64,000 nucleotides of DNA from a virus (IMGVR_UViG_3300025889_000073:64001-128000); one strand, 5' to 3'; shown: positions 1 to 64,000, counted from the first letter of the stretch. Notes: generated from the sequence alone by a model not told the origin. A program made the numbers and translations.

Positions 1-10
1 ATTTGTTGAA

Positions 11-505
11 ATGGTACCGGAGGTTGAACCGCCTACACCTCTCTTTGTTTTTAATCCTAAATTACAGGATTTTGATAAGAATGAGATGAAAGTCATACAA
101 TGTTTAGCTGGCAATATTTATTTCGAAGCAAGAAATGAACCTGTAGATGGCCAAATTGCTGTGGCTTTTGTTACATTAAACAGAGTCAATTCTAAAGATT
201 TTCCAAACGATGTTTGTTCCGTTGTCAAAGAGAAAAATGGCAGAACTTGTCAATTTTCTTGGTATTGTGAGAGTAAACCAAAAAGGCAATATTATAGAAT
301 GAAATTGACGGATGATAGAAATGAAGTTTATAATAGAATTGTTGAATTGTCTATGTTTATATTGGTAAATCATGAGAAATTGGATGACCCCACACATGGT
401 TCTCTATATTACCATGCAAATTACGTTAGACCAAATTGGAGACATCTACAAAAGAAAATTGTTATAGGCAGACACATATTTTATACAGAAAAAAATAATA
501 TTTGA
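11..505 (+). CDS. Cell wall hydrolase, SleB/Hydrolase_2 family (true start may lie upstream of the window)
   Basis: Motifs CLAGNIYFEARNEP..GQIAVAFVTLNRV, CQFSW, DPTHGSLYYHANYVRPNW and IGRHIFY are typical of phage SleB-like hydrolases. Confidence 0.9.
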   Translation: MVPEVEPPTPLFVFNPKLQDFDKNEMKVIQCLAGNIYFEARNEPVDGQIAVAFVTLNRVNSKDFPNDVCSVVKEKNGRTCQFSWYCESKPKRQYYRMKLTDDRNEVYNRIVELSMFILVNHEKLDDPTHGSLYYHANYVRPNWRHLQKKIVIGRHIFYTEKNNI

Positions 506-508
506 TGA

Positions 509-540
509 TTGCCACATTTTTATTTGAAATGTAGTATAAT
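509..540 (+). promoter_or_regulatory. Putative sigma70-type early promoter
   Basis: TTGCCA (509-514), 17-nt spacer, TAGTAT (532-537) overlapping TATAAT (535-540); lies in the intergenic gap before the SD AAGGA and ATG at 574. Confidence 0.5.
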
Positions 541-573
541 AAACTTACTTTGAAAATTTTAAAAGGAAACATT

Positions 574-1029
574 ATGTCTCGTTATACATTTATTTGTGAA
601 CATTTCAACTATGGTAATGGTGAGGAAACTGTTCAGTCTAAACACACCACAGAATTTCGTGCAGATGATTTGACTTCAATGTTGGAAAATTTTGAACTCT
701 TTCTCCGTGGCTCTGGTTTCACTCTCAATGGTTATTTGGATATCGAACCATTTCCAAAAAGCTTTCCAGATGATGAAGAAGATGGGTATATGGTCGATGA
801 AGGTGAATCTCAAGAATTGGAAGAAAATTCTGCTTGGAGTTGGACAGTAAATGAATTACAACTTGCCCAACAACTTGAAGATGAAAAACAAATGCAGTTA
901 AATTTGGAAGAAGAAAAGTTCTACCATGGAAAATGTGAAATTTGTAATTTGGACAAGCAGATGATGATGCGTTATGATTGTTTCGATTTGAATTGTCCAG
1001 TTCACGTTAAACAATTTGTTGCACAATAA
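574..1029 (+). CDS. Hypothetical acidic protein with C-terminal Cys cluster (possible Zn finger)
   Basis: SD AAGGA precedes ATG 574; N-terminal 'MLENFELFLRGSGF' segment; C-terminal CEIC...CFDLNC. Confidence 0.65.
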   Translation: MSRYTFICEHFNYGNGEETVQSKHTTEFRADDLTSMLENFELFLRGSGFTLNGYLDIEPFPKSFPDDEEDGYMVDEGESQELEENSAWSWTVNELQLAQQLEDEKQMQLNLEEEKFYHGKCEICNLDKQMMMRYDCFDLNCPVHVKQFVAQ

Positions 1030-1033
1030 ATGT

Positions 1034-1258
1034 ATGCCGACTAAGGAAGAAATGTTAAATTTTGCTAAAGCTATTGAAGCTTTAGTTGCAAATAACGATT
1101 TCAATTATATTGAAGCTATAGTTGAATATTGTAATGAGACTGGTTTGGAAATTGAAGTTGCTGCATCTTTGGTTAATCAAAATTTAAAAGCTAAACTACA
1201 AAATGATGCAGTAGAAAATAAAATGATAAAAGAAAAAGGTAACAAATTACCTATATGA
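1034..1258 (+). CDS. gp33: gp33-like late-transcription coactivator
   Basis: YIEAIVEYC..GLEIEVAASLVNQNLKAKL..DA motif, small size, directly upstream of gp59 as in T4-like phages. Confidence 0.8.
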   Translation: MPTKEEMLNFAKAIEALVANNDFNYIEAIVEYCNETGLEIEVAASLVNQNLKAKLQNDAVENKMIKEKGNKLPI

Positions 1259-1259
1259 T

Positions 1260-1856
1260 ATGACTGGTTATGAAGCGTTTGGAATTTATCAATCTTTAAA
1301 ATTACACTTTACTCAGGATTCTTACGATTATTTTAAATATAATGGTAAAACGAATGTGACTTTAAATTCTTTTGACAACAGAAAAGACAAATATTATTAT
1401 CACAAACTCTCCCGTAAATACCCAAACAAAGAAGATTTTTGTAACTTATTGGTTTCAAATTTATTGGAAAATGAGAACCTATGGGTTGCAGATTTATTAC
1501 AGGAAGAAGCTGAGATAATAAACAAAAAAAGGCAAAAGGTGATACAGTCTTTGTCTTATATTTTTGAAAATGACTGTAGGAGTCTTTTTGAAGGTGTTTC
1601 TACACCAAATGAGTTGATAAAAGTGAATGATGGAGATTATCCTATTTTATTACAAAAAACTTTGCGTAAAAATGTTGAGTTTGAAACTCTTTGCCTATTA
1701 GGCAATATTCTAGGTTTCTTGCCGATGTGGAAAAACAAAATTGCCGATACAATCAGATGGCCTGTTGTTTACCGAAAAATTGTTAAGTATGCCGCATTTT
1801 TACCTCAGGATACAGTAAAATATAGATTGATTTTAAGGAGAATTGTGAATGGCTAA
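1260..1856 (+). CDS. gp59: gp59 helicase loader
   Basis: N-terminal YQSLKLHFT..SYDYFKYNGK..F..RKDKYYY.KLSRKY motif; gp33-gp59-gp32 synteny. Confidence 0.9.
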   Translation: MTGYEAFGIYQSLKLHFTQDSYDYFKYNGKTNVTLNSFDNRKDKYYYHKLSRKYPNKEDFCNLLVSNLLENENLWVADLLQEEAEIINKKRQKVIQSLSYIFENDCRSLFEGVSTPNELIKVNDGDYPILLQKTLRKNVEFETLCLLGNILGFLPMWKNKIADTIRWPVVYRKIVKYAAFLPQDTVKYRLILRRIVNG

Positions 1857-2478
1857 TCATGTAACAACAAATGTAACTTTTCACGAAATCAATGATGCTG
1901 CTAAAGCTAAATTGGCAGAATTGTTTTCACGCCTGAGGCCTACCGAAAAAGATAGGCACTACCAATGGTTCGGTGACCTTTGGGTTGATGGTAAAGATGG
2001 TTCACCAACATACGAAGAAACTGAACAGTATGCTTGGACAGTCGATAACATTGGTCCTAAGTGGTGTTATGTTGAAGAAGTGGGAGATGATTATTTTAGA
2101 ACCGAATCGGCCTGGTCGTATCCTAGTGATGGTATCATGTGGTTATTGAATCAATTGGCAGAACTTGATCCGAATCTTATTGCTTCGGCAACATTTGAAG
2201 ACGAATGCCTAAACTTTTTTGGTTATGAAGTTTATGATGCCAATTCGGTTTATGAATACGAAGAATTACAATATGAAAATATTGTTGAATTGGTGAAACA
2301 AGAACATCCTGAATTGAATGAAATGTGGGATGAAGAAGAAGAAGATTTTACTGATGATGGCCGTGACCTTTTTTATGAAAGTGTTTACGAAATCGTTTAC
2401 AACAAATCTGATGAATTTATTACAAATGAAATTGAATACTTGAAAGAATATAGAAAAGAACTTGAAGATGAAAGTTAA
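1849..2478 (+). CDS. Hypothetical acidic protein (resembles DUF1281/YubB ferredoxin-like family)
   Basis: MANHVTTNV start, GPKW, FRTESAWSYP and ATFEDE motifs; strongly acidic. Confidence 0.55.
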   Translation: MANHVTTNVTFHEINDAAKAKLAELFSRLRPTEKDRHYQWFGDLWVDGKDGSPTYEETEQYAWTVDNIGPKWCYVEEVGDDYFRTESAWSYPSDGIMWLLNQLAELDPNLIASATFEDECLNFFGYEVYDANSVYEYEELQYENIVELVKQEHPELNEMWDEEEEDFTDDGRDLFYESVYEIVYNKSDEFITNEIEYLKEYRKELEDES

Positions 2479-2977
2479 AAAGATTTACTTAGATATGGAT
2501 GGTGTTCTGTCTGATTTTCATAAAAGATATGCTGAACTCTTTGGTGAAAATGCAGCTGGCGAGGACCGTCCAAACAAAAAATCTTCAGAAAACTGGAAAG
2601 AGTTTGTAAAATCTGGCCAGTTTGAAACGCTCGATTGGTTTCCTGGAGGGCAAGAACTTTTAACATATGTTTTTAGTCTAGGTCTACCTATCGAAATTTT
2701 ATCATCAACTGGAGGACCGAAGTACCATTCTGAAGTAAGAAAACAGAAAATTTCTTGGTTACTAGATAAGGATATTTTATTACTTGAGCAGGAAAAAATA
2801 GCATTGAATATTGTTCCTGGTCGCAGAGTGAAAAGATTTTATTCTTTTTCTGGTAATGTTTTGATTGATGATACTGAAGATGTGGTAGAAGAATTCAATC
2901 AATATGGTGGCACGGCAATCTTACATAGGAACGTCAACACTACCATAACCACTCTTGAATCTCTACTAAATAAATGA
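2468..2977 (+). CDS. HAD-superfamily 5'(3')-deoxyribonucleotidase-like phosphatase
   Basis: IYLDMDGVLSDF (HAD motif I), ILSS (II), K..WL, VLIDD (IV). Confidence 0.85.
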   Translation: MKVKKIYLDMDGVLSDFHKRYAELFGENAAGEDRPNKKSSENWKEFVKSGQFETLDWFPGGQELLTYVFSLGLPIEILSSTGGPKYHSEVRKQKISWLLDKDILLLEQEKIALNIVPGRRVKRFYSFSGNVLIDDTEDVVEEFNQYGGTAILHRNVNTTITTLESLLNK

Positions 2978-3004
2978 TATACTATGTTTTTGTGGACAAG
3001 AAAA

Positions 3005-3031
3005 TATACTCCGTTTATACTCCGTTTATAC
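3005..3031 (+). repeat. 11-bp tandem repeat TATACTCCGTT (about 2.5 copies) in the gp32 leader
   Basis: TATACTCCGTT at 3005-3015 and 3016-3026, then TATAC at 3027-3031, directly before SD AAAGGA and ATG 3045. Confidence 0.85.
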
Positions 3032-3044
3032 GAAAGGAAATACT

Positions 3045-3923
3045 ATGAGCAGTTTTGCTAATCTCAAACGCAATCGTTCTTCTTTGGACAAATTGACAAA
3101 GGCGATTGAATCAACAAATCAAACCACAGAATCTGGTTCGAAAGACGACAATAGATTCTGGCAACCACAAGTAGATAAATCTGGTAATGGCATGGCCGTT
3201 ATCCGTTTTCTTCCTGCTCCCGCAGCTGATGGTGATGAATCTCTCCCTTGGGTTCGTGTATTCTCTCACGGCTTTCAAGGACCCGGCGGTTGGTTCATTG
3301 ATAACTGTTTGACAACCCTCAATGAGAAGTGTCCTGTCTGTGAACACAATAATACTTTGTGGAATTCTGGCATCGATGCTAATAAAGATATCGCTCGTAA
3401 GCAGAAACGCAAGTTATCTTATGTAGCGAATATTCTGGTTGTTTCTGACCCAAGTAATCCTGAAAATGAAGGTCAAGTCAAACTGTATAAGTTTGGTAAG
3501 AAAATCTTTGATAAGATTACTGAAGCGATGAATCCAGAATTTGCTGATGAAACACCTGTTAACCCATTTGATATGTGGGAAGGTGCTAACTTCAAGTTGA
3601 AGATTCGTAATGTTGAAGGTTATCGTAATTATGACAAATCAGAGTTTGCTGGTCAATCTGCACTCTTTGATGGTGATGATGAGAAACTGGAAGAGTTGTG
3701 GAAATCAGAATTCTCTCTAAAGGAATTTACTGAGAAGAAAAACTTTAAGGCTTATGACAAACTTAAAGAGCGTTTGGATAAAGTTTTGGGTTTTGAAGGT
3801 ACTGCAGCACCTAAAGCCAGGAATGTTGAAGAATCCTTTGATGATGACACTCCACCGTTTGACACTTCTAATAATGCTGAAGAAGATGATTTAGATTATT
3901 TTAAATCATTAGCTGAAGAATAA
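3045..3923 (+). CDS. gp32: gp32 single-stranded DNA-binding protein
   Basis: DNRFWQP..DKSGNGMAVIRFLP, HGFQGPGGWFIDNCLTT..CPVC Zn site, GKKIFDKI, GANFKLKIR, acidic C-terminal tail. Confidence 0.97.
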   Translation: MSSFANLKRNRSSLDKLTKAIESTNQTTESGSKDDNRFWQPQVDKSGNGMAVIRFLPAPAADGDESLPWVRVFSHGFQGPGGWFIDNCLTTLNEKCPVCEHNNTLWNSGIDANKDIARKQKRKLSYVANILVVSDPSNPENEGQVKLYKFGKKIFDKITEAMNPEFADETPVNPFDMWEGANFKLKIRNVEGYRNYDKSEFAGQSALFDGDDEKLEELWKSEFSLKEFTEKKNFKAYDKLKERLDKVLGFEGTAAPKARNVEESFDDDTPPFDTSNNAEEDDLDYFKSLAEE

Positions 3924-3944
3924 AAATACCGTGTGAAGGTAGGC

Positions 3945-3978
3945 AAAGGAGGCAAAGTCAATAAGTCCTCCTTTTTTT
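3945..3978 (+). terminator. Rho-independent terminator between convergent genes
   Basis: AAAGGAGG (3945-3952) and CCTCCTTT (3967-3974) form an inverted repeat followed by a T-run, just after the gp32 stop. Confidence 0.7.
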
Positions 3979-5788
3979 ATGACAATCTTTTATAGTATGC
4001 CGAACCCAAATCTTTTTTACTATCCCTTTTAATTGTTTTGTTCATTGCAACAACAGTTGTTTGCGGTGCATTTACAATAATTGGTGTTTGTGGCTTCATT
4101 TGTTGGCGCTGGCCAGAAGCAATTGAAGATGAAGCTGAAGCTACTGTTGAACCGCTGGCAGCCGTGCTTGTTCCGGTTATTTGTGGGTCATTTAAATAGG
4201 CTTCAAAATGTTCTTGTCTATCTTTTAAACCGATATAACCGCCATTGACGAATTTTGTCAATTTTTTAATATTACCCCAATCACCTTTGTAACCAGCCAT
4301 ATATTTTAAAGCACTTTCGGCCGCACCGGCCGGTTTTGTTAATTGGTCTGGGTCATTAACATAACCAAATCTGGTATAATTATTTTTGCCTGTAAGCTGT
4401 ATAAAGCCTCGGCCACGAAAATTCCATCCATCGCCGCCGCCTTCTGGTGCATTACCCATTCGGCCACCGTATATCCTCTCTGCAATACTTTTTGGTCCGC
4501 CTGCAGCGACTTTCTTTACATCATCTTGGCCAGAAAACTTTTTACCAAATAGTTTCATCAAAGTTGTTGGCCGATAATTTAAATTTTCACTTAGTGTGGT
4601 AAAACCTCCGGATTCGTGGCCAACTTGAGCCATGATTGCTGCTCTTTGTGTTGGATCCGTAATTTTTGCATTATCCATGGCTGCAATCATAGCTTGTTTA
4701 CCAGTTGAAGCACTTATTCTAACAGTTTTGGTACTTGATGTCGATTCTGGTTTCTTTTTTGTCGTAGGTGCTGGTGTGGTAGGAGCAGTTGCAGGTGCTG
4801 CAGCGGCTGGTGCAGGTTCTGGTGAAGTTGATTTTAACCTTAGTCCCCTGGTGCGGTGTGCCTTTCTACTTGCGGCCGCAGCTTTTGCTCTACCGGGGTC
4901 GGCAGGTGGTGTTGGTGGCGGTGCAGGTTTTGGTGCTGGTGCAGGAGGTGCCGGTGGTTCATATTCATCCATACCATACCCAAACTCTGAAGTTGCTGCA
5001 GCTGCTTGTTCACGTTTTACTTTATCTTCCGGTTTCTCTTTGATGAATGTGTTTTTAAATTTATCCCATTTTTCTTTTACTGAGTTCACCACACCCATAA
5101 ATTTATCCCAAATACCTTTTACATAACCAATTGCAACATCCGCAGCACCTTTTATTTTTTCAACAAAACCTTCAAACCAACTACCTATTTGGCCAAAAGC
5201 ATTTTTTACGGGTTCAACAATCCAATCATTAATAAAAGTTGATACTTTTTCCTTTATTGATTTTCCCAAATCTGTAAACCATGTTTTGATTTCTTGTACC
5301 CACTCATCAAATTTTGTTTTTATTGTTTCCCATAAATTTGAAGCCCATTCTTTAAAAGATTCGACTAAATCATCCCACAATAGTTGAAAATCTTCAGTTA
5401 ACGCTGCAATTGAAAAAACAGAAGCTAGAGCAATTAAAATATTTTCTAGCGAAAACATTTTTTTAATTTTTTGCCAAATACTCTCTTTCTTTTTGGTCTG
5501 AACAATTGGTGTAGGCGAAACATCCCCTTCTATTTTTTCCCTTTGTGCTTCTAGTGCAGCTTCACGTTCAGAAGCTTTTAAAAAAAATCTGTCTGCGCCT
5601 TGCCTTGGTTTTCCACCTTCAAGTTTAACCAGTTTTTGAGCCGCTTGTCGTGCAACATTTAAATCTCTTGCTACGTTTGGTAATACCAAGAAATTCTTAG
5701 AAATGATATTTAAAAATACTGATGCTTTATCAGATTTTACTGGTGATGATAGAGATGAGGATTTTTTACCTAAAATTTTATCTAACAT
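3977..5788 (-). CDS. Tape-measure/baseplate-hub-like protein with C-terminal GH19 (chitinase/lysozyme-fold) muramidase
   Basis: Amphipathic Trp/Phe-periodic helical region, Pro/Ala linker, then AAIMAQVGHESGGF..ENLNY..YGGRMGN..DGWNFRGRGFIQLTGKNNY..VNGG..GL.DR (GH19). Confidence 0.85.
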   Translation of the reverse strand: MLDKILGKKSSSLSSPVKSDKASVFLNIISKNFLVLPNVARDLNVARQAAQKLVKLEGGKPRQGADRFFLKASEREAALEAQREKIEGDVSPTPIVQTKKKESIWQKIKKMFSLENILIALASVFSIAALTEDFQLLWDDLVESFKEWASNLWETIKTKFDEWVQEIKTWFTDLGKSIKEKVSTFINDWIVEPVKNAFGQIGSWFEGFVEKIKGAADVAIGYVKGIWDKFMGVVNSVKEKWDKFKNTFIKEKPEDKVKREQAAAATSEFGYGMDEYEPPAPPAPAPKPAPPPTPPADPGRAKAAAASRKAHRTRGLRLKSTSPEPAPAAAAPATAPTTPAPTTKKKPESTSSTKTVRISASTGKQAMIAAMDNAKITDPTQRAAIMAQVGHESGGFTTLSENLNYRPTTLMKLFGKKFSGQDDVKKVAAGGPKSIAERIYGGRMGNAPEGGGDGWNFRGRGFIQLTGKNNYTRFGYVNDPDQLTKPAGAAESALKYMAGYKGDWGNIKKLTKFVNGGYIGLKDRQEHFEAYLNDPQITGTSTAASGSTVASASSSIASGQRQQMKPQTPIIVNAPQTTVVAMNKTIKRDSKKDLGSAYYKRLS

Positions 5789-5791
5789 TTT

Positions 5792-7702
5792 TTAATCCAT
5801 GTGTTGTAACAAATCTTCATCATGTGTGTCACCAATTTCATCATCATCATCTTGATTACTGGAACTCTTATTGGTTTTTTCAGCATTTATCATACTTCCT
5901 GAATCTGCTGCACTTTCCATTCTTTGTGATTCAGAAACACTTGATGATTCGGAAGAAATGCCAGCACCAGATGGAGAACCAGCTGATGAGCCAGAAGGTG
6001 TTATTGTTCCTCCTCCACTAGATGAGGTTTGTATAGATGTTCCTTCAGACACTCTTTTTGATAGACTCTTAACTTCTTCTGTTTGTTTGTCTTTCAACGC
6101 TTTTAGTTCTGGAATAGTTTCCCAATCATTCATTTTGACTCGGCCAATAATTTTACCTTCATCGTATAACTTATTAACTAAAGCTCTTCTTTCTTGGGCT
6201 TGTTTGTCTTCCATTTGTTGGAGCTGTTTTGAAGCTTCTTTTGCATCTGCTGATAAAACTCTTGTGGTGGTTTTAGAACCTCCACCAGTAGTTGTTGTGG
6301 ATGATGTGGATGATGTTTTGAAAGTCGAACCAGAAACTTTTGTTGGTTTCGTCATTACTTTTTCCAAATCATTATCGTCATCATCATCTTCTTTTTTCTG
6401 TCTCTTTAAAGCTGCTTCAACACCTGGTGCCATTTTTAATTTGGCCACAGTTGCTTTTTGATTTTTAATTAATGATTCCCATTTTTCATTTATAGCTCTC
6501 AATTCTGGAGGATATTCTGGGTCACTTGGGTCTTCTACAAAACCATCTTTATATTTCATAACTAAACTTTTGGCCATTTCGCCACGTTCTTTTTGCCAGT
6601 CAGAATACATTCCTTGCAATTCTGCTTGTGCCATTTCTAATTTTTGTAAGTTGTTATCACCTTCCATTTCAGCTTTGACGCTGTTAGTTTTGGTTGGTTT
6701 TTTAGTTTTGAGTTCAGCTTGTGTTGCTTTTGTTGGACTTTTACCTTTTGGTGGTTCTGGTTTCTTTTTAATTTCTGGTGCTTTAGGTCTTTCCATTTTA
6801 GGAGCTGGTATATCCGCATCTTTGACACCGGTATCAGAACCGAACAAACTAACGAACCAAGACTTTATACCATTAAATACTGAACCTATTTTTTCTAAAA
6901 TGGGATTTAAAAATCCTGATACCGAGTCCCAAACCGATTTTAAAGTATCTTCACCTAATAGTCCAAAGGTTAAGAAACTCATCATACCACCTAAACCAGA
7001 AAAAATAGCTTCACTTAAACTGCCGGTTTCTTGATATTTTTTCCAACCGGCTGTTATACCTGTAAATAATGTTGCAATGATTGTTAGAGGTAAAAAGACT
7101 TTACTGAATATTTTACCCAGCATTTTTGGTTTAAATAAATTTCTTATAAAACCAAAAACTGTTGTTTTAAAATTTTTAAATAAACCAGTTATACTGAATC
7201 CACCGCCACTATCTTCTTCTGTTTTAGTTATTACGGTTGGATTTGTTGGTTTACCTTCTATCTTTTCTTTTTGAGCTTCTAATGCGGCTTCTCTTTCTCC
7301 AGCTTTCAAAAAGAATCTATCAGCTGCACCTCTAGCTTGGCCACCTTTTAGTTTAACTAATTGTTGTAAGTTTTGACGTAGAACATTCATGTCTCTGGCA
7401 ATGTTTGGCATTACCATAGAGTTTTTTGCTACAACAGTTAATAGTGTTACAGACTCTTTGGATGTTATTGTATCGGATTCATCTTGTTTTTTATCCGAAC
7501 TTTTTATGTCGCCTAAAGAACCTTTACCTCTTATTTTACCTCTAATAAAAGCTGAAAGTATATCTTGACCTGGAAAAAATGATTCTGCTGCTAAATTTCT
7601 TGCATTTTTTACATTAAAGGTTTTACCTAAAGCTGAAGTTGCAGCTCCACCAAAACTTTTTCCAGATTGGAGTTCAGACAAGTATTTGTTTACTAGGGCC
7701 AT
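5792..7702 (-). CDS. Tape-measure (gp29-like) protein, paralog of the downstream gene
   Basis: Located after gp26/gp51; hydrophobic and amphipathic helices, coiled coils; shares the ARDxNVxRQ..LVKLxGG..ADRFFLKAxEREAALEAQxEKIEG block with 3977-5788. Confidence 0.6.
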   Translation of the reverse strand: MALVNKYLSELQSGKSFGGAATSALGKTFNVKNARNLAAESFFPGQDILSAFIRGKIRGKGSLGDIKSSDKKQDESDTITSKESVTLLTVVAKNSMVMPNIARDMNVLRQNLQQLVKLKGGQARGAADRFFLKAGEREAALEAQKEKIEGKPTNPTVITKTEEDSGGGFSITGLFKNFKTTVFGFIRNLFKPKMLGKIFSKVFLPLTIIATLFTGITAGWKKYQETGSLSEAIFSGLGGMMSFLTFGLLGEDTLKSVWDSVSGFLNPILEKIGSVFNGIKSWFVSLFGSDTGVKDADIPAPKMERPKAPEIKKKPEPPKGKSPTKATQAELKTKKPTKTNSVKAEMEGDNNLQKLEMAQAELQGMYSDWQKERGEMAKSLVMKYKDGFVEDPSDPEYPPELRAINEKWESLIKNQKATVAKLKMAPGVEAALKRQKKEDDDDDNDLEKVMTKPTKVSGSTFKTSSTSSTTTTGGGSKTTTRVLSADAKEASKQLQQMEDKQAQERRALVNKLYDEGKIIGRVKMNDWETIPELKALKDKQTEEVKSLSKRVSEGTSIQTSSSGGGTITPSGSSAGSPSGAGISSESSSVSESQRMESAADSGSMINAEKTNKSSSNQDDDDEIGDTHDEDLLQHMD

Positions 7703-7705
7703 TTT

Positions 7706-7900
7706 TTATCTTCTACTTTGTTTTTGTAATTCTAGTCGTTCTTTTTCTTCTTTTAGATAATTAACTAAAAGACCTACATATATTGTTCTTTCCCACGGCA
7801 ACATACTTTCCAATTCTGTGAGACTATATTTGTGGTGTTGTATCAATGCAAAATTAGTCTCATAATAATTTTTTAATGAATCATGACGAAAAATTAGACG
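7706..7900 (-). CDS. gp51: gp51-like baseplate hub assembly protein, probably expressed by -1 frameshift from gp26 (absent from ORF track)
   Basis: Manual translation RLIFRHDSLKNYYETNFALIQHHKYSLTELESMLPWERTIYVGLLVNYLKEEKERLELQKQSRR*; characteristic NYY.TNF.L.QHHKYSL.ELE.M.PWER.IY motif; no ATG for the conserved 5' part. Confidence 0.85.
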   Translation of the reverse strand, partial: RLIFRHDSLKNYYETNFALIQHHKYSLTELESMLPWERTIYVGLLVNYLKEEKERLELQKQSRR

Positions 7901-8625
7901 AAAAAATTTTGTATACCCTTTATTTCCACACTTTCTTCATAAGAACACTTTGGACATTTGAAAGCAATATCCTTTTTAATTTCAGGCATTGATTGGAAGA
8001 AATCTTTAAATTTTTCAATATCTTTTTGTTGCAAGTTGTCAACAAATTCTTCAAGTTCTTTTGGGTCTGTATCTTTAGAACGATATATTTGTTCATCATC
8101 ATAAATGTAATCGATACAGTCAACCAAAATTTTCATAATAATTTCATTTTCTTCCATATTATCATATTTTTGCAACATATCGAATGTTGGATATTTAAAA
8201 CAAATTCCTAACTTTTCCGTCAGCTGAATTTTGTTCTTGTGATTTTCGTGTTTTGTTGGTTCTATTTCTAAAAGATTGACATCAAATTCAACAACACCGT
8301 TACAAGTTTTTTCTTCACCATCTTCATTGGGTACTTTATTGTTGCACTTGTATGATAGGTGTACAACTTCTTCGACAGACCTTGCTCTGAGATTTAAAAA
8401 TAAGTATTCTAAATCAAAAGTCGGTAAATTGTCTATATTGATATCATCAATCACACAATTTTTTAATACCTGTCTAACTATTGAAACCATTTCATTTGGG
8501 TCGTTTGATTCGGATGACATTAGAAATAATTTCTGTTCTTTAACCAAAAATGGCCGAAATCTAACAGGTTTTCCTGTTGAAATTAAATCGATTGAATAAA
8601 TTGGTATGTCTAATTTTGGTAACAT
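7894..8625 (-). CDS. gp26: gp26-like baseplate hub assembly chaperone
   Basis: MLPKLDIP..STGKPVRFRPFLVKEQK, FDLEYLFLNLRARSV, two Cys pairs, ends GIQNFF. Confidence 0.88.
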   Translation of the reverse strand: MLPKLDIPIYSIDLISTGKPVRFRPFLVKEQKLFLMSSESNDPNEMVSIVRQVLKNCVIDDINIDNLPTFDLEYLFLNLRARSVEEVVHLSYKCNNKVPNEDGEEKTCNGVVEFDVNLLEIEPTKHENHKNKIQLTEKLGICFKYPTFDMLQKYDNMEENEIIMKILVDCIDYIYDDEQIYRSKDTDPKELEEFVDNLQQKDIEKFKDFFQSMPEIKKDIAFKCPKCSYEESVEIKGIQNFFV

Positions 8626-8644
8626 AATAACCTCGCTTTTTTAA

Positions 8645-9394
8645 TTAAAATGCACTTCCTAGTGGTAAAATTCTCGCAGCAGCAGAACCAAATAAAGATG
8701 TTGCAGCAGAAGCTAAATCAAAAGTGCCTTGATAAATTGTTTTATATCTCTGATAAGCAAACTGAACTGAAAGTCTATGAAAACTATCATCAGCCCAACT
8801 TAAAGATTGTGGTGCTATTCCAATGGGAAAAGCATCAATTAATTCTACAGCATGAATTTGCCTAACCAATTCATCATATTGAATAATTTTAATATTAGTT
8901 AGGTATCTTGTTGTGGAACCTTTTGCATATCTCAAATTGTTTGTGTCCGAAGGATGTATTGCTTCAATCCAACGGTCAAATAATTTTCTTTCAAAAAAAT
9001 CATTGGTACACAAAAAAGTTAAATTTGTGTCACCATAAGATGTCTGATATGGCACCTTAAATGTAGGACCATATATTTTAACATCAGATGTTTGTAATGT
9101 CTTTCCTGGAAATTCTGCACTCTCACATTGTAGAGCTAGATATCTAGACACGGAAGAATTTGATGTTCTTGATTGTTCGTCTTGAGCTCCCTGAGAACCA
9201 AAAGCTCCTCGTATAGCGTCTGTAACGTCATTAAAAACTGAATTGGGAAAATTCAATATCTTTTCTATAATTGAACTTCCAATAAAACTATTTACATATG
9301 GGGGTATTGGTAATAAAACTTCGAATCTATTTGGCCTTGCTAAACCATCTTTTGCTCGAATGTTTGATAAAAATAAGTTAGGTGAGAATGACAT
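8645..9394 (-). CDS. Tail-tube-fold baseplate/tail tube initiator (gp54/gp19-like)
   Basis: GLARPNRFEV, CESAEFPGK, KVPY..YGDTNLTF, ERKLFDRW, LIDAFP..I...L.W, L.VQFAY. Confidence 0.75.
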   Translation of the reverse strand: MSFSPNLFLSNIRAKDGLARPNRFEVLLPIPPYVNSFIGSSIIEKILNFPNSVFNDVTDAIRGAFGSQGAQDEQSRTSNSSVSRYLALQCESAEFPGKTLQTSDVKIYGPTFKVPYQTSYGDTNLTFLCTNDFFERKLFDRWIEAIHPSDTNNLRYAKGSTTRYLTNIKIIQYDELVRQIHAVELIDAFPIGIAPQSLSWADDSFHRLSVQFAYQRYKTIYQGTFDLASAATSLFGSAAARILPLGSAF

Positions 9395-9973
9395 TTAAAA
9401 TTTCTTCCTTGAGTCTGACCATACCTTACTGTTGCTAGCACCAGAGAAATTTTCAGCTGGTAAGAATGAAGCAATGTCCCATTCGTTAGATTTTATTTCT
9501 AAAAATCTCGATTTGACATGAGTAAAGTAGTATCGTTTTATGCATGGTCCTTTTTCAAACATTTTGGACGATGCTTTTAGAAAGGGATAACTTAACATCA
9601 ATTTTGTATTTTCATCATAGTCTTTATCTGAAATTACTTCACTCAATTTGTCCAAAAAAATGATTCGTTGCTTTGGGTGTATGTAATGTAAATTTAACCC
9701 TAAAAAACCGTCTGAGTACTGTTCTATTGGTATGACCAATGGGAACCTGTCGTAATATGGCAACGAATCTTTTAACTTTGGATTATAAAAGAAAAAATAC
9801 ATTTTACCAATAATTGTGTTTGCCCTAAGTCTGGCCTTATCGTTAATCAAATTCCTTGGGTTCGCAGACAAATTCTTGACCTGCGTTTGAAGCCATCTCC
9901 TCGCTGCGTTGGACCGCTCCGAGAGACCTTCTTTTGCAAGAGATTGTTGAATTCTATCGATAAGTTTTGCCAT
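9395..9973 (-). CDS. gp2: gp2 DNA end protector protein
   Basis: GKMYFFFYNPK.KD.LPYYDRFPLV, GFLGLNLHY, CIKRY, EWDIASFLP, VW.DS. Confidence 0.93.
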   Translation of the reverse strand: MAKLIDRIQQSLAKEGLSERSNAARRWLQTQVKNLSANPRNLINDKARLRANTIIGKMYFFFYNPKLKDSLPYYDRFPLVIPIEQYSDGFLGLNLHYIHPKQRIIFLDKLSEVISDKDYDENTKLMLSYPFLKASSKMFEKGPCIKRYYFTHVKSRFLEIKSNEWDIASFLPAENFSGASNSKVWSDSRKKF

Positions 9974-9978
9974 GTTAC

Positions 9979-9986
9979 TATTTATC
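9979..9986 (-). promoter_or_regulatory. T4-type late promoter (GATAAATA) for gp2
   Basis: Matches NATAAATA late consensus, 5 nt upstream of the gp2 ATG. Confidence 0.65.
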
Positions 9987-10418
9987 TCAAATGCCTAAGT
10001 CTTTTTCGGTTATGACTTTGAATTGCCAGCCGTGTTCTTTACAAAACAAATCTGCTGCTCTCCATTTTTCTTGATTTATGGCATATGTCACAGTTTCTTC
10101 AATATATTGTTTAGTTTTTCTTCTTTTTTCTGGTCTTTTAGTTTGTTTCTCAGGTTTGACTTCTAACATCATAGTTATTTCTTTTCCTTGTTTATTTACA
10201 ACCTTTGTTATAAAATCTGGAAAGTAACGATGAGGTTTATTATCTACAGGTGAAATATAAGTTACATACAATTCTTCTGAAGCCCACCATTTAACATTTG
10301 GGTTTTCGTCCAAATATTTCATTACACGAACTTCCCAAGTTGACCGAAATATGATATTATTTGGGTCACCGTTGTATTTGTGTGGGTTTTTAGGTAAAAA
10401 TCTTCCTTTGTATGACAT
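9987..10418 (-). CDS. gp4: gp4 head completion nuclease (TnsA-like PD-(D/E)xK fold)
   Basis: MSYKGRF.PKNP.KY.GDP..IIFRSTWE, WASEE, HRYFPDF, LEVKP..QT, NQEKW.AA, F.VITEK.L. Confidence 0.93.
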   Translation of the reverse strand: MSYKGRFLPKNPHKYNGDPNNIIFRSTWEVRVMKYLDENPNVKWWASEELYVTYISPVDNKPHRYFPDFITKVVNKQGKEITMMLEVKPEKQTKRPEKRRKTKQYIEETVTYAINQEKWRAADLFCKEHGWQFKVITEKDLGI

Positions 10419-10423
10419 AAATA
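10416..10423 (+). promoter_or_regulatory. T4-type late promoter (CATAAATA) for the gp48 operon, overlapping the gp4 start codon
   Basis: NATAAATA match at the divergence point, upstream of SD AGGA and ATG 10451. Confidence 0.65.
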
Positions 10424-10450
10424 ATATATATTTCACCTTATAGGACTACT

Positions 10451-11743
10451 ATGGCTCTTTTCGGATTTTCAGACATATCTTTCAATAAAGGCACATCAGA
10501 TAGAAAAGGGCCTTTAGCTCCATTAACTTATAGTGCTTTTGAGAGAACGACACTACGTTATCCTTTAGATGTTGGTAATTATGATAAGGCACATTATATT
10601 ATGTTCTATATCAGAGAACAAAAAAACACTTCTTATAGTAGAGGCTCTGTTGATGAAAATTGGTTAAATTCTTCTGGTAGTGTAAATGCTGTCAATTCAC
10701 CAACAACCACAAATCAATTTGGTTCTTCTTTTGGTGGAGAAATTGTCAATAAAATTAATAGTGGTTTAGATTCGATTAATAATGCAACAGGCGGCCAATT
10801 AACAAAATTGACATCGGCTTTAGGTAAAGCTGCTTCTGGTATTGTGGGAGATATTAATAATGTTTTTGGCCAAGCAAATATAAAAATTGGTGGAAATTCC
10901 TCACAAACAACAACAGTTATTGATAATTCTATCAAAAAAATTACTGGAGGAGGGATAAAAGAACTTCGTACAACACAACTAACCAAAGACGCAATTGCTC
11001 TTTATATGCCAGACACCTTAGTTTTTAATTATTCCCAAAGTTATGACCAATTAAATCTTGGTGGAGAACTTGGCGGTCAAGTATTGGGTGCCGGCAAAGC
11101 TGCGGCGGATGCTTATGAGCAAGGCGGTGCTAAAAATGCTGCTGGGTCTATTGGTAAAAGTGCTTTAGAATCATTCAAACAAAAATTAGGAGCTGGAATA
11201 GCCAAAGCTTTAGGTTCAGATCAAACAGGCCAAGCTATTTTAGCTGCAACCGGCCGTGTTCAAAATCCAATGTTAGAAATGATTTATAAGTCTCCTAATT
11301 TTAGAAATTTTCAGTTTGATTTTCTTTTTTATCCTAGAGATGAAAAAGAAGCTTTAGAAGTTCAAAGAATTATTGAACGGTTAAGGTTTCATCAAGCACC
11401 AGAAATATTAAAAGGCACTGGAGGTTTCTTAGTTCCTCCTTCGGAGTTTGATATTCGTTTTTATTATGGCGGCAGAGAAAACCCCAACATTCCACAAATT
11501 GCAACTTGTGTTTTAACTACAATTGATGTTAACTATGCGCCAAATGGTCATGCAACATATGAAATTCCTGGTGAAAATTCTCCTGCATTAGGTAGAACTG
11601 GTATGCCTGTTGCAATACAACTGACACTACAATTTCAAGAAGTCACTTATCTCACAAAATCAGATTTTAGAGATGATTTGGCTCAAACAGATACTTTGTC
11701 ATCTTCAGCTTCGACAAACGATTCTGATATGTATTACGGATAA
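10451..11743 (+). CDS. gp48: gp48 baseplate tail tube cap
   Basis: LRYP, IALYMP, NPMLEMIYKSPNFRNFQFDF.FYPR, PSEFDI, CVLT.I.VNYAPNG, L.FQE. Confidence 0.9.
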   Translation: MALFGFSDISFNKGTSDRKGPLAPLTYSAFERTTLRYPLDVGNYDKAHYIMFYIREQKNTSYSRGSVDENWLNSSGSVNAVNSPTTTNQFGSSFGGEIVNKINSGLDSINNATGGQLTKLTSALGKAASGIVGDINNVFGQANIKIGGNSSQTTTVIDNSIKKITGGGIKELRTTQLTKDAIALYMPDTLVFNYSQSYDQLNLGGELGGQVLGAGKAAADAYEQGGAKNAAGSIGKSALESFKQKLGAGIAKALGSDQTGQAILAATGRVQNPMLEMIYKSPNFRNFQFDFLFYPRDEKEALEVQRIIERLRFHQAPEILKGTGGFLVPPSEFDIRFYYGGRENPNIPQIATCVLTTIDVNYAPNGHATYEIPGENSPALGRTGMPVAIQLTLQFQEVTYLTKSDFRDDLAQTDTLSSSASTNDSDMYYG

Positions 11744-11755
11744 AGGACTTAAAAT

Positions 11756-12403
11756 ATGGCAAAGTATTTTAATTATTTTCCAAAAACATTTTATTCAGCA
11801 AATACGGAAAATAATAATTTAGAAACAGTAACAAATATAATTTCTAGAATTAATTTTTTAGAAAATGTTAAAAAAGAATCTACTGTGTTTTATGAATATG
11901 AGGTGCGTGATGGCGACACCCCAGAAATTATTGCTGGAAAATATTATGATAATCCAGAGAGACATTGGATTGTTTTGATGTTTAATGATATCATTGACCC
12001 ACAATTTGATTGGCCTTTATCGTACAATACGTTTATTAATTTTGTTGATAAAAAATATACAGACAGGGGAGCTGCAAATACAACTCCTCAAACCGGATTG
12101 GCTTGGGCAATGAATAATAATAATGTACACTCTTATTATTACACAAAAGAAAGAACCAATTCTGACGGAAAAACAATAACTGAAATTCTTCAAGTTGACG
12201 CCAATACATATGCAAATGTAACTGTTTCATCAAATAATTATACACTAGGTGACGGAACAACAATTACGGAAACAACAACCAAAAATACAAAAACTTATTT
12301 TGAATATGAAAATGAATTGAATGAAAGTAAGAGAAAAATAAAATTAATTAAACGAGATTATATACAACAGATTGAAAAAGAAATGAAGAAGAACATCAAA
12401 TGA
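11756..12403 (+). CDS. gp53: gp53 baseplate wedge subunit
   Basis: YF.YFP, GDTPEIIA.KYY...HWIVLMFNDIIDP.FDWP, YE..LNESKRKIKL. Confidence 0.92.
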   Translation: MAKYFNYFPKTFYSANTENNNLETVTNIISRINFLENVKKESTVFYEYEVRDGDTPEIIAGKYYDNPERHWIVLMFNDIIDPQFDWPLSYNTFINFVDKKYTDRGAANTTPQTGLAWAMNNNNVHSYYYTKERTNSDGKTITEILQVDANTYANVTVSSNNYTLGDGTTITETTTKNTKTYFEYENELNESKRKIKLIKRDYIQQIEKEMKKNIK

Positions 12404-13737
12404 CGTTTAACATTAAAAAATCGACTCAATTTAAGATTAATGAATTGGTAATTGTTTCTAAGGCTGGAAACATTGATATATCTGGAATATTTGAAGAAAT
12501 AAGTTTTTATGATTCTCTTTTTTCTCCTGTTAGAAGTGGTAAAATATTAATCAAAGATTCGATTGGTTTGTCTGGTAAATTGTTATTTGATGGTTCTGAA
12601 GCTTTATTGGTAGAAATTGTTAAATCGGAAAATTCTGATATTGCTTCATTTAGAAAATCATATAGAATTTATAAACAATCAAAAAGAAAAAATAGTGGTT
12701 TGAATAGTGAATCGTATTTGTTACATTTTGTTTCCGATGAATTTATATTTTCAAAACAACAAAAAATAAATCAGTCTTATGATAGTACATATTCAAAAGT
12801 TGTTGAAAAGCTATTAACAAATTATTTACAGGTGCCAAGGTCAGCTCTTACTGGTATTTTTGAGCCCACTTATGGAATTAGAAATATTGTTATACCAAAT
12901 TTATCACCTTTGAATGCTATCGAATGGTGTGCTAAACGAGCTGTTGACCAAAATCAAGCTCCAAATTTTTTGTTTTTTGAAAATTATTCTGGATATAATT
13001 TTGCTACACTTTCTACATTATTGACACAAACAGATATATTGGACATCAAATTTGAACCTAAAAATCAATCAAAAACAAATTCATTAAATGAAATGTCATC
13101 AGCTAGAGCTTTTCAAGTTGTTCAACAAAACGATACATTGAAAAAAATATCTGAAGGTGTTAATGCTGCTCAATTTGTTGGTTTTGATCCTATAACTGGT
13201 ATAACAGCTAAAAAACAAATAAGTTTTGGAGATGTATTCAATTCGATGAAACATGGAAACGATACACCCAATTTTTCTTCTCTAGTTAATAGAGCTGGTG
13301 TAGATTTTCAACAAGCATTTGGTTCTAAAAAAGTTGTTGGTTCTTTTGAAGCTGCACAACAATTAAGTGAATACATCAAACAAAAAACTCCAGAAATTAT
13401 TTCAAAATTAGACAATATGGAAAGTTATATCATTCAGAGAACTTCTATAATTAGTAATTTAATGTCAAAAAGATTGAAAATTGTTATGCCTGGAAATTTT
13501 CAACTTTCTTCAGGTTTTAATGTCAATGTTACCGCTCCATCATTTTCGAAAAAGGCTGTTGGTGAGGATAACGAAGACCCTTCTTTGAGTGGTAAATATA
13601 TAATTACATCATCTAGACAAATTATTGGTTACGACAAACACGAAACGATTATTGAAGTTGCTACAACATCTACAAATAATCCTTTTGTACCTTCAAGTAA
13701 CCCAACACAAACAAGAGAAATTTTAACATACGTTTAA
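12400..13737 (+). CDS. Baseplate hub subunit (gp27-like)
   Basis: Between gp53 and gp5; YDSLFSP..SGKI.I.DS, IPNLSPL.AI.W, FLFFEN..GYNF, PGNF.L..G, LSGKYII. Confidence 0.65.
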   Translation: MTFNIKKSTQFKINELVIVSKAGNIDISGIFEEISFYDSLFSPVRSGKILIKDSIGLSGKLLFDGSEALLVEIVKSENSDIASFRKSYRIYKQSKRKNSGLNSESYLLHFVSDEFIFSKQQKINQSYDSTYSKVVEKLLTNYLQVPRSALTGIFEPTYGIRNIVIPNLSPLNAIEWCAKRAVDQNQAPNFLFFENYSGYNFATLSTLLTQTDILDIKFEPKNQSKTNSLNEMSSARAFQVVQQNDTLKKISEGVNAAQFVGFDPITGITAKKQISFGDVFNSMKHGNDTPNFSSLVNRAGVDFQQAFGSKKVVGSFEAAQQLSEYIKQKTPEIISKLDNMESYIIQRTSIISNLMSKRLKIVMPGNFQLSSGFNVNVTAPSFSKKAVGEDNEDPSLSGKYIITSSRQIIGYDKHETIIEVATTSTNNPFVPSSNPTQTREILTYV

Positions 13738-13738
13738 T

Positions 13739-14602
13739 ATGAGTACAGAAAACCCAGCATTTACTTGGTGGACAGGCTTTGTAGAAAATAGACAAGACCC
13801 TTTAAAAATGGGTCGTTGTCAGGTTAGGTGCGTTGGTTGGCATTCCGAAAACAAATCAGAATTACCAACAGTTAATTTGCCTTGGGCAACACCATTATTA
13901 CCAATAAACAATCCAACACCTTATTCACCAAAAGAGGGTGATATGGTTTTTGGTTTCTTTACTGATGGTGAAAATGCCCAACAACCAGTTATGATGGGAA
14001 TATTTCCTAGAATTCCTTTGAAAGAAGGCAATCCTAACGAAGCATTCCAGGACCCAAGAACATCTGGAGAATTGTCATCAGCCCCAGTCAAGCCAAACGA
14101 GTCTCCAACGAATTACCCAAGGCGTCTTGATGAACCGACTACATCACGCTTGGCAAGAAACGAGGAGATTACGGATTCGATTGTTTCCTTAAAGAAAGAA
14201 AAGAAACTTGGTAAAGTAGAACCGGACCCTTATTATTCGGCACAATACCCATATAACAATGTATATGAATCCGAATCTGGCCACGCTTTGGAGTTTGATG
14301 ATACTCCAAATGCCGAAAGAATTCATTTATATCACAGGTCGGGTTCATACATTGAAATGGCCGCAAACGGTGACAGAACGGAAAGAATACAAAGAGATAA
14401 ATTCGAAGTTGTTGTCGGTAACGAACAAGTATATGTTAAAGGTGATGTAACTGTTTATGTTGATGGAAATGTTAATATGGATATTGGAGGTAATGCTAGT
14501 ATGAAAGTTGGAGGAAATTTTAATGCAAATATTGGAGGAACTTGTGATATTACTTCTGGTGGAAATATGAAACTTAAAGCTCCTAGGATAGATTTGAATT
14601 GA
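13739..14602 (+). CDS. gp5: gp5 central spike (OB-fold plus beta-helix), lacking a lysozyme domain
   Basis: WWTGFVENRQDPLKMGRCQVRCVGWH, LPWA, YPYNNV.ESESGH..EFDDTP.AERI...HRSG, VxG repeats, ends IDLN. Confidence 0.93.
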   Translation: MSTENPAFTWWTGFVENRQDPLKMGRCQVRCVGWHSENKSELPTVNLPWATPLLPINNPTPYSPKEGDMVFGFFTDGENAQQPVMMGIFPRIPLKEGNPNEAFQDPRTSGELSSAPVKPNESPTNYPRRLDEPTTSRLARNEEITDSIVSLKKEKKLGKVEPDPYYSAQYPYNNVYESESGHALEFDDTPNAERIHLYHRSGSYIEMAANGDRTERIQRDKFEVVVGNEQVYVKGDVTVYVDGNVNMDIGGNASMKVGGNFNANIGGTCDITSGGNMKLKAPRIDLN

Positions 14603-14603
14603 T

Positions 14604-14900
14604 ATGCCAGCAGTCGTTAGAGTTGGTAGTGATACGCACATAGGCCACGCATCACCGACACCAAATCCTTTTCACAAAACAGCCTATGCATCAGGTTCTT
14701 CTGATGTTTTCACAAATAGTAAATCAACAGTAAGAGTTGGAGATGTAACTGGTTGTGGTGACCCAGCAACATCAGGTTCACCTACTGTTTATGTAAATGG
14801 TATACCCGTTCATAGAAAAGGCGATTCTACTGGAGGACATGGCTCTTGGCCAGGCAATGCTGCATCATCTGGCTCAGGAAATGTATTTGCAAATGGCTAA
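14604..14900 (+). CDS. PAAR-repeat spike tip (gp5.4-like)
   Basis: MPAVVRVG, GS.DVF.N, RVGD..GCG, GSPTVYVNG.P.HR.GD, GSGNVFANG; follows gp5. Confidence 0.9.
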   Translation: MPAVVRVGSDTHIGHASPTPNPFHKTAYASGSSDVFTNSKSTVRVGDVTGCGDPATSGSPTVYVNGIPVHRKGDSTGGHGSWPGNAASSGSGNVFANG

Positions 14901-15828
14901 ACCAGATTATTTTCAAATATCGACCCACTTAGAAGGTTTAAAAAATATAGTTTTACCTTCTTATTATGCGGGAAATGTTAATAGTGTTAATGGATGGTCA
15001 AATGTTATTACTTGGTCAAATACTTATGGTGAAATTCCTTATAATTTTATATATGTCCAAACCACTTATGGAGGAGTTAGAAACCACGGTACCGGTAGTG
15101 GCAGCCAAACCGACGCCGTTGCCTCGGAGCCAGGTTCAACCAGATATTTTAAATTTGGAGATAGTGGTCTTGATAGATATATTACTTTTAATGCTTATGA
15201 TTATATTGATACAATCAAATATTATTTTATTGCTGGTGATAGTTCCAATGGCTTGGAAAAGCCTGACGCCGGTGAAAATATAGTTATTGAAGTGAGTGCT
15301 GATGGCGGTGTTAATTGGACTATAGCAAATACAATTTATGATACTACCTTGATGACATCCTGGACTGAAGTTACTGATGTTATATCTGTTAGTGTTACTC
15401 CAACAGTTGGAATGAATGTTAGGTTTAGACAAGTTAATTCAAGTGGCAACAACTTTGACTGTTATGGTTTAGATAATGTTAGGTTCTATTCTAATGGAAC
15501 TGAAATTATGATGCAGAATTTTGAACCAGAATTTGGTTGGACGAATGTTATTACTGGATCGACGGAAATTTCTATTTCTGTAAATAATGAAATAAAAATT
15601 CAAGAAACAAACGATTATATAAATTCAAATTTAATATTGCTTTACACTTTTACTGAAGAATTGACTGATGAAGAAAGAGGACTTTTTGATTATGTTTCTC
15701 CCGATTATGTTTCTGTTAATCCTGGCACAGGAACAGATATTTACATTTCCGATGAATACTATCCTTTTGACAATACGGTTAAAGCAAATAGCTATGTTGG
15801 AGTATATTATGATGAGAGGACATTCTAA
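14893..15828 (+). CDS. Virion protein with an inserted reelin-like (Asp-box) domain
   Basis: Start MAKPDY overlaps the PAAR end; NGLEKPDAGENIVIEVSADGGVNW..VRFRQ..SG..FD.YGLDNV; WSN/WTN flanks. Confidence 0.6.
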   Translation: MAKPDYFQISTHLEGLKNIVLPSYYAGNVNSVNGWSNVITWSNTYGEIPYNFIYVQTTYGGVRNHGTGSGSQTDAVASEPGSTRYFKFGDSGLDRYITFNAYDYIDTIKYYFIAGDSSNGLEKPDAGENIVIEVSADGGVNWTIANTIYDTTLMTSWTEVTDVISVSVTPTVGMNVRFRQVNSSGNNFDCYGLDNVRFYSNGTEIMMQNFEPEFGWTNVITGSTEISISVNNEIKIQETNDYINSNLILLYTFTEELTDEERGLFDYVSPDYVSVNPGTGTDIYISDEYYPFDNTVKANSYVGVYYDERTF

Positions 15829-18165
15829 ATGACAATAACATTTAGAAAAGATAAAAAATATCCTTTAACTTATCCAGAAATGGATGAGAATTTTCGTGAT
15901 TTATTGGAAGATACAGACCTACAGAGAGTTACTGAAAATGGCGCCGAGGCTAATATTGGATTTTCAGCAAATAATGTTGTTGTAAGTAATACTGTTATTA
16001 GATATGGAGCAGATTATTATACAGACACATTTTCAATTTCGGAACTACGTTCTGATAATGATATAATAGAACTTGTTGATGATAAGATAAGAGGTACACA
16101 ACAAGGTCAAATTGCTGCAAACGGTTCTGTTATACAAACAGTTTACACCAATATTAATGATATAACACAACAATTGAATTCTTCTGAAATTTTAATAGAA
16201 TCTTTTAACACATCAATATCTCAAAAAAATTTTTTGAGCCGTTATAAAAGTAAAATAAAGGTTGAAATTGATTTAAAATATGAACCTTCTAATTTTGATT
16301 TAAGTTTTCCATATGTAATAATTGTTACCAGAAATGGAAAAGAGGTTTATCGTTCAACACAAAAAATTATTCATACGACAAACATCAATAATTCTCCACC
16401 TATAGTTCCTTCAGTATATAATGAAAAAATATTATTTGATGATTTTATTAATCAGAGAACTGAAAAATGTGATTATAAATTATATTTCAAATTTGAATTT
16501 GATGGCGCATCTGACACTATTTTTACTAACCAAGATTTGATTACGGACATTTCAGCATCCACTAGAATTTGGGATGATATAGAATATGGAGAAAATGTAC
16601 ATATTATAAGAGCTGGAAAACTTTATGGATGGGGTAATAATCATTATGGTCAATTGGGTACAGACGATACTATTTACAGGTCTCTACCAACACAGATAGG
16701 GACGGATACAAATTGGGAAAAAATTGATACAAATGGAATGGCTTCTTTTGGACTTAAAACTGATGGTACAATATGGGTTTGGGGAGCTACTGGTGTTGTT
16801 TCTGGAAATGTTTCTTCTCCTGTTCAAGTTGGAACAGAAACCGATTGGCACATTATAGAGATGACAAAAAGGCCTTACCAATTTGCAGATAATGAAAAAA
16901 ACAGTTTCTTCTGTATTCGTGAGTCTGATGGAAAGCTTTTTAGTTTTGGATCCAATTTAAACGGAATATTAGGAACTAATGATACTGTCGATAGGTCATT
17001 ACCCACACAAATTGGTCCCACTGGTTCATCGGATTGGTGTCGCCAGATTGAAGCTATAAACGGCACCAACATTTTGGCCTGGAAACCAGCAGCTGCCGCA
17101 ACAATTTGGAGTAGGAATATTAGTAATATTCCCAATGATTCAAATTCTGATCTATATTACTCTGCTTGGAACGGTTCTTTTAGTCTCTTTGCTTGGGGAA
17201 ATAATAAAAGTTCTAAATTTTATCCTTATGTTAGTTCAACTTGGCCAATCGATAGTTATAAAAGTTCTCCGGTAAATGTGGGAAGTGGTTTTGTCGATAC
17301 TTCTCTTTTTCAAATAGATTATGCTGTGAATGACCCAGACGGCAGCGGACCTCTTAGACTTAGTAGACACAATAAATCTTTTTCTATTAGTGATAATTAT
17401 TCTTTATTTTTAAGGAAAGCAAGAAGATTTGACCTTTATAATATACCTTATGGTTATTATATGGAGCCCCATTTTCAAGGAGATAACTCTTTAGAACAAG
17501 TTGTTGCATATTCATCTCGGGAAATAAGCTACTGGGACGCAGATTTATTAGAAAATAATGGCACGAATGGATATAGTTCTCCTGTAAATATTGGTTCACA
17601 TTGGTTTATAACTGATTTTGATGATTATTTTGGTTATGATGCTGACATCGGTGAAGCAGTTCATAAAATAGAAGATGCTACTGTTGGGTTTTTAAGTGTA
17701 CATTCTACACTTGCAAATTCTTTTGTACTTTCTGAAAACAATCATTTATATCCTTTAGGTACATCTGGTGGAATTCAATTTGGGTGTACCGGCCGAGGAC
17801 TATCCGAAGAAAATTACTCATTATTTCAAAACACAAAAAAAGTTTCATTTGATGATTTTTTTATGAACGAAAAAATAGAAAAAGTTGAATGTAATTCACA
17901 ACAAGTGGAAGTTTTGATACTAACAAATTTGGGAAATATATATGGTTTTGGTCACTTCAATAAACACTTATGGAAAGACGTTTATGAACTTTCTTCAGGA
18001 AAAACTTGGCCACAAACTCTTAATGGTGAAATATTGGAAGATGAGGAGTATCCTAAGTTTAATAAACCTGAATTAATACTTAGTAGATTTACTTCTGTTA
18101 ATGCTGATGAACCATCAATAACATTTAAACACAGTTCTATAACACTAATGGAAACAGTATATTAA
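15829..18165 (+). CDS. Tail-fibre/adhesin-like protein with RCC1/BLIP-II repeats
   Basis: N-terminal R..K..PLT..EMDENFRDL anchor; repeats such as GKLYGWGNNHYGQLG..RSLPTQIGTDTNW and DGTIWVWG..SSPVQVG. Confidence 0.75.
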   Translation: MTITFRKDKKYPLTYPEMDENFRDLLEDTDLQRVTENGAEANIGFSANNVVVSNTVIRYGADYYTDTFSISELRSDNDIIELVDDKIRGTQQGQIAANGSVIQTVYTNINDITQQLNSSEILIESFNTSISQKNFLSRYKSKIKVEIDLKYEPSNFDLSFPYVIIVTRNGKEVYRSTQKIIHTTNINNSPPIVPSVYNEKILFDDFINQRTEKCDYKLYFKFEFDGASDTIFTNQDLITDISASTRIWDDIEYGENVHIIRAGKLYGWGNNHYGQLGTDDTIYRSLPTQIGTDTNWEKIDTNGMASFGLKTDGTIWVWGATGVVSGNVSSPVQVGTETDWHIIEMTKRPYQFADNEKNSFFCIRESDGKLFSFGSNLNGILGTNDTVDRSLPTQIGPTGSSDWCRQIEAINGTNILAWKPAAAATIWSRNISNIPNDSNSDLYYSAWNGSFSLFAWGNNKSSKFYPYVSSTWPIDSYKSSPVNVGSGFVDTSLFQIDYAVNDPDGSGPLRLSRHNKSFSISDNYSLFLRKARRFDLYNIPYGYYMEPHFQGDNSLEQVVAYSSREISYWDADLLENNGTNGYSSPVNIGSHWFITDFDDYFGYDADIGEAVHKIEDATVGFLSVHSTLANSFVLSENNHLYPLGTSGGIQFGCTGRGLSEENYSLFQNTKKVSFDDFFMNEKIEKVECNSQQVEVLILTNLGNIYGFGHFNKHLWKDVYELSSGKTWPQTLNGEILEDEEYPKFNKPELILSRFTSVNADEPSITFKHSSITLMETVY

Positions 18166-18166
18166 T

Positions 18167-21100
18167 ATGTCTATTACATACAGAGGAAATAAATTTAAAG
18201 CTCTAACACATGAAGAGCTCGATGAAAATTTTCGAGATTTGAGATATGATACTGATTTGCATAGAGTTACAAATTCTGGAAACACAACAAATGTTTCTAT
18301 AACAGTAGAATCTATTACTGCAAACACAATTACAACAACAAACACTATAATACAAGAATTGTCTTTGTTGGCCACAGACGAATTGATTTTTGCTGACGTA
18401 GACCCAAATTATTTAAAAAAATCGATTGAGATTTCTGAAAATGTTAAAATAGTTGGCCAAGAAGGTTCAATCTATGCTCCGGGAAATATTATTCAAGTCA
18501 AACAGAAAATTTATGATAAACCTTCAAGATATTATTTTGACCCAACATCCACTTACTCCTCAGATTTTCTTGGTTGGGACAAATCTAAGAGCTATCCATA
18601 TTCAGAGGTTTTTAATGACGGTGTATTAAGTTTCACTCCACATTCCACAGACTCAAATAATACTGTACAAGTAAATCTTTGTTTAAGTTATTCATTGGAT
18701 AGTAAAAAAACGTCGTATTCTGGAGAAATTGATATTGAATTATGGGATTATCCCGACTATGTGTCTGGTACTTATAAATTTATTACACATTTAGCTACAA
18801 TAAAATCTGGAACAATTTCTACCGATCCAAACAATGTTTGTGGAAATACTTTACAATCTTTAAATTTAGTATATCTCGATGAAAATATATCAAACACTAG
18901 AAATTATGTAATTAGATTTAAACCGCCCACGAGTTTTTCTCCTAATACCACCTTTCTCAATATAAATCAAACCACTCAGATGTATTATGCTTCAAACACT
19001 TTTGTTGAAACATCAAATGTGGCGGTTACAACGAGAACATGGGAACCTTACGTTGAAAGTATAGTTGGTGATGAAGAACTTATTACCAATTTTAATGATG
19101 GTAATAACCAATTAGATGTTGCTAATACCGAATCAACCACTTGGGCTTTTGAACGTGGCACAGCAAATACGCAAAGATTTGGGCCTAATTATTACACACC
19201 AGATTTTGGTGAATATGTAATTAATGGACATCCAGGAACAAAATTTGATGTGATAATGTATGACGATTTCAACGAGCCTACAATTAACACCATAAAATGG
19301 AATAGTTCATCAACAATCAATTTGGTTTCCGCAAATACTGGTGTTAGTGCAACAGGAAATACCGAAGGCTTAAGAGTTCCTGATATTAAAGCCACAAATG
19401 AAATTGTTTTATCTGTGAACGATTATTCAGATGGCCAAAATTTAATTTCACAAAGTTCTACAGATTGGGATATAGCAAATTGTAATTCTGAAATTTTTGT
19501 TTGTGAATTGGATGACGTTAATTTAGCTTTTTCTAGAAAACTTTATCCTCCGATGCAGTTTTTACCTGGTTATACTGATACATCAATACCAGCTGGTTAT
19601 AATCAAGAAGAAGAATGTTTGGCTTATGTTAATAATCGTTGGACTTTTCCAAAAAATCCTAAATCTTCAAACAACGCAATTGTTTTCCCCGGCGGCTGGG
19701 ATAATAGACTTGATAGAAAAATAGAGTTATATTCTAAATTTTTAGATTTAACTAATTATACACATATTAGTTTTTATATGATAAGAGGAACTGCTGGAAA
19801 TGGTTATTATAGGACTCGTTATTCTGGCGGTGTCACTCCATATATGCAATTAGATTTTCGAACTGCAAACAAATCTTCGTTAGGCTCGCCAGAACCTTTT
19901 ACTGGAAGTACCGGCATTTATACAAGCCGTGACGAAAAATCATTGTCAATTTCCAGTAGCAATTATGGATTACAATACTTAAATCAAAATAATATGTTTG
20001 AATGGGAAAAATATCATTTGGAAATTCCAGCAGCAGCAAGAGTTAACAATATGAGAATACATTTTGCATTTTATTACAATGATTTTTGGTTTGCTATACA
20101 AGATTTAACAGTATACAATGAAGCAAATTTAGATTCAAGCTCTTGTTACTATCTAAAAACTGACGAAAATAATTATGGAACTTGTGTTTTGGAAAGTAAT
20201 AATATAGATTTGTCAAACACATATGGTTTAACTTATTATTTTGCTTATGGAACCGATACTAATGGTGGCCGAGAGTTGAATAATAGAGGTTGTAGTGTAA
20301 TAAACTCAGAAACAATATATGATGATTTTGAAACAGGTACATTAAATTCTTCTTTGTGGGACACAGCTAATAGTGAAGGTTTTTTTGTAGCTTCTTCTGG
20401 TACAGGAACTGGAACAGGAGGGTTTATAAGTCCTTATGGAAATTATTATTTAAATACAACTGTTTGTCCAACTGGCCGCAATTACAGACTTTTGATAAGT
20501 AAACCATTAGATTTAACAAGTTACACACATTTTGGTTACACATCTATTAAAGGAAACAACACCAACGGCGGCACCACAACAACCTTTACGCATTATGCGA
20601 CATTATTAGATGAGAGATTAGACGGCCATTATAGAGGTTCCGGCTATACATATTCAAACTTTACTCAAGCCGGTGTTTGTACTACCGGCGAATCATCTAG
20701 TATAGACACATCTTATACGATTGATGACCATTTGTTCAGACAGCCTATTGGAGACGAATCGGAATATGATGGTAACATATTAGAAGCCGACAAAACGGTC
20801 GTTTGGGGTAAATCTTTGTATTTGATTCCTGAAAGTTGGAGAAAAAGTAATGTTGTTTTAATTATAGAGGTATATGACGGTAATAACGACGACGGATATT
20901 ATGCATTTGATAATATATTTTTCACCAATGATGTAACTCCATCAGCCAACATTCAAATAGAAATAGTGAATGATAATGAAACATGGAATTCAAGTAATAT
21001 TAATTTATCAACTTGGTTGCCTTTTTATTCTCATTTTGAGAATGACCCTACATACGGAACAAATCCGAACTATGTAATACCTAGATTGAGACAAACAACT

Positions 21101-22132
21101 TATAATTGGACACAGGAAAGACTTTACATACCTCCAAATTATCGAAAAGAAAACTCAAAACTTAGAATAAAGGTCCATAACGCTACAGGCGACATAGGAT
21201 TAAAAGATTTAAGATTTTATCAATTTGAAAAAAGCAATTCAAATTATTATTTACCTTTCTATAATCAGAATATTTTTTACGACCCTCAGCCGCCAAGCAG
21301 TGAGGGTTATGCAGCTTATGTTGTAGAAATACCTAAAATACTAACCAAATCTTTTTTCTCTCCAAACTTATCAAAAATCAAATTTGATGTTTTCACAGGA
21401 GGTGTTGGCGGCCGCCAATCGAACCAGATGGACAATTATTCATATATTATAAGGGCCACGGACAACCAGCGTTCATCACGTTATATATATTCACAATGGA
21501 AAACAACACCCAATACTCCACCTATGGAAAATTGGTTTTCTTCTCGACATTCGAACTTTATGTATGACTCAAAAATTAATTATTACAACGGTCTTTCACC
21601 GTCCGACACCTATCTAACTGGCACTTCATTTTATTTAAATGTCAAAATACATTATTCGATGACTGGAAATGATGGGGATTGGTTTGTTCATGATATTGGT
21701 TCAAAAGAAATTGTAAGAGGTGACAACCCTCAATACGGGTATTATGCTAATTATAAAAGATTGGCTACTTCTTTAGGACAACAAATAGAAATTGAAATTC
21801 CTGGTGATGCAGCACAATCTAATTATAAAAAACTCGAAATGTGGATTACTGCTAGTTATGACTACTCATCATACGCCACATATGAAGGAAAACGAATAAC
21901 AACATTATCTTACGAAGGTGACCCAGAAAGTCAAACTGACCCAGATATAGCTCATAAATTTTTACCTAGAGCAACTGTTGCTATAACTAAAGTGGTTGGA
22001 TTTGATGGTAACATAATGAATCAGCCAATTGATATTACGGAATATGTTGTTGAAGGATATACAGTTTTTAATGATACGAATCAATCAAATCCACAATCAT
22101 CTTTGACTGCATTTGAAATCGTTAAGGACTGA
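18167..22132 (+). CDS. Tail-fibre/adhesin-like protein with several reelin-like beta-sandwich domains
   Basis: Same LTHEELDENFRDLRYDT anchor; repeated LDLT.Y..(I/F).Y..(R/K)G..NG ... W....IP...R ... (FA/GL).D units. Confidence 0.65.
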   Translation: MSITYRGNKFKALTHEELDENFRDLRYDTDLHRVTNSGNTTNVSITVESITANTITTTNTIIQELSLLATDELIFADVDPNYLKKSIEISENVKIVGQEGSIYAPGNIIQVKQKIYDKPSRYYFDPTSTYSSDFLGWDKSKSYPYSEVFNDGVLSFTPHSTDSNNTVQVNLCLSYSLDSKKTSYSGEIDIELWDYPDYVSGTYKFITHLATIKSGTISTDPNNVCGNTLQSLNLVYLDENISNTRNYVIRFKPPTSFSPNTTFLNINQTTQMYYASNTFVETSNVAVTTRTWEPYVESIVGDEELITNFNDGNNQLDVANTESTTWAFERGTANTQRFGPNYYTPDFGEYVINGHPGTKFDVIMYDDFNEPTINTIKWNSSSTINLVSANTGVSATGNTEGLRVPDIKATNEIVLSVNDYSDGQNLISQSSTDWDIANCNSEIFVCELDDVNLAFSRKLYPPMQFLPGYTDTSIPAGYNQEEECLAYVNNRWTFPKNPKSSNNAIVFPGGWDNRLDRKIELYSKFLDLTNYTHISFYMIRGTAGNGYYRTRYSGGVTPYMQLDFRTANKSSLGSPEPFTGSTGIYTSRDEKSLSISSSNYGLQYLNQNNMFEWEKYHLEIPAAARVNNMRIHFAFYYNDFWFAIQDLTVYNEANLDSSSCYYLKTDENNYGTCVLESNNIDLSNTYGLTYYFAYGTDTNGGRELNNRGCSVINSETIYDDFETGTLNSSLWDTANSEGFFVASSGTGTGTGGFISPYGNYYLNTTVCPTGRNYRLLISKPLDLTSYTHFGYTSIKGNNTNGGTTTTFTHYATLLDERLDGHYRGSGYTYSNFTQAGVCTTGESSSIDTSYTIDDHLFRQPIGDESEYDGNILEADKTVVWGKSLYLIPESWRKSNVVLIIEVYDGNNDDGYYAFDNIFFTNDVTPSANIQIEIVNDNETWNSSNINLSTWLPFYSHFENDPTYGTNPNYVIPRLRQTTYNWTQERLYIPPNYRKENSKLRIKVHNATGDIGLKDLRFYQFEKSNSNYYLPFYNQNIFYDPQPPSSEGYAAYVVEIPKILTKSFFSPNLSKIKFDVFTGGVGGRQSNQMDNYSYIIRATDNQRSSRYIYSQWKTTPNTPPMENWFSSRHSNFMYDSKINYYNGLSPSDTYLTGTSFYLNVKIHYSMTGNDGDWFVHDIGSKEIVRGDNPQYGYYANYKRLATSLGQQIEIEIPGDAAQSNYKKLEMWITASYDYSSYATYEGKRITTLSYEGDPESQTDPDIAHKFLPRATVAITKVVGFDGNIMNQPIDITEYVVEGYTVFNDTNQSNPQSSLTAFEIVKD

Positions 22133-22133
22133 C

Positions 22134-22141
22134 TATAAATA
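22134..22141 (+). promoter_or_regulatory. T4 late promoter TATAAATA
   Basis: Perfect consensus, 6 nt before ATG 22148. Confidence 0.75.
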
Positions 22142-22147
22142 AATTTT

Positions 22148-25100
22148 ATGGTAACCAGAAGAAATACTAAAAATTCTCCACTAACTCACGAAGAACTCGA
22201 TGAAAATTTTCGAGAGCTTAGGTATGACACATCTTTACAAAGAGTTTTAGAAAATGGAAATACAACAAGTAATTCTATAGAATTGGAGAATCTTTCTGGT
22301 ATAACAAATGCAGAATTATATACAACACAAACAAACACTTTTAACGCAATAATAATTTCCCAAAATACATACACTACTTTACCAACAGCAAATGTAGATG
22401 AAGTGTTTGCTGGAACCGACCACTCCTATTTAATTGATGAGGTAGGAACTGTATATCAATTTGGAGATTTTAGGAATCAAGCAATAACATATGAGGGATT
22501 TGTTAATCCACAAGAAATATATACTGAAACTATTACAACAGAAATTTCTGCTGGAACAAAAGATATTATTGAAACTATTACTGATGGAATCTTTTATTTT
22601 AGTAGTGGAACAGGAACAGGACCAAATGGAGGTTTTAAAACACAAGATAATTTGAAATACTTATCTTTTACAGGTTCTTCTGATTCATTTGCTCCAGGAA
22701 ATACTAGAGTTTTAACGTCAAAAACATTAGACTTAACAACTTCAACTTTTGTCACAATAAATGCTATAAAAGGAAGTTTAGATAACGGCGGCCATGGAAA
22801 TTATTGGAATACTGTGCTTCCAGTTCTTATTGATGAACTTACTGATTTTCGTAACGAATCTTTAGATAACTTTGAATTGTTTTTACAATTTAGTGATGAT
22901 GATGGTTCATCTTGGACATATTCCGAAAAAATTAATGTAAACTTTGATTGGGATGACCATACAGTTTTTATACCAGAAAGGTATAAAACATCTCAATCAA
23001 AAATTAGAATAATACAAGCTCATATACTAAATCAATATTATCAACATTCTTTTTATAGAGACGTTAGTTTTAATTCTTTATATTATTTTTCAGATGGTTA
23101 TTACAAATACTTTCCGGAAAATGTTGGTAATCAATGGACAGAAGTTCCTTCTTTTGGTGTAAAATCAATTAAAATTTATGAAAATATTTCTAAGGGATAT
23201 TTAACATTTAGTGATAATGTTTTTTCTTACAAAAAAACTAAGATTGGCAATGGCTTTACTGTAGCTTTGAGAAGTGATGGTTTGGTGTTTTATTGGGGAG
23301 ATTTGTATCCAGTAACTCTAAATTCAAACACCTTAGTTGAACCTACACAATTACCCATAAATGGTTCATATGATAAAAAATTCATAGACCTTGCTGTTGG
23401 CAACGAATCAATATATTTAATTGATGAAAATAAACATTTGTGGGTTTTAGGAAACAATGATTTTGGTCAATTAGGTATTAATAATACGACACATCAATCC
23501 AATGAATTTATTGAACTCGATGGTATATGGGATAGTATCTATGCTTCAAGAAATTTTGTTTTTGGTATTAGAGATAAAGAATACACACTTTGGTCTTGGG
23601 GTCAAAATGATTGGGGGCAATTAGGAACAGGAAATAGATTGAATGTTTCTTCACCCGTTTTGATTAATGGTCCGAGAGAATGGGATAAAGTTTTTTTGGG
23701 ATATGATTCTTCTTATGCTAAGGAAAAAAATGGAACATTGTGGTTCTTTGGAAATGACACAAAAACTAAAAGTGGTATAACAACAGAATCTTTAAACGCT
23801 CAATATAGAATAAATGATGATAGGAAAAAAAATGAGGGATTAAAAAAAGTTGTAAGTACAAATGATGAACACTCTTTTGGTATTTCAAATAATAATATTT
23901 TATATAGATTGACAACTAGAGATGCGAATACATCAGGTATAAGAAACAAATCAACAATATTCACCACTAATAATTATGAAGATTATGACCAATTCCCTTG
24001 GCAAGTCTATGACAACAAACAATACATAGAACTTTTTGATGGGCACCAGCCTACTAGAAGGGAATGGATAGTTGACTATTACTTGAGTACTTTAGGTAAT
24101 AGTGATTGTTATCCTGAGTATGTTAATTATGCGATTGATATTGATAAAAAACTTTATGCTATAGAATCACACTATTCAAATGCTAGAGCGGGAATAATAA
24201 CATCTCCAATTGGTCTTAACTGGAATGAATATTTTTCAACACCAGTTCAAGTTACCTCTCCAGGAAGTGATTTGTGGAAAACAGGTACTGTTGGTAATTG
24301 GACTAATTTTGGTATTAAAGATGACGGAACTCTTTGGACATGGGGAAAGTCAGCAGCTTATTATAACAATTTTGGTGACCCCGAACATATATGGAATGGT
24401 CCCGAACCAATAAGTTCCTTCAGTAATTATAGAGTTCGCTTTGCTTATATTTCTTCACCCGTTTTAATTGATTCGGGAAATTGGAAAAGTATTTTTACAG
24501 GACACCACAGATATAATAATGAAAATTTAGGATACAGTAGACATTTTTATGGAGCACAAACAACTTTAGCTATTAAAGAAGATGATAAAACACTTTGGGG
24601 TTGGGGAAGAAATAGAATAAATGCTTTATTTCAATCAAATGACCCGATTATAATTAAAGATATATCTCAGACCAACAAAATAATTGCCGTTGATTCTTGG
24701 GGTACGGCTGGGGCTGCAAACACCGGGATTAACGGGGGACCTTATAACAATACAGCTCCTTCACTTTGGTCTAGTTGGGACAGAGGAGGTTTTGTTATAG
24801 ATTCCAAGAAAAAGTTGTTTGGTTGGGGTGCTGGTCATAAAATTACTCCTTCTGAACCGATTGGAGCTCCAGGCGCATTATTTTTTGTTGTGGACCAACA
24901 GTACGCCAGACAAATTGAGGAATATGATTGGATTGATTTTATGGCTTCCGGTTCTGAACAAATCAATACTTCATTTCCACAACAACAAGCAATTGCTACG
25001 AGTACAGGCACTTATTTAGGATATAAAGGTCAAGGTCTAAGATTAGGAATCACAGCTGAAGGTGAAATGTATGGTTGGGGTTACAATTTATATGGCGGAG

Positions 25101-28100
25101 CTGCAGGGTTCGGGGTCGGTAATTATCTGTCTAGAGCTGTTCGAGTAAGAGAATATGCAAATACCAGTATTTACGACATAAAATGGGCCAAGGTTAGTAA
25201 TTCTAAAAGTAATTTTGAACATAATGCAGCAATTGACCAAAATGGTAGTTTGTATATTTGGGGCCGAGGAACAAATTATAAACTTGGAACAGGATCCACA
25301 GCTTCAATTAATTATGTAACAGCTAATAAACATGAAAGAGGAACAAATTGGTTCTGGGGACAAGTCTCTTGTGGTAGAGAATGTACAGCTGCAATAAGAA
25401 ATGATGGAACATTATGGTTCACTGGAGAAATTTCTGGTAGTTGGAAACCAAGCACTTTCACTCAAGTTGGTACAGATAGTGATTGGATTTATGTTGTTTG
25501 TGGTTATAAGACAATTTTGGCTCAAAAATCCAATGGCCAAGTATACTCATTTGGTTGGGGTAATCAAGTAGCATCTGGATTAGTAGATTATAATACACAT
25601 AGATTGAGGACATCTGAACCAAGTGGTGCTCAAGAAGGTGAATTGATAGGATACAAATTCTTAGAACCTTCTGGAACACAAACGACTTTAGACGATGTTG
25701 ATTCTGGAACAATCAATTCTTCAGTTTCGGACACAACAGGTTCAAACACCACACTAACACCAGTAACTTCAGGAACAGGAACAGGTTCAACTGGCGGTTT
25801 TGTTGCATCTTTTTCAGGAAATTACCATTACAAATTTACTGGAACTGGTGATAGAAAAATGCAGAGTGTTCCTTTAGATTTGACAGGAAAAAAATCAATT
25901 TCATTTGATTATATTGTTGGTTTAAACACCAATGGAGCAGGAGAAACTTCACTACCTTCTCCATACGAGTACAGTAGTATAACTTCCAGTAACGGTATAA
26001 ATGTATTATTCTCTACTGATTCTGGGGTTTCATGGCAAGATTCTACTGGTAGTTACCCAGGCCAATTAATAGGATATAAAATAAATTTATTTCACTCTTT
26101 CTCTAGTGCTTGGAGAACTATTGCTGTAGAAATTCCTGCTTCAGCTCAAACAAGTGGAGTTTTAGTTAAAATATATGATGGTAGAACTTATGGTGCAGGT
26201 GAAGAAGGCATAAACGAATATGGTATTGATAATTTTAAATTAAATACTGATTTTAATTACACAACAATACCGTTTGTATTTAAAGACTTTTCAATTGATA
26301 TAGGTTCAAATACAGCTTCAGGCATTTTAACTACTGATGATTTAGAATTTTATAATTCATCAATCACAACAGCAAATACTAATGTAGCCACAATATGGGG
26401 TAGAATACACGACGAATATCTTTACAACACCTATAGAGGTTCTAACGTATATGTTCCTTCTAGAATACAGTTAAATGATGTGGAAAATTTTTCTGTTGCT
26501 AAAATACAATCTTTGTTTAGATTTGCAAATAATAAAACATATACTTTAGTAACAAATACCGCAAGGCCATATGAAACCAATCCTTGGACAAATTACCACA
26601 TCAATACGGAATTTAAAAAAATTGATGTTGAGCAAATTGATTATATTTCACAAATTTCAGAAGATAGATGGCAAAAAGCTGAATTTGTTCGTAATATGGT
26701 TATTGGATTGAAAGAAGATGGGACTCTTTGGTCTTGGGGATGGAATGATAATGGTAAAGCGGGTAATGGTTCTGCACCAGGATTAGGTCCTAGTCCAACT
26801 CCAAATCAAATGGTTCAGGTCAACAGTTTAGAAACACAAAATTTAAAATGGACCGATTTCACAAGTTCAGCAAATACTGTACACGGAATAACAGAAGATA
26901 ACAGATTGTGGAATTGGGGAACAAATGGAAGTTTCGAAGAATTTGGAGATGGAAACACCAGTACAACTTTAACTCATCTTCAGCCAATACAAATTGGCGG
27001 TTATCAGTCAGAATATGATTGGTATAAAGTTTCTGGACACAATAATTCTAGAATAGCACTAAAAAAGGATGGAAGTGCTTGGCATTGGGGCCGTGAAGAT
27101 AATGTTGTTACTTCTGTTTCTTCTTCTCTTATAAGTGTCTACAACAATAATATAACCTCTTGGTCAAATACAGTTAATACTTATCCTTACTTTGGATTAT
27201 ATGACGAAGCTGTAACTTATACATATACTTCGGGCCCGCTTGGCTCAATATTAACTGTCGACAGTGTAGATGACCATTGGTACAATAATGCAAATGTTAA
27301 TTTTTATCAAATACCCAGTTCAAACATATATGCTGTTAGTGCAAATTATGGTATTGAGCCTCCAGGAGGTACAGCACACGTTACGGATTATAAATGGAGA
27401 ATTCATAGTTATGAACCTGGTCATACATTAAATTATTCTCCTGCTTCAAATAATACTGGCGCTTTAAATAATATGGGACCAATGAATCGTCCTGGTTCAA
27501 ATTATCATTTGGTTTGTACTGGTAAACCAGAATACAAATATGCATCGAGTTATCCACATACTGGTGAAAATTACATTTTATTTGAACCCAAAGATAAACT
27601 ATCGAGAATTTCTTTTAGTATGATTAAAGGAAATAATTATAATGGTTTGGGAGCTACCTTACAGCAAGGAGGAACTGGTACAAAATTTTTATCTTTAGAG
27701 GTTTTAGAAGGATATTCTCAATATAGTTCAAATGATTATGGCCAAGTTGGCAACGCATTTAGAATGGCAAATAATGACCCTTGGATTTGGCCTCGGGCAG
27801 CAAATAATATAAGCATACAAACAGTTCAATATGAATCATTAGAATTTCATAACTTGGATGACCCAGAATGGTGGGAATTTGCAAATATACAAATGGATAC
27901 TATCACCACTCCAGGCCAAAATGAAACTTGGCAAGATTATGGACCTTTTTTTGTTGGAAGTTATAATTCAGGCGGAATGCAAACTTGGATTAGAATGAGA
28001 TACATTTCAACGGAAGATGATAGTAGTCAAGAAGAATATTATAGTTATAATAATTTTGCTATAGACAATGTAAATTTTACTTGGCTTAATGATTCGGTTT

Positions 28101-31100
28101 ATCCTATCCAATTGGTAGACTATAACTTTGAACAATTTGAAGTTGTTACTTGGAACAATGTAGCTTCTTGGAGTAATACTACTACTTCTTTTTACGGCCA
28201 GTCATCATCTCAAACAGAATCACCAATATTATTAGATTTTGGTTGGGAGTCTTTTGAATTTCCTACTTTGGTGGATAATGCAGGCGTACCTTATTTTAAA
28301 TTCAATGAAATAACTCCTTCAGAAGGCAATATTTACACTAGAGATAGTTTTGGTGCAAACGTATCCGCTACTAATAATGGTCTTATGGTTTTTGAAGATG
28401 ATACTAATAGAATTTATCGTTATAGTTTGAGTCCATTTTATTATCACGGTTATGTGAGTTTAGGTAGTACAACCGCCGAATTTGGAAGAATTGATTCCGC
28501 AGGTTCTATTTCTGCTGTTAGAAGTTCATTAGGTAATGTGCAACTTTATAATAATGAAACCGGACAACTTTACACTACTTTAAATTATTTGGAGTTTGGC
28601 AATTCATCATATAATACTTTTGGAAAAGATGTTGCCGTTTATGATCAATATGTAGCTATTATTGATACTAGATATGTTTATGTTTATCATGTTGGTAGTT
28701 TACAAAAGGTTTGTCAATATTATTTTGCATCAACAGTTAATAAAGTTGATATTCATGGTGAACATTTAGTTGTCGGTGTAGGAAGTAATGTTTATGTTTT
28801 TAAATTTTTAAATTATTTAAATGAACAAGGTCAAATTAACCCTGGATTTCAGTACTCTTATAATTTATCAATACCATCTACTTCCCAAACAATAAGAATT
28901 AATGATAATTATATTGCAATTTCTTATAATACTTTTTATGGTCCAACAATAAGAGTTTATCCGATAATTACTAATTCTCCTTTTGTTATTGGTAATTATT
29001 TTGAATTTCCTTGGAATGATTATTATGAATCAGGTTATAGTCCTATTTCAAACCGTAGTTTCGGTCTTGCTATGGAATTATCGGACAAAAATATATTAGT
29101 AACTTCTGAACCTAGAGCTGTAAATTATTCAAATACTGCTGTAGGTGTTGTTTTAGTATATGATTTAGACATAAGAAAGTTTTCTTATGCTATAGAAAAT
29201 CCAAATCCTCCGGAAGGATTTAATGTCCCTCAATCGGACGTATTTGGTTCATCAGCAGATTTTTTTGGAAAATCTTTATCAATTAATCCAGAAGGAACAC
29301 AATTAATAATTGGCGCACCGGTCGATAATTATTATTCCGTTAATAAGGTTGGTAAAGTTTATGTTTATAGATTAGGCTCTCAATATAATGATAAAAACTG
29401 GATTGACATTTCTTCCGGTATGAGCAACGGATTAGCTGTTAAAAATGATGGAACATTATGGGGTTGGGGAGAAAATAAAGACGTAAGAATTCTTTTAGAC
29501 GAATTCGAATTAAATGATGCATCTACACCTGTTCAATTGTCTTCTTCTGGAGCTACTGATATAGCAATTGGAGATAAACATTTAGGTTATTTAAAGGGAT
29601 CATTATATGTCTGGGGTGAAAATGATTGGGGACAATTAGGAACAGGAACTACATATTCAACTTCCACTCCAACAAGCATAGGTGTCGGTTTTGAAAAAAT
29701 ATTTTTTGGCCAAGATAGGTCTTTTGGAGTTAAAACTGATGGAACACTATGGGCTTGGGGTAGAAATACATATAGAGAATTGGGAATAGGTTCCGGAACT
29801 TTACCAGTTTCTAGTCCTGTTCAAGCTGGTTCAACAATTGGATGGAAATACGTTGATGCTAAAGCTCCAAGATTAACTGTAGGTGTTGATTCGAACAATC
29901 AAGTCCGTAAATGGGGCCAGTATATAAGTGGGCCGCCTCCATATACGACACCAATTACTAGCGCTCCAACTTTAGATAGTGATTTTGGTACAAATATAGA
30001 AAAAGTTGCGGTTGTACCAAAACCTCAGGCTAATACAATAATATTTGCTTTAGACACTTCGGGAAATTTATTTGCTAAAGGAACAAATAGCGAAAGATAT
30101 TTTGGTTTTTGGGAAAAAAATTATGACATAGCTCAAATAAATTCTGGAAACCATCTTTTTTACGGACATTCTACTGATTTTTTTATTGATTCATCTGGAA
30201 ATTTATTTGCTTGGGGTAGTAATGATTCTCACGGATTAGCAATTGGTTCCAGTGATGAGACTTTATATTACAGTACACCCGTTCAAGTTGGTTCAGGTTT
30301 TAAAACCGTAGCTTCAGCTCCAAGCACAACTCATCTTTATTCGTCATATGACAATTCAACATTTTGTCCTTGGAATTCTGCAAATAGAAACAAAGACGGA
30401 AAAAATATAATAAATCCCACTACAGGAGTTAAATTTTTACCTGGTTCTCAAACATTTTACGGTATATCTGATGTCGGACATTTAATGGTCTGGGGTAGTT
30501 GTAAAGGATTTAATGCTCAGGGAACCAACATTTATAGTAACGTATATTCTTCTCCTACAATATTAGACAACACACATAATTGGACTCAAGCGAGTTTAGG
30601 AACAAATCTTTTTGCCGCTATTGATTCAAACGGTTATTTGTTTTTAAGAGGTGACAATTATTGGTATGATGTTCCTGGCTGGTGGGGTTATTACATGAGA
30701 GATACTATTGGTAGACCTTGGCCACCTTTAAAAGATTTGAAACAACATTACAGAGACCATTATGGATTAAGTTCTAGTACGGTTGTACATTTAAACGATT
30801 TATTATTCCACCATACACCTGAAGATACCCTTCCTGTAAATGTTTATTGGGGTTATAATTTTAACAAATCTTCTTTCACACAGATAGGGACAGATACGTG
30901 GCAAAAATGTTTTGTTTCTTATAACTACCCTAGAATTCCATTAAATTATAATCTTACAGGTAGTTTTTTTGGTATATTCGCCAACGGTGGAGATGATTAT
31001 GTTGACGAAAATACTTTTGTTCCTTCTGATGATATTTTTAATACATTTGGTGGAAAATTATATTTTAATAATCTTTTTGCAATAAAGAGTGACGGTACTC

Positions 31101-34100
31101 TATGGGTTGCAGGACCAAATTGTTATGGTGAATTGGGTGTGGGTGACATTCAACCCAGGTCAGTATTAACTCAAGTTGGAAGTTCAACATGGAGTCATAT
31201 AACTTCAGTACAAGGAACTACATTAGGAATTCGTTCTGATGGTACTTTATGGTCTTGGGGTAGAAATACTTTTGGATGTTTAGGTTTAGGCCAAGAAGAA
31301 ACTGTTTTACCTTTTGTTTCATCTCCAACCCAAGTCGGCACATCAAATGCTTGGAAAGACGTAAAAATCTTCACTCACTCGGAATCTTTGCCTGAAGCAC
31401 AAGCATCAGATGGTTATCTTATTGATTATGATGATGATTATTTTACTGATTATTGGTTACCATATCATCCTTGGCCAGTTGATATAGTAGTGTATGCTGT
31501 CAAAACCGAAGATGATGGTAATGATAAAATTTATGGTTGGGGATATAATAGATATGTGACTACTGATACAACTGATTTTTCATATACAGGCAGTACACTA
31601 TTTGGTAAAACGTATATTACTACAAATTCTTATAATTTAGATGGTTCTGGTGTTGCTAATGTGACTTCTCCAGATTCAATGGATGTAAGATATGGAGAAT
31701 GGCCCGAACAATGTGAAGTTATACAGTTAGGAGATAAAACAGCTTTACTTAGAGATAAATTTTCAAATCAAAATACTAGAATTTATTGGGGAACATCAAC
31801 GTGGGGTTTACAATCGGTAAACTCTACTCAAACTTCTGTTGGACAACCGGGGTCTTTTTTAGGAGATTTTGAGGATTATGTTACAACTCACGAATTTAAA
31901 GAATCTTGGCCAATTATTTTTAGAACGGATGAAGATTCAGTTATTCAAATTGCTCCACAAAAAACTTGGTTGGATATAGAATCTGGAAATAATGAAATTT
32001 ACGCTGTTGAAAGTGGAACAGGAGATATCTATAGATTTGGATATATGAGAGGTCCATTAATAAAAGGTTCTGGAGGGTTTAGTAATGTAATACCTACTTA
32101 TTTTACTTCCGGTTACGGCATCGATCAATCATATTTTGGTTTAAAAACTGGTTCTTTAGACTACGATGTTTATGCGTGGGGCTCGCCAAGGGCCGGTAAA
32201 TTAGGAAACGGAGAACATAGTGCAATTACTGTAAGTGATGCTTCTCCTTTTGTTTGGACAACAGAAGTTTCTAAAATATTAAGCACAGATACGAACACAT
32301 TATATTTAACGAGCTCAGGTCAAGTTTATACTTTAGGTGTAGCTGATTCTATTGGTTATCTCGGTAATGGTAAAGTGAAGTATTCTTTAGAACATTATGG
32401 TGAAATATATTCTTATCCCGTTCAAATTGGTGATGATACAAATTGGTCAAATGTGAAAACAGGAAATTATCATGCAGCTGCTTTGAAAGAAGACGGTACT
32501 TTGTGGACTTGGGGACTTGGAGCAAATTATAAGTTGGGATTATTTGGTAGTTCGAATAGGTCTAGCCCAACACAAGTTACCGAAGGACCGACAACAGGAA
32601 GTAATTATTGGAGTACTATTGAAGATTTAGATTCTTCCAAAACACTAACAAAAAGAGCTGACGATTCTCTGTGGATTTCTGGAACAGATGATTTAACTTT
32701 ATATTATGATTCCCTCTATTATTTTGATTTGATTGGAAATTATGGAGGACTAAGAAATGTTAGACAATTACCAGAAAGATTTGGTAAATTTAAGAAAATA
32801 GTTTCTCTAAGAAATCTTGTTGTTGCTATATCTAAAGATGATGGCTCACTTTGGTATTGGGGTAAAAGTATTAAAAAGGTGCCTGGAATAGATGATAACT
32901 CCACTTGGAGTGAACCTAGTAGATTTACATTCAGCTTAAATTTTGATAAGAAAAGACCTAAACCACCTTCTATAGGATGGACAGATGTGCATATTGCACA
33001 AGTTTATGGAACTGATTATGATGGTAGTTTATCCACTAACGATGCAACGTGTTACTTTAATATGGTAGCACTACATGAAACAGAAGGTGCTTGGATTTGG
33101 TCTAAAAACTGGACTGGAGAATATGGGTACAACGATACGACATCAATGGAAGAATGGGTTACAGAACCTATAAACCAAACAAAACTTTTACCAGGCGATT
33201 CTGGAGCTAATTTTTATGATATTTCAAAATTACCGGACCCATGGTCTAACGATGCAAATACTACTTTGGGTAAAGGTATTGTAGAAACGCAAAATTGGAA
33301 AACTGGAAATTATTGGAAAAAAGTTCAAGTGGGTATTAAATCTGCTGAACATTTAAACTCTAATTGGTATGCTCCTAATTTCACCAATTTTTATATGGAC
33401 AGCGGTGAAGAATGGCACGATTTTACTAGAAGAGCAGGATACGTTTATGCTTTGGACCGAGACAACAATCTTTGGGTCTGGGGAGGAAACTACAAACACG
33501 CTTTAGGTAAGTACTGGATAAATGACCATTTTGGTACTGTTGACAGCTATTTACTTTATAATGAAAGTAGCATAAAATTTATAAGTCTATCAACTAGAGC
33601 CTTACCGCCTGCTTTTTTCGGTCTCTCTCCGCAAAACCATTTTTATCATGGCGCAGATTATTATAATCATAGTTCGACACCAGTTTTGGTTGGTTATGGC
33701 TATAGTGAAACTTCCGGGAGTAATTGGACGTATAACATCGATGAGAAAAATAGTTTTGATTTAGGTGTAAAAGATTTTTGTTTAAGTTATACATTGGATA
33801 ATATAATTTTAACATTAGACAATAAACTTTGGACACCAAACACCAATTCTGGTCTTACTAATTCTGGCCATACAGAACAATGGATTTATAGAGATTATTT
33901 TTTACCTAGATTGTTGATTTCTGAAAATGTTGAAAAAATATTTTCTGGTGTTGATAACTTTGCTATGATAAAAGAAGATGGGACTCTTTGGATGTGGGGT
34001 TATGGAACTTATGGTAAATTAGGAACAAATAGTACAACATATCAATCAACACCAACTTTAGTTTATACTCCAATTAATAATTGGAAAACAATTTATTGTG

Positions 34101-35863
34101 GAGAAAATCATACAATTGGTGTGACTGAAGATAATTATGTTTATGGTTGGGGTAAAAACGAAAATGGAACTTTAGCTCAAGGTGATATTGGTGATAATGA
34201 AGTTTATTACTCCACACCAGTATTAATTAATTATAGAAATTATTTCTCGGAACAACAATCAACATATACTACTTCAAAAAATTATATTAGTGTTGAAAAA
34301 ATTAAATCGAATACTACAGGAACAATTTCGATCGATTCAACCACACAATTATATGGTAAAGATGTTGGTTCTATTGATGTTCCTGGATTTTTAACGCAAA
34401 CTGTTATAACAACAAAAGAAGAAGAAACTTGGATTAGAACACAAAATGTTGAAGGTACAATTTATTACGGAAATACATGGACGCATTTGGATGGTTTAGA
34501 CACTACAATAACTCCTGCAAAATCAAATAGTAATGTAATAATACAACTTTCATTACAATATGATTATCCAATAACTGGAGATGGTTATAGTAATGCTTGG
34601 TCTAATGTGGTGACTTGGGATAATAGTAAAATAAATTGGTCAAACACTATTTTACAATGGAGTAATACATCAATATGGCAAAACACTATTGATTCTTGGA
34701 CAAACACAGTTGCAACTTGGGACAATGTATCTACTGGTAGTACAACAGATGTAGGCTGGGCAAATTCTAGTTGGTTGAATGTGATAGTTAGTGCCAACGG
34801 GCCCGGTACCGGCACCGGCGGAGCAGCAGGTTCTTCTGTTAATTCGTTTTATCATTTAGAATATGAAGGCGCTGCCGGTTCAGTCCGAGAGTATGGTTTT
34901 TATGACATGGGATTGTCTGTTGCTCCAACAAAAGTCAAATTTAAAATTATAAAAGGTAATGGAACAAACGGTCTGGAAACTCCAGACGCAAATGAATATT
35001 TACTGGTACAAGTCAGAAGTTATGACGCCACCTTAGGTACATTTGGCAATTGGGTAACAGTTTATACTGACGAGACTGATTTTACTAGAAGTTCACTTTT
35101 TTCTTGGGGTGAAGAAACCGTATCTTTAATACATTCACCAACGCAAGAGAACAACAACGCCCAGCATATAAGATTTCTTCAATTAAATCATAGTGGTCTT
35201 ACTTATGACAATTATGCTATAGATGACATTACATTTATTTTTGACACCGAGGTAGCCGCTTTTGGTTCTGGTGGACAAGAAATACTCGTATCAGATTTTG
35301 AAAACAATAGTTTACAAACAAATGTTAATATTGTAATTCAGAATATAGTTTGGACTAATACTCCTCTAACTTGGGATAATACCATTGACTCCTGGACAAA
35401 TACTCAAATATGGAATAATGTTCAGACAGCTTGGTCAAATGTTTGGTTAGGAGGTTGGAATAATGTTTCAACCACAAACTCCACATTTTTATATGAAACC
35501 AATAAAAATTATGGGGAAATTAAGATTCGTTTGAAGAAACAAGGTAAATTACTAACTAATGCTTTAGGTGTAACTACAGTAAATTCATATGATGATACAG
35601 GGTCGTTCGGTATTTCTGAAACAAGGTCTAATTATCAGCAATCCTCTTGGTTGTCTGTTTATCACTCAAATACAGAAGCTACCTATGCGGTTTCTGGAAC
35701 ATTAACCGGAATGTTCATTGACAATCTTTCACCAGAAGACTTTTTATATGATTATGGTACTGTTTCATACACACTAGAGGTTGGTGGCACAGATTCAGGA
35801 AATTTCTTTAGAATTCTTCCAAACAGTACTTTAAAAGTCATTGAAGTCCCGGCAAAAGACTAA
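22148..35863 (+). CDS. Giant 4571-aa virion adhesin with many RCC1-like repeats, about 4 reelin-like domains, an FG-GAP-like propeller and W-x-N repeats
   Basis: Uninterrupted ORF; many DGTLW(S/T/A)WG.N..GQLG..SSP.Q repeats; SGTGTG..GGF reelin-like units with S.D.G.SW Asp-boxes; FGKSLSI..LIIGAP..GKVYVY. Confidence 0.8.
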   Translation: MVTRRNTKNSPLTHEELDENFRELRYDTSLQRVLENGNTTSNSIELENLSGITNAELYTTQTNTFNAIIISQNTYTTLPTANVDEVFAGTDHSYLIDEVGTVYQFGDFRNQAITYEGFVNPQEIYTETITTEISAGTKDIIETITDGIFYFSSGTGTGPNGGFKTQDNLKYLSFTGSSDSFAPGNTRVLTSKTLDLTTSTFVTINAIKGSLDNGGHGNYWNTVLPVLIDELTDFRNESLDNFELFLQFSDDDGSSWTYSEKINVNFDWDDHTVFIPERYKTSQSKIRIIQAHILNQYYQHSFYRDVSFNSLYYFSDGYYKYFPENVGNQWTEVPSFGVKSIKIYENISKGYLTFSDNVFSYKKTKIGNGFTVALRSDGLVFYWGDLYPVTLNSNTLVEPTQLPINGSYDKKFIDLAVGNESIYLIDENKHLWVLGNNDFGQLGINNTTHQSNEFIELDGIWDSIYASRNFVFGIRDKEYTLWSWGQNDWGQLGTGNRLNVSSPVLINGPREWDKVFLGYDSSYAKEKNGTLWFFGNDTKTKSGITTESLNAQYRINDDRKKNEGLKKVVSTNDEHSFGISNNNILYRLTTRDANTSGIRNKSTIFTTNNYEDYDQFPWQVYDNKQYIELFDGHQPTRREWIVDYYLSTLGNSDCYPEYVNYAIDIDKKLYAIESHYSNARAGIITSPIGLNWNEYFSTPVQVTSPGSDLWKTGTVGNWTNFGIKDDGTLWTWGKSAAYYNNFGDPEHIWNGPEPISSFSNYRVRFAYISSPVLIDSGNWKSIFTGHHRYNNENLGYSRHFYGAQTTLAIKEDDKTLWGWGRNRINALFQSNDPIIIKDISQTNKIIAVDSWGTAGAANTGINGGPYNNTAPSLWSSWDRGGFVIDSKKKLFGWGAGHKITPSEPIGAPGALFFVVDQQYARQIEEYDWIDFMASGSEQINTSFPQQQAIATSTGTYLGYKGQGLRLGITAEGEMYGWGYNLYGGAAGFGVGNYLSRAVRVREYANTSIYDIKWAKVSNSKSNFEHNAAIDQNGSLYIWGRGTNYKLGTGSTASINYVTANKHERGTNWFWGQVSCGRECTAAIRNDGTLWFTGEISGSWKPSTFTQVGTDSDWIYVVCGYKTILAQKSNGQVYSFGWGNQVASGLVDYNTHRLRTSEPSGAQEGELIGYKFLEPSGTQTTLDDVDSGTINSSVSDTTGSNTTLTPVTSGTGTGSTGGFVASFSGNYHYKFTGTGDRKMQSVPLDLTGKKSISFDYIVGLNTNGAGETSLPSPYEYSSITSSNGINVLFSTDSGVSWQDSTGSYPGQLIGYKINLFHSFSSAWRTIAVEIPASAQTSGVLVKIYDGRTYGAGEEGINEYGIDNFKLNTDFNYTTIPFVFKDFSIDIGSNTASGILTTDDLEFYNSSITTANTNVATIWGRIHDEYLYNTYRGSNVYVPSRIQLNDVENFSVAKIQSLFRFANNKTYTLVTNTARPYETNPWTNYHINTEFKKIDVEQIDYISQISEDRWQKAEFVRNMVIGLKEDGTLWSWGWNDNGKAGNGSAPGLGPSPTPNQMVQVNSLETQNLKWTDFTSSANTVHGITEDNRLWNWGTNGSFEEFGDGNTSTTLTHLQPIQIGGYQSEYDWYKVSGHNNSRIALKKDGSAWHWGREDNVVTSVSSSLISVYNNNITSWSNTVNTYPYFGLYDEAVTYTYTSGPLGSILTVDSVDDHWYNNANVNFYQIPSSNIYAVSANYGIEPPGGTAHVTDYKWRIHSYEPGHTLNYSPASNNTGALNNMGPMNRPGSNYHLVCTGKPEYKYASSYPHTGENYILFEPKDKLSRISFSMIKGNNYNGLGATLQQGGTGTKFLSLEVLEGYSQYSSNDYGQVGNAFRMANNDPWIWPRAANNISIQTVQYESLEFHNLDDPEWWEFANIQMDTITTPGQNETWQDYGPFFVGSYNSGGMQTWIRMRYISTEDDSSQEEYYSYNNFAIDNVNFTWLNDSVYPIQLVDYNFEQFEVVTWNNVASWSNTTTSFYGQSSSQTESPILLDFGWESFEFPTLVDNAGVPYFKFNEITPSEGNIYTRDSFGANVSATNNGLMVFEDDTNRIYRYSLSPFYYHGYVSLGSTTAEFGRIDSAGSISAVRSSLGNVQLYNNETGQLYTTLNYLEFGNSSYNTFGKDVAVYDQYVAIIDTRYVYVYHVGSLQKVCQYYFASTVNKVDIHGEHLVVGVGSNVYVFKFLNYLNEQGQINPGFQYSYNLSIPSTSQTIRINDNYIAISYNTFYGPTIRVYPIITNSPFVIGNYFEFPWNDYYESGYSPISNRSFGLAMELSDKNILVTSEPRAVNYSNTAVGVVLVYDLDIRKFSYAIENPNPPEGFNVPQSDVFGSSADFFGKSLSINPEGTQLIIGAPVDNYYSVNKVGKVYVYRLGSQYNDKNWIDISSGMSNGLAVKNDGTLWGWGENKDVRILLDEFELNDASTPVQLSSSGATDIAIGDKHLGYLKGSLYVWGENDWGQLGTGTTYSTSTPTSIGVGFEKIFFGQDRSFGVKTDGTLWAWGRNTYRELGIGSGTLPVSSPVQAGSTIGWKYVDAKAPRLTVGVDSNNQVRKWGQYISGPPPYTTPITSAPTLDSDFGTNIEKVAVVPKPQANTIIFALDTSGNLFAKGTNSERYFGFWEKNYDIAQINSGNHLFYGHSTDFFIDSSGNLFAWGSNDSHGLAIGSSDETLYYSTPVQVGSGFKTVASAPSTTHLYSSYDNSTFCPWNSANRNKDGKNIINPTTGVKFLPGSQTFYGISDVGHLMVWGSCKGFNAQGTNIYSNVYSSPTILDNTHNWTQASLGTNLFAAIDSNGYLFLRGDNYWYDVPGWWGYYMRDTIGRPWPPLKDLKQHYRDHYGLSSSTVVHLNDLLFHHTPEDTLPVNVYWGYNFNKSSFTQIGTDTWQKCFVSYNYPRIPLNYNLTGSFFGIFANGGDDYVDENTFVPSDDIFNTFGGKLYFNNLFAIKSDGTLWVAGPNCYGELGVGDIQPRSVLTQVGSSTWSHITSVQGTTLGIRSDGTLWSWGRNTFGCLGLGQEETVLPFVSSPTQVGTSNAWKDVKIFTHSESLPEAQASDGYLIDYDDDYFTDYWLPYHPWPVDIVVYAVKTEDDGNDKIYGWGYNRYVTTDTTDFSYTGSTLFGKTYITTNSYNLDGSGVANVTSPDSMDVRYGEWPEQCEVIQLGDKTALLRDKFSNQNTRIYWGTSTWGLQSVNSTQTSVGQPGSFLGDFEDYVTTHEFKESWPIIFRTDEDSVIQIAPQKTWLDIESGNNEIYAVESGTGDIYRFGYMRGPLIKGSGGFSNVIPTYFTSGYGIDQSYFGLKTGSLDYDVYAWGSPRAGKLGNGEHSAITVSDASPFVWTTEVSKILSTDTNTLYLTSSGQVYTLGVADSIGYLGNGKVKYSLEHYGEIYSYPVQIGDDTNWSNVKTGNYHAAALKEDGTLWTWGLGANYKLGLFGSSNRSSPTQVTEGPTTGSNYWSTIEDLDSSKTLTKRADDSLWISGTDDLTLYYDSLYYFDLIGNYGGLRNVRQLPERFGKFKKIVSLRNLVVAISKDDGSLWYWGKSIKKVPGIDDNSTWSEPSRFTFSLNFDKKRPKPPSIGWTDVHIAQVYGTDYDGSLSTNDATCYFNMVALHETEGAWIWSKNWTGEYGYNDTTSMEEWVTEPINQTKLLPGDSGANFYDISKLPDPWSNDANTTLGKGIVETQNWKTGNYWKKVQVGIKSAEHLNSNWYAPNFTNFYMDSGEEWHDFTRRAGYVYALDRDNNLWVWGGNYKHALGKYWINDHFGTVDSYLLYNESSIKFISLSTRALPPAFFGLSPQNHFYHGADYYNHSSTPVLVGYGYSETSGSNWTYNIDEKNSFDLGVKDFCLSYTLDNIILTLDNKLWTPNTNSGLTNSGHTEQWIYRDYFLPRLLISENVEKIFSGVDNFAMIKEDGTLWMWGYGTYGKLGTNSTTYQSTPTLVYTPINNWKTIYCGENHTIGVTEDNYVYGWGKNENGTLAQGDIGDNEVYYSTPVLINYRNYFSEQQSTYTTSKNYISVEKIKSNTTGTISIDSTTQLYGKDVGSIDVPGFLTQTVITTKEEETWIRTQNVEGTIYYGNTWTHLDGLDTTITPAKSNSNVIIQLSLQYDYPITGDGYSNAWSNVVTWDNSKINWSNTILQWSNTSIWQNTIDSWTNTVATWDNVSTGSTTDVGWANSSWLNVIVSANGPGTGTGGAAGSSVNSFYHLEYEGAAGSVREYGFYDMGLSVAPTKVKFKIIKGNGTNGLETPDANEYLLVQVRSYDATLGTFGNWVTVYTDETDFTRSSLFSWGEETVSLIHSPTQENNNAQHIRFLQLNHSGLTYDNYAIDDITFIFDTEVAAFGSGGQEILVSDFENNSLQTNVNIVIQNIVWTNTPLTWDNTIDSWTNTQIWNNVQTAWSNVWLGGWNNVSTTNSTFLYETNKNYGEIKIRLKKQGKLLTNALGVTTVNSYDDTGSFGISETRSNYQQSSWLSVYHSNTEATYAVSGTLTGMFIDNLSPEDFLYDYGTVSYTLEVGGTDSGNFFRILPNSTLKVIEVPAKD
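34598..34783 (+). repeat. W-x-N 6-7-residue repeat (left flank of a reelin-like domain)
   Basis: WSNVVT WDNSKIN WSNTILQ WSNTSI WQNTIDS WTNTVAT WDNV..WANSS WLNV. Confidence 0.8.
35351..35467 (+). repeat. W-x-N repeat (right flank of the same domain)
   Basis: WTNTPLT WDNTIDS WTNTQI WNNVQTA WSNVWLGG WNNV. Confidence 0.8.
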
Positions 35864-35879
35864 ATACTAAATTAAATGG

Positions 35880-35887
35880 AATAAATA
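35880..35887 (+). promoter_or_regulatory. T4-type late promoter (AATAAATA) for gp25
   Basis: NATAAATA, 5 nt before ATG 35893. Confidence 0.6.
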
Positions 35888-35892
35888 CCAAA

Positions 35893-36303
35893 ATGACCAC
35901 ACTCTCAACAGAAAAAACATATTCTAAAGGATTCAGAGACTTAGACCTATCCTTTCAGATACATCCTGTCAGGAAAGATATCAATGTACATAAAGATGAA
36001 TATGCGGTCATAAATTCAGTAAAAAATTTGATTTTAACTAATCATTATGAGAAGTTTTTTCATCCAGAAATTGGAAGTAACATTAGACGGTTATTGTTTG
36101 AAAATATAGATACAGTTATTGCTTCTCAAATAGAGAAAGAAATTGAAGAAACTATATTAAATTTTGAACCTAGAGTTCAAATCTCAAATGTAGTGGCTCT
36201 ACCTTCACCTGATGATAATCGATATAATATTGAAATGGAATTTTTTATTATCAATGTTGCAAGTCCAATAAAAATTAATTTCTTTTTAGAACGGATAAGA
36301 TAA
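35893..36303 (+). CDS. gp25: gp25 baseplate wedge subunit
   Basis: FRDLDLSF..HP..KDI, AVINSVKNLILT...E..F.PEIGS.I..LLFE, FEPRV, FLERIR. Confidence 0.95.
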   Translation: MTTLSTEKTYSKGFRDLDLSFQIHPVRKDINVHKDEYAVINSVKNLILTNHYEKFFHPEIGSNIRRLLFENIDTVIASQIEKEIEETILNFEPRVQISNVVALPSPDDNRYNIEMEFFIINVASPIKINFFLERIR

Positions 36304-36304
36304 G

Positions 36305-38359
36305 ATGGCAGACCGTTTAAGAGTTACCGAACTTGATTTCGATTCAATCAAGACAAATTTAAAAACTTTTCTGAATCAACAGTCTCAATTTACTGACTAT
36401 GATTTTGAAGGTTCTGGTTTAAATGTTTTAATTGACATTTTGGCATATAATACCCACTACAATGCTTACTATTTAAATATGGTGGCTAATGAAGCATTTT
36501 TAGATACAGCATTACTTCGTGATTCTGTTGTGTCTCATGCTAAGAGTTTGGGTTACACTCCATATTCAAAATCTGCAGCTAAGGCCTCGATAAGTTTTTC
36601 CACTGGAACAGGTTCTCATAAATTAACAATACCAAGAGGTTTTTCTTTTTTATCAAATCAAATTGATGGAAAATCATACAATTTTGTTGTTATAGAAGAT
36701 ATTACAAGTACTGCAGCTTCCGTTGGCGGGTCATTGGGAGGATATACTTTTCCCGAAATTTTTATTTATGAAGGACAATTTGTAACTTATAGTTATACAC
36801 AAAATGACAGTACAAATCCAAAATCTATTTTTACAATAGAAGATTCCAATGTCGATATTTCTACGATTAAAGTTTATGTAAAAGAATCTTCAGTTAGCAC
36901 AGAATCTGTTTTATATAATTTATCTACTGATGTTTTAAGTGATTCTAATTCATCCAATGTTTATTATATACAGGAAGGAAAAGCTGGAAAATATCAAATA
37001 TATTTTGGTAACGGAATAGTTGGTAAAAAAGTTCCTGACGGCGGCGTTGTAACAATAACGTATCTGGTAACAAATGGTTCAGAAGCTAATGGCGCCGATT
37101 CATTTAAAGCTACGGACACTTTGACCGATAGTAATAGTATTCTATTCACAAATTTTACAATTACAACAAATTATGCTGCAGCCGGTGGTTCTGATAGAGA
37201 AACTGTTGATTCGATAAAATTGTTAGCTCCAGCACAATATGCTTCTCAAAACAGATTAGTTACAAAAACAGATTATGGTTCATATTTAAAAAGAAATTAT
37301 TCTGCGGCTGATTCTGTTTCAGTTTGGGGTGGTGAAGACCAAGTTCCAAAAGTTTATGGTAAAATTTATCTTTCCATAAAACCTAAACAAGATTTATTCA
37401 TATCAGAAACAGAAAAAACTAGATTGATTGAAGAAGTTTTAAAACCAAAAACAATTATTGGTACAGATATAGAAATAGTGGACCCGGATTATGTTTTTAT
37501 TAAAGCTGTTACAAATATTTTGTATGATAAAAATAAAACAAGTAAAACTGAAACTGCTTTGAAAGCTTTAATTGAAAATACAATTTTATTATATAAAAAT
37601 GAAAATATAGATAAATTTGAATCCACTTTTGTAACTTCAAAATTGCAAAGATATATTGATTCAACTGACAGTTCTTTTGTTGGTTCTGAAACTTTAATTA
37701 GATTAGAAAAAAGAATTACACCTCAATTGAATAAAAATTATTCGTATAATTTTAATTATGGCATTCCTTTATATCGTGGGACAATATTAGATGGATTAAA
37801 AACAAACGAATTTAATTATCTTGATGGAACAATCCAAAGGGTTTGTCAAATAGAAGAAGTTCCACAATCATTTACTGGAGTGGAAAAAATACAAATTACA
37901 AATTCTGGTTATGGTTATTCAACGACACCAACGGTAACAATAACAGGAGATGGTAGTGGTGCTACAGCTCAAGCGGTTATAGTTAATGGAAAAATCGATT
38001 CAATTATAGTCACGAATAAAGGTTCAAATTATACTAAAGCTCTAGTTACTATTTCTGGAGGAAATGGTTTTGAAGGAGAAGCAACTGCTGTAATTTCAAA
38101 CGAAGTAGGAACACTTAGACTCTTTTATTATGATACAAATTCAGAAAAGAAAATTATTAATTCAAATATAGGAACTGTAAATTATAACACAGGCGAAGTT
38201 TTTATCAATGATTTAAAGATACAATCAATTATTTCTGGTAATTATTTGAAAGTTGATATTCAACCAAAGAGTTCTATAATTGAATCTCAGAGAAATACAA
38301 TCATAACAATAGATGAAGAAGATTCTTCTTCAATAATAACAAATTTTGAAATTCTATAA
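36305..38359 (+). CDS. gp6: gp6 baseplate wedge subunit
   Basis: ELDFDSIKTNLK..L..Q..FTDYDFEGSGL..L.DILAYNTHY, SVVSHAK.LGYTP, AP..YASQNRLVT..DY, WGGED. Confidence 0.95.
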   Translation: MADRLRVTELDFDSIKTNLKTFLNQQSQFTDYDFEGSGLNVLIDILAYNTHYNAYYLNMVANEAFLDTALLRDSVVSHAKSLGYTPYSKSAAKASISFSTGTGSHKLTIPRGFSFLSNQIDGKSYNFVVIEDITSTAASVGGSLGGYTFPEIFIYEGQFVTYSYTQNDSTNPKSIFTIEDSNVDISTIKVYVKESSVSTESVLYNLSTDVLSDSNSSNVYYIQEGKAGKYQIYFGNGIVGKKVPDGGVVTITYLVTNGSEANGADSFKATDTLTDSNSILFTNFTITTNYAAAGGSDRETVDSIKLLAPAQYASQNRLVTKTDYGSYLKRNYSAADSVSVWGGEDQVPKVYGKIYLSIKPKQDLFISETEKTRLIEEVLKPKTIIGTDIEIVDPDYVFIKAVTNILYDKNKTSKTETALKALIENTILLYKNENIDKFESTFVTSKLQRYIDSTDSSFVGSETLIRLEKRITPQLNKNYSYNFNYGIPLYRGTILDGLKTNEFNYLDGTIQRVCQIEEVPQSFTGVEKIQITNSGYGYSTTPTVTITGDGSGATAQAVIVNGKIDSIIVTNKGSNYTKALVTISGGNGFEGEATAVISNEVGTLRLFYYDTNSEKKIINSNIGTVNYNTGEVFINDLKIQSIISGNYLKVDIQPKSSIIESQRNTIITIDEEDSSSIITNFEIL

Positions 38360-40080
38360 TGTCTACAGATTTAAAAACTTCAGTACACATAAATTATCAA
38401 CTTCCTGAATTTATAAGAGAAGAATATCCTCTGTTTAAATCTTTTATGGAGGCATATTATGAATTTTTGGAAAATAAACAAAATGGAATTGATAATGATT
38501 TAATTACTAGGGGAAAAAATTTAAAAAACATTTCCGATATTGATTTATCTTTAGATGAGTTTGAACAACAATTTATGCAAACTTATGTAAATCTTTTTCC
38601 TCAAAATACTGAAGTCACAAAAGATTTTTTGATTAAAAATGCTTTAGCTTTATACAAAGCAAAAGGTACAGAAAGTTCATTTAAATTTTTATTTCGTTTA
38701 TTATTTAACGAAGAACTTGAATATGAAAGACCTTCAGACAATATATTAAAAACATCTGATGGTCTATGGAAAGTAGAAAATGCATTTAGGGTTCATCTAT
38801 CGGGCAACGAAATTTCTCAAACTATTATAGCTGATGGTGAAACTTTGTACTTTGATATGTTATATTCGTTAATAGATGACCATTGGACATATCGGACATT
38901 ATTTATTGATGGTGTGGATTATGGTGGCCTTTCCCTCGGCGATTCTGTAACACCTGGGTTTTTATATTTTTCCATTCCTGACCAACAAAAGCTTTTTCTC
39001 ATGCAATGGCGTGTAGGTACCCCGATTAACACGCCAGTACCAGAAGGAACAGAACTAAAAATATACTATAACGATTTTCAAAATTTTAATCCAAAAATAT
39101 TTAATAATAAAAAACTTACAGGAGTATATTCTGGAGCTTCTTTTGTTATTGAAGATGCGGTTATAGAAAATTATTTGGAAAACAAAACTATAAAATTTAC
39201 ATTGGACAGTAAAAGTTTAAATGGAAATTTTATTAGAAATGAACCAGTAGAAATATCTACATATAATGATTTTAACAAACCCGTCACGGTTAGATTGAAT
39301 CATTTTTCGGGTATAAAAAATATTAGTATAGATTCTTCTGGACCATATTCAAATTCATATAATGTTGGTGACCAATTGTCTTTTAATACTGGTGAAGATT
39401 TGTGGGTAGATTGGCAACTTGTACAGATTGGATTAGAAAATTATCTTTATAAAAAAACAAAACCAAGTGCGGTTGTTCAGTCTGTTGATTCGTCTGGAAA
39501 AATACAAAGTGTATTACTAACACGTTCTGGCCGTAATATAAATGAAGTTTTTTCTGTAAGTTCTCCTGATTACGGAGATTCAAATGCAAGTTTTACTGCT
39601 TCTTTGACGGACGTTATTGAATCTTTACCAGGAAATTATCATTCAGAAAAAGGTTTGTTATCTTCACCGTACAATAAAATACAATCTCAGACATATTATC
39701 ACAATTATTCTTATATTACAACATCTAAAATTGAATTTAGTAAATATAAAAATATATTTAAAAGTATTTTACATCCAGCTGGATTTCAACAGTATGGTGA
39801 TTGGTATAAATTATCAACTTTGGATGAAAAATCAATTCAAACTGTAGGTGTAACAACAAACACTTTTTCTGGATTGGTTTCGGTTCAAAATAATAGTCCT
39901 TATATTACAGGAATAGGAACAGATTTTACTGCTTCAGTTATTTACTTGCCCGGAACAAATATATCGGTTAACGATGAAGAAAAAACTGTTGTAAGTGTAA
40001 TTGATTCTTCCAATATAGAGGTCGATTCAGTATTCACAGCAAATGCATCTAATCAAGAACTTATGTTACATATTACCTAA
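38359..40080 (+). CDS. gp7: gp7-like baseplate wedge initiator
   Basis: QLPEFIREEYP.F..F.EAYYEFLE, Y.AKGTE.SFKFLFRLLFN, IQ...YY.NYSY, LHPAGF. Confidence 0.8.
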   Translation: MSTDLKTSVHINYQLPEFIREEYPLFKSFMEAYYEFLENKQNGIDNDLITRGKNLKNISDIDLSLDEFEQQFMQTYVNLFPQNTEVTKDFLIKNALALYKAKGTESSFKFLFRLLFNEELEYERPSDNILKTSDGLWKVENAFRVHLSGNEISQTIIADGETLYFDMLYSLIDDHWTYRTLFIDGVDYGGLSLGDSVTPGFLYFSIPDQQKLFLMQWRVGTPINTPVPEGTELKIYYNDFQNFNPKIFNNKKLTGVYSGASFVIEDAVIENYLENKTIKFTLDSKSLNGNFIRNEPVEISTYNDFNKPVTVRLNHFSGIKNISIDSSGPYSNSYNVGDQLSFNTGEDLWVDWQLVQIGLENYLYKKTKPSAVVQSVDSSGKIQSVLLTRSGRNINEVFSVSSPDYGDSNASFTASLTDVIESLPGNYHSEKGLLSSPYNKIQSQTYYHNYSYITTSKIEFSKYKNIFKSILHPAGFQQYGDWYKLSTLDEKSIQTVGVTTNTFSGLVSVQNNSPYITGIGTDFTASVIYLPGTNISVNDEEKTVVSVIDSSNIEVDSVFTANASNQELMLHIT

Positions 40081-40087
40081 TAACGAG

Positions 40088-40095
40088 AATAAATA
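40088..40095 (+). promoter_or_regulatory. T4-type late promoter (AATAAATA) for gp8
   Basis: NATAAATA, 6 nt before ATG 40102. Confidence 0.6.
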
Positions 40096-40101
40096 GAAAT
40101 T

Positions 40102-41667
40102 ATGACATCGAAAACATTTCAATCTTTCAGCTTCAATACAGCTGAGCAATTCAAAGAAAGCTTTTTTGAGGCTGCGCCAACAATTACTTATGTTTTTGTG
40201 GGTAACCACGTTCCTTGGCCGGACGAAAATAATCCTCCTGTCGTTTTAGGTTCTCTTAATTATGAGAAAGATGCCTGGGATAATATGTTTGCTGCAAAGA
40301 AAATCACAGGAAATGACGTTGAATTGGTTGTGCCTTGGGCCGAATGGTTTTCCGGAAATACTTATAAACAGTACGACAATACTTTAGAAACACAAGAACT
40401 GTTGAGTGCAAATACGGATGCAGGTATAGATCAGATGTATGTTATTACTGATGAAAGAAATGTTTATAAATGTCTTAGTAATAATCAAGGTATAGCATCA
40501 ACAACAAAACCATCAGGTGATTATACCTCATCTAACGGCACAATAACTATGGCCGATGGATACATTTGGAAATATATGTTCAATGTTCCAATTTCAAATC
40601 GTTTTTTTGCAAATACTGAATGGTTTCCAGCACCTACAAGTTCAAGTCGGCAAGGTTTTAATGTAGACAGTACTGGTGTTGTTGATGGACAAATAACTAC
40701 TATAGTTGTTGAAAATGAAGGATCAGGTTACAGAAAAGTAAATTCAAATTCAAATCTTTATATTGCTGGTCAAACATCTTTAGGGTTTGCAAATACAAAT
40801 TATATTACTGAAAATATGGCTGTTTCTGGTATTGGTATTCCTGGTGGAACTTACATTACCTCTGTTGATTCTTTAACGAAAACAGTTAATCTTTCAATGG
40901 CAACATATTCTGCTGGCGGTGGCAGCACATCTGGAAATACAATATTCATTACACCAAGATTTTTCATTGAAGGTGATGGCACAGGTTGTGAAATAGAACC
41001 AATATCTAATACCTTAAACTTTTCATCTACAATAGCTTCTATAAATGTAATAAGTTTTGGTACTGGTTATACGAGAGCAAATGTTGTTACTTCTGGCGCC
41101 GGCACAAATTTTTCTGCCAGAGTTATAACTGGTCCTAAATTTGGTCATGCATATAATCCTGCAAAAGAATTAAATGCAAATAATGTTATGGTCAGAGTTA
41201 GAGTAGGAGAATTAGATTCTACTGAAGGTGGATTAATTAGAGATGATACTTCTTTTAGACAAATAGGAATGGTAAGGAATCCATATAAATATGGACAAAC
41301 AGTTACAACAAATAATGAAAATTCTAATACGGTAATTTCTCAAACAACTGATTTGACTGTAGTTTCTGGTTCCGTTTATACACAAAATGAAATTGTTTAT
41401 CAAGGAACAGATTTGGCCAATGCTACATTTTCTGGTTTCTTACAATCGGAAGAAAGTAATGTTTTAAAAATTACTAGAGTAAAAGGAACTCCAGCAATAG
41501 GAACAGCTGTTGTTGGAGAAACATCAGGTACTTCCAGGTCTTTACTTTCTATTAAAAATCCAGAGTTTGAACCTTATTCTGGTGCTGTGATATATATGGA
41601 AAATAATGAGAAAGTGGAAAGAACAGAAGGTCAATCAGAAATAATAAAATTTGTCGTTAGATTTTAG
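40102..41667 (+). CDS. gp8: gp8 baseplate wedge subunit
   Basis: W.DENNPP, MFAAKKI, YVITDERNVYKCL.NN, DGYIWKYMF, FRQIG...NP, SG.VIY.EN, E.IK.V..F. Confidence 0.9.
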   Translation: MTSKTFQSFSFNTAEQFKESFFEAAPTITYVFVGNHVPWPDENNPPVVLGSLNYEKDAWDNMFAAKKITGNDVELVVPWAEWFSGNTYKQYDNTLETQELLSANTDAGIDQMYVITDERNVYKCLSNNQGIASTTKPSGDYTSSNGTITMADGYIWKYMFNVPISNRFFANTEWFPAPTSSSRQGFNVDSTGVVDGQITTIVVENEGSGYRKVNSNSNLYIAGQTSLGFANTNYITENMAVSGIGIPGGTYITSVDSLTKTVNLSMATYSAGGGSTSGNTIFITPRFFIEGDGTGCEIEPISNTLNFSSTIASINVISFGTGYTRANVVTSGAGTNFSARVITGPKFGHAYNPAKELNANNVMVRVRVGELDSTEGGLIRDDTSFRQIGMVRNPYKYGQTVTTNNENSNTVISQTTDLTVVSGSVYTQNEIVYQGTDLANATFSGFLQSEESNVLKITRVKGTPAIGTAVVGETSGTSRSLLSIKNPEFEPYSGAVIYMENNEKVERTEGQSEIIKFVVRF

Positions 41668-41675
41668 GAAAAAAT

Positions 41676-44600
41676 ATGGCACTTGTACAAAACTTTAATG
41701 TAAATCCTTATTACGATGATTATGACGAAGATAAAAAATTTCTTCGTATGTTGTTTCGTCCAGGTTATTCTGTTCAAGCAAGAGAACTAACTCAATTACA
41801 AACTATTTTACAAAAACAAGTAGAAAGATTTGGTAATCACATTTTCACAAGCGGTTCAACAGTTTCAGGCGCAGAAATTCAAATTTCAACCAGTCGTGTT
41901 TATCATAAATTAGAAACAACAACCAGTGCCGGGAATGCTATTGATGTCAATAACTTTCTAGGTAAAACAATAGGAAATGCTCATGCTTTGGCTTCTGGTG
42001 GAGGTTTAGGTAAAGTAATTGCTGTTTTTGAAGCAGAAGGCTCCGACCCTCCCACAATTATTGTTTCCTACACTACAGGTTTAGAATTGGTTGATGGTGA
42101 AACATTCTTCACAATCGATGATGATTTATTTGAAGCACGTTTAGTTTCTTCAAGCTCTTCTGGTAAATGTTCTGTCTGTCAAGTTGGTGAAGGAATTCTT
42201 TACATTGAAGGTTTTTTTGTTAAAATTAATCCTCAAACATTAGTACTAGACAAATATACTAATGATAGTACATATCGTGTTGGTATTCAATATGATGAGT
42301 ACATAGTTGATTCTGCTTCAGACACATCACTTTTAGACCCGGCTCTAAACGCTTCAAATTATCAAGCTCCTGGTGCAAACAGATATAAAGTTGAATTAAC
42401 TTTAGCAAAAAGATTAATTAATTCTACAGATGATACGAAGTTTTTTGAGTTTAAAAGAATTATAAATGGTGAAACTACCAAAACAAGAGATAGTACAATT
42501 TATTCAGACCTATTGAATTATATGGCTGAAAGAACTTATGATGAATCTGGTAATTATACAGTAAATCCATTTAAAATTTATTTAAAAGACCATGTTCCTG
42601 CAATTGGAGGAACTTCTGATGAAACCAAATTTACAGCAAAATTGAGTGAAGGTCATGCATACGTTAGAGGATATTCTGTTGGTAAAAAATCTTCAACAAA
42701 TTTGACTATAGATAAAGCAAGAGATGTTCAATCTGTACAGAATTATAATATTAATACACCTTATGGAAATTATTTAACTGTTGCTAATACAAAAGGTTTA
42801 TTTGATATTAGTGAAATGGCTACATATGATTTACATATTGTTCAGCCTCAACAACTAGAATTAGCAAATACGAGAACTTATGAAAATTCAAAAATTGGAA
42901 CAACTCGTATTAGAGAAATTGAATATGATTCTGCTGTTGATACTACTAATGGTGAAACACACAAACACCGCCTATATCTATTTGACACGAGATTTATTCC
43001 ATTTACAGGAAATCCAGTTGCAGCAACAACAAATTCAATAACATTACCGCTAAATGGTTATTCTTCTGCTGTTACTAATGCATATGTTGGTGCTACAATA
43101 AGAATTTCTGCCGGTACCGGTGCTGATAATGTAAAACACACCATTACTTCATATGCACCAGTAACAAGAATAGCAACAATTGAAGATAACTTTTCAACAA
43201 CACCAACTTCAGGTTCAACATTTGTTATTGATTATAATATTAAAGATATTGAATCAGTAGCTAAAATAAATGCTGCTGTTAAAATTATTAGTTCTGCTAA
43301 TGTTGCTAATGCTAATAAAGTTGATTCTTTAGCTTCTGGAGATACTTTTTATTCTGAAACGGATGGTAAAGGTTTGGTCTTTAGAGTTCCTCAAAGTTTT
43401 GTTGAATTTGGAATGACAGATAAACAGTTCAGAGGAAAATATGTTTGGAAAAACGTACAAGTTACTTCTGGTCTTGCCTCAATATCAACAGGTTCAATAT
43501 CAGCAACAAATTTGACAAACAGAGCTTTTGTTGGTACCGGTGGTTTATCGGATTCTGTAAAAAGAGAACATTTTATTGTGACCGCAAATACAATGGGTGC
43601 AGCTACAGCATTTACAAATGGTGAATTGATTCCAATGGATAGTTCACTAACAAGGAATATTAGTGTTAGTCCGTCAACAACTGCATCATTTAATTTTAAC
43701 ACCTCTCAAAACTTTACTGTTGATATTGTAGCTACTGTTGATTTTAACTCGGCAGAACAGAAAACAAAAACACTTGTTACTGCCAATACAACAGTTGTTG
43801 GACCAGGAACTTCTTATTCTGTAGGAGGTTCAACTGTTTATCCTGACGATGGACAAATAGCAATACCCACACCAAATAAAATTCCAGGAAGTTCAGACAG
43901 TTTGTATACATCTGATATTTTTAAATTGGAAGGAAAATTTCAAGAAGAATATGGATATTTTTCCACAATTACAGGCGGAATTACAAAACGCAGTTCATTT
44001 AGAGTTATCGATTCTTTAAATATATCTAATCCAGTTTCAAATGCAGATTTGTCTGACACTTCTAAAGACATTACAGATAGATATATTTTAAATGATGGTC
44101 AAAGAGATGAATATTATGACCACGGTTCAATTACATTGAGACCTGGTTTTCCTCCACCAACAGGACAAATATTGGTATTATTTAATTATTTTGACCACGG
44201 TAGTGGTACAACAGGTTATTTTAATTTAGATTCCTATAATCAAAACACTTCTTTAGATTCAGTAGAATCAGTAAGATACGCTAAGATTCCTTTGTTTAGA
44301 AGTCCAACTTCAGGAAAAACATACAAGTTAAGAGATTGTATTGATTTTAGACCTAGAAGAACAGATAGAGACACAAGTATACCTAATTTCGAATTGACTG
44401 GTATATCTATACCCAAGTCTGGTGAATCTTTGGATTGTGATTATTCTTATTATTTACCTAGAATAGACAGAATCGTTATTCGAGATGATTTGAAATTTGA
44501 TGTTATTAGAGGAATACCTGCTATAACTCCTCAAACACCAAACGAGCCACCAAACGCAATGACATTGTATACGTTGAGTGTTTTTCCATTTACATTTTTT

Positions 44601-46937
44601 CCAACAGTTGATACTCAAGTTAAATATGTCGAAAATAAACGATATACGATGCGTGACATTGGTAAGTTAGAAAAGCGTATTAGTAATTTGGAATATTATA
44701 CATCTTTAAATACTTTAGAAAAATCTACTCAAGACTTAACGGTTTTGGATAGTAACGGATTAGAAAGATTTAAAAATGGTATTTTAGTTGATGCTTTTAG
44801 AGGACACCAAGTTGGTGACGTTACTAATTTAGATTACAAATGTTCAATTAATGCTAAAGGTGGAGAATTAAGGCCTTCGTTTACACAAAAGGGTTATAAT
44901 TTTCAAGTCAATACTTCAATAAGTACTGTAACGACACATTCTGGTGTTATTTCTTCACCAGCTTACACAATTCAACCTTTAATAGAACAGAATATAGCCT
45001 CAAAGAGTTTATCTGTTAATCCTTTCACACTCAATAATTATATTGGCACAATTAAATTTTGGCCTGCTGGAGATTTTTGGATTGATACAGAGACTAGGCC
45101 AGATGTTTTAATTAATTTAGATGGCGAAAATGATGCTTGGGAAGCAATTGGTGCTGCATTTGAAGATTTACGGCCAGCTGGTTTTGAACAGAATTGGGAT
45201 CCTTGGAGTGCAAATTTTGCTGGTAAATATCAAGAAGACACCGTAACTACAACACAAGATTATTCAGAAGGTTATTTAGATTATCAAGACACAATTGAAA
45301 CTACTTATGGTATTCAATATTATTCTAGAGAAAGAACTGGTACACAAAACACTATTGTTCCCGAAAGAGTATATGCTGATATTGGTAGAAGGCAAGTAGA
45401 TTTGAGTGTCATACCTTATATTAGAGAACAATACATTTACGCTAAAGTTACTGGATTAAAACCTAACATTTATCATTACATTTATGGTGAACAAGGTGAT
45501 GATGATGACACAAAATATTTTGAACATCCTTCGGTTGCTTGGTTATATGATGTTAATGGTATTTTTAATGATAAGTATGGAATTTTTGAAGAAGTGACAT
45601 CCAGTAGTGGAGGAACGGCAAGGGTCATGAAAGCTTCAACAAGAAGTTGGTCATTGGAAAGTCCATTCATATATCTTTCTGATGTTAGAGGTGATTGGAA
45701 TCTAAATGACACAATTACTGGTTCTGTTAGTGGAAGTACTGCAAAAATTGATGTTATGTTTTGGAATAATGGTAACGTCATTTCTTCTGGTGCTAACACA
45801 TTAGAGATGGGTTCAGGTGCTCCATACGATGACCTTTATGTTGATGTTCCAGCCGAATATGCAGGATTAACATTCAATTCTGGTTCCAAAACTTTAGAAG
45901 ATGCAAAAACCGTTAATGAATTTTATAACGTAAGAATTATTTCGGGTACAGGTATTGGTCAACAAAGAACAATTACTGCATATAATGGAACAACAAAAGT
46001 TGCGACATTAGATTCCAATTGGGATGTTCAACCTGATAGCACTTCTAGATGGTCGGTCGGTAGATTGCAATCGGATGACCACGGTGAATGCCACGGCAGA
46101 TGGTTTTTACCAAATTATTCACCCACAACATATGATAACGGTAGACGATATTTAACAGGAACTAGATTAATCAGATTCACAGATTCTTATTTAAATAATC
46201 CTTTAGCTTGTTCATCTATGGCAGAAGAAAATTGGATTGCTCAAGGTGTTTTGAATACTGTTGAAAATGTAACAGTTTCTGTTCGTGTACCAACAATTGT
46301 ACCTGTGCAAATTTATGACCTGGAAGAAAATTATACATACGAATCTTCGGTTGTTGATACTGAAGTTGTGGGTACAGTTTTAGTTAAAGATCGTACTCCG
46401 CCGCCTCCATCAGCAGGTAGTGGATGTAAAATTATCTGTGCTCAAATGTCCGATTTAGGATTTTTCTCGCCTGAAATCAATGATGCGGACCAAAGATTTG
46501 GCAGAAGATTACAAAGAAGATTTCCAAGAATTTATAATGGATACGTTTATTGGGCAAAAACTATTGTTGATTGGAACAAAGGAAAAGGTCCAAATCTGTA
46601 TCTTTGGGACATGAAAGATAATGGTGAAATGCAAAAAAATATTTCTTTGTATATGACACAGGAGTTAGCAAGACCTTGGTCGCAAGAAATGGCCAAATTG
46701 GAAGGAGTTAAAACAAACACCTCGATTACAGGTAAATTTATATTCTGGTTTGGTTTCTTAATCTCTGCTCTTGTCGGTTTATTTAAGCCTGATATAACAA
46801 AATCGGATTCTAAACTAAAAGGTTATACAATTTTGACCATTATGTTGACAATGTTTACCGCAATTAAATTTGTCAAGTTAATCGGTAAACCATTTGGTTT
46901 TTTAAAAAATTTAAAACAAAAATTAATTAGGAATTAA
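41676..46937 (+). CDS. VrlC/DUF4815-like large virion protein (N-terminal part) with C-terminal 'CKIIC' plus TM extension
   Basis: NFNVNPYYDDYDE.K.F..LFRPG.SVQARELTQLQTILQ.Q, APGANRY, ERTYDESGNY, YYLPRID, NKRYTMRDIGKLEKRI.NLEYYTSL, RFKNG..VD.F. Confidence 0.85.
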   Translation: MALVQNFNVNPYYDDYDEDKKFLRMLFRPGYSVQARELTQLQTILQKQVERFGNHIFTSGSTVSGAEIQISTSRVYHKLETTTSAGNAIDVNNFLGKTIGNAHALASGGGLGKVIAVFEAEGSDPPTIIVSYTTGLELVDGETFFTIDDDLFEARLVSSSSSGKCSVCQVGEGILYIEGFFVKINPQTLVLDKYTNDSTYRVGIQYDEYIVDSASDTSLLDPALNASNYQAPGANRYKVELTLAKRLINSTDDTKFFEFKRIINGETTKTRDSTIYSDLLNYMAERTYDESGNYTVNPFKIYLKDHVPAIGGTSDETKFTAKLSEGHAYVRGYSVGKKSSTNLTIDKARDVQSVQNYNINTPYGNYLTVANTKGLFDISEMATYDLHIVQPQQLELANTRTYENSKIGTTRIREIEYDSAVDTTNGETHKHRLYLFDTRFIPFTGNPVAATTNSITLPLNGYSSAVTNAYVGATIRISAGTGADNVKHTITSYAPVTRIATIEDNFSTTPTSGSTFVIDYNIKDIESVAKINAAVKIISSANVANANKVDSLASGDTFYSETDGKGLVFRVPQSFVEFGMTDKQFRGKYVWKNVQVTSGLASISTGSISATNLTNRAFVGTGGLSDSVKREHFIVTANTMGAATAFTNGELIPMDSSLTRNISVSPSTTASFNFNTSQNFTVDIVATVDFNSAEQKTKTLVTANTTVVGPGTSYSVGGSTVYPDDGQIAIPTPNKIPGSSDSLYTSDIFKLEGKFQEEYGYFSTITGGITKRSSFRVIDSLNISNPVSNADLSDTSKDITDRYILNDGQRDEYYDHGSITLRPGFPPPTGQILVLFNYFDHGSGTTGYFNLDSYNQNTSLDSVESVRYAKIPLFRSPTSGKTYKLRDCIDFRPRRTDRDTSIPNFELTGISIPKSGESLDCDYSYYLPRIDRIVIRDDLKFDVIRGIPAITPQTPNEPPNAMTLYTLSVFPFTFFPTVDTQVKYVENKRYTMRDIGKLEKRISNLEYYTSLNTLEKSTQDLTVLDSNGLERFKNGILVDAFRGHQVGDVTNLDYKCSINAKGGELRPSFTQKGYNFQVNTSISTVTTHSGVISSPAYTIQPLIEQNIASKSLSVNPFTLNNYIGTIKFWPAGDFWIDTETRPDVLINLDGENDAWEAIGAAFEDLRPAGFEQNWDPWSANFAGKYQEDTVTTTQDYSEGYLDYQDTIETTYGIQYYSRERTGTQNTIVPERVYADIGRRQVDLSVIPYIREQYIYAKVTGLKPNIYHYIYGEQGDDDDTKYFEHPSVAWLYDVNGIFNDKYGIFEEVTSSSGGTARVMKASTRSWSLESPFIYLSDVRGDWNLNDTITGSVSGSTAKIDVMFWNNGNVISSGANTLEMGSGAPYDDLYVDVPAEYAGLTFNSGSKTLEDAKTVNEFYNVRIISGTGIGQQRTITAYNGTTKVATLDSNWDVQPDSTSRWSVGRLQSDDHGECHGRWFLPNYSPTTYDNGRRYLTGTRLIRFTDSYLNNPLACSSMAEENWIAQGVLNTVENVTVSVRVPTIVPVQIYDLEENYTYESSVVDTEVVGTVLVKDRTPPPPSAGSGCKIICAQMSDLGFFSPEINDADQRFGRRLQRRFPRIYNGYVYWAKTIVDWNKGKGPNLYLWDMKDNGEMQKNISLYMTQELARPWSQEMAKLEGVKTNTSITGKFIFWFGFLISALVGLFKPDITKSDSKLKGYTILTIMLTMFTAIKFVKLIGKPFGFLKNLKQKLIRN

Positions 46938-46938
46938 T

Positions 46939-48474
46939 ATGGCCGGATTTATTGACCCAGTAGCGCAAACATTTTTTGTTGATGCAGGACTTCATCGTAA
47001 AGGTGTTTATGTGCATAGTGTTGATTTGGTGTTTTATAGAAAAGACACCACAACTTATCAACCTTTTAAACTACAATTAAGACCTACAGTTAATGGTTAT
47101 CCACATTCTTCTATGATACACAGTAGTGCTTCTTTAGGTGAAGTTTCTTTGTTGCCTGAAGATATTAATATCGTAGATTTGGAGACTACAGTTCCCAATT
47201 TGAATAATTCGAATCATTATACTAGATTTGTATTTGGAGCTCCTGTACACTTATTACCTGGTGAACACGCTATAGTGATGTATACAAATTCAGATAATTA
47301 TTCGGTGTATGTTTCCGAAATTGGAGATGTTAGATTAGGCGATACAACAGGAAGAAGAATTGATAAACAGCCTTATGTTGGTTCTTTTTTCAAATCCCAA
47401 AACGGTTCAACGTATACAGCTTCACAAGAAATTGACTTAATGTTTAGAGTTAATTTTTGTCAATTTTCAAATGTTCAAAAAGTTCTTTATGCTGACAATG
47501 TTTTTCCAGAAGCTAATTTAGAATATGATATTGTAAAATTAACTTCACGAGATTTAAGTTTTCAAAATACCAGTATAAGTTATTCTTATTTGGGTACATC
47601 AAATACAACTTTGACATTAGGTTCCACTTACGATGATATCATTTTAGAAAAAGATGATTATTTAAATGAACGTAATATAGTATTAAATGACAAGCTTTCA
47701 TTTCGAATTAAAGCTTTAATGAGTACAGAAGACCCAGATGTTGCTCCAATTGTTGATGTTGAAGGATTAGGACTCATTTCAACAAAATATCATATCAATG
47801 ATTGTGGATTGCAAGCGTCTAATTTTTCCATTACAAATCCTGGTTCTGGTTATTCAGCTAATGTTAATTTAACTATTACAGGTTTAAATGGCCAAGGTTC
47901 TGGAGCTGTTGCTAAAGGTGTATACAATTCCGTAACAGGAAAAATTGATAGTGTTGAAGTAACCAATCCTGGAAGTGGATATGTTGATGGTATAACAGTA
48001 ACTCCGGCATCAGGTTCTGCTACGTTTTATATTGAATCAGAATTAGATAATAAAGGTGGCCCAGCTTTGGCTAGATACATTACAAGAAATGTAACTTTAA
48101 ATGATGGTTTTGATGCTAATTATATTAGAGTTATATTAGATGGTTATCAACCTCAAGACTCTACAATAGAAGTGTATTATAGAGTTTTAGCTGATGAGGA
48201 TCCAACATTTTTTACAGATAGACCTTATGTTAGAATGAGAAATGTTCAACAAGGCAATGAAAATTTATTAAATTCTACAAGAGCTTCTATTCCAGGACAA
48301 TTTATAGAATATCTGTTTATACCTGAAACCGATGACACTTCTTATATTAGTAATCAAAATGGTATTTTATATAATACATTCAAAACATTTTCTATTAAAA
48401 TTGTTATGAGAACTGCAAATCCTGCTCGAACTCCTATAATTAAAAACTTGAGAGTATTGGCATTAGCACCATGA
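46939..48474 (+). CDS. VrlC/DUF4815-like C-terminal part encoded as a separate gene
   Basis: Begins DPVAQTFFV; QPYVGSFFKSQNGSTY..Q..DL.F, ARYITR.V.L, F.TF.IKIVM...P.IK.LR..ALA. Confidence 0.8.
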   Translation: MAGFIDPVAQTFFVDAGLHRKGVYVHSVDLVFYRKDTTTYQPFKLQLRPTVNGYPHSSMIHSSASLGEVSLLPEDINIVDLETTVPNLNNSNHYTRFVFGAPVHLLPGEHAIVMYTNSDNYSVYVSEIGDVRLGDTTGRRIDKQPYVGSFFKSQNGSTYTASQEIDLMFRVNFCQFSNVQKVLYADNVFPEANLEYDIVKLTSRDLSFQNTSISYSYLGTSNTTLTLGSTYDDIILEKDDYLNERNIVLNDKLSFRIKALMSTEDPDVAPIVDVEGLGLISTKYHINDCGLQASNFSITNPGSGYSANVNLTITGLNGQGSGAVAKGVYNSVTGKIDSVEVTNPGSGYVDGITVTPASGSATFYIESELDNKGGPALARYITRNVTLNDGFDANYIRVILDGYQPQDSTIEVYYRVLADEDPTFFTDRPYVRMRNVQQGNENLLNSTRASIPGQFIEYLFIPETDDTSYISNQNGILYNTFKTFSIKIVMRTANPARTPIIKNLRVLALAP

Positions 48475-48713
48475 GTACCGTAGATAATACAATTGTTGTA
48501 CAAACAGAAGATAAAAATCTTTTAAGAGATACTAACTCTAAAGGATTGTTGTTTAATAATAAAGCAGAATTGCAAAAATATCAATCTAGAAAAAACTTTA
48601 TGGCCAGTATTAAACAAGAGAAAATGCAAGAGAATTCTAGAATACAAAAATTAGAAAATGAAATGAGTGAAATTAAAAACTTACTTCTTCAACTAATAGA
48701 AAAAGAGAAATAA
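48471..48713 (+). CDS. Small coiled-coil hypothetical protein
   Basis: L.RD..SKGLL.N; C-terminal LENEMSEIKNLL.QL coil; typical post-VrlC position. Confidence 0.7.
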   Translation: MSTVDNTIVVQTEDKNLLRDTNSKGLLFNNKAELQKYQSRKNFMASIKQEKMQENSRIQKLENEMSEIKNLLLQLIEKEK

Positions 48714-49043
48714 ATGGCCGGATATTCAGAACTTACGATAGAACAAGGAGCCACGTTTTCTACTGATATCACAATAAGTGAACCATCAGGAGACCCTATA
48801 AATTTGTCTGATTACACAGCTTCTTCTCAAATGAGAAAATCTTATTATTCAAATACTGCGGTTTCTTTAAACGCAACAGTTTCAAACCCCACTTCTGGAA
48901 TAGTTACAATTGGATTAACTGCGGCTCAATCGGCAAATGTTAATCCAGGAAGATATGTTTATGATGTAATTATTACTCGAAATTCTAATGTTACCAGAGT
49001 GGTTGAGGGTATTATAACGGTGTTGCCATCAGTAACGAGGTAA
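48714..49043 (+). CDS. Small Ig-like virion/baseplate adaptor protein
   Basis: MAGY.EL.IEQGATF, YTA.SQMRKSY, LTA.Q..GRYVYDV, TRVVEG..TV.PSVTR. Confidence 0.7.
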   Translation: MAGYSELTIEQGATFSTDITISEPSGDPINLSDYTASSQMRKSYYSNTAVSLNATVSNPTSGIVTIGLTAAQSANVNPGRYVYDVIITRNSNVTRVVEGIITVLPSVTR

Positions 49044-49046
49044 AAA

Positions 49047-49298
49047 ATGCCTATAAATGTTACAATAAACACGACATCGAACCAACAAGTTCAATTAAAA
49101 CCGCCTCCGAAGACTCAGGTTACTGTTTCGAACGCTAGACAACAATATGAACTGAACGATTTAGTTGACGTTGATACGAGTGGTTCCGACAACGGAGAAG
49201 TCTTACAGTTCGATTCGGCAAATAATAAATACATCATAGCGGAACCAACAAATTTAAACTCAAATAACATTACCAACGTAAATGGCGGTCTTTTTTAA
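49047..49298 (+). CDS. Small virion protein
   Basis: L.DL.DVD...NG..L.FD repeat unit; ends NGGLF. Confidence 0.6.
   Translation: MPINVTINTTSNQQVQLKPPPKTQVTVSNARQQYELNDLVDVDTSGSDNGEVLQFDSANNKYIIAEPTNLNSNNITNVNGGLF
49224..49231 (+). promoter_or_regulatory. Possible late promoter AATAAATA upstream of the fibre cluster
   Basis: NATAAATA match inside the upstream gene, about 80 nt before ATG 49311. Confidence 0.4.
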
Positions 49299-49310
49299 TA
49301 GGAAATAAAA

Positions 49311-50942
49311 ATGGCAAACACAGTAATTCAGTTAAAATGGTCGGAGGTAACAAACACTCCAACAACACTAAATGTCGCTGAACCTGCTTATTCAAATATT
49401 TCCAATAAACTGTTTATTGGATTATCAGATTCTAGTGTAATTGCCATTGGTGGTAAACATTATACAGACATTATTGATGCGGCTACTGCACAAGACACAG
49501 GAGATACCTTAGTTTTAAGGGATGCAGATGGTTCTTTTAGTGCAAATATAATTACTGCTAATGGTATTACCGCTAATATAACCGGTTCAGCAGATTCTCT
49601 AACAACACCTAGATGGTTTAATATCAATGGTGATGTTGACGATTCAAATACAAGTTTTAATGGCACGGCTAATGTTGACATAACCTTAGAATTAAAGAAT
49701 ACTGGTGTTACTGCTGGTGATTATGGTGGATCTTCAAACATTCCTGTTTTTAATGTCGATGAAGACGGTCGAATTGTTTCTGCTGCCAATGTTAGTATCA
49801 CAACATCTTTAGGTATTGCGGCTAATACTGGAACCGATAGTATTGCTCTTGCTACCGATACACTCACCTTTGAAGGTTTAGATGGTGTTGTTACTGAAAT
49901 TGATGCTACTGCAAATAAAGTTAAGTTCAACGTTGACAGTACAGTTATCAGAACATCTGGCGGACAAACAATTGGTGGTGATTTAGCAATTACAGGTAAT
50001 CTTGTAATTAGTGGTGAAACAATCACACAAGATGTATCAACAATAAGAACAGAAGATGCTTTGATAGAAATGGCAGCAAACAATGCTGCTGATGCTGTTG
50101 ATATTGGTTTCTTTGGTCAATACAATGATGGTGTTGACAAATATACAGCTTTCTATCGAGATGCTTCCGATTCTGGCAATTACAAATTATTGGTTAATGG
50201 CACAGAAAAACCACTTGCGGCTAATACTGTAAATGCTACTGCTTTCGCAGTAGGAACTTTGGTTGCAAATATAACTGGAGGAACAGTTTCAGGTTTAACT
50301 TCTGACATTTCAGTTTCCGATGGTGGTACTGGCGCAAGTTCATTTACTGCTGGTCAAATGCTTGTTGGTGATGGAACAAATGCTCTACAGTCATTAGCTA
50401 ATACAGGCACCGCAGGAACATATGCTAATGCATCACACGTTCCTGTAATTACAACAGACGATTATGGTCGTGTTTCTGGTGTGACGCCCACAGCAATTTC
50501 TATTGATGCAGCTGCAATTTCTAGTGGCACATTACCGATCAGCCGTGGTGGTACAAACCAAACATCATTTACTTCTGACCAATTAGTAACCTTTGATGGT
50601 ACATCTTTAGCATCTAGAGCAAATGTATCTCAAACAGCTACGGGTTTGTTGGGTGAAGCAAATACAATTACTTCTCTTTCTTTCGATGGTATAACTGGTG
50701 GTATTACCGCTTATACTTCAGACTTAATATCAATTGGTGCCGCTCAAGTTACTTCAGGTACTTTAATTGTTGAAAGAGGAGGTACAGGAGCATCTTCGTT
50801 TACTGCTAATGGTGTTGTTATTTCTGGAACTACTTCAACCAGTGCTCTTAGCACTTTAACTTCATCAACGGAAGGTCATGTTTTACAAATAAATGCGTCA
50901 GGATTACCAACATTTGCACATTTGCAAGGTGGAACATTCTAA
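49311..50942 (+). CDS. Tail fibre-like protein
   Basis: MANTVIQLK.S..P..L...E.AY..KLFIG N-terminus; repeated G.Y...P...VD..GR and SGTL...RGGTG.SSFT units; DIGF.G.Y; ends GGTF. Confidence 0.75.
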   Translation: MANTVIQLKWSEVTNTPTTLNVAEPAYSNISNKLFIGLSDSSVIAIGGKHYTDIIDAATAQDTGDTLVLRDADGSFSANIITANGITANITGSADSLTTPRWFNINGDVDDSNTSFNGTANVDITLELKNTGVTAGDYGGSSNIPVFNVDEDGRIVSAANVSITTSLGIAANTGTDSIALATDTLTFEGLDGVVTEIDATANKVKFNVDSTVIRTSGGQTIGGDLAITGNLVISGETITQDVSTIRTEDALIEMAANNAADAVDIGFFGQYNDGVDKYTAFYRDASDSGNYKLLVNGTEKPLAANTVNATAFAVGTLVANITGGTVSGLTSDISVSDGGTGASSFTAGQMLVGDGTNALQSLANTGTAGTYANASHVPVITTDDYGRVSGVTPTAISIDAAAISSGTLPISRGGTNQTSFTSDQLVTFDGTSLASRANVSQTATGLLGEANTITSLSFDGITGGITAYTSDLISIGAAQVTSGTLIVERGGTGASSFTANGVVISGTTSTSALSTLTSSTEGHVLQINASGLPTFAHLQGGTF

Positions 50943-50965
50943 ATTTAAAATGAAAAGGAAATATT

Positions 50966-51466
50966 ATGAGTGCAGAGTTTTCAAACAAATACCAGGAGAT
51001 TTTATTTGACAATTTTATATCGATTGTTAAACAAAATTTAATGTTTCAAACTCAAATACAGTTAACGGAAATTGCTGTAAAAGAGCGTGATGAATTGAAA
51101 GAAAAATATGATAAAACTTTAAAAGATTTTAATGAAGCAAAAAATGAAATTGCTCATTTAAAACCTTTTAAAAATAAAGTAGTTGACAATAATACAAATT
51201 TAGAAGACACTAAAAGAATTCAAGGCGCTTTAAACGATTCAATGAAAAAAATTAATGTCTTAAAAGAACAATTTGAAGAATTGAAAAAGTATACTACTGT
51301 TTTAGAATCTTTAATTCCTCCAACAAAATTGAAAAAAATAAAACCTGTAGTTGAAAAACAAAAAAGTGAAGTTGTGATAGATACAATTAAAACTCAATCT
51401 CAACAACCTCAAGAAGTTTTGGTAGAAACACAAGAACCAAAACTTGATAATATAAGTACATTTTAA
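50966..51466 (+). CDS. Coiled-coil hypothetical protein
   Basis: Lys/Glu-rich heptads; SD AAAGGA. Confidence 0.65.
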   Translation: MSAEFSNKYQEILFDNFISIVKQNLMFQTQIQLTEIAVKERDELKEKYDKTLKDFNEAKNEIAHLKPFKNKVVDNNTNLEDTKRIQGALNDSMKKINVLKEQFEELKKYTTVLESLIPPTKLKKIKPVVEKQKSEVVIDTIKTQSQQPQEVLVETQEPKLDNISTF

Positions 51467-52149
51467 TGTCTAATACAATAATTCAGTTAAAATACTCTAC
51501 AGAAACAGGAAATGTTCCTGTTGATTTGGCTAATGGTGAATTAGCTATAAATCATGCTGATGGTAAATTATTTTTCTTAGGTCAAGGCGGTGTTACCTAT
51601 ACAGATATATATTCTGGTCCAGGTGGATTAGATACTGAAATCCAATTTAATGATTCGGGTATATTAAATGGTAATTCGGGTTTAACATTTGATAAAACAA
51701 CAGCAACATTAACTGTTGGAACTACAAATGTAACTGGAAGAATAGAAGCTTCTTATACTCATGCAAATGGAGCTTTTGATAAAGCAAATGATGTTGGTAC
51801 ATTTTCTCAATCTGCTTATGATGCGGCCAATGCAGCACTAGGTGCAACATCAACACCTTTCACAGCAAATAGTTACTATTACAATGGGACAGGTTCGACA
51901 AGCGTTTTCTATTCACCTTTAGATGAAATTTTATCGGCAAATAATACAATGGTCACACTAGACGGATTGATACAAGTTCCGGGTTTACATTATGTAACAT
52001 CTGCTAATGCAGTATCTTTTTACTCCACACCAACACTAAATACTGTTATCGAAATCAGAACACTACAAAATTTAGCTTCTGGTGTTGAAGACCAAGTCGG
52101 TGCTTCTCAATCAGAATCTATTGCTTATGCAATAGCTCTTGGGGGTTAA
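51466..52149 (+). CDS. Tail fibre-like protein
   Basis: IIQLKYS..G.VP..LANGELAINH.DGKLFF, G.DTEIQFNDSG, DGLIQVP..Y, ends IAYAIALG. Confidence 0.7.
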   Translation: MSNTIIQLKYSTETGNVPVDLANGELAINHADGKLFFLGQGGVTYTDIYSGPGGLDTEIQFNDSGILNGNSGLTFDKTTATLTVGTTNVTGRIEASYTHANGAFDKANDVGTFSQSAYDAANAALGATSTPFTANSYYYNGTGSTSVFYSPLDEILSANNTMVTLDGLIQVPGLHYVTSANAVSFYSTPTLNTVIEIRTLQNLASGVEDQVGASQSESIAYAIALGG

Positions 52150-52157
52150 TAGGAAAA

Positions 52158-55100
52158 ATGGCAAAACAACTAATACATGATTATACATTTACACCTTCTG
52201 CAAATACGGTTGTAATTAATTCCGTAGTAAAAGAAGAACGATTATTATTGATTACCAATGTAAATAGTGGCATACCAATTTATTTGTTTAGTGACCCCGC
52301 AAAAAAATACAATTCAGTTACCCATGATTATGAAGCTGAAACGACAACGGTTGTTTTAGAATACAACTGTACTGCAATGACGGATAGTGACCCATTGCAA
52401 ATCTTTATCGAATCGGATGCAGCAACAATGGAAATGTCTGATACATTTCTTGATGCTGTTTCTAAAATCCGTGTTTCTACTCCAGAAAACTTAATTGATA
52501 CCGACTTTGAATACGGATTGCAATCAACAAAATGGGAAACATTAGAACGTGTCAAAAATATTCCAACATTTTTCAGTAGAACTGGAGATGATAGTTTAGT
52601 TATAACGGGAATGACCACTATTTCTGGTAGTGATGTTGTCACAGTATCTACTGAAGTTGAACATAATTTTGCTAAAGGTTATCCAGTACTTGTTGTAGGT
52701 TCAAAAAATATTACTTGTGATGGTGGATTTGTAGTTACTAATATTTTGAATTTAAATTCTTTTCAATACAAAGCAAAAGGTATACAAAATTTCACAGGTT
52801 CCATTCTAGATACCTATACGCAAGTTTTTCCAGCAAACAAATACCAAGGCACAGAATTTAAATTAGATAATATTAATTCTATTGTAACTGATGAAGCTGC
52901 TGGCGGTTCAAAATTAACAGTTACAACTGCTTTTCCTACAGCTTTTGCAAATAACACAAGTTTCTTTTTAACAAATAGTGTCAGTACATTAGAAGAAAGA
53001 ATTGATGCGGCCAATGCTGTTGTTTTTGATAATTTTGATTCATTAAGTATTTCGTCATATACATCAAATGTTTCAGGTTCAGTTGTTGGAAGCGCTAAAG
53101 GTTTAATAGACGTTGATGATTATATTGCAAGAGAAGCATTCTATTTTGATATGGCTGATGTTACTTTTAGTGGTTCTCCAAACTATACCTTAACTTTTCC
53201 TTACAAACATGGATTTGCTGATAAAACTTATGTTGTTTGGAATCCTGGCGCTGGTGAAACTTTATATGGAACCGATTCAGGATATTGGAACACAAATTTT
53301 GGCGGTGGCCAGATGTGGGCTGGATATGGTTATGTTCTTAGGAGAGTTGATGATTATACGTTTTGGTTGGAAAGAGGATGGAATAACACAAATCGAATAG
53401 CAGTAACACAACCTACAATACCTTCATATAACAATAGTACAACTAGAAGTTGTTTTATGAGAGGTTATTGGTTGGAGTATCACGGTTACTTTTACAGTAA
53501 TTATAGTATTTTTAATGGATATTACGAATGGCAAGTCTCCGGCCAAGCAAGTAAAGATCCAGCCTTGACTGTAGGAGGTTCAAACGCTACTCCTTGTGCT
53601 TTTTATAACATAAATCCTTATTTTACTCACCAATACACTTGGTCTGGAATGAATATTAGTGGTATGGGCACAACCAATGGTTATATTTCCGGTCAATATC
53701 TCTATAACCTCCGAGACCCCTATGATAATTACTATCGGTATTCTCCTTTTATCTATTATCCTTATGGATATATCCGTCAAGGATCCTATCTTCAAAATGG
53801 ATTTTATCAATATCGATACTATTATACTTGGTCGGCTGCATCCGGATCCAGTCCAGTAACTTTTGGTGCTGGGAGTCCTTATTTTATTATGGTTCCATTA
53901 GTATTAAATACAAACAGAAATACTTTTTATTTGGAAAACCATGGTTTGTCAACAGATGACCAGGTTAAAATGTCATATAGTGTTTCTGGATTAAGTCCAA
54001 TTCAAAATAGAGTTAGTATCGTAACAAACAATACTGAATATCCAATAGAATATGTTGACACAAATAGATTTAGATTAAAAAGTGATACAGGTACAATACT
54101 TCAACTTCAATCTCCAGGTTCAAACGGAACATTTACTTTTACATCTAATGTTGCAAATACATTATCTGACACAATTTATATACAAAATAGTTTATTAAGT
54201 GATAATACAGCTGTTATCTATAATGCAAATGGAAATTCTGATTTAGGAGGACTGTCAAACAATTCAACTTACTATGTTTTCCAAAAACAAAACAATAGAT
54301 TTAGATTGACTTCTACAGAAGGTGGTTTGGTTGGAAGTCCCTTAACAGTTTATCACAGCAGTTCAAATTATTCATTTGATTATATTTACACAGGTACTCA
54401 TGGAAAAACTTCTGCAAATAATGGAGATTTAGCAATATATACAGCTACAACTCCAATTGGCGGTTTAAAAAATGGAAATTATTATTATGTAAGATACTAT
54501 GATACAACTAGATTTACGTTGCACAGGTCTTATGCTGGTGCTGTAAACAATACAGACAAAATTAACTTAGCATATCCTTTTACTGGTACTGGTCAATTAC
54601 AATTTACATCAGTTGTTGATTTTTCTGCCGCAGGTACAGGAGAACATTTATTAACTGCAACAGAATTTGGTGCTGCAGATGGTGTTTATAAAATAACAAA
54701 TGATGTTTCTTCAAATACATTTGAGTTATTAACAAATTCCACAATTAAATCTAGAGATTATCAATTAGCAATTAGTACACTTGGTATGATTCCAGAGTTT
54801 AATGCAATTCGAGTTCCAGGCCATGGTTTCACACAAAAAACTCTTATTACATATGAAACAACAGGAACAGCAATAAATGGTTTAAACAATGCAGCTTCCT
54901 ATTATACATACGTTTTAGGTCCAGATTGGTTCTCACTTGCAAATACTGTTTCTGATATTGATACTGGTAATATAGTTCAATTTGATACTTCTGGTGCTAG
55001 TGGAACACATAGAATTTATACGAATTCTGTTTCTGGTGAAAAAGCTGGAAAAGGAACCATAACTGTATCAGCAACAGAAAAAGTGATTACTGGAACAAAC

Positions 55101-57515
55101 ACAAACTTCACTTCAGTATTTACTTCAGGTGATGATTTTGTAATTTATTATCCACCAGATACAACAACAATTTCCGTAACAGCAAACAATTTAAATGAAA
55201 CATTTACATATAGTGGTTCACACGGATATAGTGATGGTGATATAGTTAAGATTAGTTGGACTGGTACTGCAATTACAGGAATAAATCCTGATGTTTTCTA
55301 TTATCTAAATCAATCATCAACCACTTTGCCGTTGCAAGAATTCACATTACACCCAACATATAGTGATGCTATATCAGGAACAAATGTTATTACTTTTTCT
55401 TCAAACGGGTCCGGAGTTCAAAGTACCAAATATTCCGATGTTGGTACAAGATATGTTGATAAAATTGATTTTGTTAATGGCCAAACGCAAGTGTCATTGG
55501 AAAATGAAATTGTTGATTCTGCAACAGATGTAGAATATGCGATTCCTTCTGGTTTATTAATTCGTGCAGATGGATTTGCATTACATAGACCATATGATGG
55601 CGGTGTTGAATTGATTCCGTCATCTAATCCTGACGGAAATATGGTAAGACAAACAAGAAAATATTTCCGTTATCAATCTGGTAAAGGCATACAAGTTAGT
55701 TTAGCTGTTAATTTTAGTCCGACTACTCCAATTGATACTTTAACTAGAAGTGGAACAACAGCAACGATTACAACAAGATACCCACATCGACTTACTGCTG
55801 GTTTAAATGTTGTCGTTTCTGGTGCAACTACTGCTAGTGCAAATAATTATTGGAATGGTGAATTTACAATTGACACAACTACAGATTATGATTTTACGTT
55901 TACTTTACCTGGAACTCCTGATGAAACTACTGCTGGAGGTTTAATTGAATTTTATGTAAAATCTTGGCAAAATAGTTTGTTGCGTTGTGGTTTATTTGAT
56001 GACCAAAATGGATTGTTCTATGAGTATGATGGACAAGCTTTGTATGCGGTAAGACGAAGTTCAACAACACAAATTAGTGGAACTTCTTCTGTAACATATA
56101 AGAGTTCTTTAATTGTAGGAACAAATACAAAATATTCTTCACAACTATCAGCAGGTGAAAGAATCGTAATTAAAGGACAAACATATTTAATTACACAAAT
56201 TGATAGTGATACTCAAATGTATGTTTTACCAAGTTATACTGGTTCAACATTAGGTGGTGCAATCATCACAAAGATTATTGACACTAGAGTACCACAGTCA
56301 CAATGGAATATTGACAAGGCTGATGGAACAGGACCAACAGGATTCTCATTAGATATACATAAGATTCAAATGGCTTATATTGATTATTCTTGGTACGGTG
56401 CAGGTAAAGTCAGATTTGGATTTAAAGACCAAGACGGTATAGCAAGATATTTCCATCAGTTTGTACACGGAAATAAACAAACTGAAGCTTATATGCGTTC
56501 AGGTAATTTACCTTCCAGGTATGAGTTATTGAATATTGGAGAACCAACATATGTTCCGGCTTTAGCCCATTGGGGAACATCTGTTATTATGGATGGTAGA
56601 TTCGATGACGATAAGGCATACGTTTTTACCGCTTCGAGTACTCCGTTTAACTTATCTGGTTCTGTCACACTTGATTTAACTGCAAGAGTAGAAACAACAA
56701 GTTATTATTATAATATATCCGGTAATCAATTAAAAACTATTGGATACGCATTAGATACAACATCAAACACTTTGTTCAATGGTATTTCTGATGGCTTGGT
56801 AATAAGTGGTACTGGATTACAAGCTGGAACAAAGACTAGCAATCCATATAATTCAACTATCACTCCATATCAGCCGTATTTGGGGGCAATTTATTCTTCA
56901 ATAGGTTATAGTTCCAGAACCACCAGAAACTTAATTGTTTTGGATAGACAACCTACCGGCACGGCAGCTAATGGCACATATACAATAACATATCCGACAA
57001 CACAAACCGTTACGGGTGTTATACCATTGATTTCAATTCGATTGGCTCCTAGTGTTGATACCGGTTCACCAGGATTATTAGGTGAAAGAGAAATTATTAA
57101 CCGGATGCAATTGATTTTATCGAGTGTTGGTATTCTCTCAACACACACAGTTGAAGTTCAATTGGTATTGAATGGAACTTTAAGTACTAATACTTGGCAA
57201 CGAGTTAACAGTCCAAGTTTGAGTCAGTTGTTGTATCATAGTAATAAAGATACAATTTATGGTGGTGCTATTGCATATTCATTCCGAGCGCAAGGTGGTA
57301 CAGGAACAACAGGTCGTACACCTTCGTTAACGCAACAAGACCTCGGTGAAGTTGCAACATTAGGTAATTCAATACTTGGTGGTAACGGTACTTTCCCAGA
57401 TGGTCCAGACGTTTTGACTGTAACTGCTAGATTGATTGAAGATGCCTCGACAGTTTCCAGTACAAATCCATTTGAAATTACCGGCCGTATTTCTTGGTCA
57501 GAGAGTCAGGCATAA
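52158..57515 (+). CDS. Large virion structural/fibre protein with repeated beta modules
   Basis: YTFTP..LLLITNV; RVSTPENLIDTDFEYGLQSTKWE; repeated HG..GD..Y..I.GL.N...YYV...F.L modules; RQTRKYFRYQSGKG; YMRSGNLP.RYE; ISIRLAPSVD; ends W.E.QA. Confidence 0.75.
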   Translation: MAKQLIHDYTFTPSANTVVINSVVKEERLLLITNVNSGIPIYLFSDPAKKYNSVTHDYEAETTTVVLEYNCTAMTDSDPLQIFIESDAATMEMSDTFLDAVSKIRVSTPENLIDTDFEYGLQSTKWETLERVKNIPTFFSRTGDDSLVITGMTTISGSDVVTVSTEVEHNFAKGYPVLVVGSKNITCDGGFVVTNILNLNSFQYKAKGIQNFTGSILDTYTQVFPANKYQGTEFKLDNINSIVTDEAAGGSKLTVTTAFPTAFANNTSFFLTNSVSTLEERIDAANAVVFDNFDSLSISSYTSNVSGSVVGSAKGLIDVDDYIAREAFYFDMADVTFSGSPNYTLTFPYKHGFADKTYVVWNPGAGETLYGTDSGYWNTNFGGGQMWAGYGYVLRRVDDYTFWLERGWNNTNRIAVTQPTIPSYNNSTTRSCFMRGYWLEYHGYFYSNYSIFNGYYEWQVSGQASKDPALTVGGSNATPCAFYNINPYFTHQYTWSGMNISGMGTTNGYISGQYLYNLRDPYDNYYRYSPFIYYPYGYIRQGSYLQNGFYQYRYYYTWSAASGSSPVTFGAGSPYFIMVPLVLNTNRNTFYLENHGLSTDDQVKMSYSVSGLSPIQNRVSIVTNNTEYPIEYVDTNRFRLKSDTGTILQLQSPGSNGTFTFTSNVANTLSDTIYIQNSLLSDNTAVIYNANGNSDLGGLSNNSTYYVFQKQNNRFRLTSTEGGLVGSPLTVYHSSSNYSFDYIYTGTHGKTSANNGDLAIYTATTPIGGLKNGNYYYVRYYDTTRFTLHRSYAGAVNNTDKINLAYPFTGTGQLQFTSVVDFSAAGTGEHLLTATEFGAADGVYKITNDVSSNTFELLTNSTIKSRDYQLAISTLGMIPEFNAIRVPGHGFTQKTLITYETTGTAINGLNNAASYYTYVLGPDWFSLANTVSDIDTGNIVQFDTSGASGTHRIYTNSVSGEKAGKGTITVSATEKVITGTNTNFTSVFTSGDDFVIYYPPDTTTISVTANNLNETFTYSGSHGYSDGDIVKISWTGTAITGINPDVFYYLNQSSTTLPLQEFTLHPTYSDAISGTNVITFSSNGSGVQSTKYSDVGTRYVDKIDFVNGQTQVSLENEIVDSATDVEYAIPSGLLIRADGFALHRPYDGGVELIPSSNPDGNMVRQTRKYFRYQSGKGIQVSLAVNFSPTTPIDTLTRSGTTATITTRYPHRLTAGLNVVVSGATTASANNYWNGEFTIDTTTDYDFTFTLPGTPDETTAGGLIEFYVKSWQNSLLRCGLFDDQNGLFYEYDGQALYAVRRSSTTQISGTSSVTYKSSLIVGTNTKYSSQLSAGERIVIKGQTYLITQIDSDTQMYVLPSYTGSTLGGAIITKIIDTRVPQSQWNIDKADGTGPTGFSLDIHKIQMAYIDYSWYGAGKVRFGFKDQDGIARYFHQFVHGNKQTEAYMRSGNLPSRYELLNIGEPTYVPALAHWGTSVIMDGRFDDDKAYVFTASSTPFNLSGSVTLDLTARVETTSYYYNISGNQLKTIGYALDTTSNTLFNGISDGLVISGTGLQAGTKTSNPYNSTITPYQPYLGAIYSSIGYSSRTTRNLIVLDRQPTGTAANGTYTITYPTTQTVTGVIPLISIRLAPSVDTGSPGLLGEREIINRMQLILSSVGILSTHTVEVQLVLNGTLSTNTWQRVNSPSLSQLLYHSNKDTIYGGAIAYSFRAQGGTGTTGRTPSLTQQDLGEVATLGNSILGGNGTFPDGPDVLTVTARLIEDASTVSSTNPFEITGRISWSESQA

Positions 57516-59257
57516 TGGCATATCAAAAAGTTTCACCCGAATATATCGAAACACAAGGCTCTTTAGCTGGAGATATATTAACTTCGAACGGTTCGAATAC
57601 ATATTGGACAACACCTGATTATGTTTCGTCTTCAGCTGGAGGATGGATTTTAGGTGATATATTCATCAATAGTGGAACAGATTCGAATTCAAATAGTACA
57701 GGAGCTTTAAAAGTTGCTGGTGGTATTGGTGTTAGTGGAAATGTATTTGCCAATTCAGTTGAAGTTTTAGAACAAATTGATTTAACACCCAACGACCATA
57801 GAGATTATAAAGAAGGTCGTTTATTTTATGACTCGGAACATAAGACATTAAATTATTATAATGATGTTAATGCTGGATTTCCTATTGAACTTGGTGAAAA
57901 TGTTTTAATACGAATTTTTAATTCAACAAATGCTCAAATAAACATAGGCGCTCCTGTAACACTTTCAGGACTCACTACAGAAGGTGTACCAAAAGGAGTT
58001 TTAGCTGATGCTTCCACACCAACACTATATAACTTTTCTGGATTAGCTGGTCATAATATCGCTAACGGAACATACGGATATGTTGTTGCAGCCGGTATTG
58101 TTAGAGGCATGGACACTTCATCCTTAACTGAAGGTGGTCGAGCATTCGTTGGCTTTGCAACACCAGGTACTATTGTACAACCATCACCAAGTTATCCAAA
58201 TTATCCTATGTGTATTGGTTATGTTGCAAAATCTGATGCAGTAAATGGTATATTTGTTGTTGAGCAACAGAATCACTCCGTAAATTCTTTTAGAGTTTTA
58301 AATGACGCTAGAGTTGATGGCACACTAACAGCTGCAAATTTAGAAATTTTAGGAACACAAACTACTGTTGCTGTCAATAATCTTGAAGTTGTAGATACTT
58401 TTATTTATTTGGGCGGTGGTGATTCAATCACATCACCTAATGTTACTGGTGTTAATGGTTTAAATGACTTATCTTTTAAAGGACATTACGAAGGTTCTGG
58501 TACAATACAATTTTATGTTGAAATAGATGGAACATCACCCGATACATTTAAATGGTCTTATAATGATTTTGTTACTACAGAAGCATCAGCACAAACAATA
58601 ACAGGTCTTACTCAAACACTATCAAACGGCATTTCAGTTTTGTTTGAAGCAACTTCAGGACATACGTTGGGTGATAAATGGTGGGGTGAAGGTTCTCCAA
58701 TCAACACAGATATTGGTACAGTAGGCAATAGAAACGATAGTGCTATTGGAGGTCCTGGTTATACTCACATTGGTTGGTTCTTTGATGTAACAGATAATAA
58801 ATTTAAATTTTTTGATAGATATGATGACGAACCAGAAGGCACAATTGACCCAACATCAGGCACAGCAAATTGGCATTTAGCTAATTTGGAATTTGGAACA
58901 ACAAATACAATAACTTCAAATACTACAACATCCAATAGTCGAGTTTTAAACACAGGAACATTAACAGCAACAGATACAAGTTATTTCACATCTGGTGCCA
59001 ATTCAACATCAAATATTACAGGTGCAGTTGTTGTAACTGGAGGATTAGGTGTATCAGGAAATGTCTATTGTGCAGGAGAATTGGTTATAGAAGGTTCGGC
59101 AAATGGTGATATATCCGGAGTAGATAATATATATGCTAACAATGCTTATTTTAGTCTTGCTAACACAACAACCTTAGCATTTTCTGATGGTTCACAACAA
59201 ACTTCTGCTGGACTTAGCAAAGGCTTTTCAGTAGCATTTACTTTTTTAATATTTTAA
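57515..59257 (+). CDS. Tail fibre-like virion protein
   Basis: TAATG coupling to the upstream gene; duplicated S.S..TGA..V.GG.GVSGNV unit; EGRLFYD; GHTLGD.W. Confidence 0.7.
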   Translation: MAYQKVSPEYIETQGSLAGDILTSNGSNTYWTTPDYVSSSAGGWILGDIFINSGTDSNSNSTGALKVAGGIGVSGNVFANSVEVLEQIDLTPNDHRDYKEGRLFYDSEHKTLNYYNDVNAGFPIELGENVLIRIFNSTNAQINIGAPVTLSGLTTEGVPKGVLADASTPTLYNFSGLAGHNIANGTYGYVVAAGIVRGMDTSSLTEGGRAFVGFATPGTIVQPSPSYPNYPMCIGYVAKSDAVNGIFVVEQQNHSVNSFRVLNDARVDGTLTAANLEILGTQTTVAVNNLEVVDTFIYLGGGDSITSPNVTGVNGLNDLSFKGHYEGSGTIQFYVEIDGTSPDTFKWSYNDFVTTEASAQTITGLTQTLSNGISVLFEATSGHTLGDKWWGEGSPINTDIGTVGNRNDSAIGGPGYTHIGWFFDVTDNKFKFFDRYDDEPEGTIDPTSGTANWHLANLEFGTTNTITSNTTTSNSRVLNTGTLTATDTSYFTSGANSTSNITGAVVVTGGLGVSGNVYCAGELVIEGSANGDISGVDNIYANNAYFSLANTTTLAFSDGSQQTSAGLSKGFSVAFTFLIF

Positions 59258-59278
59258 ATTATAGATTAAGAGAAAAAT

Positions 59279-59638
59279 ATGGCAAATCCAAATTTACTTA
59301 ACATGACTGGAATGTACGGTGAAACTGCCGTAGCACAACTTACAACAGGCACAACAAGTTTGGTGACAAATGCTTCAGCATCTGGTACATTGGTTAAGAT
59401 AAACAGTTTAATTGTTTCCAATGTGGATGGAACAAATGCAGCAGACGTAAACGCATGGATATTAAGAAGTGCTGTTGCTTACAATATTGCTTCAACAATT
59501 TCTGTTCCGGCCGATGCAACTCTTGTTTTAATTTCAAAAGACACTTCAATTTATTTACAAGAAAACGACACTTTGCAATTGTCTGCTGGTACGTCTGGTG
59601 ACTTAGAAGTTGTTTGTAGTTATGAAGTTATATCATAA
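59279..59638 (+). CDS. Small virion-associated hypothetical protein
   Basis: MANPNL..G.T, KINSL.V.NVDGT.AAD, IASTISVPADATL..I.K...IYL.E.D, SYE.IS. Confidence 0.7.
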   Translation: MANPNLLNMTGMYGETAVAQLTTGTTSLVTNASASGTLVKINSLIVSNVDGTNAADVNAWILRSAVAYNIASTISVPADATLVLISKDTSIYLQENDTLQLSAGTSGDLEVVCSYEVIS

Positions 59639-59649
59639 GGTAATTAACC

Positions 59650-60789
59650 ATGGCAGGTTATTATACCTATAATGGAGGCCTAATAGGTACAGGTCAAATA
59701 TCAGAAGTTGCAGGTGTTCATGATTTAAGAAGAAATTTACTTACACCACCAGGTGCTTTTTATACATTTTCTACCCACACATTTACTACTGCTGGAAATG
59801 ATACGAGTAGAAATGGACCAACTTTAAGTGAGGTACAAACATCTTATAGTAGTGAAATATGGACTTCAGATAGTAGTTTTTTGAATGTGTATTCAGGAGT
59901 ACAACTTTGGAAAGTACCCGCAACAGCAAATTACGACATAACAGCAGCTGGAGCACGGGGTGGTAGTGGTATAAATGGTACTTCCTATACTTCTGCTGGT
60001 AGTGGTAGAATAGTTAGTGGCAGAGTTTCTTTAATAGCAGGCGATGTTATAGCAATTATCGTTGGAGCTATTGGTAATGAAAGAGGTGGCGGCGGCGGAA
60101 GTTTTGTTTGGTATTGGGGAAATCCCATAAGTTCTGGTCCAGGTACTCAAAATTTAATTATAGCTGCTGGCGGCGGAGGAGGAGGAGGCGCTTGGCCATC
60201 ATCAGGAAATTGGGCTGATGCTCCGCAATCAGAATCAGCAGTATCTTGGTTTGCATTAACTCCGACAACTTATGTAACATATAACTCACCTCCAACTAAT
60301 GGCGGTTCTGGTGAACAAAGAGACAATACTGTTAATTATTGGGATGGCTGTCCTGGCGCAGGATGGAACGAAGACGGAGTAGTACAGACAACTGCGCCAA
60401 CAGCGTATTATACTACATGGGGAGAAACAGCTGATACTTCTAATAGTACTATTATGGGAGCGCTATCACCAAAATCACCAGTTTCGCCTGGAAGAGGTGG
60501 AATAGCTTGGTTTAATAGTGCTGGAGGAAACCCCGATGGAAGTGGCGCAGGTGGATTTGGTGGAGGAGGAACTATGGGAGGAGACAATGCATCCGCCTCT
60601 GGAGTTGGCGGCGGTGGCGGAGGTTATAGTGGCGGATGTCAAGGCGGCAACAATGGCGCCAGCAGCGCCGGCGGCCGTGCTCAAGGAGGCGGCGCCGGCA
60701 GTTACTTAAATTCATCTCCTTACCTAACTAATAAAACTTGGGGGTCTACTAATAGTGGTGCGGGTTACGTTACAATTACAAAAGTCTGA
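59650..60789 (+). CDS. Glycine-rich (ALK/LTK-type Gly-rich domain) virion protein
   Basis: F..HTFT.AG..GPTL, G.QLW.VP...Y.I.A.GA.GG, GGGGSFV, L.IAAGGGGG, GGFGGGG, GGGGGYSGG, G.VTIT. Confidence 0.75.
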   Translation: MAGYYTYNGGLIGTGQISEVAGVHDLRRNLLTPPGAFYTFSTHTFTTAGNDTSRNGPTLSEVQTSYSSEIWTSDSSFLNVYSGVQLWKVPATANYDITAAGARGGSGINGTSYTSAGSGRIVSGRVSLIAGDVIAIIVGAIGNERGGGGGSFVWYWGNPISSGPGTQNLIIAAGGGGGGGAWPSSGNWADAPQSESAVSWFALTPTTYVTYNSPPTNGGSGEQRDNTVNYWDGCPGAGWNEDGVVQTTAPTAYYTTWGETADTSNSTIMGALSPKSPVSPGRGGIAWFNSAGGNPDGSGAGGFGGGGTMGGDNASASGVGGGGGGYSGGCQGGNNGASSAGGRAQGGGAGSYLNSSPYLTNKTWGSTNSGAGYVTITKV

Positions 60790-60797
60790 TAATTAAA

Positions 60798-62840
60798 ATG
60801 AAAAGAAATAGTAATTTTATAACTTCACAAAAATTAGATGTTACTAAAACATTTTATTCTGGTATACACGACACATTTGATAATTATAATTTTAGAAAAG
60901 ATGATTCATGGCCAGAACCTAGAAAAATAACAAGTGTAAATAATGCTACAGATAGTTATTCTTCAGCTGGAAATTATACCAGTAGTAGCAATTATGGTTT
61001 TCAAGGCCGAACTTTTCGATGGCAAGTTTATTTTACTGGTTTTATTCCAGGAGATTATATATGGTTAGTAACAAATGACGCACAGAATTCTTTTACCGCC
61101 TCTGATTTTACAGACAATTCACTCACATCAAAGATTCAATTAAGTTCTACAGATATAACAAATGGCTATGTGTATTTTTATAAAACTTTAAGTTCAACTA
61201 CTGTAGATGGTGTACAAGAAGGTTTTCGTGTATATTGGTATTATGGTGATGTGTCTACTTATTTTGGAGATTTCTTGTGGTATAGTGGTATTTTTTACAT
61301 TCGAACTCCATCGGCCACTTTTGATACAAGCACTTATAGTTTAAATGAAGGTAGTACTGTAACACCTACAATATACACTAACTATGTAGCAGATAACTTG
61401 GTATTGTATTGGCGAGTTTTATATGGTTCTGGATTAACAGCAGAAGATTTTACAACTCAACCTTCGTTAACACAGTTGCAACTTGGTAGCAGCGGTTCTT
61501 ATGGATTTAATCAATCTTGGTACACTCTTGACGTATCTCCTGGTTACTATACACCTAATCAAACATGGACAGCAAATTCTGACTTTTTAACAGAAGGGAC
61601 AGAAACAATAACTATGTATTTGAGATGGTTAACTTCATCCGGACCAATATTACACACAGCAACTATTAACGTAAATGACACCTCTCAAAATGTACTTGCA
61701 ACGATTTCTGAAAGTACAACTTCAATAGATGAAGGTAGTAATGTTGTATTTACAATAGATACTTCTTCTTCAGCAACAACAGTTCCAGACGGAACAGTTT
61801 TAAATTGGGATTTAGAAAACATATCAACTACGACTGGATATTGGAACAACACCGATATTATAGAAGGATTTGCAAATACAGTTTCTATTGTAAGTAACAC
61901 AGCAACAGTAACAATAACAGCAAATACTGATGCATTTACAGAAGGTTCGGAATCTTTTAGACTTAGATTAAAAGATACTTACGGAACATACATAGCAAAC
62001 AGTAATACTGTCACAATCAATGACACATCGACTGGAACAGCAGAAACACTACAAGTTGTTGCTGGCCAAGCTGAATATACAACTCCTGGATCATATTCTT
62101 GGACAGCACCAAACGGTGTAACAAATGTTTCCGTAGTATGCATAGGTGCTGGGGCTGCTGGGGTCAACTCTGCTGGTGGCGCTCGAGGCGGCGGTGGCGG
62201 CGGGCTGGGTTGGAAAAATAATATACCAGTCGTACCCGGTAATTCTTATACCGTTGAAGTAGGCGCAGGCACTAGCTCAACCGGCACAGCGACTACTGCT
62301 GGGAGTAGTTATTTTATAAGCCTTGCAACTGTTGCTGGTTATGGTGGAACAAGTACATCAGGTGCAGCAGCTACTTATGTTGGTGATGGCGGTGGTAATG
62401 GTGGTATAGGTGGAGTAGGAGCTTCTGGCTATGAGTCTGGCGGTGGTGGTGCTGGTGGATATAGCGGCGCTGGCGGCAATGGCGGTTGGTACCCATCGCC
62501 GGCGGCCACGGACGGTTCAGGTGGCGGTGGCGGCGGCGGAGGATATGGTAATCTTACAGGCGGCGGCGGTGGAGGAACAGGAATATACGGCGAAGGAACG
62601 AATGGCTCAGCAGGCGCTAGCACAACAGGCTCTTATGGTACCGGCGGCGGCGGAGGTTCAGGTGGTGTAGATGGTAACACCGGTGCTAGCCCTGTTTACG
62701 GAGGGAATTATGGTGGTGGGTCGTATGGTAGATTTGGTAACGGCGGTACGTCAGTTGGAGCGGGAGGAGCTGTTCGTATCATATGGGGTGACGGACTTAT
62801 TAGTAGGTCCTTTCCTTCAACCAATACTGGAGACGTTTAA
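60798..62840 (+). CDS. Virion protein with Calx-beta/Ig-like repeats and a C-terminal Gly-rich domain
   Basis: Two (N/D)EG..V....D..TEG.E...L...T..(I/V)NDTS repeats; YTTPGSYSWTAP.GVT.VSVVCIGAG..GGGGGLGWKNNIPVVPG; GAVRIIWG. Confidence 0.75.
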   Translation: MKRNSNFITSQKLDVTKTFYSGIHDTFDNYNFRKDDSWPEPRKITSVNNATDSYSSAGNYTSSSNYGFQGRTFRWQVYFTGFIPGDYIWLVTNDAQNSFTASDFTDNSLTSKIQLSSTDITNGYVYFYKTLSSTTVDGVQEGFRVYWYYGDVSTYFGDFLWYSGIFYIRTPSATFDTSTYSLNEGSTVTPTIYTNYVADNLVLYWRVLYGSGLTAEDFTTQPSLTQLQLGSSGSYGFNQSWYTLDVSPGYYTPNQTWTANSDFLTEGTETITMYLRWLTSSGPILHTATINVNDTSQNVLATISESTTSIDEGSNVVFTIDTSSSATTVPDGTVLNWDLENISTTTGYWNNTDIIEGFANTVSIVSNTATVTITANTDAFTEGSESFRLRLKDTYGTYIANSNTVTINDTSTGTAETLQVVAGQAEYTTPGSYSWTAPNGVTNVSVVCIGAGAAGVNSAGGARGGGGGGLGWKNNIPVVPGNSYTVEVGAGTSSTGTATTAGSSYFISLATVAGYGGTSTSGAAATYVGDGGGNGGIGGVGASGYESGGGGAGGYSGAGGNGGWYPSPAATDGSGGGGGGGGYGNLTGGGGGGTGIYGEGTNGSAGASTTGSYGTGGGGGSGGVDGNTGASPVYGGNYGGGSYGRFGNGGTSVGAGGAVRIIWGDGLISRSFPSTNTGDV

Positions 62841-62869
62841 TATATAATATATAAACATTTGGAGTTATT

Positions 62870-64000
62870 ATGCACGACCTTGATTTGATGTTACAATACC
62901 AATTTGTTGGTAAAAATAAAGAAGCCCGTGAAATATCGGACAGAATGGAAGAATTAGGACCGAAAAGAGTTACTGATTCTTTTGGTAATAATACAAGTGA
63001 TATTTGGTTGAGACACAAATATAATAGAGGATGGTTTTTATTACAAGAAGGTAATTACCAAGAAGGTTCACAATGTTTAGACGCAGGAAGATTTTTGGGT
63101 GTTTATGGTTCATCTCCACTACCAACGAAATCTCCAATTTTTAATCCTAAAGAAAACAATTTAAAAGATAAAAAAATTGTCATCAATCTTGAAGGTGGTT
63201 TTGGTGATGAAATTATACACGTTAGATTTGCAAAATCGTACAAGGATGCTGGCGCAAGTCAAGTGATTGTTGTTTGTTCTTCAGGTTTAAAAGATGTATT
63301 TTCAAGAATTGATGGTGTAGACCAAGTTGTTTCTAGAAAAGAATTTGATGATACGATTGAACATGATTATTGGATTCCAGGTTTCAGTTCGGGTTGGGTA
63401 GCTGGTCACACTTTTGAAAATTTTCCAAATCAACAATACATTTATCCACTTGATGAATATGTGAATAAATGGGAAAATAAAATGCCCAAAAATGAAAAGG
63501 TGAAAATTGGAATAAGATGGGCAGGTAATCCTAAATTTGAACATCAACAATTCAGAAAGTTTCCAGTTGATTTTATAACCAATTTAAAAAAATATAATGA
63601 ACTAGAACTCTATAGTTTTCAAAAAGACCACAATACAATTGATTTACCGGATTCAATTGTAGATTTACAACATGAACTTGAAACTTGGGATGATACAATT
63701 GGTGCATTAAAACAATTAGATTTATTAATTACATCTTGTACATCTTTGGCACATTTAGCTGGTGCATTGGGTATAAAAACTTGGGTTGTTGTCCCTATTT
63801 TACCTTATCATCCTTGGGCATGGAAATCACCCGAATCAACAAAATCTCCTTATTATCAAACAGTAAAAATTTTTAGACAAGAAGAATATAGGAAATGGAA
63901 CACAACTTGGCAAAAATTATATTCTGAACTAGAAGAAGAATACAGTTTAAAAAATGTAGATTTACCCAATTGTGATAAAGAATACAAAAAAATAAATCTT
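62870..64000 (+). CDS. GT9-like (GT-B fold) glycosyltransferase with TPR-like N-terminus; runs off the window end, absent from ORF track
   Basis: SD GGAG then ATG 62870; manual translation contains LEGGFGDEIIHVRF, KIGIRWAGNP, LYSFQK, WDDTIGALKQLDLLITSCTSLAHLAGALGIKTW, SPYYQTVKIFRQ; open to 64000. Confidence 0.85.
   Translation, partial: MHDLDLMLQYQFVGKNKEAREISDRMEELGPKRVTDSFGNNTSDIWLRHKYNRGWFLLQEGNYQEGSQCLDAGRFLGVYGSSPLPTKSPIFNPKENNLKDKKIVINLEGGFGDEIIHVRFAKSYKDAGASQVIVVCSSGLKDVFSRIDGVDQVVSRKEFDDTIEHDYWIPGFSSGWVAGHTFENFPNQQYIYPLDEYVNKWENKMPKNEKVKIGIRWAGNPKFEHQQFRKFPVDFITNLKKYNELELYSFQKDHNTIDLPDSIVDLQHELETWDDTIGALKQLDLLITSCTSLAHLAGALGIKTWVVVPILPYHPWAWKSPESTKSPYYQTVKIFRQEEYRKWNTTWQKLYSELEEEYSLKNVDLPNCDKEYKKINL

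Follow-up and report, generated by a model that had tools for sequence, protein, structure and literature searches.

Long-tailed phages conserve a −1 frameshift in the gene for the tail assembly chaperone, a generalization that has been qualified with the words "except T4" (Atkins et al. 2016, PMC5009743). The locus described here raises the question of whether T4-like phages do, in fact, share this recoding event and, more specifically, of how a gp51-type reading frame with no start codon at its beginning comes to be translated. The window, i.e., the whole 64,000-nucleotide stretch of DNA that was analysed, belongs to a complete virus record of 171,728 bases from a T4-like phage (172-kb). On its minus strand, a gp26-type gene is followed, in the −1 frame, by the gp51-type stretch, and the original prediction held that a programmed −1 frameshift joins the two as a lambda G/GT-like tail chaperone pair. 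It is quite probable that the gp26-type gene is a tail (baseplate-hub/tape-measure) assembly chaperone gene that is decoded in two ways. Judging from its reading frames, the gene in the window very probably yields proteins of 243 and 306 residues through a −1 slip on the heptamer TTTTTTC.

The genes of interest all lie on the minus strand, in the order tube-fold gene, gp26, tail, and tape-measure-like genes. A gp2-like DNA end protector (9395-9973) precedes the tail-tube-fold gene (gp54/gp48-like; 8645..9394), which is located directly upstream of gp26 and matches PHROG 45 (E 1e-34) and PHROG 3629 "tail tube" (E 1e-31); the syntenic gene of relatives is labelled tail tube or tube initiator in their annotations. 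The gp26-type gene occupies 7894..8625 and encodes, in its short form, 243 amino acids followed by TAA. Its product belongs to the baseplate-hub assembly chaperone family, with matches to Pfam PF12322 (T4_baseplate; E 1.3e-60, 205 bits relative to a cut-off of 24.5, covering profile positions 2-218 of 219) and to PHROG 150 (E 3e-65), and the 171,728-base genome contains no other PF12322 gene. As had been claimed at the outset, tape-measure-like genes follow immediately: the first (5792..7702; 636 aa) starts at 7702, three bases past the stop codon of the tail. Its product has no family match of its own and shares an N-terminal block with the product of the next gene, a protein that has tape-measure PHROG matches. 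That second gene (3977..5788; 603 aa) matches the tape-measure PHROGs 1272, 991, 58 and 167 at residues ~100-250, and its C-terminal lysozyme/chitinase-like domain matches endolysin PHROG 181 (E 5e-51; residues 366-533). The two tape-measure-like genes are paralogous.

The junction between gp26 and the tail can be read directly from the sequence. The 3′ end of gp26 is CAA AAT TTT TTC GTC TAA, which places a slippery heptamer, T_TTT_TTC (7900..7906, minus strand), in the X_XXY_YYZ phase of gp26 and one codon ahead of the 0-frame stop (TAA, 7894..7896), exactly where it had been noted. Upstream of the slip site, the −1 frame is open for just 10 codons; from C7900 it reads RLIFRHDSLKNYYETNFALIQHHKYSLTELESMLPWER... 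and stays open for 64 codons before ending with TAA at 7708-7706, so that the tail spans 7706..7900. The gp51-type nature ascribed to this peptide holds as well, since it matches PHROG 634 "baseplate hub assembly catalyst" (a short gp51) with an E-value of 2.3e-26 over profile positions 58-118 of 121. A second match of the peptide is to the C-terminal end of PHROG 150 (positions 234-279 of 282). The tail frame contains no ATG, no GTG and a single TTG (7844..7846, minus strand; tail residue 19; ORF 7706-7846), and the ALMQHH position, where many homologs have Met, is ATA, in agreement with the earlier observation that the conserved part has no ATG. Joined at 7906-7900, the two frames would specify a predicted gp26-51 fusion (7706..8625) of 306 residues (242 + 64); the fusion had been put at roughly 305 residues, a size that needs correction.

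TTTTTTC alone is not enriched in the AT-rich window, where 51 copies compare with 48.7 ± 6.5 in shuffled sequence, and any test of its significance must be comparative. The same chance frequency is what might be seen if the locus were non-functional, with the tail as the decaying relic of a formerly fused gene and a T-run that arose by accident in AT-rich DNA. For the comparison, junctions were gathered from gp26 relatives in IMG/VR, JGI metagenomes and GenBank phages, and removal of duplicates left 219 distinct junctions of the single-gene type, drawn from the window's clade, from cyanophages, and from further clades of marine and freshwater origin. All 219 carry TTTTTT(C/T/A) in the slippery X_XXY_YYZ phase (C in 181, T in 22 and A in 16) and have the tail in the −1 frame relative to gp26; phylogenetic non-independence inflates these raw counts, but the pattern still spans clades down to ~20% protein identity. 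Conservation of heptamer and phase across homologs, which had been put forward as a way to check the prediction, is complete in this set. The 0-frame stop lies 0 or 1 codon past the heptamer in 210 of the junctions, and the heptamer is retained in six loci whose stop has moved 8-9 codons away. The heptamer and −1 tail also occur in single representatives whose gp26 is ~20-30% identical to that of the window, namely Vibrio D484, Aeromonas AS-szw, Cronobacter S13, Xanthomonas BUDD, Caulobacter Cr30 and Sinorhizobium phiN3. A decaying remnant is hardly credible against such retention, which extends to clades with gp26 20-40% identical to the window's, and against a tail that is intact at every locus (52-70 codons) and has a pN/pS as low as that of the gp26 body (values are given below). 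What lies above chance is the heptamer's position, phase and conservation, not its presence alone.

Codon choice points to the level at which the site is maintained. Elsewhere in the same genes of the window clade, Phe-Phe pairs are written TTCTTT 36 times, TTTTTT 23 times, and TTTTTC and TTCTTC once each. At 16 loci the A-site codon is TTA, which changes Phe to Leu and leaves the T-run unchanged. In T4-type gp26, which has no tail downstream, the equivalent Phe-Phe pair is TTC TTT in RB27 and its relatives, and in gp26 of Acinetobacter AB1I1P the pair is absent. These patterns indicate that the slip site is conserved at the nucleotide level and not at the amino-acid level.

The tail behaves in a comparable manner to the body of gp26, even where it has no start codon. 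No ATG, GTG or TTG is present at or before post-slip codon +4 in 152 of the 219 junctions, and 116 have no start before codon +13; 57 have a start codon within four codons of the slip site. At 22 loci, a −1 frame stop lies no more than three codons upstream of the slip, and the frame opens essentially at the heptamer. Selection was gauged in 40 loci of the window clade that have no possible start before codon +18: over the start-less codons 3-18, pN/pS is 0.16 in the −1 frame versus 1.26 and 0.87 in the other two frames, as compared with 0.22 in the gp26 body. In the Ackermannviridae tail, pN/pS is 0.05-0.08 upstream of any start. The alignment is conserved from the first residues of the tail onward (R-x-x-L-S-H-x-S-L-x-N-Y-Y-x-T-N-F), and an AlphaFold2 model of the window tail (mean pLDDT 82.8) consists of three helices at residues 9-22, 27-31 and 35-63. 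Initiation at the window's TTG would lose 18 conserved residues and cut the first predicted helix. By these substitution ratios, the start-less stretch is evolving as translated protein.

A reading without any fusion would make the tail a separate small protein (a short gp51), produced by re-initiation at a nearby canonical or near-cognate codon after the gp26 stop, and would treat the −1 phase as the usual one for coupled overlaps. ATGA and TAATG overlaps do give this phase naturally, and 57 junctions have a nearby start. Annotators have taken some arrangements in just this way: Vibrio D484, Cr30, phiN3, S-PM2 and P-RSM6 have an ATG 0-4 codons from the gp26 stop that is the annotated gp51 start, and several records annotate a separate short gp51 at such starts. 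The 152 junctions that have no canonical start near the stop argue otherwise, as does the window, which has none before residue 19. Its near-cognate Ile codon at +2 is unconserved (Thr, Ser, Ala or Val in relatives), and the start-less codons are under purifying selection. Moreover, re-initiation leaves unexplained both the invariant, phase-locked T-run, which is kept despite a change to TTA or a moved stop, and the absence of a heptamer from the only genomes that have a full-length gp51 as a separate gene. Independent initiation of gp51, which the original prediction had named as a finding that would tell against it, cannot explain these data, and a tail that is made solely as a separate protein is accordingly judged improbable. 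Where a lineage has an ATG beside the stop, gp51 may also be initiated independently, either in addition to slippage or in its place.

The most likely route to the fusion is tandem −1 slippage of two tRNA-Phe on U_UUU_UUC. We infer both the slippage itself and its efficiency, which would be that of a minority event. The majority of ribosomes would read AAT TTT TTC GTC and terminate at TAA, yielding the 243-aa short form. In the minority, the two tRNA-Phe on UUU UUC would slip back by one base and re-pair on UUU UUU (7906-7900), and the slipped ribosomes would continue for 64 codons in the −1 frame to produce the 306-aa long form with its small three-helix tail. If the pair works like lambda gpG/gpGT, the common body would bind the product of the tape-measure gene immediately downstream, the tail would bring in a partner from the tube or hub, and neither form would be kept in the virion.

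The same long protein would arise if RNA polymerase, rather than the ribosome, slipped on the T6-T8 run and added one U to the transcript, and the conserved element is indeed a homopolymer of 6-8 T. Runs of six T are generally shorter than those giving appreciable polymerase slippage in known bacterial cases (see Atkins et al. 2016), and the codon phase of the run is fixed at every locus. In the Ackermannviridae, the run is reduced to TTTT followed by C and the same −1 tail is still conserved; an A-site slip from UUC to UUU fits this arrangement better. Specifically, all 20 of the 20 Ackermannviridae, together with Vibrio phage D493, have non-canonical sites of the form R_ATT_TTC or A_CTT_TTC, and in one Rhizobium phage an ATG overlaps the site T_TTT_TTG. 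In T7, the −1 site of gene 10A/10B is G_GUU_UUC, where a shift of the A-site UUC to UUU, a few codons ahead of the stop, leads to a short C-terminal extension. The Ackermannviridae variant, R_AUU_UUC, resembles that non-canonical site, although gene 10 of T7 encodes a capsid protein and not a chaperone.

Proteins that already contain both parts in one frame bear on the same issue. A search for longer tail-containing proteins returned 34 matches, among which P0003, P0005, P0006, P0008 and P0034 carry the gp26 C-terminus and the tail in a single frame, either as real variants or through homopolymer errors. Two of these metagenomic proteins, P0003 and P0034, would fit transcriptional slippage if they were cDNA-derived; others on that list resemble indel artefacts, and in P0005, P0006 and P0008 the change of frame falls at runs of G or A that precede the heptamer. 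Weighing these points together, an origin of the long form by transcriptional slippage is unlikely, and ribosomal slippage of the two tRNA-Phe is the preferred reading. In the same search, P0007 proved garbled and P0011 permuted, and the idea of natural in-frame fusions outside T4 was set aside.

Elements that might stimulate such a slip were sought on both sides of the heptamer. Downstream, folding of the 60-74 nt past the heptamer at 26 loci revealed no stable or conserved hairpin in the window clade (z ~0), and the RNA of the window itself has a dG of −7.3 kcal/mol (z −0.7). A strong downstream stem is found only in some cyanophages, e.g., S-PM2, with 14 bp, a 9-nt spacer and a z of −4.1. 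Upstream, a Shine-Dalgarno-like (SD-like) AAGGG or GGAGG lies 9-10 nt from the heptamer, a dnaX-like spacing; in the window, it is the AAGGG at 7916..7920 (minus strand), nine bases upstream, and a putative dnaX-type stimulator. In both the window clade and cyanophages, this spot falls within the top 2-4% of gp26 positions for anti-SD pairing. The non-frameshifting T4-type control has the element as well, and Ackermannviridae lack it. Because the same codons encode a conserved (K/E/R)-G, and because the T4-type control has the element too, the signal is confounded, and a role for it as an upstream stimulator is possible.

Whether the product of such a gene is a tail chaperone was addressed through its predicted fold. 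The AlphaFold2 model of the window's gp26 has a mean pLDDT of 86.2, and it was compared with 48,161 solved chains using VIA-align. The four best matches all involve model residues 1-94 and align 82-85 residues, i.e., most of each chain, at a sequence identity of 4-15%: Rbstp2171 (3fgx, Z 7.3), YqbN (3klu, Z 7.1), the HK97 chaperone (2ob9, Z 7.1) and the PLE1 chaperone (5ir0, Z 5.8), with the next match at Z 4.6. A Z of ~7 is moderate and falls in the range where a match may reflect a mere common arrangement, and the Foldseek E-values for the same model are weak. All four structures have been termed tail assembly chaperones (PMC9603447, PMC12987554). The window's gp26 differs from them in carrying ~150 further residues. 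No sequence link from gp26 to known chaperone families emerged from a profile search of PDB sequences, from Pfam searches with the N-terminal domain or from NCBIfam. The model is, at this level of similarity, suggestive of a tail-assembly-chaperone fold (the HK97 gp10-like spiral fold) in the N-terminal domain of gp26 (approximately residues 1-90; 8356..8625, minus strand). Since the top four matches are functionally coherent, and since the synteny runs from tube through chaperone and extension to tape measure, the analogy with lambda G/GT is well founded.

The lambda gpG/gpGT pair and the conserved −1 frameshift of chaperone genes were reportedly described by Levin, Hendrix and Casjens in 1993 and by Xu, Hendrix and Duda in 2004. 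As in lambda, the window has two overlapping frames between the tube-fold and tape-measure genes, a heptamer at most one or two codons from the upstream stop, a −1 extension with no start of its own, and no strong stimulatory structure in evidence. The likeness would extend to the products, which, by homology to gp26 and gp51 of T4, are probably assembly factors rather than virion parts, and to the modelled fold of the N-terminal domain, which matches solved chaperones. There are clear differences, however. The gene in the window belongs to PF12322, a family that shows no resemblance in sequence to known chaperone families, and its 243-aa body has extra domains beyond the ~90-residue chaperone fold; furthermore, the heptamer is U_UUU_UUC, not G_GGA_AAG, and the tail is only ~60 residues long. 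P2 gpE/gpE+E′ and the Mu-type pairs are further −1 frameshift chaperone pairs of myoviruses that lie upstream of the tape measure, as in the window, and their sequence families are unrelated. A search of openly accessible full-text literature turned up no report of a gp26-gp51 frameshift. The kind of system is known; what appears to be new is its presence in the T4-like assemblage, within a gene family that looks unrelated.

The comparison with T4 itself is instructive as to how the two forms may be supplied without recoding. According to Leiman et al. (2010, PMC3004832), both gp26 and gp51 of T4 count as hub assembly chaperones, and the particle contains no gp51. The short form in the window is a homolog of T4 gp26 (208 aa), and its predicted long form is colinear with T4 gp51 (249 aa), which consists of a PF12322 domain and the same C-terminal tail. 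For example, residues 1-201 of RB27 (T4-type) gp51 (249 aa) match PF12322 with an E-value of 4.3e-55, and the homology to the tail lies at the C-terminus (~206-244); the window tail aligns to residues 206-244 of T4-type gp51 with an E-value of 3e-5 (hhalign). Predicted fusions from 10 clades are likewise colinear with T4-type gp51 and free of gaps at the junction (NFF/RLIF versus DVF/KLLV, with the slash marking the junction), and T4 gp26 ends three residues past the junction point in the same alignment. The difference is that T4-type genomes have the two forms as separate, divergently transcribed paralogs, whereas the window needs one gene and a −1 tail for both. As genes 26 and 51 are divergently transcribed in RB27, a fusion is impossible there. 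The fusion of gp26 to gp51 that was originally proposed thus stands, as far as sequence comparison goes, for the T4-like relatives and fails for T4 proper.

Copy number follows the same division. RB27 has two PF12322 copies, and a single copy is present in the window genome, S-PM2, ACG-2014d, D484, AS-szw, Cr30, UPM2146, S13, BUDD and phiN3. T4-type gp26 genes have no slippery heptamer, and Acinetobacter AB1I1P, with a divergent long gp51, has none either. In a maximum-likelihood tree, T4-type gp26 and the N-terminal domains of gp51 fall together opposite all of the single-copy genes with branch support of 96/95; this is an unrooted tree in which gp51 has a long branch. This topology fits a duplication in the T4 lineage, in which case recoding would have been replaced in T4-type phages by paralog 26 (short, with the heptamer lost) and paralog 51 (long and hard-wired). 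With regard to the direction of evolution, we lean toward a frameshift that would be universal in, and ancestral to, the T4-like assemblage (comprising Kyanoviridae, most Straboviridae outside the T-even group, Ackermannviridae, pelagimyophages, phiM12-like phages and others), with gp26 as a true but highly diverged homolog of the lambda-G/HK97-type chaperone and gene 51 as a hard-wired "GT" derived by duplication.

Earlier comparative work noted that gp51 of cyanophages and vibriophages is without its first ~200 residues and that gp51 seems to be missing in Aeh1 (Sullivan et al. 2010, PMC3037559). In the Aeh1-like phage AS-szw, the heptamer is present and the tail has no ATG until codon 31. 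The frameshift reading would account for both of these puzzles, the short gp51 and the Aeh1-type gap. If it is true, the words "except T4", the sole exception on record to a recoding event that ranks among the most highly conserved in virology, would fall away, and gp26 and gp51 would become the short and long forms of a tape-measure/hub chaperone. The long-puzzling essential gene 51 of T4 would then be a hard-wired "GT", with duplication having made recoding unnecessary, and the T4-like phages as a group would offer a natural experiment in which a programmed frameshift was replaced by gene duplication. There would also be consequences for annotation: a joined CDS is annotated in none of the 14 GenBank records that were inspected, and hundreds of deposited T4-like genomes would mis-annotate or omit the frameshift product. 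As a minor observation on existing annotation, the paralogy of gp26 and gp51 is already implicit in Pfam.

The -1-frame, gp51-type tail is also retained beside slip sites that depart from the canonical heptamer, namely in the Ackermannviridae (L088 and L180-L199 among the collected loci with gp26 relatives), where the only site is the non-canonical GAR ATT TTC ATY TAA, and in Vibrio phage D493 (L200), where it is CTT TTC AAG TAA. In these phages, the portion of the -1 tail upstream of any start has a pN/pS of 0.05-0.08. Taken from sequence, the coupling of a non-canonical site to a retained tail suggests slippage in the A-site only, from UUC to UUU. A further variant is seen in Rhizobium phage RHph_I1_9 (L201), whose slip site is T_TTT_TTG, with Leu UUG as the A-site codon, and whose gp26 stop is overlapped by an ATG; judging from this arrangement, the lineage may be in transition from slippage to coupled initiation.

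Elsewhere, it is the 0-frame stop directly after the heptamer that has changed. In six marine loci (L218, L236, L237, L240, L260, and L275) this stop has been mutated, for example from TAG to TCG, making the short form of gp26 8-9 residues longer and leaving heptamer and tail unchanged. Some cyanophages carry a strong RNA hairpin approximately 9 nt 3' of the heptamer, including S-PM2 (L002:2501-2560; 14-bp stem, dG -15 kcal/mol, z -4.1), L003, and L145, whereas it is missing from the window clade.

In five proteins from public metagenomic gene calls (P0003, P0005, P0006, P0008, and P0034), a single frame covers both the gp26 C-terminus and the tail. In P0008 (291 aa), the frame changes at an A-run roughly 15 codons upstream of the heptamer, and a -1 frame stop present in 84%-identical relatives is absent. 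These five could be variants hard-wired in nature, or they could stem from cDNA or from homopolymer errors. Precomputed Pfam assignments place PF28602 on tail-containing proteins, and this may be a recently created family for the tail.

Downstream of the tail lie two tandem, paralogous tape-measure-like genes of 636 and 603 aa (window 3977-7702, minus strand) that share a common N-terminal block. Tape-measure PHROGs match only the second of the pair (603 aa), the C-terminal domain of which is lysozyme/chitinase-like (PHROG 181, E 5e-51).
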